A program made the translations under genes and the position numbers. Positions 1-63,322 of a DNA stretch of 63,322 nt are shown here, piece after piece. Every line of letters begins with the position of its first letter. Positions within the stretch are counted from its first letter, which is position 1. Source of the stretch: Octopus bimaculoides (Eukaryota); NCBI RefSeq assembly GCF_001194135.2, contig NC_068982.1:2322889-2386210 (forward strand), written 5' to 3'. The notes under the pieces were generated by a model. That model was not told the origin of the DNA and did not search any database. It saw only the letters and a program-made list of their open reading frames with translations.

Positions 1-420
1 ATATATATATATATATATACACACATCAACGTATAATTCATTATAGACCAATGATAGCCGATCTTGACAATCAGAATCATAAGGAAATTAGTTATTCAGA
101 AGATTATCTATGAACTGCGCCCGATGGGGATGGGAGTCATGGAAAATTGGCAGCTGCTCTCCGTTACTGGAAATAAATTGTTGCATCATGTTTTGTAGGT
201 TTTGTGAAGAGAGCGAAATTAAGTGACGGAAGGGAATTCATTTAAGGATCCATCCATGTTATTTCCATTACTCTCGCCACCCAATTGAAAAAGTTCTGTG
301 CGTGAATATATGTACTGAGGTGAATATATGTATAGACTCTTTTTGGGAGGGGGATGATAAGATGAGTATAGGGGGCATGTATAGTCGTCGAAAGAAAGCG
401 CCACGAATTACATACAACAT

Positions 421-1640
421 AACTTAGATAGGTTTCGGCCATTATAGGCCGAGGCCATGTCAAACTTAATACCACCACCTTGTGAAGACTTTTAGATCAT
501 GATTCACATCTCTGTCACATATAGGACACCATAGTCCACTCTAGTAAGGAGTTATTATTGTTGGAGTCATACCCGGGTGTAAGAGGTTGGTCTGGGATTT
601 TTTGTAGAAATTTTTCCAGAGAACTTTTGAATTTTATGGGATCTATTTCCGATTTGATGTATTTTGGGATAATATCAAAGAGAGCTGGACTGGTTGAGGT
701 AAAGTAGTTGTGTGGTAATGTTCTTATATGTCTTGAGTTTGATTTTTGTAGTAGGCGGATAGCACGAGGGCCAAATCTTGGGTGGGTTTTAAAATTGATA
801 CCTTATCATTTGTGCCATATTGATGGAATATTTTCCACACACAGCACTCGCAGCAAGAGTAAAGATTGAGTAAAGATTTGAGAGAGTAAAGATTGATTTT
901 TTTTAATCGACCCCAGTAGTCAGTGCCTGTCTTGCATTCTGTCTTTTTTGTTATTGACCTCTGGAGTGCTTCGTGTGGGGAGGCCAGAGTGGCAACAGTA
1001 TTCAAGGTTGGGTCGGGCAAAAGATTAGCGAAGGATTATGGAGAAGACCCGGATAAGATCATGCTTTACTTTAATAGTGCCGACATGTGCATATTCTGCC
1101 TAGTCGAGAAAAGAATTATATGTTGAATATCTCTTCATCTGGACACTTACATAAAAATATATATATATATATATTTATCGCTGATGTCGATTTTGTTAAA
1201 AATCTTAGTTTCTCTCCATGAACAGCCTGGTATCATATGAGCAAAAAGGCTGTAATAAATAGATGAGTGCTGGAGATCGTCACCTCTTGCTTAAGTAGTG
1301 GCACTCATACACCGAGTTTTTGGACCTTATCGATTGAGTGAATTTTTCGGGCAACGGTAACATGAAAGGACATCATGCGCTAAGCAAATTCCCGAATGCA
1401 ATGACACAGATCTTCGTAGATGAGTTCGTTCGATCAATCGTTTGTGGAGATCATCCGTCACTATATGCACGTGTAAGGTCGATTTTTCCTTACTTGAAGC
1501 GGGAAAACCATTATTTGTGCAGTTGTTGCTGTAACAGCGTTTTCTTCCTAAAAGGTACAAATGTCCCGAGCGATTTTGGCAGCTTTGGAACCTTGATGAA
1601 TACCAAAGAAGGTACCGAAAATACTCAGATTTTCTACTTG
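421..1640 (-). mobile_element. Degenerate CR1/L2-like LINE, RT domain to 3' tail
   Basis: Minus-strand translation across frameshifts gives ...RPNLEYCC... (~985), QRSITKK...YWGRLKKINLYSL (~890-950) and KFLQKIPDQPLTPGY..NNSLLEW (~530-615), typical of the CR1/L2 ORF2 C-terminus. The tail has a GGCC-TATAAT-GGCC stem-loop at 432-459. Confidence 0.7.
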
Positions 1641-2776
1641 TCACAACATCGTCCTTTCTCTAGAAAAAATTTAAAAAAGGTAAAAATTTATTCAAATTTC
1701 AAAACCCATAAAGAAAAGTACGCATATTTGTGTGAGTGTGATTCTGCGTGTGTGTGTGTGTGTGTGCGTGTCTGATGAAATCCATAGAAATAGGTCGGAT
1801 GTAGGAGCAGACGTCGTAGCAGCGGGTGATTGCAGCCATTTGTCGGTAAACCTTCTGTGCAACGTTCTAGTTCGGTCTGCATCACTGCGAGTTACTTCCC
1901 CACCCATCCTGACCATTTGGCATGTGGCTGACCAACATAAATCATCATCAGAGAATAGAATGAGAAACATTGGATTCCAACTCAGAAAATCGAGCAAAAT
2001 GGCCAAAGAATCTGAACTGACTCCACCCCCCGATCATACAAATAGCATGAAGCATCCCATTTCTGATAATAATCGTTGGTTTGAAGACGAAATCCGAACA
2101 ATGGTAATCTCTACACCTGTCTAGCTACTTGGTACCGAAGGAGTTCAGCCGGTTCCTTAGGTTGTAAGATAGGGCAGATCAGAGATCCGAAGACCAGAAT
2201 CTTTATCCACATGTTCAGATATCAGCATCGCCAGACACACTTGTCCAGTGAGTTGATAATTGCACCAACATGTCCGTGTCTTCAGACTTCGGACTTGCTG
2301 CTTATCCTGCTGCAGACCACTCTGTCAAGATAAGTGAATCGGTTAACAGCTTCGACATTCCACACACAACACAGATAGGTGAGATGGAGTCTTTTGGGAA
2401 GCCAACAGAGGATTGGATGTTTGCCTCGACCTAAGAATCAATTGGCTGCGGTTCCGCACACATAAAATACAAATTAGACTGAATAGCACAGAACAAAGTT
2501 ATGGAATAATAGAAAAATTAAATAACTAATGTACAAATGGTGACAATAATCAGATATTCAAAATATACGAACAACAACAGAGTAACCTGTTTAGATACGA
2601 GAATATTGGAAGGATATGTGGATTGGTACTCAACACTTTTTTAAGGTGAGCTTAGTTGCTTGCCGATATTTTATTTTGTTTGTCCAAGGAAATCGTTAGT
2701 ACATTGGATTTAACATATTTTACAAGATTAAAATTAATTCTATCGTAATATAAAACTCAATGATTCTTTTTTGTTC

Positions 2777-2778
<2 letters not shown>

Positions 2779-2822
<44 letters not shown>
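2779..2822. repeat. (GT)n microsatellite
   Basis: Direct reading. Confidence 0.95.
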
Positions 2823-2825
<3 letters not shown>

Positions 2826-3270
2826 CATTAATTTTCATTGAGTAAATCCATGGTTTCATATTTTTGCGGCTCTGTCGAGCAAGGGGAAACTATCTCAGTA
2901 AATTCCTCAGTTACAAGTCTAACATCTTCATAACTTATACGCAGATATCGCATCTAAGATTTGACGTAGAGTAAAGGCGCGCCACGGTCGGAGTGTCGTG
3001 ATTTCGAGGTATGACTGTGCGTCGTGTTCTTAATCAACAAACTTTATTTGACATTGTTCTAGTCCACCCAGCTGGCATAAATGCCAGCCATGTCATTTTC
3101 TGTGTGTCGGGGAGCTGAATGTCTAAGCCACTGAGCAACACGCCCTCAAATATGTATCTAATAGCAACAGGACCTCAAATATGTATCTAATAGCAACACG
3201 ACCTCGTATATATGAAAATATCAATGTATATGAATGAGTGTGTGTTTAAACTCAACCATATATGTACATA

Positions 3271-3419
3271 TGTAAGAAGCTTGCTTCCTAACCATATGGA
3301 TCCGGGTTCAGTTCCACTGCGCAACACCTTCGACAAGTGTCTTCTACTATAGCCTCGGACTGACCAAAGGCTTGTAACTGAATTTTGTAGACGGAAACTG
3401 AAAGAAGCCGGTTGTATAA

Positions 3420-3455
<36 letters not shown>

Positions 3456-3645
3456 ATTTGTATATCTGTGTTTGTCTACCCACCATCACTCGGCAACCGA
3501 TACTGGTGTATTTACGTCCCCGTAACTTAGCGGTTCGACAAAAGAGAATGATAGAATAAGTACTGGGGTCGATTTGTTCGACTAAAGGCGGTCCTCCAGC
3601 ATGGCCGCAGTCACATGACTGAAGCAAATAAAAGAATAAGAGAAG
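3271..3645 (+). mobile_element. tRNA-derived SINE, family A, near full length
   Basis: Head GTAAGAAGCTTGCTTCC...GGGTTCAGTTCCACTG (B-box-like), central (AT)(GT)n and tail GGCGGTCCTCCAGCATGGCCGCAGTCACATGACTGAAG. Homologous copies lie at 5405, 7208, 22225, 36886 and 52669 in this window. Confidence 0.9.
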
Positions 3646-4911
3646 AAACGAGTGTATATGNNNNNNNNNNNNNNNNNNNNNNNNNNNNNNNNNNNNNNNN
3701 NNNNNNNNNNNNNNNNNNNNNNNNNNNNNNNNNNNNNNNNNNNNNNNNNNNNNNNNNNNNNNNNNTGTACATTTATATCCCCCCGTGTTATTGAGCTGAT
3801 AAATTGAAATCCAGGATATTTTAATCATTTTATCTTAAGTGTTGTCTTAAGAACACTCTTCACCACCTGTGTTATTCACACACTAGATTTAATCAAGCAG
3901 ACTTTGTATAACACTTTTCAATCTGTTATAATGATCAAAATTTTTTAAAATCTTTATCGTAAAACCCTTTTTAATGTGTTATACCTTCTTGTTTCCCTTG
4001 TAAATGCACAAGGATTTAGTTAAAGCGATGCATTGTAAGGCATATCCTGTTCTTTATAGAAGTACAATTATATTTTTATGTGTACCATTTGCCTATATTA
4101 AAAACTCAATTCAATAAATTTGTTTTAACACTGTTTATGATTTCCTTGACATGTAATTATTTGTAATTCAAACAAGAATCCTCATTAAATATGTGACTTT
4201 TTCTCAAGGCAGCGTATGCAGCAACATGACATGTTTACAAAATAGCCTGTCATAGGAAATTGTCATAGTTTGAATGCATAATTTATAGGGTATCCGCTAA
4301 AATATTAAACTAGAATCTTTTTGTTTTTTGTTTTTGTTAATCTACTCTCTCTAGAATTATTGTGTTTCTCATACATATTATGTATTTTGCCCAGTGTCAC
4401 TGTCTACGTTACCGCATTTCTCCGATTTCCCTCATTTATCAATCGGGTTATGCGTATTCTACGTTGACTTCCTCTGGTCTGTATTTGACACCATTAGTAC
4501 AACTGAATGTTTAAACAAAATGAAATTTTAATTGCGATATTTTAGTTGGTGAAAACACCATACTGTAAACTAATAACATACGTAACATTCATAAAGAAAG
4601 AAGAGATAGGCTTGTGTTAATACATTTAATGCACGTAAATAACGAAAAGCTAACTTATGCGGCGATAAAACATGCAATATTTCCCAATAACTATCATTAA
4701 TTATTATTTCTAGCATGGGGAGGAATCGCTGTTGTGCAAGACTTGAAAAACGATAATGACAAAATGTAGTTTTAACTAATATAATTCTATCTCCTGGTGA
4801 TTTTTAATTTAATTTATATCTTAGTTCGCCTATGAGGAATATTATATATTTGTTTCCTCTTTTCGATAGTGCAGCGTTTCATGGAACAGCTTGAACAGCA
4901 TAGCAGCGGCG

Positions 4912-4925
4912 ACAGCAGCAGCAGC

Positions 4926-4981
<56 letters not shown>

Positions 4982-5033
4982 CAGTAGTAGTAGTAGTAGT
5001 AGTAGTAGTAGCAGCAGCAGCAGCAGCAGCAGC
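4912..5033. repeat. Compound (GCA)n/(GTA)n microsatellite
   Basis: Direct reading; explains the poly-S/T/Y ORFs. Confidence 0.95.
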
Positions 5034-5404
5034 TCTCACGATTGTTTACGCTTAACTCTCTATGAGCTCTCAATGACCAGACATCTGATCTAAAGTATTG
5101 CAGCTATGCGCAGTCTGTCAATTTACGTGAATCTCTCTAACCGATGCACAAATACGTTCCGTTCCTTTACACAATGGCGAGTGAATTTAGGGAGATTTGT
5201 GCGCAATTTTTATCACCTCAACCGACCAATGAAAGGCTCCTCGCTGCAGTGTTAACATAGCTATTAGATTATATATAGATTGGAATTTCAAATATAAACC
5301 ATTTTTGTCTTTACTTATACAGAAATGCGCGTATAATGAATATTTACAGAGAGATTATGTATGAATTATATACATATACAGACAAATAGGTAGATAGACA
5401 GACT

Positions 5405-5770
5405 GTAAGAAGTGTGCTTCCCAACCCCATGGTTTCAGGTTCAATCCCACCTCGTAGTACGTTCGGCAAGTGTTTTCTATTATAGCTCCAGGCTGCCCAA
5501 GCCCTTGTGAGTAGATATGGCTGACGGAAACTGAAAGAAGCCTACCATAAAATATATATGTACCTTTCTACATGGGTGCGTTTTTGCGCATATGTTTGTC
5601 TCCCATCACCGCTAGACAACTCGTAACTTACCAGTTTGTTTACATCGCTGTAAATTAGCGGTTCTGCGAACGCGACTGATAAAATAAGAACCTGATTTCA
5701 AAAATAGTCAGTGCTGGAATCGATACGTCTCGTTAAAAACGTTTCAAGGCAGACTTTCACCATGACTACA
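5405..5770 (+). mobile_element. SINE family A, diverged copy
   Basis: Colinear with 3271-3645 (GTAAGAAGTGTGCTTCCCAACC...GACGGAAACTGAAAGAAGCC...TTAGCGGTTC). Confidence 0.8.
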
Positions 5771-5834
5771 CTGTAATGGGTGATACATGTAAAAGGAAAG
5801 ATATAAGAAATCTACAAGATTTTTTTTTTCAGTT

Positions 5835-5879
<45 letters not shown>

Positions 5880-6604
5880 NNNNNNNNNNNNNNNNNNNNN
5901 NNNNNNNNNNNNNNNNNNNNNNNNNNNNNNNNNNNNNNNNNNNNNNNNNNNNNNNNNNNNNNNNNNNNNNNNNNNNNNNNNNNNNNNNNNNNNNNNNNNN
6001 NNNNNNNNNNNNNNNNNNNNNNNNNNNNNNNNNNNNNNNNNNNNNNNNNNNNNNNNNNNNNNNNNNNNNNNNNNNNNNNNNNNNNNNNNNNNNNNNNNNN
6101 NNNNNNNNNNNNNNNNNNNNNNNNNNNNNNNNNNNNNNNNNNNNNNNNNNNNNNNNNNNNNNNNNNNNNNNNNNNNNNNNNNNNNNNNNNNNNNNNNNNN
6201 NNNNNNNNNNNNNNNNNNNNNNNNNNNNNNNNNNNNNNNNNNNNNNNNNNNNNNNNNNNNNNNNNNNNNNNNNNNNNNNNNNNNNNNNNNNNNNNNNNNN
6301 NNNNNNNNNNNNNNNNNNNNNNNNNNNNNNNNNNNNNNNNNNNNNNNNNNNNNNNNNNNNNNNNNNNNNNNNNNNNNNNNNNNNNNNNNNNNNNNNNNNN
6401 NNNNNNNNNNNNNNNNNNNNNNNNNNNNNNNNNNNNNNNNNNNNNNNNNNNNNNNNNNNNNNNNNNNNNNNNNNNNNNNNNNNNNNNNNNNNNNNNNNNN
6501 NNNNNNNNNNNNNNNNNNNNNNNNNNNNNNNNNNNNNNNNNNNNNNNNNNNNNNNNNNNNNNNNNNNNNNNNNNNNNNNNNNNNNNNNNNNNNNNNNNNN
6601 NNNN

Positions 6605-6639
<35 letters not shown>

Positions 6640-6825
6640 CAATCCAAACATGAACAGGCAAGAAAAAAACAAGAAAAAACAACAACGGGAGGACGTGGAA
6701 TAATTACAGTGTTATTGGACGCTCAGGAAAGGTAAGAGGATTTCACGTTTCGAGTGAAGCTCTTCATCAGAAATATGGAAAAAGTTCAAAGAAGGGCAGA
6801 CAGAGAAAGAAAATCGCCAATATAT
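6640..6825 (-). mobile_element. Penelope-like terminal-repeat fragment carrying a minimal HHR-like motif
   Basis: Abuts an (AT)n tract; contains minus-strand CTGATGA-A-GAG-CTTCA-CTC-GAAAC; similar organisation to 22480-22660. Confidence 0.55.
6740..6774 (-). ncRNA. Minimal hammerhead variant, probably inactive (GUG at the cleavage site)
   Basis: RNA AUUU-CUGAUGA-A-GAG(CUUCA)CUC-GAAAC-GUG-AAAU: 4-bp stem I, 3-bp stem II, loopless ACGU stem III. Confidence 0.5.
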
Positions 6826-6874
6826 ATATGTATATTGTTGCTATTATGTTAAACTGTCGTGTATCCAAATTTGG

Positions 6875-6990
6875 AGCAACATGAAATAAAGTGTCTTGTT
6901 CAAGAACACAACACAGCCTAGTCCAGGAATCGAACTCATTACCTTATGATTGTGAGTCCAACGCTCTAACCACTGAAACATGCGCCTTCA
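6875..6990 (-). mobile_element. tRNA-derived SINE head, family B
   Basis: Reverse complement GGCGCATGTTTCAGTGGTTAGAGCGTTGGACTC...GAGTTCGATTCCTGG has A-box- and B-box-like motifs, followed by TTCTTGAACAAGACACTTTATTTC. Confidence 0.75.
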
Positions 6991-7207
6991 GCAAATGTTA
7001 AATGATGATGATAAGGATGATGATGATGATTCAGGTGTCTTCTGTGTGGTGGGTCAGGTTGATCAGCTTTCAATGGCTTGCACTACTTGCTCTTTTGACG
7101 TCTTTAGTAGGGATCCACTCCATTATTGTCTAATGTTTCTGCAAAAGGTCATGCTTGCTGACCTTTCACCTTTGAGCTAACAATAACCTAAGGAAAAATA
7201 TACAAGC

Positions 7208-7362
7208 AGTGGTTGTGTGGTAAGAAGTGTGTTTCCCAACCACATGGTTCCAGGTTCAGTCCCACTGCCTGGCATCTTGGGCAAGTGTCTTCTACTATAG
7301 CCACAGACTGACCAAAGCTTTGTGAATGGATGTGGCATAAGGAAACTGAAAAAAGCCTGAAC
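7208..7362 (+). mobile_element. SINE family A, 5' half
   Basis: GTGGTTGTGTGGTAAGAAGTGTGTTTCCCAACCACATGGTTCCAGGTTCAGTCCCACTG matches the other copies. Confidence 0.85.
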
Positions 7363-7743
7363 CGGTAAATAATAAGACACTAAAAGAGAATGACTCTCCT
7401 GAGACACAACAATATATATATATATANNNNNNNNNNNNNNNNNNNNNNNNNNNNNNNNNNNNNNNNNNNNNNNNNNNNNNNNNNNNNNNNNNNNNNNNNN
7501 NNNNNNNNNNNNNNNNNNNNNNNNNNNNNNNNNNNNNNNNNNNNNNNNNNNNNNNNNNNNNNNNNNNNNNNNNNNNNNNNNNNNNNNNNNNNNNNNNNNN
7601 NNNNNNNNNNNNNNNNNNNNNNNNNNNNNNNNNNNNNNNNNNNNNNNNNNNTTAATAAATTATAGGGTGGCAAAGAAAATTTTAGAAATTTTATTTACCA
7701 CCAGTGGCCTAGCGAGAGTAAAAACAGTCAATAGACTATGTAT

Positions 7744-8205
7744 TATTCATTAGAAATGCAGAGACGCCTATAATAGGACATCTACTCGCTAGAAATAGCA
7801 GCAAAAATACTACATACCACAAAAGTTAGGGATAATTTCGAAAGGAAATGAAAAATTTTTGTAGGAAATGAAATGAAAAATTTTTGTATTTGCTGCCGAT
7901 TAGGTAAACCGTAAATACGCGGTATATTTTGAAAAATTAGACATAAAAACACGAACCATGCTGCGTACTGATTCGTGCTTCATATGTTGTCTGGTCAATT
8001 CTGCTGACGAAAGTCTGACCTTGTAAGATATAATCTTTATCTTACTAAAATTGACTTGAAACCATGGTACAGAATATAGATTGGTAAAAGTTTTTATTTT
8101 TCATTTCCTTTCGAAATTATCTCTAACTTTTGTGGTATGTAGTATTTTTGCTGCTATTTCTAGCGAGTAGATGTCCTATTATAGGCGTCTCGGCATTTCT
8201 AATGA

Positions 8206-8208
<3 letters not shown>
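7744..8208. repeat. 113-bp inverted repeat (7744-7856 / 8096-8208) enclosing a hammerhead ribozyme
   Basis: Arms are reverse complements with 2 mismatches by eye. Confidence 0.95.
7998..8075 (+). ncRNA. Type I hammerhead ribozyme, canonical core
   Basis: Stem I ATTCTG(7998-8003)/CAGAAT(8070-8075); core CTGACGA(8004-8010); stem II AAGTC(8011-8015)/GACTT(8053-8057); GAAAC(8058-8062); palindromic stem III ACCATGGT; predicted cleavage after GUA at 8069. Confidence 0.85.
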
Positions 8209-8239
<31 letters not shown>

Positions 8240-9085
8240 GCTTCTGCGTATATGTATATATATAGATACACTGACATATAGTTATATACGCATATATGCA
8301 AGCATGACTGAATTCATATATCTGTATTTACATAAGCAGCAATCAATTGCTACGTTTAACACGGAATGCGAAATGCTTTCCGTGATGGAGAAATTATTTC
8401 GGTGCCTGGAATGAAGGTTATTCGCTTCAAAATACAGGGATTTGACGAGACATCGTAATACATACGAAATGTTAAACCAGGCCTAATCAAAGGCAAGTTA
8501 TTATATTGTTCCGGATAAAACTGGGTTTACAGCTCTCAAGTGTACTACGGTGAATTAGATACGGTGATCATTAATCAAGATCATAACATTATCGATGTTT
8601 CCAGAACAGAATAACATGATTAAGAACTTATTATGTCGTCATAATATGGTAAGATAAATGAGCATCGTCACCGAATAAATAATTATTTTCAATATTTCTC
8701 TCAAAACATATTTTTTTATTATTATTTCTCGAAACTGAGGTGCATATGATTAATAGCTACGTTATAAGGTATCAGAGAATCATAGATACACGAACAAACG
8801 CACGCACACGCACACACACACACACACACACCCATACACACATACTCACACACATACACACACGCACACCACACACGCTCACACGCACACACATATGTAC
8901 ACTCACATAGTATATACATATACGTGTGTACATATATGTGTGTAGATATGTACGCACACCTGCGTATACAAATATGTGTATGTGCGCGCGTGTGTNNNNN
9001 NNNNNNNNNNNNNNNNNNNNNNNNNNNNNNNNNNNNNNNNNNNNNNNNNNNNNNNNNNNNNNNNNNNNNNNNNNNNNNNNNNNNN

Positions 9086-9154
<69 letters not shown>

Positions 9155-9160
9155 GAGATA
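9086..9160. repeat. (GATA)n microsatellite
   Basis: Direct reading. Confidence 0.95.
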
Positions 9161-9604
9161 GTATGCTCTTGTGGGGTGTTTATTTTCTCGTTTGCAAATC
9201 GCAGTTTTTTTCCTGGTTGGAATCATTTTCTCTATTTCTTTACTTTACCCCTTGTTCATTACTCATCTCCTCGTGCTTTTTTCTCAATCAGCTTTGCCCC
9301 ACGGAATGCCTCCGTGCTTCCATGAATGGACGGGTACATTCTTGAGCTTATTAACATTTTTTTGTTGTTGTTGTTTGAGGGTTTTTTCAGTCAGTGTTGT
9401 TGGTGAGGATATGACTCTTGTAGGCAGTAACTCTTTTGTTGCTTTTGTTACTGTTGATGGACACTGTTGGCATGGTTTTTGTTGTTGCTTCTGCTGCCGT
9501 TTCCACTGCTGGTTTTAGTCTTACAGTTGCTGTCATTGTTACACTTACATCAACAGGCCACTGCTGCTTCTGCTGCTTATGCTGTTTTGGTGACCGCATC
9601 GGCA

Positions 9605-9965
9605 GAAAGTGTCAGCTGTCCACAGCCAGCAGACTAAGGTGACACTGTTTGCTGGTCTTGCTTCAAAAACCCTGCGAAGAATTCTTGCAGTTCCTAGCAA
9701 ATGCTGATTTTTGTAGGTGTTCTACCATCACACTTGCACCACTCTTTTTCAGCCATGTTGGTAGTTGAGTGCTGATACTTCCAACTGCACCAATTACTGG
9801 TATCACGTCTACTCTCTTCATTGACCACAACCTTTGTATTTCACACTTCAAATCGTCGTAGTTGTTTATTTTTTATTTTTTCTCATTGTTCCTGTTGTCA
9901 CCGGAGCATGTTATGTCGATTATCATACATGTTCTTTCTTTTTTATTCACCACATCAATGTCCTT
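9605..9965 (-). mobile_element. 3' fragment of an RLE-type (R4/Dong/NeSL-like) non-LTR retrotransposon
   Basis: Minus strand reads IDVVNKKERTCMIIDITCSGDNRNNEKK*KINNYDDLKCEIQRLWSMKRVDVIPVIGAVGS...HLQKSA, then (frameshift) LGTARILRRV: the restriction-like endonuclease C-terminus plus 3' UTR. Confidence 0.85.
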
Positions 9966-10145
9966 TTGAGCGGGATGGGTTTACTCGACCTGAAGAAAAT
10001 TCTAACTGGACCCCGCTTGCAAGGTCATGCGCTGTTTATCTTGATATGAGATCATCCAGTCGCGCACATATGGTCGTGATACATGTGTCTGGTGTTCCCT
10101 TATCAGACGAGTAGTCATGATGGCATACTAGGCTTAATATATTTT

Positions 10146-10149
10146 AATG

Positions 10150-10225
<76 letters not shown>

Positions 10226-10277
10226 CAACAACCACAACAATATTATTATTATTATTATTATAATAATAATAATAATA
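10146..10277. repeat. (AAT)n/(ATT)n microsatellite
   Basis: Direct reading; lies between two RLE LINE fragments. Confidence 0.95.
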
Positions 10278-10284
10278 AAGGTAA

Positions 10285-10795
10285 ACAAGAGTCTCCTTGG
10301 AGATTATCTGTTTTGATTGTCAGCTCGATTGTTACAGAAAAGACATGTTTTCCAGCAGGCCATGCTGTTCTTAATCAGTGCACACACGTTCTCAGGTATT
10401 GCACACAAGTCGAGTGTTTCTTAAATCCACGAATGCAACAACATGTCGCAATCCTTTTAAAGTCTATCCAGGCCACGCACAAATTCTTTTGGTACCATTT
10501 TTCAGTTCTTCATTATGACCTTGTTTATTACAAGGTGATCCTAGGCGCCCTTTTTTGGTACCCCTTTTGTTCTACTGGGTAGATAGTTTTCTGCAAGAAA
10601 TGTATATATTTTCCATGTGAGGATGCCTGTTAATATTTCCATTAGATGTTAAGACAAGTAATGGGTTGTCTCATTGCTATTTGATCGATATTACATCAAC
10701 AACGTTGTCTTTTCCTCTACAATCATTGTTAATTGTTATAGCCTTGATCCCACATTCTGTAGTAAACGCGCACAATGAGCTGAGTTTGAATGGGC
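10285..10795 (-). mobile_element. RT-domain fragment of an RLE-type LINE, inverted relative to the adjacent 3' segment
   Basis: Minus strand across frameshifts reads RQPITCLNI*WK, TGILTWKIYTFLAEN, DHLVINKVIMKN, HSWI*ETLDLCAIPENVCALIKNSMACWKT and IISQGDS, i.e. RT domains ~1-4. Confidence 0.75.
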
Positions 10796-10809
10796 CTCGT
10801 CTCAACCAC

Positions 10810-11650
10810 CTTATGTTCACGGAGGTGGCTCAGGAAGACTGACCTGAAAAAGCATAATGAGAGCATAATGATCGTAGCCCAGGATGAAGCATTGAATACC
10901 AACTTAGTGAAAAGGGATATATACCACACACGTGCAACGAACCTCTGCCGAATGTGTGGGAAGATGGTCGAAAGCGTGACTCACATTGTTATTGCTCGTG
11001 AAATTTTTTGCGCAGAAAAAGTACAATCGCAGTCAGGATAAGGTAGCCGAAAACCTTCACTGGTTACTATGCCGGAAGTATGGATACGAGGTAACGGGTG
11101 CTTGGTACCTACATACACCGGAAAAGGTAAAGGACGAAAAGGGGAAGGAAAATATCCTGTGGGACTTTGACTTCCAGACAGATAAGGTGTTAGAGCACCG
11201 AAGGCCGGATATAGTAACCTTTAGGAGGGACAAACGAGAGTGCCTAATGATCGACATGACAGTGCCAGGAGATCAACATATCATGAAAGAAAGAGAAAAG
11301 AGTGATAAATATGGGGACCTGTAAATCGAGATAACCAAGATGTGACAGTTGCGAGAGTCAAACATAAATGTTGTCTCTATTGTCATCGCAGCATTGGGTT
11401 CAATACCACCCAACCTAAAAAATAAAAAAAAAACATCTGGAAACTTTAGAAATACTCTGCAATCTATTTGCATTGTAAAAGTCGGCATTACTTGGAACTG
11501 CATGCATATTGCGTAAAGTACTGTCTGTCTGAGGTCCTTATTGCAACTTGACAAACAGTACAAATCCCCCGGTAGACACAATATCTTCAATCAACAACCT
11601 CACGATATTGCACGATACTGTGCGATGTCTTAAATAATAGTAATAATAAT
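10810..11650 (+). mobile_element. 3' segment of an RLE-type LINE (CCHC knuckle + PD..D endonuclease + tail)
   Basis: WLRKTDLKK...AQDEALNTN...CRMCGKMVESVTHIV; HWLLCRKYG...WYLHTPEKV...ILWDFDFQTDKVLEHRRPDIV...IDMTVPGD...KYGDL*; ends in an AAT-rich tail at 11632-11650. Confidence 0.9.
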
Positions 11651-12799
11651 TACAATTTTTAAATTTTATTTTTCTATTTTTGGAGAGACAAAAGATAGTT
11701 GCAAAAGTCTAGATATGAAATGCAGATCCCGAAATCGAAAATCACAATGTATCGAAATCAGATCATAATGTTGAGCAATCACAATAAAAAGGTTATTGTG
11801 TGCAAGCTACAGTGTTCCGAGACGCACAAAATTAAAATGTATAATACAAGAATAAATGCAAGCAACGATACTTCAAACCAAGTAAAAGAAAACAGATGAA
11901 TGGCAAGTGATCTGAATTAATTTAGTGAGTAAATGTTGTTTGTATATGACTTACTTTGGCTTGCTTTAGTAATTGAAGTCTGGATATATGCTATTATATT
12001 TCTATGTATCGTTGAGTTATATGACGTTTAATGCCAACAACGTACTGATAGAGAATTTCAACAATTGAGTGCGTTTGGTTGAACACGGTGTATTACATTG
12101 TCAAGTGTGTTTGAAGATACTTTTAAATAATCCATGAATTTTTTTTTCTTTTTTGTCCAGAGTCTGTTGTTTTCAGGGGTCATCTGTATAGATTGGTTAA
12201 CCTTTACAGCTTTAAATTACTACGAAACAAAGATATTCTTATCTGGGAAGTTAAAGTAAGATTACCGGGAGATTTACTAAAAAGATACATATACATCCCA
12301 TAAAAAACGATATATGGGATTCCTTCATTAACACTGGAGACGCCCCATGTGTTGTAGCCAAAGTAAGTGTCCCTTTAGCCTAGAATATCCTGTGACAGTA
12401 TTGCCTAGGATTATCCTTATGGGAGAAGCAAACGCGGCAACTTATGCTATGCTTACTAAAGTAATCAGGAATTAAATACTGGCTCATTCTAAAAGTGCAC
12501 GAAAACGGCAGCCTACAAAATAACAATATATTCCCAACCAATCATAATAATGACATACAGTTACCTTTTTTCTTAAAATGGCACTTCATCAACTAACCTA
12601 CCAATTAGAGAAGGATAATTTCTTTGTAATGAATTATCTAATTTACAGTCTGCTTGTGTGACTCCTTTGATAAATATTTTCGTGCAACTAATCCATTACA
12701 ACGGTCCGTACATTGGAAACTATCACAGACCGTACGAAATAAATGGAGGACTTGAACTAGTTTTATCGAATAGAGAGGAAATACGGTGTAAAAACATAT

Positions 12800-13265
12800 T
12801 GGAAATGTAAGTCAAAACCTTCAGTTTGTATGACTGTTTGAACGCGGGACAGGAATCGTTGGCACAATTGCCGTTTCTTCTGTTAGAATTTTGATTTTAT
12901 CCAAGTTTTCTCCTCAGAGGAGAAGCAAAGCATGCCATTTCCGTGATGGGGCTTTCATCTCTTTAGAAATGACCTGTATCAAAGTATCTGGTACAACAGT
13001 TCTTCTAGTCTACTCCAGCAGCTGGCGTTCTTCAGCGATGGTCCTCAATGATTTTCCATAATTATCTCGATAAAGTTTTGAGCTTGTTGGATGAATTGCG
13101 ATATCTTTACTGTGTCCGAACGACTTTTCTCTTGGATACAGCTGAAACATTCCCACCAGAATCTTCCATCTGAAATTAATGTTCAAAAACATTTGTAGCA
13201 TTTGCCGTTTCTAAATCGCTGTATTCCTCATATATGGCAACAATGACAGCGTGTCGTTTCAGTTT
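12800..13265 (-). mobile_element. Internally deleted Tc1/mariner (maT/DD37D-like) transposase remnant
   Basis: LKRHAVIVAI..SDLE...EDSGGNVSAVSKRK (N-terminus), GMLCFSSEEK (first catalytic D region), then directly CQRFLSRVQTVIQTEG (C-terminus-like). Confidence 0.6.
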
Positions 13266-13425
13266 TAATAGCATTTTATCTGTCATGGAAGATTTGAATG
13301 GAATAAACAAAAAAAAACCCAACTCTTTAAATGATTTGCAGAAAATAATACACAGATAATTAAGCGTTTTCGTATACCCCTTGCACCCTGCATATGATTA
13401 TAAATTCTAGCATATATGCATGTGA

Positions 13426-13576
13426 ATGTATGTATGTATGTATGTATGTATGTATGTATGTATGTATGTATGTATGCATGTATGTATGTTTGTATGTATG
13501 TATGTATGTATGTATGTATGTATGTTTGTATGTATGTATGTATGCATGTATGTATGTATGTATGTATGTATGTATG
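13426..13576. repeat. (TGTA)n microsatellite
   Basis: Direct reading; explains the MYVC/HTYI ORFs. Confidence 0.95.
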
Positions 13577-14289
13577 TCCCTCTCTCTCTCGCTTTCTCTA
13601 ACTTTCTCCTTCTTCATTTCTCTATTGTTGTCCTGTTATATTTTTCAAATATAAGCTTGCCCTTTTTCCTTCATTAGATTAATTCTTTTCAAACGAACAA
13701 AATGGAGATCGCTGTGTCAAAATGGTATTAAAAACGTTGTTGCAACCAGCATTAACAGGCTTCGGAGTGCAAGGTAAAGGAGAAAAGAGGCTGCAAATAT
13801 ATTACATGCAGTGACCTGTAATCCTCGCAACATCTGTGGCTTTCTTTGAAAATCGTTGGTGGAACTTAAATGTCACATTCAACGTAAGCATTATGGCTGA
13901 CATAGAAAGAGTACGTTGTCGGATGGTCATACGTCAAAACCGACGGGAGAGTCCATCATACACTCACACACACACACATGCGCGCGCACACACACATATA
14001 TGTATACACAAGACACATGTATGTATGTATTTTCCTTTTTCTTAGATTCACCGTTCTCTATTGCTTTTGTAACTCTCATGTGGGAATGATTAGCTGACAC
14101 GTTGAATCCATTCCGAACTGCATGCGAAAGTAACCTGTTAGAAATTCCCATCAACAGAGCTATCGATGTAATTCCCACCCTTCTTGGAACCAATGAACTC
14201 ATAAAACCACTGTTTAAATGCAGATTCCATTCCTACTGAAACGTATTACTCTTGCGAAGCGTCAGTTGAAGTTTTAATTTCTATTTTCA

Positions 14290-14780
14290 CTTATGTGGTC
14301 AGCAGGCGTCATTTCCCAACAGTTCAATGATCCTATCACCATTCACCTGTTCAAGAACAAAGGGAACATACAACTATGTATCTATTACAGTGATAACAGC
14401 TTCTTATTGATTATTGGCGAAATATTGACGAGATTGCTTCATCCATCAACAAAATACAAACAATCTCCTAGCGAAAAGCCTCTGTGGCTTCCGTTGTAAA
14501 AGAATATTAATGACATAGTTCATCATTACATGGTGCTATATTAGGATTTGTATATAAAGCTTTGTTGTTCTAACGATAGCTTTTAAAATGATGCGTGGAG
14601 AAAGTTTGAGTTGAAGCCTTGTGAAACATGACTGTGCTTCTATTTTCGTACATATTATCTTTATAAGTGTTAAGGGCAATGGATTCATATCAGTATAGAA
14701 CCTCTGTTCCGTATACTACTAAAACACATGTCAGTGTGGTTGCACCTATCTTTCTTAGAATCGTGTTTTGTACCTCGTCA
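14290..14780 (+). mobile_element. Degenerate RTE-like LINE RT fragment
   Basis: MWSAGVISQQFNDPITIHLFKNKGNIQLC...IGEILTRLL...KSLCGFR resembles RTE RT domains 1-2 (IW...IP.EFKDA.IIHLYKRKGNRQ.C...GKILARVL...ESQCGFR). Confidence 0.55.
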
Positions 14781-17620
14781 CGGGTTTTTTAGGACGTGTC
14801 TAGTTGAAATTGACATTAATTGGAGAGATTTTGGAAAAAAATTATTCTCTCTTTGTACATTCTAAGTAAAAATCAAAATGAAATATCTAAGTCTCTGTGA
14901 GGGGCAGTTTTGAGATGACTATCGATTGCTGATCATCGATTGCTGATTATAGATTGCTGGTGCTTAGGGAATCCAACATTCAAGTAGATGTCTAAAATCT
15001 GGCCTCAAAACGAGGGTGAGATATTTTGGTGCAGCTGTTTTGGCGCCGTCCATTTGGCGTCACTGATCTGACTCAGGCATCACGTTTTAATATTTCTTTC
15101 CTTCTCCCGCATTCTCTCTCTTTCTCCCTCCCCCTCTCTCTCTCTACCATTGTCGTTTTATGTGCGTGCGTGAATATGTGTGTAAGGAGGGCGATAGTTC
15201 TATGCTAGTCGTAGTCAATCTATAAAATGTAATGCCCCATTCTCTCCCTCTCCCCTCACTCTATCTGCATGCATATGTGTCTACACTCGCACGCACGTAT
15301 GTGCATGTGTGCGTGTGCGTGTGCGTGTGTGTGTCTGTGTGTGTTTATGTGTCAAAAAATAGCAGCAGAATATTCAGTCTGCCTCTGCCACAACGAGCAC
15401 TAGAAACGAAAAGTATACAGCAATGAACCCGAAAACAAGAACAACACGGACAGTACAGAACCGGGAATAAACGCGATGAAGAATTAGATAAAAATGTTGA
15501 CAATTTGACAGAAATTTGAATCACACTCTCCTCTAATACCTGCAGTGATGCTGAAATGCCGTATTGGCATCGAGAGTACTTCATCTGGAACACTGTGATA
15601 TAAATTTTGGGAAAATGCGGATATCCACGCTCATACCAAAATGAAAGTTTAGCATGTTGTCATCTATTTAACTTTGTTCTGTGGTAGTTGCCAAAGATTT
15701 TAACGATAAAGTAGCAGGATAGATTTCTCGCAGGGTGTGTGCCAATTTATCGACTGTGTTTGCTAAGGAGAAGCAAACAAAGCTACATTAAGCTGAATAT
15801 GGTGACAGCATGTCTACGTTTACGCAACCAAAAGCAGCAATTTTGCATTTGTTGCAAATGGAGAGCGCAATTTTGGCGTAGTAAAAATTCAAAGATCCAC
15901 AGAAAGTCATCTTAAAAGACTAAGTTCAACGAAATCACAATGGAAAGAAGATATGGCTAGTGAAGCAACATGTTTTAATATTCGCGAATCAACGTAGTTA
16001 AGGCCAAAATGGAAGCTTGTAACTTACCACTCTTACATCAATTAAACCGTACACCGTGGCAAAATCGTCTCTGACATAACAGGTTTTTTTTTCACCAACA
16101 ATTCAGATACACGTCTCACTTTTATTCTGTTAATCATTTATTTATTCTTACAAATATGTTTTTTTAAATAGAAATAATATATAATTCTAAATCGGAATAA
16201 GTGTTAAGTCAAATCATATAATTATAGTAAAGCAAAATCGGGCAACATACGATGATGTATTTATGAATTAATTTTTATCTAACACTCTGTTTCTAGATAT
16301 TGTGTATAGCAAAAGCAAATCGTTTGAACACGCATGTCAAATAGGATGAGAAATAAGCACGTGGCTGAAGTTAAATAAATATCGGAAATTATATTTTATA
16401 CTTAGTTTACTCTCGCTCCTGATCAATCTATTGCTGTCAACAACAAATTTGTAAAGTATAAGATAACATTATCTAGCAATACTATCTGATTCAAATATAT
16501 TTCTCTATATACTTCCGAAATTGCTTTGATAGTGTTCAGATAAGAATTCTCAGTTGTCAACACGATGAATTCTAAATTTATTTTAAAGTGAACAATAAGT
16601 ATATAAGAAAATGTGAAAATAATGCACGTGTATAAGGCACGGGATATAATTCTTTACAATAAACTCGCTTCCAAATTTACAAGCATAACCCTTTCACGAA
16701 CTATACAATCGTCAGTTTTTCACCCAATGCCCGAGTTTTTTTTTCCATATATTTGAAATGTATTCATTGGGTGTTGGTGGGTTAATAGTAAGACATCTCA
16801 CCATATTGTAATAGAATCTGTGTAATAAGTTGCAATCTTCAGGATCTTGGTTTATGTATGTATATATGTATACGTCTAAATAACATAAACGCATGTTTAT
16901 ATATGTGTGTGCGTGTGAATGCGTACATATGTGAATGCATATAAGCCCAATCATACATACATACATACATACAAGCACGCATGCATACATACAAGCACGC
17001 ATACATACATATATATATATGCGCGCGTGTGAGTGTGTATGTATGTGTAGGTATATATATATATGTATGTATACCACTGTAATGGTTGCAAAGTTGCATG
17101 CTATTACAGAATATGGAATCGCATAAGGTATCTTATATCAATGATATAATTAAAAATTCTACCTCGCAAATGGAAAAACATTCTTGTAAATAACGTGCTA
17201 CATTTGAATTGAGAAGTGGTATTAACTATTAATTACACACTCAGCTAATTATACTTATAAAAAGAGGAAAATTTATTTTTATATTCAATCTACGCCACAC
17301 TTACAACGACCAGAATAGATCCACCAGCTCAATAAGAAACTGAGATATGCCGTGTTCATTGCAGAGTGTTTCAGAATAGTGCAGATATAAGCAAACTGAG
17401 AATTGAATAATATATTTTTCTTTTTCGAACTCAACCATTAATTATTTTCATAGAGTGACTGTAGTGCTTCTATTCCGTCCATACATATTGGAAATGATAT
17501 TTGTTTATTACAATTTATTTGCTGATCCCTTAACCTGCAGGACCATCAAGATAACAGTAACGTAAATAAGGTCACTTACACACATATATACACACACGCG
17601 CTAATNNNNNNNNNNACGCG

Positions 17621-17696
<76 letters not shown>

Positions 17697-17833
17697 CTCA
17701 ACTTATATATGATTGCGTGCATATTCATGCCATTCAATGCTGCTCCAAGCGCGTCTATTTAATATGCATCTGTGTCTGTGGGTGTTTGGTTATGTATATA
17801 CGTGTATATTATATATACCCATATATGTGTATG

Positions 17834-17903
<70 letters not shown>

Positions 17904-17913
17904 NNNNNNNNNN

Positions 17914-17957
<44 letters not shown>

Positions 17958-17990
17958 TAGATATATAGATATATATATATATATATATAA

Positions 17991-18520
17991 TTAAATTAAT
18001 AATAATATGTATTATATAATATGTATATAATTATATTATGGGACCAAAGGCGAAAATGACCTGTCTCCAGCATGCTTGAAGTGCCGTGACCTACAAAAAG
18101 ACTACCAAAACCTCCAGATAAATATGCACATGGCTGAAAGCGGGCCAACGAAAGAATATTAAAAAGACCTCCCGTTAATTGTGAATTGGTTCCAATTTCT
18201 GGATTGAAACCATAAACAAGCGTTTTTCCTTCGTCAACACGATACTCGGGGAAATATAAATACAAATAATTGCACATACCGTGCAAAGCAGGTTCACACG
18301 TCTACATAAACTGGTTCACACGTTTAGATTGGAACCAATACACAATTAACGCGGGGTCTTTTTAATAGTCTTTCGCTGGCCCGCTTTCAGCCATGCGTAT
18401 ATTTATCTGGAGTTTTTGGTAGCTTTATGACGGTATCTACACTTCAGACATACCGGAGATAGGTCGTTTTCGCCTTTGCTCTCTTAAGATAATTTTATAC
18501 ATTTTATACATTAATTTAAT
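17991..18520. mobile_element. Fold-back/MITE-like element with ~200-bp imperfect TIRs
   Basis: 17991-18196 is the reverse complement of 18328-18520 (e.g. CAAAGGCGAAAATGACC / GGTCGTTTTCGCCTTTG; GCTGAAAGCGGGCCA / TGGCCCGCTTTCAGC). Confidence 0.8.
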
Positions 18521-18802
18521 GTATAAATTGCCTGTAAATTTTGATAGCATGCTGACTACCTGATTAAAATCATTAACGTAATTTTTATCCTTATATTCAA
18601 TTATGAATTAAATAAATAAAATTAAAATTAAATAATTTAATTATTCTTACTCCTGACCGGAACAGAATTTACTGTACAAGTATTCTTATAATATGCACGT
18701 TGCTGTCGTGGGGGTATTTAAAATTGACTTATCCTGGATTTATACGTGCAAATACTTGTAGGTAGACAGGTGAGCCTGCTTTGTATGGTATATGCCATTA
18801 TA

Positions 18803-18845
<43 letters not shown>

Positions 18846-19821
18846 TTCTCTTACACATTGTAAGAAAAGGAGAAAAGAGAGCGATAGCAAGAATACGATC
18901 GAGAAAATGTGGGAGAGATAAATATACGGTATATTCACTCGAATATTCAGGACATGTGTGACATTTGTGGACTTGATGAATATTCTTTCAAGAAATTAGA
19001 AAAGAACATTTTGGATTTCGCTTCCTCAGATCCGTGGATACTTATAAATTGTTTGTGTTTTTGTGATTTTGCTTCATCCATTGATATCCAAGCTGAACCA
19101 GGTTCAACGATCTACATATGTTTTATTGCAACCAAAGTAAACGTGAGTAACAAACACATAACTCCAGGCATAATTCTGCTGGAAAGGAATTACTTATGCA
19201 ATAAATAAACAAATAAATAAATTCATTTTCATCATTCGTTCGCAGTAGACATTTTGGGCAAGAATATGCTATTAGAAATTAAAAGATGATGTATAACTTG
19301 AGCAAAAGTAAGAAACGTTTATTTTTATTTAACTGATATTCCACGATGGGTTGAGAAAGAAATAACAGCACCTTGCGGTAACTGCTAAATGCCTAAAGAA
19401 TATAATGTGATAATAGTTTATCATATACCTCACGCACATTTCCCGTAAAGAATGTAAAATTTGTAAGAAAGGGACAAGAGTTGACGTGTTCAGGTTTATT
19501 AGATTTTATCACTGTATTCTGATATGTTGGGGTCTGCTTCATCAGTTGTCAAATCTTTTGCGGATATAAAAAAAATTACGAATAATTTTATGTCAGTAAA
19601 ATTTGCATATCGATTTGTATTTTGCTATTAATAAATCTTCTACATTTCCACGTCGACTATTGCCTTGGGTGCAATGTAGTAAACAGAAATTGCGAATGCA
19701 TCCATCATATCAATATATACACATGTATACCTAAATGCATGTACATATTTATACATATGTATATATTGGAGGATATGTGTGAGTATATAAACGTGTATGC
19801 TTTCATATATATATATATATG

Positions 19822-19918
<97 letters not shown>

Positions 19919-20149
19919 GCACTTACAAACTCTCACACACACACTAACACAAACACACGCGCATATATATATATGCTTACGTGCGTGCGTGCCTGTCTGT
20001 TGTGTCTGTGTGCGTTTGTGCGTGCGTGTCCGTGAGATCAGTGGACAGAAGTGGGAATTCAACGCAACATGTATTATAGGAATTATTTGTTTTTGACATA
20101 GCGGTTCGTGAAGGCTCATTCAGTTCCTCCAGTATTCGGACGCAATATG

Positions 20150-21100
20150 GAGTAAAATCAAAACGGCTTCTTTATTACAGAGACTAACCCTCATTGATCA
20201 GCTGGGGCCATGTTACGGTATCATGAATACATTTAATAGATCTCCGGAAAAACCTACCCAGGTGATACTTTGCATTCATAAACATACCAACCACGATCCA
20301 GCTGTAATGAAAAATTCACCTAAAAATCCCCAACCTATCGTACGATACAGAGATTTTATTCAATGGGCCAAAATCACATCACAACGGGGCTTTACTGGTC
20401 CTCATCTGCACACCCAAATCATGAGATTTAGAGAAAAAAGGGTATCTAATAGAATCTTCCATTCAGCCAAGATGTTTCTACTAATATCGCAAGGAGATTC
20501 CTGACCTTCATTCTGTTACATTCTCTTAGAACCTTTAGGTACCGATACTTTGAAGGCCTGCTGTTCGTATTTAGACAATATCCTTTATATTAATACACAC
20601 CAGAAGAGAAGAAAACACACGTTAATGAAAACTCCATCCTATATGCCAAGCAGCAGATGCTGAAACCCTACAGATTGGGAGAATTCTGTCTCTCGGAACC
20701 CACTCTCATATCACCAAATGGTAGAATGAGTCACTACACGAGCAGGACGACCAAAGACCTTAACGGAAATTCATGCAACTTAGGCATTATTTCATATGTA
20801 GGAACAAGGAAAACTCTACTGCATTGTCTTTCTTTATGTAAAGTTTTCGTAACCACAACCGTATCTCATCCAGTATCATACGGGTTGTACACAAAGTACC
20901 ACATCTTACTTGTACAGGCCTCGCAATTGCTACCTTTGCTTTCAAGAAAGGCTGCACATCTTCCAACGGCCAGCAGCATGTATCAGCAGAAAAATTGACG
21001 TTCCATGTTGTCCACGAACAAGATATACTCTTTTGATGTACCTCAAATGATTGACAGACGATAATCGCCCTATCCCAATCTATATCGGGCTATACTGTGC
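20150..21100 (+). mobile_element. Penelope-like element ORF remnant (RT thumb + GIY-YIG endonuclease; Neptune-like)
   Basis: PEKPTQVILCIHKHTNHDPAVMKNSPKN (cf. KP....YIH..SNHPP...KNLP), NLPFSQDVSTNIARRFL (cf. WFNPPFS.NV.TN+..FL), SYVG...SFRNHN and AEKL; many stops and frameshifts. Confidence 0.7.
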
Positions 21101-21693
21101 TTCTTGGCTGCATTGAGATAACCAAACCCATTCTGGCATTTCAACGATTTAGGAAACATGGCCCTCATAGGTGTGATTGCGTCACGCATTAATTACTAAG
21201 TAGCTCTCATCTAATTTAATGAATTATTACAACATATCTGAGGCCACAACTGACAGTCAGACGTTAAAGTTTCTTTGTAATGGTGAAGGCATCGCTTCCC
21301 ATCTGATGCTTTAAGAATTGATTCTGTTGACGCATCAAATTCTATGCTCTGATGACTAAGCAAAATTAATATTCTCTTGCATATCAGAGAAGTTGTCAAT
21401 GAATTTTCACTATAACGGCGTGACCCGAACTTACCAATGGGAGTTAATTTCTTTAACACAGAAAGCATTGTGTTTACTCTTCATTTTGCTTACGAATGGC
21501 CGAGGAAGTTCTTGTTTTTTCACGTCTCGAAATATTAAGTTATACGGGGAGCTAAATTAAACTGTTATCCAACACACACATACACCCCTCAAATACACAC
21601 ACACACTCCTAAAAGCGGGTATACATACATACATACATACATANNNNNNNNNNNNNNNNNNNNNNNNNNNNNNNNNNNNNNNNNNNNNNNNNN

Positions 21694-21736
<43 letters not shown>

Positions 21737-22224
21737 AATATAAATATACGTATACACTAACACACACACATATACACACACACATACATATATGGAGGGA
21801 AAGAGTATGTATCGATAGATAAACATAGGCCTAATTGTGGGTGAGTATATGTTTGTGCGTCCCTATGTGGTAATACATGTAAATGACAGCATGCATATTT
21901 TATATATATTTATTTTATGAAACACAAATTCGCAAAATTGCCATCAAGGGTCCATGATGACTTAACGCCATTATCAGCTCGGATCAGAATGAGAAAATAA
22001 GGAAGAAAGCCAAAAATGTCCCTTATAGTGACAATAGGTTGATGGTGCATCGATGTGTTATGGCTTCCTTCTCACGATGCAGTGTTTCTCACTACGTGGC
22101 ACGGCCACAAGACGCCAATGTCGTTATTTTACTATGGCAAGTTACCGAATAAATACAGTTAGGATCGTAATTATTTCAAAGGGAATTAAGATAATACGAA
22201 TGAAACTTTTATTCTCTTATTCTT

Positions 22225-22385
22225 CTACTTCTTTCAGTCACTAGAATTTGGCCATGCTGGGGCAACGCCTTGAAGAATTTTTAGTCGTATAAATCGAGCC
22301 TAGTAATTACTTTTTAAAGCCTAGTACGTATTCCATCGGTCTGTTTTACCGAAACCCTAACTTGCAGGGAGATAAACAGCCACAC
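22225..22385 (-). mobile_element. SINE family A, 3' half
   Basis: Reverse complement matches the tail of 3271-3645 (GGCCATGCTGGGGCAACGCC...TTAGTCG...CCATCGGTCTG on +). Confidence 0.75.
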
Positions 22386-22479
22386 GCGCTCACAAGCACG
22401 CGCACACACGCGCACACACACACACATACACACACACACACACACACAAACATTTATAGATAGTGAGACTTTACAAAAC

Positions 22480-22660
22480 AAAAAATAAAAGACGAAGACG
22501 GGTGTGTAAACAAGAAACAGATGTATTAGTTTAACGCTCAGGAAGTGAGAAAGTCTTTTACGTTTCGAGCCTACGCTCGTCGACAGAAAGGAACACAGAA
22601 AGAAACAAGGAGAGAAAATAAAAAAGGTTTAGGGGCTAAACAACAATAGGAGAAAGCAGA
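22480..22660 (-). mobile_element. Penelope-like terminal-repeat fragment with HHR variant
   Basis: Abuts a (CA)n tract; AACGCTCAGGAA...ACGTTTCGAG is shared with 6715-6770. Confidence 0.55.
22555..22590 (-). ncRNA. Minimal hammerhead variant (CUGUCGA core)
   Basis: RNA CUUU-CUGUCGA-C-GAGC(GUAG)GCUC-GAAAC-GUA-AAAG: stems I and II pair, loopless palindromic ACGU stem III, GUA site; core has A6U plus one extra base. Confidence 0.5.
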
Positions 22661-22971
22661 AAGTATAAAAAAGTTTAGAAAAGTTCAGAAGGTTCAAACG
22701 TTGTGGTGTATTGGAGCGATTTCTCATCAAAGAAGAGTCCAGTGTAGTCCATGGTTAGAAAAGGTGCAGCCGAAGTGTAGGAGTCCAGTCGTAGGAGAGT
22801 AGAAGAAAGTACAGGTAGAGAATCGAGGTAGAACTGTTCAGGAAAAGTTCGAAGTGGAGGTGGAGACAGGATAAAACTGGTGCGACCACGTGAGCGTGTA
22901 ATGTATAGTGATATATATATATATATNNNNNNNNNNNNNNNNNNNNNNNNNNNNNNNNNNNNNNNATATAC

Positions 22972-23020
<49 letters not shown>

Positions 23021-24288
23021 TGTATGTATATATTTATGTATGTAAGTATGTATGCAGGCATGTATATAATTATAAGTTATAACATAAAATAGTTGAAGAA
23101 ATGCTTACTATAGGTGTTTATTTTTTTATCAATAGAAACCAGAAAGTTATAAAAATATGTCCATCGATACTGTGACAATTGTTATGAATCTCTTCAAATT
23201 GAATCGAAAATTAAAGATTTAATATCAGTCAGGGTCAAAATTGTTTCACACAACATAGAGTAAAAATTTCAAATAATAATCATAGTGGGTCATAGTTGTT
23301 CATATTTCATAGCTGACCTGAGTCTAAAATAGAAATGCTCGGAGAAAATTTTTTGAAAATGTTCATATATCTTTTAAATGTTTGATATTTTTTACTCTGG
23401 ACTTGTTCTGCTAAATGGGAGTTAATACCGTTTGATGAGAGGATTACAATCTGACAAGTTATATTCGTAGTTACTTTAACATGTCTGTCCGTTCGAGCAG
23501 ACTCTACTGCGATACTTTGACCCCAAGAAGACATCTCCTGACAATTAGTTTGGGCCGAAGCAGTTGTTAATTTATTTTTCTTTGGCAGTTTCCAAGATTA
23601 TTCATATCCGACTGAGTATATGTTAAAGGCATCCTCTTTTGAAATGGTTATCGTAAACTCCAAAAACAACAAATTCTTTAGATCCTTACCTGCATGATTT
23701 TGGCAAATTGAAATTTCCTATATGTTTTATGCTACTGGAATTAACCGTAGTCTTATAAGGTATTTGTGGGAATAAATTACATCCGTTTCCATACCAATGA
23801 AAAATTGTTGCTTCATAACTGATATCATTCAGTGGCATAAAAAAGGTCACCAGGGTTTCAAATAAAATATTTGAGAGTATTTTAATTGCCACAAATCTTG
23901 TCAGGTTACATTTAAAAAAAAATGTATTGCTTTTCAAACTGTTTTGTTTTTACTTTGTATGCATCTCAAAATAACACTTTCAAAATACCTCAGAGATTGT
24001 TGCAATGGAAAATTTAAACAGAAACACTCACACTCGCGCACATTCTCTCTCTGTCTCTCACACTTATACAAACATTTTCTCCCTTTCTCTCTTACACATA
24101 TACACACGCACATAGCTAGCATGTCATTGAAGATGATTATTGTAAAATCTGCACAATAAATTTTCATTCTAATATGGTCATTATGTCCCGTTCTAGAGAA
24201 ATCATTTTGAGTCGTCACAGAAATTTGGTCCAGTTGCTTTACTTTTTCACTAAAACAACCTCAACGTATTTTTGAAGGAAAAAAAATG

Positions 24289-24345
<57 letters not shown>

Positions 24346-24976
24346 GTGTGTGTGTGTGCGTGTGTGTGTGTGTGTGCAATAAATAAACAACGACAGATAA
24401 AAAACATATATGTATATTGAGGGTACAACCGGATGGGAGACAGATAGAGAGGGTCCCTAATTCTTCATCAGTTATCAACCAAATTGGTAATACTCAGTTT
24501 CGCACCATGGAGGGTAAGACTGGGAACTTCACATATTGGTGGTGCCTGCGAAAGTTGCAAAGAATGTCGGGCCTCAAGTAAACAAAACAGCACAGATTGG
24601 ACATATGAAAGTAGAAAAAATGTAATGTAAGACAATGCACAAAAGACGAACTAAACAGGAAACGAGCAAAATACGACCTTAGGGTCAAAAAGATAAGAAT
24701 GGCGGGTAACACTTAGAAGAAATACTAAAGACTATGGCGACCAAGTGGCTGGGCGGCCGGTGTGAAAAAGGGAGAGAAAGAAGGAAAGCTGTCCACGGGT
24801 CACGCGTGAAGAGCAAGTAGAGGAGAAAGAGAGAGCGACAGAGAGAAAATAGAGAGGAAATAAGGGAAGAAATGAAGGCGGTACCGAGGGGTAATATTTA
24901 TCTCCACCACTTAAACATGGATGCTCTGTTAGAAACAAGCTATACTGCGGTAGATACCATGAAAGAATCTCTGATG

Positions 24977-25597
24977 TAGGCTTTTGGTGTAAAATACACA
25001 CTTGTCTACATCACCAGCGGGGAGATAAATACCCACCATCTCCAGCACAAAGACCACCAGATCACGTGATTTCTAGCTTCTTTGATTTCATCAATGTTGG
25101 ACGCTTGGCCGCTACATATAGCAACGACTCACCTCCCCGTTAGTGAGATATAGAAAATCAGTGCCAGAAGAGGCACTAGTGTCCCGATTAAGGAGTGAGC
25201 TTGTTGAAAATTATATACTAGGGTCAGAGGCAGTATTAAACTGAGAGGTAATATTTGTTTTTCCCCTTCATCATGGATGCTCAGCGTCTGTGAGTATTTC
25301 TCTTATGGGCTCTACCGTGATAAAGTTTGTTCTAAGAGACCATCCCTGTTTAAGTGCCGAATATATTTCAACAAACTCAATGGCTAATCACGACAGCAGT
25401 GTCAGTTCAGGCATTAATTTTCCATATATTACTAACGGCGAGATGAGTCACTGCACTCTCTAGCATCAAACGTCCATTATTGATGTGACTAAGGAAAGTC
25501 GAAATCATGTGATCAGGTAATCTTCGCGCTGGAGATAAAAGAAATTTATCTCCCCGCTAGCGATATAAACATGCGGGCATTTTGCGCCAAGAGCCTA
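24977..25597. mobile_element. Old fold-back element with ~168-bp diverged inverted arms
   Basis: 24977-25144 vs reverse complement of 25431-25597 (shared AGCGGGGAGATAAAT, ATCTCCAGC, GATCACRTGATTTC, CATCAAT, GACTCA, CCGTTAGT). Confidence 0.65.
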
Positions 25598-25952
25598 TAA
25601 GAGAGTTTCTCTGTCCATGCTTTGGGAGAGTAAATTTTGTTTTAACCGAACATTCACTTTTTAAGTGCAGATAAATAGTGCCTCTTGAAAGAACAACAAA
25701 AAATAATTGGAAAAGATATGAAAACTTTTTTCACAGTTTTACCCTATAGTCAAAAATTTTCCCTGTTCAAAGCATTAAAAACTAGAAAACAGTTTTTAAA
25801 CCAAAGAACATGGATATAAAAAAAATATAATTGCAGTGCACCATCCGGAATTTCACCATGTCAAGTTTGATTTCATCGATTCAGTTTAGTGTCGTTAATA
25901 TACACATATTTTAAAATGGAGTTTATCAGCAAGATTCGAATTAAGATAAAGA

Positions 25953-26005
<53 letters not shown>

Positions 26006-26611
26006 ATGCATATATATGCATCAATACAAAAACTGAATGCTTTGTAAATATGTCGAAAGGGTTACAGATATGAATATCGATGAATCTAAAACATTATTTT
26101 CTATATTTAAAGGAATAGTTGTTGATAATTAATCATGTGCATTTTTGAAATTAGAAGACGGAAATGATACATGTATAGCGAAACAGACTGAATAACCTCT
26201 GTTTATCAAAAATACATTTGACTGATATAACTAATTTCTAACAATTGTGATAATCCATACAAAATTTAGATAAATTTGAAAATCTCTTCATTATATTAGC
26301 CATGAATTTACGGTCGACTCAATAGTATTTTTTTTAACCAACTGTATATCTATAAATAATATGCATTGGATGTAACATCGAAGTTCCGTTGCGAAAGAAG
26401 GGCCTCATATAGCCTTCAAATTTGTTTCATGCAGTTTTCAATCTACATAATGTGCATCTCTTGAACTTTTTTAACATAAACTTGATCCCCACACTAAATC
26501 TTGTTTAGCAAAAAGTGAATCATTGTTCACAAATAACCCGTTAGAAAATATCTCTTGAAAAAGAAGTACAGCATCTACTCATATATTATATTCTTGTTTG
26601 TTTGTTTGTTT

Positions 26612-26648
<37 letters not shown>

Positions 26649-28429
26649 TGTGTGTGTGTGTGCGTGTGTAAACGTGTGTGTCTGTGTGTTTTATTTGCTA
26701 ACCTTTTCTTCCTCATCATATATCAAATCATTGTATACAAATGAAAAGAAAACGATATTGTTCTATACATACAAGATTACATCGCTATTCCTTTTGATGA
26801 AACTTTCAGAATCGACATGTAATATATGAACATAGACATAAAGGCACACACACACACACACACACATACACATACACACGCACACACACAAGACAAACGC
26901 ACGCACGCGCGCATACACACACGTGCACAGGCGCACAGACACCAACGCACACACATGCAGAGGAACTCACACACATAAAACACACGCACGCACACACACA
27001 CACACATAAAACACACGCAGGCACACACACATAAAACACACGCACACGCACACACATAAAATACACACTCACACACACACACACACACGCACATATATAA
27101 AGTATGTGTGTTATATCCATTAATGCGTATATATTTAGATATGTGTATGTACGGGAATAGCAACTGATTAATTATATGCCTTTGCATTTCAGAAATTTAA
27201 CCATTCTTTCGCTGTTTGTATTCACAAAGCAATGAAATTATTATATTTAGAGATGCCAAGTCTTTTAACTCTGATACAAGCTGTGCACGAAACCCCAATC
27301 CTCTCTCTAACATAAATCAATAAAACGCTTTAATGGAAAACACACTTTAGTACAAAGCTAAATAAAATTTGATGAATCGTTTAAGAAGTAATTGTCATAG
27401 GATTGGCTGTTCCACTATTTTAAAGTATACTTAGTGTTTTGATATTTAAACTGGCAATAGCACAGCTGTTTTTTTTTTTTTTAATATTCAATTGGCCTTA
27501 TTGTTAAAACAGCCTTCCTGAAAATCAAATAAATAAAGAAGGAAAACATATGAACAGGTGTTGCAAACAGCATTAGTTGTCTCTTAAAATCGTTCAAATG
27601 ATCAACCCAGCGAAAGATATGTTAACACACTGGGAATAGAAATTATTATTAGGGCAACCAAAGGTGAAGCTTGCTTTTATATGCATCGAAAAGATTTATT
27701 TGTTTGTAAATACCCATGATATTATTGAAACCTTGCTATATGCAGAAATTTACTTTAAGAGACTTGGTTAGTTATTCATTTGATGGCCAGAGAATTAAAG
27801 ATATGTGTTTATTTCAGATAGAAGTTGGATATTTAAAAATTTATTACACAGTATGTATAGACATTAATATTCTGGCTATATTCCATTATTGTAGAATGTT
27901 AAATGTGTCCATAAATGATTTACGATTTTGTGAAATTTCAAACTTAATATCCAATTTGAGGTCTGCATCCAGTCTATGTTCATACTAGCGAAGTTTTTAA
28001 TTAATTCCCGATAATGAGGAAGGGCTGCCCTTTCCTGAAACTCACCTATCTATAATGTAACTGATATTCGCCCTAATATGTTTGTAAAAACAGATGTCAT
28101 TCACGAACCACCGCATTTCTCAACTCTTACATAACTTGAGAAAATTTTAGCTTCGATTTGATTCAGAGCAAATGAATTATGTTAACGTAAAGTATCCTAG
28201 GGAGGACGGCATCTATTTTAATTGGACATTTATGAAATTTGATTGCTTGAAATTATTTGTCTATGTTTAACAAAGATCTGTATATTGACAAGTATTCAAA
28301 ATGGGGATAAAACGCACCGAAATCATTAGAAGACAATGTTTGCAGAGTCTCACCAATGCACTTCAAAAATAATGCAAGATATAAGCAATAACATCCCCAA
28401 ATATTTATCGATAACAAAATTAATTTTTT

Positions 28430-29200
28430 AAATAGAAGAAAACACAGTATCAGAGGGAATCGGCAATAGTCAGCCGTGACACACTTATACTGCTGTCTCT
28501 TCGACAAAACAGGCGCACTCTTTGCATCTATAGCAGAAGATTGAGAGCGCCAGATTCGGACCCGTAAACTGTGAAATATAAGCCATTTCATTATTTTGAT
28601 TGACTGATTTATTGCCCAGCGTGCATTCAGTCGTGAATTTGTCATGAAGAATATGGATCATTTTCGAATTCATTTTCAGTCGCTTCTTCCTAAATCTTTT
28701 CTAAAGTTTGTGTGTCTCATTGCTCCGCTCGCTGCTCACGGTACCGCCACGATCCGGAAGGTCAAGGAAATTGACGCGCTTGTCGTAACAAAAATCAATG
28801 ACTTTGACTTACTCTGCTTATCAATGGCTCTTGTACTTCTTCAGCTTGGACAAGAGGTAAAATGTAATCCACCAACAAAGCTTTTATTTCAAAATCTTTC
28901 ATCCCGTGGAATTAGATCGAAGAAAAACATCTTGTATTCTTTGGCTTCAATCGCTTGCAGTATCTTAGAAAATCAAAATATACTTCCACACTTATCTCCT
29001 GCAAATATGAAGATTACTGCCAAAGCATCCGCTTGCTGATACCTAACGTCCCAACGTGAGCAAATTCCGCACCACTTTCGTGGACTGTGGCTCGTCTGGC
29101 TGCAAAAATCAATTCATCCGTACGAATCGCTTACAATTCGTGTCAGGGTTCGCAGCCAGTGATTTCCCACCACTTGGGTTGTTTTTCATAAAGTTTTGCT
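28430..29200 (-). pseudogene. Decayed mariner (DD34D-type) transposase
   Basis: IRTDELIFAARRATVHE; VNFLDLPDRGGTVSSERSNETHKL*KRFRKKRLKMNSKMIHILHD; KW...GPNLALSIF (cf. HDNARPH...YSPDLAPSDF). Confidence 0.75.
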
Positions 29201-29449
29201 GCATTTAACCTTAATGACACCAGCAACATCTATAATGTGTGTACAGTTGAATGAAGTCTCTGTACATGGTTCTTGTCGATTGTATCATCACCCTAAATTT
29301 CCTATATCTCTCTTTGAATGTTAGAGAGTATGCAAAACTCCTTCGGGAAGAAATCAATGATAAAAGACAGCAAATTGCTTCTGCTTAAGACCCTTTAATT
29401 GCCTCCATTGCATAACAACATGATTAAGAGTTATTATGTAAAGATATTC

Positions 29450-30148
29450 TAAAAACTGTATAGATATATGAGATATATATAAGAATTATATATAACAAGG
29501 GCGCGATGAGTATTAATGTTTTTTATAATGCACTATGAAAATCTAGTTTTAATTTTGTGTTTTCGGTGTACATTTTACTCTTATTTTTAGCAACGCTGGT
29601 GTTTCATAGCGCCCCTGTTATATATATTTCATATATATCTATTAATTTTGCCTATACGGTTTTTAGCTTGTGACCACTAACATTATTATCTCTCGTGAGT
29701 GTTAATGCTCTTTATTTAAAAATTCTATCCAGCTAGTTCGTTTTCTCAATGCGGCTTGGGCACAGAAACGAAAGCAAGCATTGGTTGAAGTGATAGATAG
29801 GTTTGTTACGAGTAGACGAGGCTGAAGAGAACCAAGTGCTTTTGACGCTAAATTCGAAATCATGATACCAGGTTAACTGGAGTTCTTTCTTGCAATTTTA
29901 CAGAGGTAAGACGCAATCCTTGTTCACTTAGTTTTTTTTTCCAACCACGCCTGTTAAGATCTAGTGTTAATTTTGCCGCTTCGGAGTGTTTTTGACTCCT
30001 ATTTTTAGCAAAACTGGAGCTTCATAGCGCCTTTGTTATATATAACTCTTATATATATCTACTAATGTTGCTTATACGGTCTTTAGTTTGTGGCCACTAA
30101 CATTATTATGTCTCATGAGTATTAATATACTTTATATATTTAAAAATG
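29450..30148 (+). mobile_element. Non-coding tandem unit (direct repeats 29540-29725 / 29958-30148, inverted piece 29450-29509) with an internal HHR; PLE/retrozyme-like
   Basis: Direct repeats with ~419-bp period; 29471-29509 is the reverse complement of 30022-30060 (36/39). Confidence 0.7.
29817..29872 (+). ncRNA. Hammerhead motif with intact core and eroded stem I
   Basis: CTGAAGA(29822-28), stem II GAA/TTC, GAAA(29856-59), palindromic stem III ATCATGAT, AUA site (29865-67); stem I only 2 bp contiguous (GG/CC). Confidence 0.6.
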
Positions 30149-30950
30149 TCGTATATATAGCAAGAATACAAATGACAGTGATTTCAAAGTGTTGTGTCTC
30201 CTAAGCTATCACGAGACTCTACTGAGCAACTCCACCCAAACTAGTTTAATTAATGTTTGGATCCCTGAAAAGCTACATTTCATAAAAGCTGAGCTAAAGG
30301 TTCAGATGCTGCACTCTCAACTATGACCTCCACATTTCCCATTCCCATAACAAAAGGTTAAATCATCCATTAATATTTCAATAAAACCAGCAACTAAATC
30401 TAGCAACATGTCTGTTGGCCAACAAACTTCCTCAACCATCTCCATTCTTTTGTGGACCCCTTAAAAAAAGTTAAACGCATGACTGAAGATAACACACACA
30501 CATAGACACACACGATTACCAAATTTTGCACGCATGATAAATTTCAAGCAATAAAACAATTCTAAATTTTATCAAATCTTCCATGACAGCCTACTTTTCA
30601 ACCTGACTCTCATTCAACAGAGTTCAATCCTTAGCCAATCCCCACCCCCACCCATATTAACTTACCGCAGACTATATAAAGCCAAGATGAACACGAGAAT
30701 AGCACAAGCCAAAACATTGAAATCATTGACAATAGTCATCGTGTTAAAAGATTATGTGTTCTATATTGAGAGTTTAGCAATCATTCAATTTGAAATACTG
30801 AAGTTTATATTAGAACTTTGAAAAGTAATGATCTGGCGAAACCTGCAGCACGCCGGACCAAATTCTTCCGGTTTTGCTTCCGAGTTAGAATTGCGTTGTT
30901 GCTTTTTTCCTCTACCTTGTTCTTGTTTGGGTTGACTATCTATCTATCTA

Positions 30951-30997
<47 letters not shown>

Positions 30998-31648
30998 NNN
31001 NNNNNNNNNNNNTATATAATGATGTTTTGCCAGTGCGTTCTATAGGCTATACAAAATTTCTATTTGTGTATGCATTATTTTAATAGGGTCAAATTCAGCG
31101 TGCCCTATATAATCCATTAACTGACAATTAATTTTTAATTACTTGAAATTATGAATGAATTGAGACGAAGAGCCAAGAATTTTAAAGAAATTTCCTGTCT
31201 AGTGGGGAAAGCTAGGAAACTCATGAAATATCAATTTGCGAAAGATTAAATGGTGTCATGCAAGAGGAGAATCAATCTGATCTTTGGCAGCTCTGATTAC
31301 TATTGAAGGAAAGTAGTTTTTGTCACGATAGGATTTGTATTTTTATGTAAAAATAATATTTATTATATAATTAAAAATAATTAATATTAAAATCCAAGCT
31401 ATCATAATTTGTGGGCATTTTAGTGAAATATATTTTTATAAAATTAATCTACAAGTAAAACCAAAAGAAGAAAATCTATTCTAAACGAAAACAGTGTAAG
31501 AAAAGAATGCAGGATTCTTAGCGCGGTGAGTGAATCAGATGATTAATATCTAAGCTGAAAAATCTAGATTTTGTCACTTTTATACGACTTCCTCAGCGAC
31601 TCATAGGCGTTAAGCCTATTGAACAAACAGGTATATGTGTGTACGTAT

Positions 31649-31721
<73 letters not shown>

Positions 31722-32025
31722 AAATGGGAGAAGAACGCAAAACATGCAGACAGGTGATACAAAAAAGGGACAACAAAACATCGAGATAGACGATACACAG
31801 AAAACAAGGACGGGAAAAAAACGGAGAATGTTACACAAATACAAATAACAGGACATAACAACAGGTGTCTTTCGACTAAGGACGAATTAAATTAAGCTGG
31901 CGTGTGTGGAAATAAAGCCTTACTGCAGGGATACAAGATTTCGAAGTCACAGGGAGGAATATATGATAGGCAATATATTTCGTGTAGTTGACTTCGTTAT
32001 TTTATAATTTTCACATTAGCATTTT

Positions 32026-32215
32026 GCTGAATCAGCCATACATTCATATTGTAAATATATATGCTGACAATCTGGATTTAGCCAAAACATCAAGCGACGA
32101 AGTAGTCTCTACTGATGAGCTTGTAATTTTCAAGCAAATCTAGACTAGTATAGATATCTCATTTGGTGTGGGCGGCCATCTCCTCCAGTCAGTATATAAA
32201 AATGTGCTTTGTTGC
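32026..32215 (+). repeat. Diverged direct repeat copy A with an HHR relic (32108-32148)
   Basis: Aligns with 34032-34220; CTA-CTGATGA-GCTTG(TAATTTT)CAAGC-AAAT-CTAG-AC-TAG. Confidence 0.65.
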
Positions 32216-32370
32216 GGCTCTAAGGATTCTTAGCTCTTATTTCTAGCAATGTAGGTACTACACGGCACCCTCAGTCACAATTAACGACAATCGAATGCAA
32301 ACACACACACATGTATATATATCTGTGTGTGTGTGTGTGTGTGTGAGTGTGTGTGTGTGTNNNNNNNNNN

Positions 32371-32406
<36 letters not shown>

Positions 32407-32456
32407 TTGACATAAACAGCTAGGTGCAATCTAAATTCATAAAGGTAAACGCAATA

Positions 32457-34019
32457 CAGAGACTGCCATAATATAAGCTTCAGTAAGTACAAGTGTATTG
32501 AAATATTTATTATAGAAGATTAAGAACACGTTGAGACTAGATATTTAACACATTTAGATATATCTAATGTCTATCGTTCGTGAAAAGTTCAAGTCAACGG
32601 AATAAATATTTCGTAATTTATGAGGAAATGAACCAATAACCTCCCAAACTGCAACGGCCAAAATTAAAGGGTCACTTAGAAAACAATGAAAATGGAACAA
32701 GAACAAAAACGAAACCCTTACTATTAATATTCTGTGAACATCTCTTTACTATCAACGACCTCCTGATATCCTGTCATCACAGGACTGAATTGATTTCTTG
32801 TAAAATGATGGAGTAATATTGTTCCATTCGTTTTTCAATAATCACCAGAGATGATCTTGGTTCTTTGGATGTCTCCTTCGTGCTCCATCTCCAATAATAT
32901 TCCAAACGTTTTCTATAGGGTTCAGATTGAGACTTTGAGGTGACCAATCTATGAGATCAACCCCTTCATCACTCAAAAAATCTTCGCAATGTGACAGGGA
33001 GCGTTGTCCTGCACGCTCACAGGAAGTTGAACTGACAAGGATCGGAGATGTGAAAGGGCATGCTGTCTAAGAATTTGCTTGTATATTTCAGCCTTGACAG
33101 TCCCTTGTAGGCGAATAAGTGGACCAGGACCAGCAGCAGACATCGTTCCCCATACCATTACACTGCCTCCTCCATATTTCACTGTCTTCTTCACACATGC
33201 ACGAGATAACCTTCCGCCACTTCGTACATCCCGTCAACAGAACCAATCACATTAACCTTCGATTCATCGCTAAATTGAACCTGCGACCACTGTTCTTTTA
33301 TCCAAATGACATGTTAACGAGCGAAACACATACGGGCTCTTTGATTCTTCTTGGAGAACAGAGGATTCTTTGCCGGTACCCGTGCAAGCAATCCAGAACC
33401 TCGTAACCTCCAAAAAACTGTTTTGCGCGATACGTTGACATCAGAATTGGTGCTAAACTCGCGGGATATCTCAGCAGCACTCTTAAGCCTATCTTTCAGT
33501 GACATTCAAACTATAAAACGATCCTGTTTTGGTGAAGTTTTACAAGGTCTACCAGTTTAGAGTTTAGCTTCTGTTGATCTTGATGACTTAAAACGAGCTA
33601 CAATTCGTTGCACGGCACTTCTAGACCTTCCTACAATACTTGCTATCACAGAATTTGACTTGCCCTCTTGTTGTAGACACACAATACTTTGTTTTTCTTC
33701 ATAGGACACCGGTCGTCTCTCACAAGCAGCCATGTTGTCAGTTGAATGTTCCAATAATGTACGATCAGTCTTTTAAAATACAAATGCCTCGCTTAGTAGT
33801 TCATTTTTTTCTAAGTGACACCTTTTGGCCGTTGCAATTTGGAAGATTGTTTGTTTATTTCCTCATAAATTACGAAATATTTATACCATACACTTGACAT
33901 TTTCACGAAAGATAGATATTAGGCATATCTAAATATGTGCAAAATATCTAGTCTCAAAGTGTTGTTAATCTATTTCAATACACTTGTTCTTACGGACCCT
34001 TATATTATGGCCGCTACTC
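32457..34019 (-). mobile_element. Full-length Tc1-family DNA transposon with ~230-bp IR/DR terminal inverted repeats
   Basis: Left TA|CAGAGACTGCCATAATATA... through ~32690 mirrors the right end ~33800-34019; the outer and inner DR motif CGGCCAwAAT..AAGGGTC recurs; ~1.56 kb. Confidence 0.9.
32724..33733 (-). pseudogene. Tc1 transposase pseudogene
   Basis: MAACERRP...GRSRSAVQRIV...GRPCKTSPKQDR...FSDESK...KYGGGSVMVWGTMSAAGPG...QDNAPCH...WSPQSLNLNPIENVW; at least 4 stops and 3 frameshifts. Confidence 0.95.
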
Positions 34020-34031
34020 TCACATCGTTTC

Positions 34032-34220
34032 GCTAAATCAGCCATAAATTTGTAAGGTAACTATATATACTAAAAGTCTGATTTAGCCAAACATTAGAGC
34101 GATTGAGTAGTCACTGCTGGCAGGCCTACGACTAATGGCCGAAACTGGTCTAGTCCAGTGATCTCTACAGTCCTTCGTGGGGTGGTCATCTCCCCCGTCA
34201 GTGTACCTTGATACTGTGTG
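34032..34220 (+). repeat. Diverged direct repeat copy B with an HHR relic (34113-34154)
   Basis: ACTG-CTGGCA-GGCC(TACGACTAAT)GGCC-GAAAC-TG-GTC-TAGT; core damaged. Confidence 0.65.
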
Positions 34221-35544
34221 GATTAAGATCCCTGTCGTAGGCCGCTGGTATTAAACACTTTCCGTATGGAAATTAGGTAATTCTCCATAGAGTAACTGCT
34301 GCATTTGTAGAGTATATAAACATTTTGGCTGATGGCTTCTCTGGAGATTGTTGGATCACCAGACCAGGCTGTATGCTATGTTCTTGAGCAAGACACTTTA
34401 TTTAGGTTGCCTAAAACTATCTGAAGATGTTGTCATGGATATCAAAAATTAAAATTCTCCAGGGCATATCTGCATTTTAATTTTCATACACTGAAAATTG
34501 AACAGCTGTCACACTTGCAAATTTTTAAAGCAATATGTATTAAAATTGTAAAGGCGCGTGTGTTACTGGTGATGTGTTCTGTTGTCGATCATAGTTTTGT
34601 GTGATCGCTACGTTGTGTTCTCGACCAAAGCATGTCATTTCATGTTTCCCTTGTTTGCTCATCAGAAAATAGGTACCAGCCGAATGCTTGTGCAGGCCTT
34701 TCTCTCTCGAGCCTTCAAACTTCGCCGATCTAGCGAGTTAAGGATATGATGCCCGAAATAAATTTTTTACCGGAATGCAATTACATAGTAACTTGAAACG
34801 ATTAATTGAAGCATGATACAAGATAACCGGGTAAATTATTTATATATTACGATTAATGGGGTCTTTTTTTTTTTTACCATTACAAGTCATAAATCTAATT
34901 GATCTGAAAAAAATCCTATAATATATACACTACGCAGCAGATTATATCAACATTCACATGAATACTCAATTCATTGCTCATAAGCAATGGATTTTTCTAT
35001 AAGTCCATAAGAGTTAGATAATATAAATTAGATAACATACAAATAATTAAGCTACACTAATTGACTAGATGCTCGTACGACTCAACGGATAAGTAAAGCT
35101 AATAATACTGAGCGATTTTTTAAAGTATATAGAATCATGTTACGTAAACGTTACTTCAAATTAAGATTATTGAGTTTGTATTTATCGTAATCATTTTCAA
35201 GTAGGTTTTCATAGAGACACACGTACTTGAATGATCTGTAACTGCGTAATTAGCTGCAATATCAATGTAAGATGTTTAGTACAATATAGTATTAAAGCAT
35301 ACGTTGATTTACATTGAAAAATCACATCAATTATATACATGATTAATATGTTAATCAAAATCATCCGAAACGGAATTACTACCGTAGAACTACACTTAAA
35401 ACGTGTATTATATTCCATGATAAACTTATAATATTAATATAAAGATGTCATTGATGTTTTTTTTTTTCAGTATTTAAGAAACGCAACAACCTGGATGACT
35501 CATTAGCTCGAATAACAACAATACATAGTGCCATTTTATTCCAT

Positions 35545-35695
35545 TGCTTACGATCTGAGTTCTAGTTTCGCTGAGGTCAACTTGGTATCAACTTAATCCT
35601 TTCGAAGTCGACAAAAGAAATTTCAGTAAATCACAAGGCCGATGATATCGATCCTAAAATTACTGGCTTCGTGCCAAAATTAGAAACAATATATT
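35545..35695 (+). mobile_element. SINE family C fragment
   Basis: TTACGATCTGAGTTCTAGTTTCGCTGAGGTCAAC...GGCTTCGTGCCAAAATTAGAAAC is homologous to 44313-44523 and 60585-60685. Confidence 0.55.
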
Positions 35696-36885
35696 TAAGT
35701 GACATAATATATTTTAGTGGACACTATTCTATGCACCCCCTTATTGTAATTATCTTTATCATTTTTTCTTTACATATTGTGTAATATTTAAAACAACGCC
35801 TAAACTTATAATACATTCAATGAATCATATTTCCATTCTTATTTTATAGCCTTTAACTACACAGGCTTTTCACGTATAAATAACTGCTACTTTTCCTTGT
35901 CTCCTTCTTATCGTTTGGATTGAACTTTCAATGTTTTCTTCTAATTCATATTCTATGCCTTTAAAGTTCCAATTGCATGTTTCTCAAGAAAGATCACATG
36001 CTTAAATTTAGTCATAAATGATTAATGGCCATGAATATCAAAATATATTTTGTAAAACTTTGTAGTAGACACACTGTGATGTTTACATGTACCCTTCATT
36101 TATACAATCCGTCCGTAGAGGACTTTCTGGAGGCACGTCCTGTTTTACCGAAACAATTCCCAGTAGGCTTCCATTATATTCAAACATATCTTTCCTACGG
36201 TATTGATCATGATTAAACAGAATATTATATAAACTTAATATTTATAGCAGTTTCAAATTTCTGTTTGAAACATTTCCCCCCTTTCGATAATAATATTACC
36301 ACTGACACTATTACAAGGAGCAACCGATCTACATTTATAGAAACTATTTCAGTAATACAGTTCTATATTTAAAGCTGGAGGGTACGTCAGCCGAAACGTT
36401 GTGTTAACAACAAACAAGATTAGGACAAATATCCGTCAAATGTAGATAATGTAAATAGAATAGTTATGAATATTATTATTATTATTATTGACGTTTTTAT
36501 CAGAAGCTCCTAATAGGTTTTCTTATAGATATACACAAGGACGGTGTTTTCCATTCGCTATGGAATTCTTGGGTTGCTATGATCATGTTTATCTCTTGTT
36601 GTTTCTGTCCTCAGTTACTGCAACTATCTAACATTGTCTACAGGTGAAGCAAACTTAATTTGTTCCTATTTATTTTCTTTTAATTTTATTTATCTTCATT
36701 CATCCCGGCTAATTTGAATACTAATATTTTTTCTTTATCTTCGCTTATTCGGATCCACTGTTTATAATACTTCGTCTGGATTTAGTAATATCTGGAGACA
36801 AAATTTATTGGATTCAGTGCAATTCATACTTTGGTCTTATCAATATTGGGTTACTTTAACTTTTGAACAAAATATATTCAAGGCC

Positions 36886-36997
36886 TTTGGTTGTGTGGTA
36901 AGAAGCTTGTTTCCCAACCACATGGTTCTGGGTTCAATTCCACTGCGTGGCACCTTGGGTAGGTGTCTTCTACTATAACCTCGGACCGACCAAAGCC
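36886..36997 (+). mobile_element. SINE family A head
   Basis: GGTTGTGTGGTAAGAAGCTTGTTTCCCAACCACATGG...GACCAAAGCC. Confidence 0.85.
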
Positions 36998-37150
36998 AGT
37001 CGAAGAAATCGACCACAGGACTTATTCTTTGTAAGACTGGTACTTATTCTATCCGTTTCTTTTCCTGAACCGCTAGGTTACGGGGTGAGGGGGCCTAACA
37101 CACCAGCATCCGTTGTCAAGTGATGTTGCGCGGACAAGCACAGACACACA
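36998..37150 (-). mobile_element. SINE family A 3' half, opposite orientation
   Basis: Reverse complement ...CCCCGTAACCTAGCGGTTC...ATAGAATAAGTAC...GGTCGATTTCTTCGACT matches the 3' half of the 3271 and 52669 copies. Confidence 0.85.
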
Positions 37151-37248
37151 TACATACATATATTGGGAAGCAAGCTTCTCATCATACAGCCACACATGCG
37201 CTTATATATATATATGGATATATATGTATATATATATATATATGTATG

Positions 37249-37330
<82 letters not shown>

Positions 37331-37332
<2 letters not shown>

Positions 37333-37860
37333 AGTTGTATACTGCCAACTTAACGTGACAGTCCCAATAAGGGAATACACTACTGCTGTTTAGTCCAAGG
37401 AAGCCAGACCGCTTCCTATTAGGCCTTGACACACTTTCTGTGCCCTTATCCATACAAAGGGGAGACAAACTCCTCCAACCAGCCCAGCCTGCTTTCAGGG
37501 ACAACTACTTTATCGCACCACTACTACTTAAATCTCACTGAGAGATTTAGAAATTCGTTATTTCTAATTTTCGTTACCAGTGAATAGTATTTCACTGAAA
37601 TAGTATATCCATACAAAGTTTAGACGGATTTCTTCAGCTAGCCCGCCATGCTGCTTCAGGCTGATGACGAGCAAAGACTCAGAAACATGTCCCTGAATGC
37701 AGGCTGGGCTGGTTGATGGAGTTTGTCTCCCCTTTGTATGGATAAGGGCACAGAAAGTGTGTCAAGGCTTAATGGGAAGCGGTCTGACTTCCTAGGGCTA
37801 AACAGCAGTAGTGTATTCCCTTATTGGGACTGTCACGTTAAGTTGGCAGTATACAACTAC
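37331..37860. repeat. 173-bp inverted repeat (37331-37503 / 37688-37860) with an HHR at the inner edge
   Basis: 8 mismatches in 173 bp by eye. Confidence 0.95.
37651..37702 (+). ncRNA. Type I hammerhead ribozyme, near-canonical
   Basis: Stem I TTCAGG(37655-60)/CCTGAA(37692-97), extended by CTGC/GCAG around a 1-nt bulge; CTGATGA(37661-67); stem II C-GAG(CAAAGA)CTC-A with a C:A mismatch at the base; GAAAC; palindromic ACATGT; GUC site, cleavage after 37691. Confidence 0.8.
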
Positions 37861-39160
37861 ATTTGTTGTTTACACCACCTGTCCTCGTCTGTTGTTTTTT
37901 TTCGTAAATTCTCCCATATATCATTCTTTAACAAGAAAAGTATTGAGGAGGATTTCGAAATTCGAGCCAGCTAGGCCATCAACCGGCTTTAGATGATCCA
38001 AGTTCATTTTTGCTTTAAATAATTTCTCTTAACTTAAAATTTTCTTGAGTGTCCTGTGTTCTGCTGAATGACGGCTATGGTGTATTTGGGGTTTTGATGT
38101 TAATATTGGTTAAATTTGACCGACACTATATATATAGCCAAGATGAACTTAAAATGATTTACAGTCCGATGGTGGCCTTGCTGATTGAAGTTTTGAAGTC
38201 ATTGTTAACAGTATTATTGATAAAGAATAATAAATTTGTACTCTACCAAATGTATTGAGTAATCTTTCAATTTAATACAAAATTGCTTCTGTTATAACAA
38301 AAGAAACAAACATTTCTATACACGCGCGCGCACAAACACACATGTATGTATATATGCATGTACGTATGTATGTATGTATGTATGTATGTATGTATGTATG
38401 TATGTATGGAAAGGATTAGATGTATTAATTTCTAAAAGACCATCTAAAGATAATGCTATAAATGAAGAGGCGGTGCTTTATAATCAGTTGAGAAACCAAC
38501 TCTTACATATTCCTTCCCCTCCTCCTCCCTCCTTCTCCTCGTTGTGCTCTTCTTTCTCCTCCTACTCTTTCTTCTCCGACTGCTTCGTTTTCTTTTCCTA
38601 CATCTAACAATACAATAATTTCATCTGCTTTGGTATAATACTGTATTTTCAGTCCTTCGTTGCACAGGTTTACTTTCATTTTCATTTTCTCTATATTTAT
38701 ACTTCTTGTTTCCTCTCGATACAAGCAAAACACAACGCGTGGCAGATGCATAGCGAATAAAACGCGCCTTTCATGCAGGTCTGACGAAAGCTCATTCAAT
38801 TTTCATAACCGCAAATATTTAGTAAGTTTTCCCGTAGAACTTTTGCATGATTTCGTGTTAGAGACAGACATAATACTGAAACAGATGTAACTGGTCATAA
38901 AACTTGTGATAAACACATTCTCTGTCTTCTTATTTGGATAATGTTTTACTATTCACTACGCTCTCAGATTGATTTTAGCGATGTGACACATGGATTTTCC
39001 ACACCTGAAATACTTATCTTGCTTAAAGCTAAACCTCACGAGTGTAGATAGCCTAAAGCACCAGTTGCGTGCTGCATTGAAAATAACCCGTTTTTCTACC
39101 CTTCCAGGACATACGAATGCATATACATAGACAAAGGTACATATATGCGTGTGTTTGTAT

Positions 39161-39196
<36 letters not shown>

Positions 39197-40843
39197 CTGT
39201 GTGTGTGTGTGTGTATGTCTGTGTGTGTGTGTGTGTTTTGGTTATTGGTATCGACTCAAGAAACTCAAACCATATTGGCTCCAGTGCCACAGCAAGTGCT
39301 ATATCATTTGTATGCTATGGAAAATATTCTAAATGCATTGCTTGAATGATATTGCTATCAACTTTAAAATTCACCAAACGCTCTGTACCATCCGTCCTCT
39401 GCAAAATAAAATTCGCATCACATCACAACACTAAGGCAAAAGTATTTCATCTGATCTTATCTCCAAGAAATTCCAAATAAATCTCCTACACCCGGATACA
39501 TCTCTACAAACAATAATACTTTACTAGAATGAGCTATAATCCCCAAAGAATGACCTATAATACGAAACAGCATTAAATGACTTTTCCAGGTGCTGCTGCT
39601 ATTCATTTATGTATGTCCTCAAGCGAGGAAGGTTCAGGAACCAGAAGAACATGCTTAAAAATCCGCTAGAAGGAAGCACTGGGGAGTTTTTTACAACTTT
39701 TACCAAAACCGGGAATTTTTTCTCCGCGGTTACTGCAGTGAAATTAGAAGTTGAAATATGTCAGAAACATATTTTAACAAACCCAAATTCATATATATAT
39801 GTATATATATATATATATATATATAGCGTAAGGAATAACAAAACTTCTGTGTATTCTTACATTAATTTTGATATTATTCTTATGTTGATTTACTGGAACA
39901 CAATGTGAGAAATTCAATTACCGGTGCAGATTACCCAACTTCATTTTATTAATTATTCGCTAACGTATTTCACTGTGAAGCCTTGCTCGGTAAAAGAATG
40001 CCACGCATTTGGTATAGAATCTCAGTCATCACGAGAACATTAATTAAAATACATAGATCAAAAATTTATGATGGTGAAATAAGACACCGTTCCTATTTGT
40101 AAAATTTTGTTCTTATAAAAAGAGATATTCAAGTCAGATATTTTCAGTACAAAGGGAGGTAACAAGAAATAAATTCCTGTACTAGATAAAATGATGAACT
40201 GAAATACATCTGTACATCTGCACTAATGAATACATACACAGTTATTCAAAGATATACGTATACTCGTCTGTGTATAGGAAACTACCGTAAATCTGCATTA
40301 AATATATAGAAGTATATGCGTGTGTGCATTATTGTTTATTCGTATGTATGTGTATGTATGTGTAATTGTTTGAATGCATATGCAAGTGTTTATGTATATA
40401 CATTTATAGCTATGTATGTTTGTGTATTTGTGTATTTGTACCAAGGTGAGTGTGTACGAAATTCTGCGTGTATATAAATACAGATATTGGCAAATTCATT
40501 GGTTTCTAATTATTAATCACATCGATTCTCATGGAGATGGTGCCTTTTACGCAACAGAATGTGTCTTTAATGTATTGTTTTTCCATCTGTGATTATTATT
40601 ATTATTTACTGATAAATTTATTTTGAAGGAGTGCGTTCTTACGCCGATTCTCTCAGCCATGCTTACTGACATAGCTATGAGCAATGTGTCAACTCGGGAT
40701 CTCGAGTAGTACCGGTGAGCGGACAAGCATTTAGTACTATTTCTTAAACGGACTTAATGTATTATTTTTATTATGTTGTACGAGAACTGTACGACACAAG
40801 TCTCTCAAAATAATACAGAACACGAAATAAAATCAGGTTACGT

Positions 40844-41410
40844 TCATTTCATACAACTGCAATCTACGCAACGCAAAGCAAAAAAATTAAGAATGTCGTC
40901 CTTCTCTATACTTGATTTGTATTCATTAAGGGAAGCAAGTATCACGAGGTTTGATTTTCGCTGGTGCTTCATATTTCGTCGAAAGGGTGTCATAATTCGA
41001 GTTAACGTCGAAAACGATGATTCACATGTAGCAGTGCTCGATCCAAATGTCAATGCTGCACCATACAAAAGATAAACATTTGGAAAGGCATCCTGTACAA
41101 TACATAAAGATCCAAAAATATCAAGCAGTGTCATCATATTTTGTTTGGAAATGTTTGCTTTAACCACAGTAAGTTCAGAAAGTGAGGCCGATTTATCGCA
41201 ATTAACTTAATTGTTCAAAGGTTTAAAGCATCAAAATCGAAAAACGTATCGGACGTTGGTAGTAGACTTGCCAAGGAAGAATATATGCTGTCGTTTTGCC
41301 CTGAAAATCTATCGTCTAGCTCTCCGAAGCTTTGGTCGATAAATTTTGCGGTGAAAGGTTATCCAGTCATCTTGAGATGGTACAAGGCCTTCAACAACAT
41401 AATCTGAAAA
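40844..41410 (-). pseudogene. hAT transposase C-terminal remnant (dimerisation domain)
   Basis: AFPNVYLLYGAALTFGSSTATCESSFSTLTRIMTPFRRNM...KSNLVILA matches the hAT dimerisation motif (FPN+..L...ALT.P.SSA.CERSFS.L..I.T..R..M); upstream frameshifted IDQSFGELDDRFS. Confidence 0.8.
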
Positions 41411-41561
41411 ACGTCGGGACTTTTTGACGCATATATATACGTGTACAGTGTTGCGTTTACTACCATAAATCTCTAACTACAACAGCAATTCTTCGCAACA
41501 ATTCTTCACATACTTTTCAACAGCGACGACAATCACCAGCACCACCGCCGCCGTCGCAACC

Positions 41562-41579
41562 ACCACCACCACCACCACC

Positions 41580-41637
<58 letters not shown>
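41562..41637. repeat. (ACC)n/(ACA)n microsatellite
   Basis: Direct reading. Confidence 0.95.
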
Positions 41638-44312
41638 AAACTGACCCAGCGTTAGCCACTCCTTAATTCAACCCACAGTGGATGACCGGGTCAGCAGCCA
41701 ATTTTGCGCCACGTTTTCATATCACTAACTACGAAATCAAAAGAAATTCAATTTGTTGCATCTTTAGCGACTTCAGATATTGCTCATGAGAAAAAAGGCG
41801 ATGTTTCAAAAGTGGATAAAACAATGTTTATTAATTCAAATGTGGATAAAACAAATTCTCATTCATACTCGTGGCTAAATAATCTCTCCCTCCCTCTCAG
41901 TCTGTCTGTCTGTCTGCCTGTCTCTCTCGCACTCTCTCTCTCTATCTCTCTCTCTCTCTCTCTCTCTCCCTCTCTCTCTCTCCAAGTGTGTGTTTTTGTT
42001 TATACATAACACATAATTTTATACATACACTTGTACCTGCACACGAGTGTGTATAATACCTACATATGCTGGAGAAGAATATATTCAGCTATGTTTTCTA
42101 AGCATAACCTGTCCTCCTGCTTAATTTTTCCAAAATCCTTGTTAATATAGACATGAGAATTTATGAATGTATCACATCTTATGTGCTATGCATTTGGGTA
42201 AAAAAAATCTTTAATATATCATTTCCTGTATTTGATTGAAGAGGTGCTAGCTGACGTTATTTTTCGATAGTTTACACAGATACTTTTTCTTTAGCAGAAA
42301 GGGAATCTTCACACCGTCTTGTCTCATATGCATTATGATTTTAAAATATAGACATGATTCATATCTTTATAATAGGCATCTCAGTTACCGACAAAATTAA
42401 AAATTGTCAAGACTAACACCTTGGGGTTTCTGGCATCTTTTCACCATATAATCTATTATCCAACACAATAAATATAAGGAGTTATCGATTTAAGCGTGAT
42501 AATTAAAGATAGTTTGAATAACATTATGTTTGTATGTATTCTCTTACCACTTTTCCACAGAAATGTGTGAGAATATTACACGGATAAGAAGCAGAGTGTA
42601 ATTTTCATTGAATATGAAGGCATAGCAATTTATCAAATCCAAGCACGCAGATAACTGCTAAGGTTGATCCAGATAGGAAAAGTATCAACGATCCCGACTA
42701 AAATAACAATAACGATCGCTAAAGAAAATAATTGTAAGGAGGCGTTCGACTTAGAATTAATCAAGGTTTGGTCATGTCGGTTTGACGTTGAAGCTCTTAT
42801 GCATTATAAAGTAGTACCTGCTTATCGCGAGAACTATTCTCTGATACAGTTTCTCTTCTCTTGATTTATTTCTTTTGCATATCAGTAGAGTGCACTTTTA
42901 GCGTAAATGTGTGTGTGTGTGTGAATAGGACTGTCTGTATACAAGTTGTGGTGGCAGAATTATGGGCATGTTAAAGAGGCTAGAGGTATCTCTAGATATT
43001 GTGTCATTTTGCTTGTCGTCAGGTTAACGCGTTTAGTTGGTAATGTAAATAGTACTGCACCCTGCAAGCGCCTTACATATCTTTTACCGACGCTGTAATG
43101 ATAATAGGCTCAACCGGAAGAAGCAGCGCAAGGTTTAGTGCAAAAATCGAAAGATTCTGCCAGCCCAGGTAGTAAACTAAATGCGCTAGAATTGCCTCCA
43201 ATCTAAAATATACAACCTCTTCATAAAATATACAGCCTCTTCGTCAGTTCGTGTGTGCAACCTCATAGAAGATAGAATAAGAAGTGTAAGTAACGTTAAT
43301 TTCTCGGATTATCTGAAGCATTTTTAATGGAATCTGTCATTGACAACGGTTAGTGTGTTGATTTTCCTGCACAAGGAATTCATAATTCGTAATCCATAAT
43401 TCTATAGCACATTTATTTGTATAAAATCTCAATCATTGTTTGTAGATATAAATTAAATATTGTACTCACGCAATGTTATGTAATCGATTTTCACTTCCTC
43501 AGCAGAGAATTAATTTCATTTTGAGATGCTTATGAAACATTACTTTATTGCGTTTGTTTTCCCTTTATAATTTCATGTATTAGAGTAATTTATTGAATAT
43601 CATGTAGTAACTATTGCTAATCACGTGACGTTCCAATACTTCCGTGTTTATCTCCGACTTTCATAGTTCGGAGTCTATAAAAGTCTGGTGAAGTAACGGC
43701 TCCTACTTAATACACATACCATTCATCTCAAGATTTCTAGTGTGGTGATATCATCAAGAATTATTATTAGCATAACTGTATCACCTTAATAATGACGTAC
43801 TATGTTCGAATAAGACCGTGGGGGAATTTAATTTACAATTATCTGGTAATCGATAGAAATCAATGGGGTATCAATTCAATAAATACCGGAATGCTATTAA
43901 TTAATTCTGAATGGCATACCAAATACATCCCCAAACATATTTGGCACCTTTCATCTATAATGATGAAACGAATAATATTTAGACAGCATTTTAGACGTCT
44001 GCACAGAACTGCAGCCTTCTTATGCAAATGCATGGACAACATTTGTAGGGCGTTCTCATTTACATTCGTTTCAGGATTACTGATGACCTTTGAATTGTAA
44101 ACACATTGTTGTCCATATAAATTCGTCCATCTACAGAAGCAAATAGAGTGAACGAAATATTCTTCAATTGCAGAGTCGTTTTAACTCAGTGTATGCCGAA
44201 AAGTCAACAGACATTATAATCTCTAATTATAAACTAGCTTAATGTTAAATTACTAATGTTCCCTTCAGGTATCATTAGTCGTTCGGGTTTGGAATATGAG
44301 GTTAGCAAATGA

Positions 44313-44523
44313 TGTGGTGAACTGTCAGAATCGTTAGGACACCGCGTAAAATGCTTAGCGGCATTTTGTATATCTTTACGTTCAAATTCCGCCGGGGTCG
44401 GTTCCGACTTTCAAACCATTCCAGATCGATACAATAGGAAGCAGTTGAGCACTAGAGTCATGTAATCTACTTACTCCCTCCATTGAAATTGCTGGCCTTG
44501 TGATCGAATCTGAAATCAATATT
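44313..44523 (+). mobile_element. SINE family C, diverged
   Basis: GGTGAACTGTCAGAATCGTTAG...AAATGCTTAGCGG...GTTCAAATTCCGCCG (B-box-like)...AAATTGCTGGCCTTGTG. Confidence 0.7.
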
Positions 44524-44822
44524 GGATTAGCAAATATATAAGCATATTTTCCGTTTCTCTCAGGTGCATTATTTTGTGCATCCTGGTTTGCATATAAATG
44601 AAGCGTGAATGATGTTTAATTAATAATTACAAAAATCAAAAGATAAAGATGCCAGTAAAGATAATGAGGAAGATTGAGGGCGCTAATCATTGAGATAAGT
44701 AAGGAAGATTGTGCGAATGAGCACGTGGTGATAATGAGGATGATGGGAAGGATAAAGATTATCTTCAGGTTATACTGGTGTGAGAAGGATGCTGTTGATA
44801 ATTATGATAATAAGTATACTAC

Positions 44823-44824
44823 TG

Positions 44825-44872
<48 letters not shown>

Positions 44873-44960
44873 GGATGATGATGACGATGATGACGATGAT
44901 GATGATGATGATGATGATGATGAAGAGGAGGAGGAGGAGGAGCAGGAGGAGGAGGAGGAG
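44823..44960. repeat. (GAT)n/(GAG)n microsatellite
   Basis: Direct reading; explains the poly-M/poly-S ORFs. Confidence 0.95.
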
Positions 44961-45657
44961 GATACTATTGCCGCTGTCACTGGTAAGGAGGAGGAAGAAG
45001 ATGGTAATAATGAGGAAGGAGAGGAAGAAGCAAACTCAAGTAGGTTAGTTTGTTGGTAGGTATGGAGAGTGTTCATGATTATGAGGGGAAAAAAGGAGAA
45101 TTGAATAGATATGAAGGATAAGCAATAGGAAACATACTTAGACAACTTCAGTTGTTGTATTAACAAATACGTTTCTTCAAATATAAACAAGAGGATTTCC
45201 TTTGATTATATGCTAATTAAACGAAGTAGCATTTTATTCTGGTTAGAAAGATTTAAATCTATTGATAATTTAGAAAATATCCATATTTAGTGACTCTACA
45301 AAAACTGAGAACGTATTTCAGTGGTTTTATATTATAATGCACCATGACATGTAAATATGGTATTTGTATGATTGACACATTGCAATTATTGTTTCGATTC
45401 CGATAGTAATTAAGATAGTTCTGGGATCTGTTAATGCAGAAATGATAACAAGCAAGGATCGTCACAAATGTACATACGAATATAATGTTGTTATATTATT
45501 GACGACAAGCAATTTGCTTTCTGAGCGCAAGTTCTGATGGGTGCAATGAACCCTCTAATGACAACAGCAAACGAGATTGAGAGACAAACGTAATACCCTA
45601 CAGTTGCATTATGTCATGCAAATGTGATTAGAGATTATCTCTTCCTTGTTTATCCAG

Positions 45658-45741
45658 TCGTCCAATGCGTGTAATAAAGTTACAGGAATTCGTTTTTCTG
45701 CTGTCTACCCGTTCTGAATCACACCATCAGTTTTACCGAAA
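45658..45741 (+). CDS. Candidate 84-nt internal exon (xRPMRVIKLQEFVFLLSTRSESHHQFYRx), product unknown
   Basis: Acceptor TTATCTCTTCCTTGTTTATCCAG|, donor AAA|GTAAGG, length divisible by 3, only one open frame. No family recognised. Confidence 0.3.
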
Positions 45742-46672
45742 GTAAGGATGTAAATTTTGCAAACATTGATGTATCGTTAATGCAATTTTGTACATCTATA
45801 GCAAATAAATGTTATCTTTGTCTGGTGGAGCTTGTAAGGATTTTCCTTATGTGCACATGACTTTACATGGTTGTGTTTATGTAAATTTATTAGGACGACA
45901 AAATGTGGCACGTTTTGCCTAGTGAAAGAATTTAATTAATTGAATATAACACTAACACACACTTATCGTTTCTAATTGAAAGAAAACAGAACATTGTTGG
46001 AAGGTTCTTAGACAAGGACTAGCGAGATGCGAATGTATCAGATATAAGCTATTTCATATACCCTTGTCTATGTCATATACCTGTTATAGTCTCGGCGTGT
46101 ATTTATTCATCCTTTCACTACTTACAGAGAAAGCTGACAGTAACATAATTAGGACTAGTGTTTATACTCGCAATATAAAAGAATATTTGACTTCATAGAA
46201 TTACAGATGTGCAAAACAAGATGGAAAAAATAGATTCGGACTTAAAAGAAAAGTTAGAATAAAGTATTAAAATTGATTCAAGGTGAGAATTCTCCATCAT
46301 CAAATATTACAGTTTCATGTTGTCTAGTTACGTACGAAAGTAAAATTTATGAAAAAATATAGATATTTAAAAACTTGAGCAAATATCTGTCGCCGATTAA
46401 GCAACTTAGGCTGACTGGAAAAAAAGGATGTCCTGTGTTAGATGGATCGTGTGGCCATTAGGAAAACGTTGTTAACATAATCAGATGACTAATTGAAATT
46501 ATTAATATTGAAGTGATGTAATTTTGCATAAAATGACTAAGTTATAATGGTGTAAGACAAGAGGACAAGCTCATGAAAACACAATTGCCACCCTCCATTT
46601 ATGTGCATTTTTTTCTTTAACAGAATGAATACATATACACGATTAAGATGGACATGAAGTAAAGTCAATATA

Positions 46673-47174
46673 CGAGGTGCGTTCAGAAAGTATCCGACTT
46701 TATTTTTCCCGTTAAAAATTTTGCGTGGGCAAAATTCTGAGGGTTGTAGGTGACCACACCTTTCTGCACATGTTTAAAAAATTTCACTTGCCTATGGCCT
46801 GCTTAAGCGTGCCTCATTCTCCATTCAGGTGCAGCCATGTTTGAAGTGCTTGTAACACCTCTGAGGTCTTGCCAATGGCATCATCGTCAAAGGCCTGCTG
46901 AATTTTTCAAGCTCAGATGATTTTGAACTTGAGTATATTGACGTTTTGGTAAACATTGATGCGATACGTTCGGTGAAAACAATAATCCGAAGAGCACGCA
47001 TTAGAGGTCTGTACTGTAGGTATAACAGCCGGCAACTGACGCAGTCTGCCGCTGCGAAAGTTTTCTCGCATCTGCAGGAAGGATAGCATCACCTCTCACT
47101 CAAAAGTATTGTTCCACACGGCATTAAATTTGGAGAGGAAAATATAAAGTCAGATAAGTTTTGAGCGCACCTCA
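46673..47174 (-). mobile_element. Mariner-derived non-autonomous element
   Basis: TIRs TA|CGAGGTGCGTTCAGAAAGTATCCGACTTTAT / ATAAAGTCAGATAAGTTTTGAGCGCACCTCA; internal IQQAFDDDAIGKT...KHFKHG resembles a mariner N-terminal HTH. Confidence 0.8.
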
Positions 47175-47707
47175 TTTACATAAATATTCGTATGTAAAGT
47201 AAAACCAAGTAAACTTTTGAAATTGGCAGTTACTGGGATCGATACAATTACTGCTTTGCTATTAATTGTGTCCATGCAATTCTGAGTTTCGTTTTGCATT
47301 GTATTTCTTAAACAACAAAGTTAAAATTTCACAGAAAATTAGGTGATCTGCCTGAAGGTGCTTCTACTGCAGATTTTAATATCCATGTGCATAAAATACC
47401 CGGGAACATGGCTTTGCTAAAAATTCGAAAATTTCCAAGGTATGTTGATTAAGCCATCAATTTTTTCTGGTCCTTTTTCTACGGGTGCTTTTAGGATTGG
47501 TAACTCAAGCTACACAATGAGTCTGATTGGAAAATCTATTCTGATGTACCTCGTTATAATGTGATGAAGTCGTAACAGATGTGGCATCATCTACTAAAAA
47601 GGGAGGAAATTCATACCCACGACAGAAGTTATACCCCTGTGCATCTATACGTATAGAAATGTGTGTGTGTGTACGTCTGCTTGTGTGCATCTTTGTATGT
47701 AATGGAT

Positions 47708-47744
<37 letters not shown>

Positions 47745-48340
47745 CAAACATGCATGCATGCACACATGTTTACACACACACTCACAGACACATATATGTA
47801 CACACACATATAAATACATATAGATACAAGAATACACATATGCTTGCAAACATACATACGTACTTATAGTAAAACAACGGTAAACAATATTGGTGATATT
47901 CGCAATTTGTATTTCCTACAGCTGTTTTAATAATTATTGAATCACACGATTATTATGTGATTAATAAAAAGAAACGTATTAGTGAGGCTTTTTGAAATAT
48001 AAACTACAGAATTTCATTTACACACAACAGTTTGGGAGATAAAAGAAAGTAAATAGATGTTTATAGACTTAGAAAGATGTTAGACATTTATCAAGACAAG
48101 CACAAACATCTCACAGAAACATAATAGTATGCTTATAAGTACATTGACCGGGCTTTCGTATACAAACATATAGATGCATATGCAAACTCATGCATGAAGG
48201 CATGTGAAAGTATACATGCATATATATCTCCTTTATAATATCGCTAAGGTTATACATAAATAGACTTACATTTATCAAGCTACACACGTTACAACATACA
48301 TATATACACGTATTCATTGAGACACGCCCCCTACAAAGGC

Positions 48341-48393
<53 letters not shown>

Positions 48394-48419
48394 NNNNNNN
48401 NNNATATATATATATATAT

Positions 48420-48456
<37 letters not shown>

Positions 48457-48559
48457 TAGTTAGATAGATTGATATACTGGGGGCGATGGGTACATTAGCT
48501 ACATTATATATTTTTATTTTGTTTTTGGTTTTGACTTTGTCGACTACACAGCATGGTAG

Positions 48560-48790
48560 GGTCAGTTGGGCACTGTCTGCGAGAAAAAAACAACAACATG
48601 ATGCAATTCACTCTGCCAGAAAGTTGGAAGTGACATTCTTTGTTCTGCTTTGCATTCACGCCGGAAGCTCCGATATGAACATTTCAGAGTATTTGGGTGT
48701 CAATTTGAGGACCGTGCAAACCAAGGACATGTAGCAAGAGTGATAAAAATCAAACAGCAGTGATCAGAAGCGAAGGTGGTGTTATGCCTC
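48560..48790 (+). mobile_element. maT/DD37D-like mariner remnant, N-terminus joined to a C-terminus-like piece
   Basis: MMQFTLPESWK*H..VLLCIHAGSSDMNISEYLGVNLRTVQ followed shortly by AVIRSEGGV. Confidence 0.65.
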
Positions 48791-49040
48791 TATTCACTCT
48801 ATTGGTATCACTAAATTAATGACTGACAAATGGAGGTACGTCCCTAGCATACATAGCCGTACGGTGTTTCTCATAAGATTGGCAAGGGAAGTTGAGTTTA
48901 ACCCGAGGCTTTAAGTGCCGTTGAATTAAGGTGTTCTACACAGAAATTAGATATTGCAATACGGCTATGCATCAGACGGGCATATAACAACATGGCAGCC
49001 AAAACTCAGGATCTTTAGCGGGATATAACACTCTGTATGG

Positions 49041-49147
49041 GTGTACCTGATGAGAACCAGACTGCAAAATGGATGCAACACAACATGTCGAACTGAGTCC
49101 CACCCATAAGGGACAGTAGGAGGATAGGTCGAAACAACCGTTGTAGA
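49041..49147 (+). ncRNA. Hammerhead motif with a 68-nt loop II insertion
   Basis: TAC-CTGATGA(49047-53)-GAACC...GGTC(49127-30)-GAAAC-AACC-GTT-GTA: stem I 3 bp, stem II 4 bp with a bulged A, GUU site (49140-42). Confidence 0.55.
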
Positions 49148-49510
49148 AAATAAAGATTAATACCAAATTCATCTATTCGTTACTTAAGAAATTATTATTA
49201 TTACATATATATATATGTGGTTATGTGTGTGTGCATATATGTATTTATATGCGTATGTATGTATGTATGTATGTATGTATTTGTGCATGGCAGAAGAAAA
49301 CACGAGAATTAAAAGTCACTAGATGACTATACATAATGGTGTATTTTTTTTTTAATCTGCAGAAAGAAACGGACAATAGTTAAGATGCGAGGCCACTCAC
49401 ATTTGTAACTTTCTGCCGATGAAACAAACATACAGACACTCACGTACAGACGTGCACGCGCGCACACACACGCACACATACATACATACATACAGACATA
49501 CATACATACA

Positions 49511-49541
<31 letters not shown>

Positions 49542-50712
49542 GTACATACATACATATATATATTTATACATGGGCTTTCACACAGGCATAATCTTAGCAA
49601 ATTGCATTTAGTGCATGGGAAGGTAGGTCATTCTAACAAGAGGAAAATTATTATTCTTGTTCGTAAGATATCAATGATATTAAAATTTGCAGTACTTAAT
49701 GTAATAAAGATAATGAATATATCTTAAATTAAAGGATTTAACACATCACTTTCGTTTATATTTGGGATCAGAAAGAAAGAAACCAGGCTCTATGAAAATA
49801 ATTGAGAGTGTAAGAAATATTTAAATACAAAAATTGCTATTTGTAATTCATTTAAATAATACTTTTCGAAATGGCTCAGTTGATGGAGAAATATTAATAA
49901 ACTTAGAAAAATGAAGAGCGAATGCAAGTAAAGAAAAAATATTATCGTCTCTAATGATCCCTTAAATAAACTAATTTAATACAATCGGTCCTTAATCGTT
50001 TCCACCAATTACAAATATTTGCATAAAGTCTTTATACTTCCCACGGCACAATTAAAATATCCTTCTCCTAAACCCGAGAAAACAATATGTATTTGCATAC
50101 AGTTTCTGTTATATTAACAAGGGAACACATTTTCTGTCAGAGTTATAGAGCGGATTAGAAACCAATAACACAAAGAAATACATTCCCGTTCACATACATA
50201 TAAATCATTGAATATTATGCAGACACATAGAGTAAGAGTTATAAACAATAATGCTACTTAGAGATGAATAATTTAAGTCTGNNNNNNNNNNNNNNNNNNN
50301 NNNNNNNNNNNNNNNNNNNNNNNNNNNNNNNNNNNNNNNNNNNNNNNNNNNNNNNNNNNNNNNNNNNNNNNNNNNNNNNNNNNNNNNNNNNNNNNNNNNN
50401 NNNNNNNNNNNNNNNNNNNNNNNNNNNNNNNNNNNNNNNNNNNNNNNNNNNNNNNNNNNNNNNNNNNNNNNNNNNNNNNNNNNNNNNNNNNNNNNNNNNN
50501 NNNNNNNNNNNNNNNNNNNNNNNNNNNNNNNNNNNNNNNNNNNNNNNNNNNNNNNNNNNNNNNNNNNNNNNNNNNNNNNNNNNNNNNNNNNNNNNNNNNN
50601 NNNNNNNNNNNNNNNNNNNNNNNNNNNNNNNNNNNNNNNNNNNNNNNNNNNNNNNNNNNNNNNNNNNNNNNTGTGTGTGTGTGTGTGTGTGTATGAGTGT
50701 GTCTGTGTGTGT

Positions 50713-50744
<32 letters not shown>

Positions 50745-51249
50745 ATAGATAGTTAGATTAGTTAGATAGATAGACAGAGAGACAGACAGAAAGATAGATA
50801 GATAGCTATAAATTTACAGGGTGGGAGTGAGAGGGATAGAAAGGCGGACACACGCACAGGTAAACCCTCGCCCCGATCATGCACAGACATGGATACACTT
50901 ATGAATTTACAAACAAGATGAACCCGACTTAATATATGATGTAGATATCAATTGTTAGTGTGAAAGCATATGATTCTGTGCTGAATCGTTACTCATCTCT
51001 ATTTGAGAATTGGATGATTATGACAGCAACAGGGAGATGCAGGCAGCCATTTTCATAGTTTTACATTGTTGTAAAAGTGTGGCTATGAGCACGAGACGCT
51101 ATTGTCATGAAATTGTGCTTTGTCGGCAGACCATCTCCGTAGAAATCACTAAGCTCCTCCTAAAATCGACTTAGTCATGTCTTTACATGCGAGTCTGCAA
51201 TGGTCAAGCTGTCTGATTGGTTGTCGGTTACGATAACGTTGTTTCCAGA

Positions 51250-51520
51250 TGATGATCCGATCTTTGGAACAGCCTGCTCGAGAAATTAACTTTCAAATGA
51301 CTGAGTACTCCACGGCAACGCGTACCCTCAACGTAGTTCTCAAGGTTACACACCGCGTGACACACCGAATGTGATAAGGCTGAGCCTTTGAACTATAAGA
51401 CAATTTATTTTTACCAGCTTAGTAAACTAGACCAACGAAAATTAAAGTGTCTTGCTGCAGGACACAACGCACCACTGGGAATCGAACTCATGACTTTCTG
51501 ATCGAGGGCCGCATAAGATA
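51250..51520 (-). mobile_element. SINE with tRNA head and conserved central domain (family B-like)
   Basis: On +: GGGAATCGAACTC (B-box complement) at ~51477, GTGTCTTGCTGCAGGACACAACG, and a central block GGAACAGCCTGCTCGAGAAATTAAC...CGTAGTTCTC. Confidence 0.6.
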
Positions 51521-51699
51521 TGCGTTTTCATTACGGTCAAGAATATATAGAGAAATTACTGCCATAATAACGCAGCCGTGTATCTCTGGTTAATTGTCGA
51601 TGTTTTTGGCTGCAGGTATGATCATCTGGTATTGATTTTAAATACTTCCCAATACCTACCGATAAACAGTTTGTTAAATATTTCTTCCAAACTCATATT

Positions 51700-52080
51700 T
51701 TAACTTTTTTCTTTTGCTCATTGAGTTACAGTTTCACCAACTCTCCAGCGCATCGGAATGTTTTCAATTCCATACATGTTAATACAAGACGGGGAGATAA
51801 TACAAAAAAAACTGAATTCGTATTTCAAGGGCCCGCAACTCTTCAATATCGCTCCAAAAAGTCTGAGAGACTTACACGGGTTGGTTGTTGGTGTCTTGAA
51901 AACAGAAGTGGATTTCTCCTGTCAATAGCTCCAGATGTACCCACCTAGCGACAAGACATACGGATGAGACCAGCAAACGCAAACTCGTTCATTCATCGAA
52001 TGCTGCATGTCAGAGATGAAATTGTAGCAAAGCTAACGGTGGTCTCCCAGCATGTCTGCACCTCTCGAGCTGAAACTTAT
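51700..52080 (+). mobile_element. 3' end of a CR1/L2-like LINE
   Basis: FKGPQLFNIAPKSLRDLHG...VLKTEVDFLLSIAPDVPT...NSFIH matches the CR1/L2 ORF2 end (F.GP.LFN.LP..LR.......FK..LD..L...PD.P...NSL); followed by the SINE-shared tail. Confidence 0.75.
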
Positions 52081-52668
52081 AAAACAATGCGCGCGCGTGT
52101 GTGTATGTTTGTGTGCTTGTGTGTGTTCTCATAAATAGTGTTTTAAAAATGTTTCAAGTTTTATACTTGATTGAAATAAAGAAATTTTTTTATGTAATCT
52201 GTTACAACTATAGTCACTTTGATGCACTGAAATATACGTTCACAGATAAACAGTTGTTTTAATTCTAGTCATAGCATGTCTCCATAGAGAAAAGTATTTT
52301 CACTACTACATATGTTGAAACGAATAGTAATGTATTTTAAACATTATATATTTGATGCAACTTTCATATGTAATATTATGAACTTGAATTAGCTGTTATT
52401 ATAAAAATGTGAGAGAATTTTAGGTAGAAATGAATGGGACGCTTACTTAGTGAAAAAAAAATCAATATTCGCTTTAATGTTTGAAAGAATGGTATCAGTT
52501 TCACACGCATAAAAAGAATGGTCACACCAAAATATTAGAGACAGATTCAAATCATTTACGATATTTCACTGCAAATCTTTCATGGATCTTCACCGTAACT
52601 TGATCCTCACCACGAAGCCTAACATGAATCATATGGATTTATAACGACTATTTCTCGCAGTAGTTTTC

Positions 52669-53056
52669 AATTCTTTTATTTGTTTCAGTCATTTAGACTG
52701 TGTCCATGCTGGAGCACCGCATTTAGTCGAACAAATCGACCCCAGGACTTATTCTTTGTAATCCTAGTACTCTTTCCATCGGTCTGTTTTGACGAACTGC
52801 TAAGTTACGGGGATGTAAACACACCAATATCGGTTGTCAAGCGATGGTGCGGGAACAAACACAGACACACATACACACACAATATGTATCTGACGGGCTT
52901 CTTTCAGTTTCCATCTACCAAATCCATTCACAAGGCTTTGGTCGAACCGAGGCTATAGTAGAAGACAATTTCCCAAGGTGCCACGCAGTGGGACTGAACC
53001 CAGAACCATGTGGCTGGTAATCAAGTTACTTACCACACAGCCACTCGTGCGCCTGT
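52669..53056 (-). mobile_element. SINE family A, full length
   Basis: Complete reverse-complement match to the head, middle and tail of the other copies. Confidence 0.92.
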
Positions 53057-55184
53057 GCTTGATGCAATTCATATGTAAAGTCTATGGATCAGAAATTAGC
53101 GAAGCAGATTGGTGTTCATGATCATTGAGTAAGAAAGGTAGAACTCTATTTCCGGGTATAAAAAAAGTAAACTTGAATAAGTTTAAATATTTCACGTGTT
53201 CCTACTTTTTATCTCTATCACCTTTATAATTTGTACTCATCTCAGTGTGGATTGTAAATGCATTGTTATATAAAATAAATAGTAAAAAAAAGTTAAGAAT
53301 ACTACTAGTAAGAATATATGTAGGGTCTTTTGTATATTCCTTTACATCACTAACATGTTTTACGTTCAAGAATACGCACTGGCCTATTTTGTAGCCTAAT
53401 TAACATAGCCAGTGGTGGGAAATTTCTATTGTAGAGTTCCTCGTATATGTTAATTCACACGAATCGCTTTTATAAAAGTTGCATTGTTGCTAATGAACAC
53501 ATAGATGTCGCTGATAGCTCGTATAATTATAATTGAGAAAGCATTTAGCAATAGGACGTGATTCTTGCTTGCTAATGAACCGATTTTATGCAGTTGCCAA
53601 AGTTGAAATATAGAGCATCCATTATAGTTCATGAATACGCTGTTTATTAAATGCAGAAGAAAAAAATGTATATTCTTTTCATATCGCAGATAAGCCAACG
53701 AATAGATCATCAAAACTAGCATTCCGCCAAAATTGAGTATAATGCAGCACTTTGAAATGTGTGTGAAGGAATAGAAATTGTAGCTGAACGAATTTATTAA
53801 TAATTTTCCTGGATTGTTTGCGTACAAATGTAACTTTGGTTATGCTCATTCATAGAAATATGAAATGTTTCAAAGACGTCTGCTTCTCTCGTTTCTTTTA
53901 CTTGGATAGAAAGTCTTTGCATTTTGCGTGGGATAATATATATTAGAACAAAAAAGTTTTCTCATTAAAATCAATACTTGAATAAAAATGTTGATTATGA
54001 AAAGGTATAGATTCTTGCATGTGACTGAAAAGTGTTTTGCGAAAATGTTTAGTGTGATACAAATTTTACAATATGTAACCCTTAGCTGAATATATCTTGT
54101 TAAAAGTTAAGAAAAAAACTTCAGATTCAATATTCACTTTTTAACATTAATAAATCAACTTTCCGAAGAAGGCGTATGTGAATTGGAGGAAAATACATAG
54201 TCAAGGAAACAAAATTATAATTACACTTTGCTTACTAGAAACATGTCTTCACACAAAATGTCTTGTCACTTTGTTAACAACCGGCTTGAACTCTCTCAGG
54301 AAGAACTTAAATTAAACTCAAGAAAAAAGCACGCATACACATACACACACGTGCGCGCGAGCGTGTGTTGTGACTTCTGTCTCATGGACGACAGTGTCTA
54401 TCATAAAGCAGTTTGTTGTCATACCCAGGACATACATTCATACATATATGTGCATATAATTGGTAAGGATTTTATAACGATTTAGTAGAAAATTCTAAGA
54501 AACAGCAAGTTATTTTTGAGTTGATGACGCTTGGTGGTGTTTCAACGTTACAAATCTTTTCTTAAACAATCTCTTGTCGGTTCGATCAGTGGTGTTCACC
54601 GGTCTCTTTGTTTTCGTATTTACAAGACATTTGATGTGAAATTCTGTATTGAAACAGCCTGGCTTTGGGAGTGCTGTTACATCAACAAATACACACGCAC
54701 AGATTCTGTTTCCTTAAACCAATTAACTAGTCGATTATTTGGTTTTAATCATTCAGTCAATCAATGAATCAGTTACTGAACGATTAGTCGAACAGTCGAT
54801 TAGTTTGTGGAATAGTTGACTATTTGGTAAAATTGAAGCTGCCCCTCCAAAGATGCAATAAGATTATTGCCTTTATTTATTGACATATATTAACAATAGT
54901 CTAAGTCTACTAAGAGTCACATGACGTTCCCGAAGAATTGTATTCTGTAATTTCCGTTGTTACTTCTTTTTTTATTTCACCTTTCACCCCTTTCTCATTG
55001 ATAGTCACGATCAGTGGCCTCTCAAAGTTCGCTTATTTCTTCGATCAAAACAACAATTCCATTTTGGTGAGTATTATTTGCTTACGTCATTCACTACGTA
55101 AAATGGATATCCTTTCGTCCTTTACTTTAATCCTTGCCACTGCTGTCCATGGGCACCTCTCTCTCTCTCTCTTTATATATATAT

Positions 55185-55391
55185 AAAGTTACAGAAGTGA
55201 TTTTAAATTCTCAAACGTGGGATAATGCTAATAATATAACCTGAACAGGATAAACTATCCCTATTTTGCAGACAAAAGTGTAGGCTGGCCGCCTACACTT
55301 TTTTCTGCAAAATAGGGGTAGCTTATCCTGTTCAGGCTATATTATTAGCATTATCCTGCGATTGAGAATTTAAAATCACTTCTTTAACTTT
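55185..55391. repeat. Near-perfect palindrome: 101-bp arms, 5-nt loop
   Basis: 55185-55285 vs 55291-55391, 8 mismatches. Confidence 0.95.
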
Positions 55392-55972
55392 CTAAGACAT
55401 CTCAACGCTTCTAAAAGCAAACTGTGTTTGTTTGTTTCCGTTCATCGTAATTTGAATTTAATACATAAAGTTATTTGTTGTTTTTCTTCCTTCTTTATTT
55501 GTTTGTATAATTTCGTGTTTATTCACTGCAGTTTCTTTTGTGATATATATACAATCATTCTTCCAAAATATAATGTTTTAATTTAAAGCAAATGACCTTG
55601 GTAATTTCTTTCGTCAGAAATTTGGTTCGATTTCTTGATTGTCCGCATTAAAGCTGATAGGATCGAGTCAGGTGATTATATCTCCGATCATCTGATTATA
55701 TGCTCTCCTCATAATATATCAAATGCTATTTGTTCCTCAGCAGATCAAATGATGACCCCATTCTATATATTTCTATACACTTAGACTTTATCCAAATAGG
55801 AGTGTATTCTTCACATGTAGTTAGCGAGTTGTAGCTCCACGCGAAAACACGAAAAGTAGTTAATAAATGTCACATTGTTCCTCTACCTTATTATTACTTA
55901 AGTACTTCACTATAATCTCCATATTTCATTCTCTGGAGATGTTAAGTTTCTCTTTAGATTCCTGACTTCGGT

Positions 55973-56035
55973 GTAAAAAAGGAACACAGATATAGGGGCA
56001 ACATACACACCCCTATATCTGTGTTCCCTTTTTAC
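55973..56035. other. 63-nt hairpin, 26-bp stem (1 mismatch), 11-nt loop
   Basis: GTAAAAAAGGAACACAGATATAGGGG-CAACATACACA-CCCCTATATCTGTGTTCCCTTTTTAC. Confidence 0.9.
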
Positions 56036-59000
56036 ATACGCATCAACTAAATTCATGTGTGGTATTTGTGAACCCTCAGAGAACGCAAGTGTGCATTGAT
56101 CAAAACCAGTTTGTTGTTGTTGTTATGATATGGTTTAGCTCTGATCACCAAGGTATATGATCATGGTTTCTAACAAAGTTTATTCCATTCTTTTAAAGAA
56201 TTACTTCCTCCATTAACGGCGTTATAGGAAGGAGACTTATTTCTTATTTCTGTCAGGTTCGGCAACTCGGTAGAAGTCGTAGCTTCTACATTTTGCAAAT
56301 AACTGCACAACATTATTTTGGAATCATTAGGTTTCTGCCAATCGACCGCATTTTTCACTGAATATCTAATAACACTTTACACAACGGAATTAGATATTGG
56401 AAAATCAATTTTCCCATATTTCCTACAAATAAAACAAAAAACCCATAAATTTGATGTTAAAAATATATTCGCAATCATGAAATCTATTTTAAAATATGCA
56501 GTTTTATAGGGGCAGTTGGAGACTTTAAGTAACGTTGTATTGCTCCTACCACAACTTTAGTAGATTTCGGCAGAATATTATAAATATTAATAATGGGTTA
56601 CAGTTATATATACAAGAGAACTGAGAATAATATATAATTTAGAGAAGAGGCGTCTATCATTTGTCATTTCCCAATTGGAAGGCATAAGCTCCGTTTGGGT
56701 CCGATTATACGCTCCCTATTGACTATTCTCACATTTACTTTTCTATTTGATATTTGAAGAAGCTGAGGGAAGTTTTGCCGAAGAGGAAAATTTATGTCAC
56801 AATGTATAAATAAGCAATGCATCATTGTTGAACGAGTGACTTCGAAATCTATAGCAGGGAACTTTAGCCGTCACACTTCCTGTGCCTAATCAGTTCAAGT
56901 CAATTATTGATTTCTCTTTCTTTCTTTCTTTCTTTCTTTCTTTCATCTTTCTTCCGCTTTAAATTTTCTCCGAGACACGCAGAATAGGAACGTCATTTAT
57001 AGTATCCTTTTGTGCGGAATTGTTCGAGGTGATATCAAACTTGTCTCGTAGCATAACTGACATACTGCTGGAACGCGATTTGGTACACCGTAGACATTGT
57101 AGAAAAAAACAATATAAAATCAGAAGAAGTTGACGATGAAAGGAAATGTCACAAAGAGTGGAAAGGAGAACGCGTTAATGAATGCAATGTAACAGCTGAG
57201 AAGAACGTACCTAGGGACCACAATACATATTGCAGAATCATTACCTAGTAATTCCTGTTTCAGTTTTTTTCAGCAGAACACGATTGACATTCTTCTAAAA
57301 ATATCACAATTTAATGATAAAATTAATGCATACAAATATTGTAAAGCTTACAAATATTTCGTAGTTTTTTTTTTACAGGTTTCAGCTGTAGATATGCAAC
57401 TAGACTTTCTCTTTAAATTTGGTTTCGTGAGATTTATAAGGCGAGGTTACGATATGTATTTTAAGCTAAGCATTAAACTAATATCCATTAGACATACATT
57501 CAGTATCATGTTTGCAAGAACACAAAACATCCAGACAGTTAGGTGATACAAGAAAGGGACAACTCCAACCAAAGACAAAAGGTATATTTTGTTTTTGATT
57601 GGAGTCAGCGTTTCCCTCCGATATAAAGATGCACACTTGTATATTAGAAGCGAGAGAGTAGATTTGGATGTATGGATCTGTGAAGTTCTCATCATCTAAC
57701 CTTCACTCACATCCCAAAATTTACACTAAGGTTCCATATATGTGTGCTTACACAGGATGCAGAGTAACAGCGAATTCGGAACCACCGCTGAGACATGGAA
57801 ACTCCTCTGAATCGGTGCAGAAATTTTAGAAGGAAAGTTGGACTCAATTGGCATCCAGCTAAAACGTAGAGAAGTAACTCAATTGTGATTAAACTGTTAA
57901 CCATTTTTTCTCGATCTCCAGGGAAAGACATCAAAACTAAACCAGAATCACTAACATGCGATGAAAACATATCACTTAAAAAGAAATATACATATGTATT
58001 TATGTGATACATTGTGTGAAGCTTGTTAACCTACTTCTAGCTATATCTATCACGTGGCTAACGATATGTGCATTAACATTTTGCTGACCTCACAGTATTA
58101 GGCACCTGGCAGAATTACATTCTCAAGTGTTGTTTCTAAATAGAAATCTTACTTAAATAAAATGCAGCTGTTTATAGTTTAAACCATTATGGAATCGCGG
58201 AAGGCGAGGGAGTTCACTAAGATTGCTATGGTAATGTATTGAGTCACTTAAAAAGAATATAACTTTATTCAAACCACGGAAAGCAGATTACTGTAGCACG
58301 TTCTTAAAGAATGAAATACAACCAGTGTTTTGATCGAACGTCTCTGAAAACAGCTGGCTCTTTATGATTTAAATCGCTTTTACACTATTCTCTGTAATAA
58401 TATTTTTCTAAGGCTGCTGGTTTCCAAGTAAGGTTATAACGTACTTCGTGGTATATGATGTTATTAATGTAATTACATCTTAGCGTGACTCTATGGTAAA
58501 ATAATTTACTTTGCGGCTATGCACTTTCATTCTCTATAATATACCTGAGGCGTTTGAGTGATTTTTCATTTCTTGAGGCATAAAAAGAGCGATTTCGATA
58601 AGGTTATTAAACTTCAATGTGCAACTATGAGACAGGTTGCAAATTATAGACGCATGATTCTATATTGGAAAAAAATAACAAATTCTTTGAATATGAACAA
58701 TATTTGAATAATCAAAAGGTTTAATTGGCCTAATGAATTCTGTAAAATGTTTGTGGAGATGCCATAGTCAATAATATGGGCTAAGAAAAATCATATTCAC
58801 CCAATTATCCAGTTCAAAGCACCATGTGAAAGAACAAATCTAGAACAATTAAGCCAGGCTCTTTTCAAGGAATAATTAAATATGGAGTAATGTTTTTAAG
58901 TCGTGGTTAAGATTTTAGGGTACAGGAAGAGGAGAAATAATTTTCTGTTCAATCAATAAACTAGTCCAAATATTTGCCAAAGAGTTTTAAAGATGTTTTT

Positions 59001-59360
59001 AAGCGTTTATTACAATGTATAAATTTGCAGGATGTAGGCTTAAGCTATATAAACAGGTTACCAATGTATTGTCCAAATCTACAATCTTAATCCTATACGT
59101 GACATATCAGAACATCTTGATACAGCATTAAACGTAATCAGCAGATTTTATTTAAACTTGAAAGAATCATTCACCCAACATTGATTACGTGTATGTAAGT
59201 TTTCCTTATAAAATTGAATCAAACCCATGTCTATTTGAAGGAAACGCCTAATAATTGCTAAACGATAGCCTAGAAACAATAATTAACTTTGGATAATTGT
59301 GCGTAAAGTTAGCATAAGGGCAATCAATCTAGCGTTTAACTATATTCCTCATAAAGATAT

Positions 59361-59369
59361 GTCTGTCTG

Positions 59370-59412
<43 letters not shown>

Positions 59413-59471
59413 GTCTGTCTGTCTGTCTGTCTCTGAATGTATATATGTATATATGTATGTATCTATCTATC
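59361..59471. repeat. (TCTA)n/(TCTG)n microsatellite next to an assembly gap
   Basis: Direct reading. Confidence 0.9.
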
Positions 59472-60584
59472 NNNNNNNNNNNNNNNNNNNNNNNNNNNNN
59501 NNNNNNNNNNNNNNNNNNNNNNNNNNNNNNNNNNNNNNNNNNNNNNNNNNNNNNNNNNNNNNNNNNNNNNNNNNNNNNNNNNNNNNNNNNNNNNNNNNNN
59601 NNNNNNNNNNNNNNNNNNNNNNNNNNNNNNNNNNNNNNNNNNNNNNNNNNNNNNNNNNNNNNNNNNNNNNNNNNNNNNNNNNNNNNNNNNNNNNNNNNNN
59701 NNNNNNNNNNNNNNNNNNNNNNNNNNNNNNNNNNNNNNNNNNNNNNNNNNNNNNNNNNNNNNNNNNNNNNNNNNNNNNNNNNNNNNNNNNNNNNNNNNNN
59801 NNNNNNNNNNNNNNNNNNNNNNNNNNNNNNNNNNNNNNNNNNNNNNNNNNNNNNNNNNNNNNNNNNNNNNNNNNNNNNNNNNNNNNNNNNNNNNNNNNNN
59901 NNNNNNNNNNNNNNNNNNNNNNNNNNNNNNNNNNNNNNNNNNNNNNNNNNNNNNNNNNNNNNNNNNNNNNNNNNNNNNNNNNNNNNNNNNNNNNNNNNNN
60001 NNNNNNNNNNNNNNNNNNNNNNNNNNNNNNNNNNNNNNNNNNNNNNNNNNNNNNNNNNNNNNNNNNNNNNNNNNNNNNNNNNNNNNNNNNNNNNNNNNNN
60101 NNNNNNNNNNNNNNNNNNNNNNNNNNNNNNNNNNNNNNNNNNNNNNNNNNNNNNNNNNNNNNNNNNNNNNNNNNNNNNNNNNNNNNNNNNNNNNNNNNNN
60201 NNNNNNNNNNNNNNNNNNNNNNNNNNNNNNNNNNNNNNNNNNNNNNNNNNNNNNNNNNNNNNNNNNNNNNNNNNNNNNNNNNNNNNNNNNNNNNNNNNNN
60301 NNNNNNNNNNNNNNNNNNNNNNNNNNNNNNNNNNNNNCAATACATGCGACGATGCGAGAGTGAAAAAACGGAGGGTAGCTTGGGAAGTGCTAGAAACAAC
60401 AGGCAAATCGCCCTTGAATCGTACACCTTTTCCTATGAAAATATTTACTTTTTTTTTTCTGAAATGGCTCCTCCCATGGCCTTTATTTATTTTGGTAATT
60501 TATCGTAGTTGTTTGTAAATAGCGAATTAAAACTTGAAATGAAAATATTCTTTTCTACTCTGGAAACAAAGCTTGAAATTTTTG

Positions 60585-60685
60585 TGGAGGGGGCCAGTCG
60601 ATTATATCGACCCTAGTACGCAACTGGTATTTAATTTATCGAACCCGAAAAGATGAAAGGCAAAGTCGACCTCGGCAGAATTTGT
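60585..60685 (-). mobile_element. SINE family C fragment
   Basis: On +: GTCGATTATATCGACCCTAGTACGCAACTGGTA...ATGAAAGGCAAAGTCGACCTCGGCAGAATTTG, the reverse complement of the family C core. Confidence 0.7.
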
Positions 60686-61436
60686 GAAATGAAGATATTA
60701 ATATAGAAAGTGAGAAAATTCGCAAATGAAAAAGAAAAATTTCACCGTTGCTACGTCAACACCGGAAGTTGACGTTGAAAAACCTTTTTAAAGAAGTGAA
60801 TCATATACATATATAAAGTAATATTATTTATTTTTAATAAAAAAAATAAACTGAAGACTCTCTTATGTTTCCGACGTCAAAATATTCACGCATCCGAAGT
60901 ATGGAAGCAATTCGCGCAGTCGTTTTAGCATGATAAGCGAATGCACACACACACGCGGGTCTATTTTATATAAATAGATAATGACAGAGAACGGCATAGA
61001 CAACAAAGTAACAAACACTACACATTAGATTGTTATACTATGAGAATGAATTACTATGAAGACATTGTGTTATTAGTCCCCAACTTTAAATCTATTGCAA
61101 ACAACTTGGTCTACAACTATTGACAGGCCGGGAACTAAAAGTATACTCTCTAAAGGTGGAGAGGTAAAATGTTAGAAATAGAAGCAAACGGTTTCAAAGG
61201 AGGAACAGTTTAATAATACGTGTCCCCACAATGTTGCCACAAATAAGATGGAAGTTGGAACATTCATCAAACTTTCTCTAGAAAAAGTTTGATTAAAAAA
61301 CAAACTTAAGAACAAGGAATGGGATACAGAGTAATTTTTTCCTTATAGCTAACACAGATAAACACACACAAACAAAGATACACGTACAGGGAAATGAATT
61401 TACATGATGGCATCGACTTATCTGTCTGTCTCTCTC

Positions 61437-61471
<35 letters not shown>

Positions 61472-63169
61472 ACACACTTACACACACGCATACACACATG
61501 CATGTATGTGTGTATGTATGTATATATGTTGATTATGATTGTTAGTTGTATTAGAGTAAAATATAAATAAAATACTTGCCTATAACATACACAAACACAT
61601 ACATGCATGCAAACACACATGAACGTATGTATTTTGATGATTACGATAATCGGATGTATTAAGGCAAAGATATAAAAAGATACATGCTTATAGAGTACAC
61701 ATACTTACACACACAGAGATACACACACATACACACACATGCATGTATGTATGTATATATGTTGATGATTATGATGATCAGTTGTATTAAGGTAAAAATA
61801 TAAATAGAATACATGCCTATATGCAACCAGTGTGTGCATTTATAAATATCATTGAAATGAAAATGAACAAGAACTTAAACATTCCTAGGATTGTTAGAAA
61901 AAAATTGACGGATATTTGAAATTCGGTCTTTTCCTCAATAATGCAACAAACATGTCAGTGTGAATTGATTTATATCTTGTTCTGTTTTGTGGCAAATAAA
62001 CATACTCTTGTCCATATCGTGCAATTTTAAACGTACCACCTGCTTGCACATAATACACATTGTGAGGCTGTTTGTCTGTTAAACAAGAGGCATTTATATA
62101 TTTATATAAGCCTTTGTTTGTAGATATTGTTTATTTCTCTTGGATAGATTTACCACGTGAAAAAGAAAATCATTACCGATACTTTTTTTCACAATGGAAC
62201 AATTTTTCCTGTTCATTTTTATAATTGTCGTTTTAGTCCTCTTAAGTCCTCATAAGTCACCAGAAACTAAATGTTTTACATACAACGAATGTGTAGGCCA
62301 ATTGAATGGAATAGGTGGGGCTACGTACGAACAGTACAGTTTCAAATGAAATTCTACCGAAATTGAGTTTGCTTGTCATTATTCAGGATCGATAAAGGAC
62401 TGCCACTCACACAGTTGATCAAGATAAAAAAAAATATCGCAGAAAACTTTAACTGTTCAAATGTGCGGCTGCCTAAACTTTCCGAGGAAAAACTTGGGTT
62501 GTAATACATACTAAAGCTCTTAACTATATGACTTAACGGTTTAATTTCGAATATATGATTTATTAATTCTATTTGCATTCACGTCAACTTTGTTGTTCAA
62601 GTGGTTACGTTTTACAAAGATGTACAAATGATAAACCTGGTTTATTTGAATATCGATTTTAAAAATTGAAAGTAAATTAACCTATATTTCGTTTAGTGCA
62701 AACAATACCGAATATAAAAGTCAATACTTTGGATAGACTGAATAGATATGTATAATATGTCGCAAATTTGAAGTCAATTCTCAGTTTCATTTTTGGCCTA
62801 CCTGCTCATGAATGTACACACAACCGTCGTAAAACAGACCACCCCGGATGAAAATCGGTCACAATAATCTGTCAAACCGTGATAGTAATCATCATTCTCA
62901 CTATAAAAAGCACCAATCCGCTCAGGCGCGCACACACGCACACAGACACGCAGGCGCTTACACGCACACTCACACACACGCGCACACATATGCATAAATG
63001 CTACCGGATAGTATTGGGTAATTCTGAGGGTGGACGAGCTTTACGCTGTACTCTACCACGTCCCTAATGGAACATACCATAACTTTATATATATATATAT
63101 ATATATATAGCAATGTTAATTCTCTAAATGAAGTATTAACAGTAACTGCACGATAAAGTGTAGTATATT

Positions 63170-63322
63170 GCCACTTAAGTGTGGCTGACCCCTAGGGGTG
63201 GATGTTACTGTTGCTTTTAGCCCCAGGAGGACATCTCCTCCAGCTGGCTTATCGACACACGACTGTGTCCTGTTTGCCAAGGGAAGTTATCCCTCTCACC
63301 TCGATCTGCAGCACGAACGTAT
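63170..63322 (-). mobile_element. Probable 3' end of an interspersed retroelement, truncated by the window edge
   Basis: CACTTAAGTGTGGCTGACCCCTAGGGG...TTTTAGCCCCAGGA...CTCCAGCTGGCT resembles a repeat I recall from cephalopod DNA; not verifiable here. Confidence 0.35.

What the first reader, a model, noticed from the sequence alone, without database searches (positions are those of the whole stretch)
7998..8075. Fully canonical type I hammerhead with a structured 37-nt loop II
All conserved core nucleotides and three stems are present. Stem III is the palindrome ACCAUGGU, which allows either a monomer (AC/GU closing a CAUG loop) or a dimer fold. Loop II holds its own 8-bp hairpin (GTAAGATA 8023-8030 / TATCTTAC 8038-8045). 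Stem I may extend past an internal loop (GTCTG / TAGAT), giving a possible loop I-loop II tertiary contact. This is the best candidate for an active ribozyme in the window.
Basis: partly seen in the sequence, partly recalled or inferred. Interest (0 to 1): 0.85.

Follow-up and report, generated by a model that had tools for sequence, protein, structure and literature searches.

The report
Hammerhead ribozyme inside a retroelement insertion
The motif is a real animal-type hammerhead self-cleaving RNA motif, and it is an ordinary part of a small truncated retrotransposon insertion, one of several in this window, rather than a stand-alone novelty.

Summary
It is far beyond chance. A descriptor with a palindromic helix III finds 2 sites in this window and none in 41 Mb of simulated sequence. 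Rfam Hammerhead_1 aligns to exactly these coordinates, but only below threshold (21 bits against 34).

"Fully canonical" overstates it. The 10.1-11.1 pair is A-U rather than the conserved G-C. The two core boxes are 47 nt apart, against 13-14 nt in published animal hammerheads. Helix III is only 2 bp in a monomer.

The motif sits on the + strand in the 239-nt spacer of a 465-bp inverted repeat (arms 7744-7856 and 8096-8208, 98% complementary) that abuts an (AT)n array. Two unrelated elements in the window (37328-37863 and 24887-25685) have the same layout, with hammerheads pointing outward.

This matches published Penelope-like element insertions: a 5'-truncated copy next to an inverted 5'-truncated copy, with a hammerhead upstream of the 3' end. 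I conclude it is a new member of a known kind. Catalytic activity of this solitary copy is untested, and it would probably need dimerisation. No homologous copies could be retrieved.

The parts
7744..7856 (-). Left inverted-repeat arm. Read as an inverted, 5'-truncated copy of the last 113 nt of the element.
   Evidence: 113 nt, 98% complementary to 8096-8208.
7840..7888 (+). 25-nt tandem duplication at the junction between the inverted and the direct copy.
   Evidence: TRF period 25, 2.0 copies, 95%. Family D2.
7857..8095 (+). 239-nt spacer. Read as the 5' part of the longer, direct, 5'-truncated copy. It carries the hammerhead near its 3' side.
   Evidence: No other copy in the window.
7998..8003 (+). 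Helix I, 5' strand (AUUCUG).
   Evidence: 6/6 pairs with 8070-8075.
8004..8010 (+). Core box CUGACGA (C3-A9, N7 = C).
   Evidence: Matches the Rfam RF00163 consensus CUGAcGA.
8011..8057 (+). Helix II domain: 5-bp stem AAGUC/GACUU (A10.1-U11.1), a 7x7 internal loop, and an 8-bp hairpin 8023-8030/8038-8045 with a 7-nt loop.
   Evidence: pair probabilities 0.91-1.0 in the isolated 78 nt.
8058..8060 (+). Core G12 A13 A14.
8061..8068 (+). Helix III, ACCAUGGU. It is a perfect palindrome: 2 bp plus a CAUG loop in cis, or 8 bp in trans in a dimer.
   Evidence: Same pattern as the published ACGCGCGU, ACACGUGU, ACAUGU and ACAGUACUGU.
8069..8069 (+). H17 = A. Predicted self-cleavage between 8069 and 8070.
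   Evidence: Position in the consensus. Cleavage itself is not tested.
8070..8075 (+). Helix I, 3' strand (CAGAAU).
8096..8208 (+). Right inverted-repeat arm: the 3'-terminal 113 nt of the direct copy. The element ends 139 nt after the cleavage site.
8206..8239 (.). (AT)17 microsatellite abutting the right end. Read as the target-site context.
   Evidence: TRF; flanks printed.

Best explanation
7998-8075(+) is a genuine hammerhead motif of the animal type I kind: helix I of 6 bp, and a short palindromic helix III that favours a dimeric 'double hammerhead'.

It belongs to the 3' region of a small retroelement insertion of the Penelope-like (PLE) or PLE-mobilised retrozyme kind. The 465-bp unit 7744-8208 is read as two copies made in one insertion event, head to head. 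One is a direct 5'-truncated copy (about 7857/7889-8208) that carries the hammerhead 139 nt from its 3' end. The other is an inverted, more severely truncated copy (7744-7856) holding only the last 113 nt. The insertion lies next to an (AT)n array.

In the parent element, the hammerhead would cut element transcripts, most efficiently when two copies lie in one RNA or meet in trans. In this solitary copy it is a passenger. It may cleave weakly after A8069, or through dimers with sibling transcripts.

Shown here: the motif, its non-random nature, the inverted-repeat architecture, and the recurrence of that architecture in two other elements. Inferred: the PLE/retrozyme affiliation, the mode of insertion, and any cleavage.
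For: Motif:
- All core positions and three helices are present.
- Expected by chance 0.001 per window. With a palindromic helix III there are 0 hits in 41.4 Mb simulated against 2 in the window.
- Rfam Hammerhead_1 aligns end to end to 7998-8075 at 21.0 bits, E = 0.0051 in a 151-nt search.
- Helix I of 6 bp, GAAAC/GUA, and an 8-nt AC...GU palindrome match the cloned coral, mussel and axolotl retrozyme hammerheads and the description in PMC4209133.
- RNAcofold of two copies gives the double hammerhead at -44.4 kcal/mol. With the palindrome destroyed it is -34.8.

Context:
- The arms are 113 nt and 98% complementary.
- Element 37328-37863 has 176-nt arms (95%), a 184-nt spacer, and an intact hammerhead at 37655-37697(+) abutting the right arm. 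(TA)63 abuts its left end.
- Element 24887-25685 has arms of about 330 nt (71%), each with a hammerhead relic pointing outward.
- The first two share no sequence, so the layout recurs independently.
- The arm ends lie 171-173 nt after the cleavage site in three copies of the second family, which suggests a fixed 3' terminus with variable 5' ends.

Literature:
- PLE insertions are 5'-truncated and often have an adjacent inverted 5'-truncated copy that gives inverted repeats. They carry hammerheads in their pLTRs, near the 3' ends. They favour microsatellite/(TA)n targets and upset short-read assemblies (PMC8557442).
- A PLE protein nicks and extends both DNA strands in vitro (PMC11167929).
- An assembly gap lies 92 nt upstream of the element.
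Against: - No reverse transcriptase or GIY-YIG reading frame occurs in the window, so the PLE link rests on architecture and literature alone.
- No other copy of this element could be retrieved, either in the window or in the collections. There is therefore no covariation or 5'-truncation series for this family.
- The motif is below Rfam's gathering score and was missed at larger search sizes. It was also missed by my model built from published retrozyme hammerheads.
- 10.1-11.1 is A-U, and helix II carries a 37-nt insertion.
- In longer transcripts, competing pairings displace stems I and II (probabilities 0.01-0.38 in the longer contexts).
- Foldback elements without hammerheads also occur in the window (18010-18513, 55182-55394), so an inverted repeat alone is not diagnostic.
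- Only one flank of each element abuts (TA)n.
Confidence: 0.72

Rival explanations
1. The 465-bp unit is a miniature inverted-repeat DNA transposon (MITE or foldback) whose internal region happens to contain, or has captured, a hammerhead. The arms are terminal inverted repeats recognised by a transposase, and the hammerhead has no link to how the element moves.
For: - The arms are terminal and nearly perfect.
- The flanks are TA-rich, compatible with a TA or TAT target duplication.
- The window also holds other foldbacks without hammerheads and fragments of DNA transposons, including a hAT dimerisation domain at 40847-41206.
Against: - Three sequence-unrelated inverted-repeat units in 61 kb all carry hammerheads oriented toward an outer end.
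- In one of them the hammerhead lies inside both arms, as expected for inverted copies of one unit rather than terminal repeats plus a unique core.
- No clear target-site duplication can be called in the AT-rich flanks.
- My literature search found no paper linking hammerheads with MITEs.
Confidence: 0.12
2. It is a solitary monomer of a non-LTR retrozyme, a non-autonomous element with tandem type I hammerheads that makes small circular RNAs. It has been rearranged into an inverted configuration. This is close to the best explanation, but without direct descent from an autonomous PLE copy.
For: - Helix I of 6 bp, the palindromic helix III, a low G+C content and a unit size of about 320-350 nt fit the animal retrozymes in PMC7229834.
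- Retrozymes are reported to derive from PLE pLTRs (bioRxiv 10.64898/2026.07.22.740005).
Against: There is no tandem repeat and no second hammerhead in the unit, so no circle can be excised from this locus. The inverted partial copy is the documented signature of PLE-type insertion.
Confidence: 0.1
3. It is a chance match to a permissive consensus in AT-rich sequence, and perhaps the inverted repeat is an assembly artefact next to a gap.
For: - The motif is below the Rfam gathering score, was missed in larger scans and was missed by model R1.
- The descriptor was written after seeing the candidate.
- A gap lies 92 nt upstream.
- A genome of gigabase size would hold tens of chance hits at 0.001 per 61 kb.
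Against: - With the palindromic helix III there were 0 hits in 41.4 Mb simulated against 2 in the window.
- The fold z-score is -3.18.
- The same element layout occurs around independently detected hammerheads.
- The arms differ at 2 of 113 positions, so they are not a simple duplicated read.
Confidence: 0.05

Closest known systems
Canonical type I hammerheads of animal non-LTR retrozymes and satellite repeats (coral Amil224, mussel Mg353, axolotl Ax353/Ax330; Rfam RF00163 Hammerhead_1)
   Same: Open helix I of exactly 6 bp. CUGANGA, GAAAC and GUH boxes. Helix III is a perfect AC...GU palindrome of 6-10 nt (here ACCAUGGU; mussel ACGCGCGU, axolotl ACACGUGU). H17 = A as in Ax353. Dimer-prone design. 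Low G+C host repeat.
   Different: 47 nt between the core boxes instead of 13-14. A-U instead of G-C at 10.1-11.1. The recognisable loop 1-loop 2 contact nucleotides were not assessed. Not in a tandem repeat. Below the Rfam threshold, and missed by a model built from these four sequences.
Hammerheads in the pseudo-LTRs of Penelope-like elements (Cervera and de la Pena 2014, PMC4209133; Craig et al. 2021, PMC8557442; PMC11167929)
   Same: The hammerhead lies 139 nt upstream of the insertion's 3' end (about 85-92 nt in the anole PLE). The copy is 5'-truncated and has an adjacent inverted 5'-truncated copy that forms inverted repeats. It neighbours a (TA)n array. Helix III is palindromic and helix II is enlarged. 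The assembly is broken nearby.
   Different: No RT/GIY-YIG reading frame, no partial tandem (pLTR) and no identifiable 30-40-bp tail at this locus. PLE 'minimal' hammerheads usually have a shorter helix I, an extra base before 10.1 and G10.1-C11.1.
Double-hammerhead (dimeric) self-cleavage of newt satellite 2 and avocado sunblotch viroid RNAs (Forster et al. 1988, as cited in PMC4209133 and PMC7229834)
   Same: A weak helix III in cis and a stable extended helix III in trans between two copies. The predicted dimer has exactly this topology.
   Different: Those RNAs are multimeric transcripts with two copies in one molecule. Here only one copy is present at the locus.

Membership tests
Hammerhead ribozyme, type I (Rfam RF00163; animal canonical type) | Invariant core: C3 U4 G5 A6 N7 G8 A9, G12 A13 A14, A15.1-U16.1, H17 (not G). 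| tested here: met
   CTGACGA 8004-8010, GAA 8058-8060, A8061/T8068, A8069.
Hammerhead ribozyme, type I (Rfam RF00163; animal canonical type) | Three helices around the core, with helix I open-ended (about 6 bp). | tested here: met
   Helix I 6/6, helix II 5 bp, helix III 2 bp in cis or 8 bp in trans.
Hammerhead ribozyme, type I (Rfam RF00163; animal canonical type) | Helix II of about 4 bp starting with G10.1-C11.1 and capped by a short loop 2. | tested here: not met
   A8011-U8057 at 10.1-11.1. The stem is 5 bp, followed by a 37-nt insertion with its own hairpin. The boxes are 47 nt apart, against 13-14 in published examples. PMC4209133 calls G10.1-C11.1 highly conserved.
Hammerhead ribozyme, type I (Rfam RF00163; animal canonical type) | Short helix III with a palindromic sequence (dimer-competent). 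| tested here: met
   ACCATGGT is a perfect palindrome. The dimer is predicted at -44.4 kcal/mol.
Hammerhead ribozyme, type I (Rfam RF00163; animal canonical type) | Score at or above the curated Rfam gathering threshold. | tested here: not met
   21.0 bits against 34, and seen only in a 151-nt search. Not reported. Not reported by model R1 built from four published hammerheads.
Hammerhead ribozyme, type I (Rfam RF00163; animal canonical type) | Loop 1-loop 2 tertiary contact. | tested here: inconclusive
   Internal loops follow helix I (after 6 bp) and helix II (after 5 bp), at roughly the usual distances. No conserved contact nucleotides could be assigned.
Hammerhead ribozyme, type I (Rfam RF00163; animal canonical type) | Site-specific Mg2+-dependent self-cleavage. 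| not testable with these tools
   Needs transcription and cleavage assays.
Hammerhead ribozyme, type I (Rfam RF00163; animal canonical type) | Conservation with compensatory changes among homologous copies. | not testable with these tools
   No homologue of this element was found in the window or the collections.
Penelope-like element (PLE) insertion | Reading frame with a telomerase-like RT and a GIY-YIG endonuclease. | tested here: not met
   No such frame in the window. The Pfam scan of 10 frames found only a hAT domain. This is expected for a copy truncated to about 350 nt, but membership is therefore unproven.
Penelope-like element (PLE) insertion | 5'-truncated copy with an adjacent inverted 5'-truncated copy, giving flanking inverted repeats. 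| tested here: met
   Arms 7744-7856/8096-8208, with the unique part contiguous with the right arm. Same layout at 37328-37863 and 24887-25685. Description in PMC8557442.
Penelope-like element (PLE) insertion | Hammerhead motif in the terminal repeat region, near the 3' end. | tested here: met
   The cleavage site lies 139 nt from the right end. The distance is 171-173 nt in the other family.
Penelope-like element (PLE) insertion | Partial tandem (pseudo-LTR) and an optional 30-40-bp tail. | tested here: not met
   There is no direct repeat of the unit, only a 25-nt duplication at the junction. No tail was recognisable.
Penelope-like element (PLE) insertion | Insertion bias for microsatellites / (TA)n. 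| tested here: inconclusive
   (AT)17 abuts the right end of this element and (TA)63 abuts the left end of 37328-37863. Only one flank is involved in each case. My rough estimate of 2 of 6 element ends landing on an array boundary by chance is about 1e-4.
Non-LTR retrozyme | Tandem repeats of about 170-400 bp, each with a type I hammerhead. | tested here: not met
   No tandem repeat of the unit and a single hammerhead.
MITE / foldback DNA transposon | Terminal inverted repeats flanked by a target-site duplication, in many copies with identical ends. | tested here: inconclusive
   Inverted repeats are present. A duplication cannot be called in the TA-rich flanks. Copy number is unknown.

The most novel reading that the evidence does not exclude
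The most novel reading not excluded concerns the layout itself. A hammerhead sits in the loop of a long, near-perfect hairpin: 113-176-bp arms, with the ribozyme next to the 3' arm. This is seen twice in unrelated elements.

Under this reading the layout is functional rather than a by-product of insertion. Self-cleavage would open the loop of a read-through hairpin transcript and release a double-stranded RNA with free ends, for example as a small-RNA precursor.

Alternatively, the extended helix II (a 7x7 internal loop plus a hairpin) could define a new structural subclass of hammerhead that makes its tertiary contact through internal loops.
Probability: 0.06. Interest if true: 0.6.

Novelty: new member of a known kind. 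Interest (0 to 1): 0.3.

Why it matters
Hammerheads in Penelope-like elements and retrozymes are already known to be very abundant in invertebrate genomes, so the find is useful mainly as annotation. It explains the motif and the inverted repeat, and it probably explains the nearby assembly gap.

Two points go a little further:
- This copy shows that an intact core with a 47-nt helix II domain and an A-U closing pair escapes both the Rfam threshold and a model built from published sequences. Censuses based on those tools therefore undercount such variants.
- The role of hammerhead cleavage in the life cycle of these elements is still open (PMC8557442, PMC11167929). Young head-to-head insertions such as this one (98% arms) could be mined genome-wide, to ask whether 5' ends of copies cluster at the cleavage site.

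Tried and rejected
Searches for homologues of the element all failed, so no covariation test was possible for this family:
- blastn of 7653-8300 and of the unit against the window found only its own arms and microsatellites.
- I looked for other copies through predicted proteins. The 56-aa frame across the left arm and spacer had no candidates. Ten window frames had no exact entries.

Organism identification also failed. A search with the hAT fragment returned only unnamed metagenomic or Logan proteins, and ARAGORN found no tRNA genes. I suspect an invertebrate (cephalopod-like) short-read assembly, but that is a recollection, not a result.

Alignment and model attempts:
- MAFFT alignment of all the hammerheads (A3) was not structure-consistent at the 3' side. 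I tabulated features by script instead and did not run pair counts on it.
- Model R1 did not recover the candidate.

Ideas considered and dropped:
- The right arm of 37328-37863 begins 4 nt before the predicted cleavage site. I considered that hammerhead cleavage sets the inner boundary of inverted copies. I dropped it because the match is not exact, and because this element's arm starts 26 nt after the site.
- A second half-hammerhead upstream (GAACCATG at 7954-7961) is not supported by any box or helix.
- The weak descriptor match at 29822-29884 (I = 4, II = 3) is within what relaxed criteria allow by chance.

Full report
**1. The observation**

- Helix I is ATTCTG 7998-8003 paired with CAGAAT 8070-8075.
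- The first core box is CTGACGA 8004-8010.
- Helix II is AAGTC 8011-8015 paired with GACTT 8053-8057.
- Between the helix II strands lie 37 nt containing a perfect 8-bp hairpin (8023-8030/8038-8045).
- GAA occupies 8058-8060.
- Helix III is the palindrome ACCATGGT, 8061-8068.
- H17 is A8069, so cleavage would fall between 8069 and 8070.

The isolated 78 nt folds into stems I and II plus the inner hairpin (centroid structure; z = -3.18; 1 of 200 shuffles folds as well). Pair probabilities are high: 0.57-0.96 for stems I and II, and at least 0.98 for the hairpin.

Stem I can be prolonged beyond a small internal loop in two alternative registers.

**2. Chance**

A mechanical descriptor asked for helix I of at least 6 bp, helix II of at least 5 bp, helix III of at least 2 bp, and up to 60 nt in the helix II domain. 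It finds only this site in the window. It is expected 0.001 times per window in 1000 dinucleotide-preserving shuffles.

A second descriptor was modelled on published animal hammerheads. It requires a perfectly palindromic helix III of 6-12 nt. It finds two sites in the window (8004 and 37661) and none in 41.4 Mb of simulated first-order Markov sequence. The motif is therefore not a chance match.

**3. Database models**

- Rfam at gathering thresholds finds nothing in the window.
- A permissive scan of 7700-8400 lists no hammerhead.
- When only 7960-8110 is searched, with laxer filters, RF00163 Hammerhead_1 aligns end to end to exactly 7998-8075(+). The score is 21.0 bits against a gathering score of 34, with E = 0.0051. 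The model treats the 47 nt between the boxes as a local insertion.
- I built a covariance model (R1) from four hammerheads printed in the supplement of PMC7229834: a coral, a mussel and two axolotl sequences. Run without filters, it does not report the candidate. It does report 37655-37697(+) (20.9 bits, E = 0.0011), 25054-25100(-) and 34111-34161(+).

By curated or model-based scores, the candidate is therefore sub-threshold. The reason is visible: the large helix II domain.

**4. Comparison with published animal hammerheads**

PMC4209133 describes the typical animal type I motif. Helix I is 6 bp, helix II is 4 bp, and helix III has a 1-2-bp stem with a small palindromic loop. G10.1-C11.1 is highly conserved, and the design favours dimers.

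The four cloned examples have perfect AC...GU palindromes of 6-10 nt and 13-14 nt between the boxes. The candidate compares as follows.

| Feature | Published examples | Candidate |
|---|---|---|
| Helix I | 6 bp | 6 bp |
| Boxes | CUGANGA / GAAAC / GUH | present |
| Helix III | perfect AC...GU palindrome, 6-10 nt | ACCAUGGU, 8 nt |
| H17 | A in Ax353 | A |
| 10.1-11.1 | G-C (highly conserved) | A-U |
| Between the boxes | 13-14 nt | 47 nt |

RNAcofold of two copies predicts the classical double hammerhead. Helix III forms 8 bp in trans, and the helix I strands are exchanged. The energy is -44.4 kcal/mol, against -15.5 for each monomer and -34.8 when the palindrome is destroyed. In a monomer, helix III has a pair probability of 0.01.

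In longer transcripts, other pairings compete with stems I and II. 'Fully canonical' is thus too strong. 'Complete core, animal-type architecture, unusual helix II' is accurate.

**5.

The motif lies in the 239-nt spacer between two 113-nt arms, 7744-7856 and 8096-8208, that are 98% complementary. It is on the + strand, and its 3' end is 20 nt before the right arm. An (AT)17 array abuts the right end, and an assembly gap lies 92 nt upstream of the left end.

The top hit of my model turned out to sit in the same kind of structure. Its arms are 37328-37503 and 37688-37863 (176 nt, 95%), with a 184-nt spacer. The hammerhead at 37655-37697 is on the + strand and runs into the right arm. (TA)63 abuts the left end.

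A third, older unit has arms 24887-25216 and 25361-25685 (71% identical). Each arm carries a hammerhead relic, and the relics point outward.

The first two units share no sequence. In the three copies of the second family, the outer end of the arm lies 171-173 nt after the cleavage site. In the candidate's unit the distance is 139 nt. A fixed 3' end with variable inner ends is what retroelement copies show.

Two further relics, 34111-34161 and 32106-32157, are related to each other and differ by paired changes in helices I and II.

**6. Interpretation**

Craig et al. (PMC8557442) describe insertions of Penelope-like elements in these terms:
- They are strongly 5'-truncated.
- They often have an inverted 5'-truncated copy immediately adjacent, producing inverted repeats.
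- They carry hammerheads in the pseudo-LTRs, near the 3' ends.
- They show a bias for microsatellite/(TA)n targets.
- They cause trouble in short-read assemblies.

PMC11167929 shows that a purified PLE protein nicks and extends both DNA strands. That gives a route to head-to-head copies. In that element, reverse transcription starts about 85-92 nt after the hammerhead cut site.

The unit 7744-8208 fits this description. It reads as a direct copy of about 320-350 nt carrying the hammerhead, plus an inverted copy of the last 113 nt.

Animal retrozymes (PMC7229834; bioRxiv 10.64898/2026.07.22.740005) are the non-autonomous relatives. They occur in tandem, which this unit does not.

I therefore read the finding as the hammerhead of a PLE-type, or PLE-mobilised, retroelement insertion. 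This is an inference from architecture and literature. No RT/GIY-YIG frame is present in the window.

**7. How it would work**

In the parent element, the hammerhead would process element transcripts. Its weak helix III makes cleavage depend on a second copy, either in the same RNA or in trans. That is the behaviour reported for newt and axolotl motifs and, weakly, for PLE motifs.

At this locus there is one copy only. Efficient cleavage is therefore not expected unless sibling transcripts pair with it.

The A at 10.1 keeps a purine N7. From general knowledge of the A9/G10.1 metal site, that could preserve metal binding. This is an inference only.

**8. Rivals**

- A MITE or foldback DNA transposon cannot be excluded without more copies. 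The window does contain foldbacks without hammerheads.
- Against that, the hammerhead-outward layout recurs in three unrelated units, and one of them has the motif inside both arms. This favours inverted copies of one retroelement unit.
- A chance match, or an assembly artefact, is unlikely.

**9. What failed**

No homologous copy of this element could be obtained by any route. The organism was not identified. The decisive covariation and truncation-series tests remain to be done on the source genome.

**10. Verdict**

This is a real hammerhead motif of a known kind, in a known kind of mobile element, with an atypical helix II. Interest is modest.

Noticed in passing
window 37328-37863 (hammerhead 37655-37697 +): A second hammerhead with an intact core: TTCAGG CTGATGA C GAG CAAAGA CTC A GAAAC AT GTC|CCTGAA. 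Its helix III is ACATGT. It lies in a 536-bp inverted-repeat unit (176-nt arms, 95%), and (TA)63 abuts the left end. It was the top hit of my model R1 (20.9 bits, E = 0.0011) but was not reported by Rfam at E<=10.
   Followed up: partly
window 37688-37692: The right arm of that unit begins 4 nt before the predicted cleavage site (37691|37692). The inverted copy therefore ends almost, but not exactly, at the ribozyme cut. This could be chance or microhomology.
   Followed up: partly
window 24887-25216 and 25361-25685: An old head-to-head pair (about 71% identical). Each arm holds a hammerhead relic (25054-25100 on the - strand, 25474-25520 on the + strand). Both have T at position C3 (TTGATGA / TTGATGT) and 10-nt helix III strings (ATCACGTGAT, a perfect palindrome, and ATCATGTGAT, with one mismatch).
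   Followed up: partly
window 34111-34161 (+) and 32106-32157 (+): Two related hammerhead relics with damaged cores (CTGGCA; a missing G12). They differ by paired changes in helix I (CACTG/CAGTG against CTCTA/TAGA-) and in helix II (GGCC/GGCC against GCTTG/CAAGC). Their upstream flanks are about 78% identical.
   Followed up: partly
window 37719-37731, 25552-25575, 34178-34194 and equivalents: A short GGAG...(A)TCTCC(CC) hairpin-like block, by eye about 25-60 nt downstream of the hammerhead, is shared by the 37655, 25054/25474 and 34111 units. The outer ends of the arms lie 171-173 nt after the cleavage site in three copies. The last about 20 nt of the 7744-8208 unit (GCATTTCTAATGAATA) weakly resemble the corresponding region of the 34111 unit.
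   Followed up: no
window 18010-18513 and 55182-55394: Two other long inverted repeats: about 190-nt arms with a 131-nt spacer, and 104-nt arms with a 5-nt spacer. Both have TA-rich flanks and no hammerhead boxes. They are probably MITE-like foldbacks.
   Followed up: partly
window 40847-41206 (-), 32976-33233 (-), 10980-11321 (+): Fragments of transposable-element proteins. One is a hAT C-terminal dimerisation domain (Pfam PF05699, E = 2.5e-08). One frame looks Tc1/mariner-like by eye (GGGSVMVWG...QDNAPCH) but has no Pfam hit. One frame resembles the C-terminal part of retroelement ORFs, again without a Pfam hit.
   Followed up: partly
window 29822-29884 (+): A weak hammerhead-like match (helix I 4 bp, helix II 3 bp, helix III 2 bp). 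It is within what the relaxed descriptor allows by chance (0.03 expected per window).
   Followed up: no
window 5880-6604, 7428-7651, 8997-9085 and others: Runs of N (2545 in all) and about 70 microsatellite arrays. The window is a gapped short-read assembly of a repeat-rich eukaryote. tRNA-like SINE sequence occurs at about 7205-7300, and in reverse at about 6876-6980. No tRNA gene is called.
   Followed up: no
window 7934-7985: A strong hairpin is predicted just upstream of the hammerhead, best on the minus strand. It includes GAACCATG, which can pair with part of the helix III palindrome.
   Followed up: no
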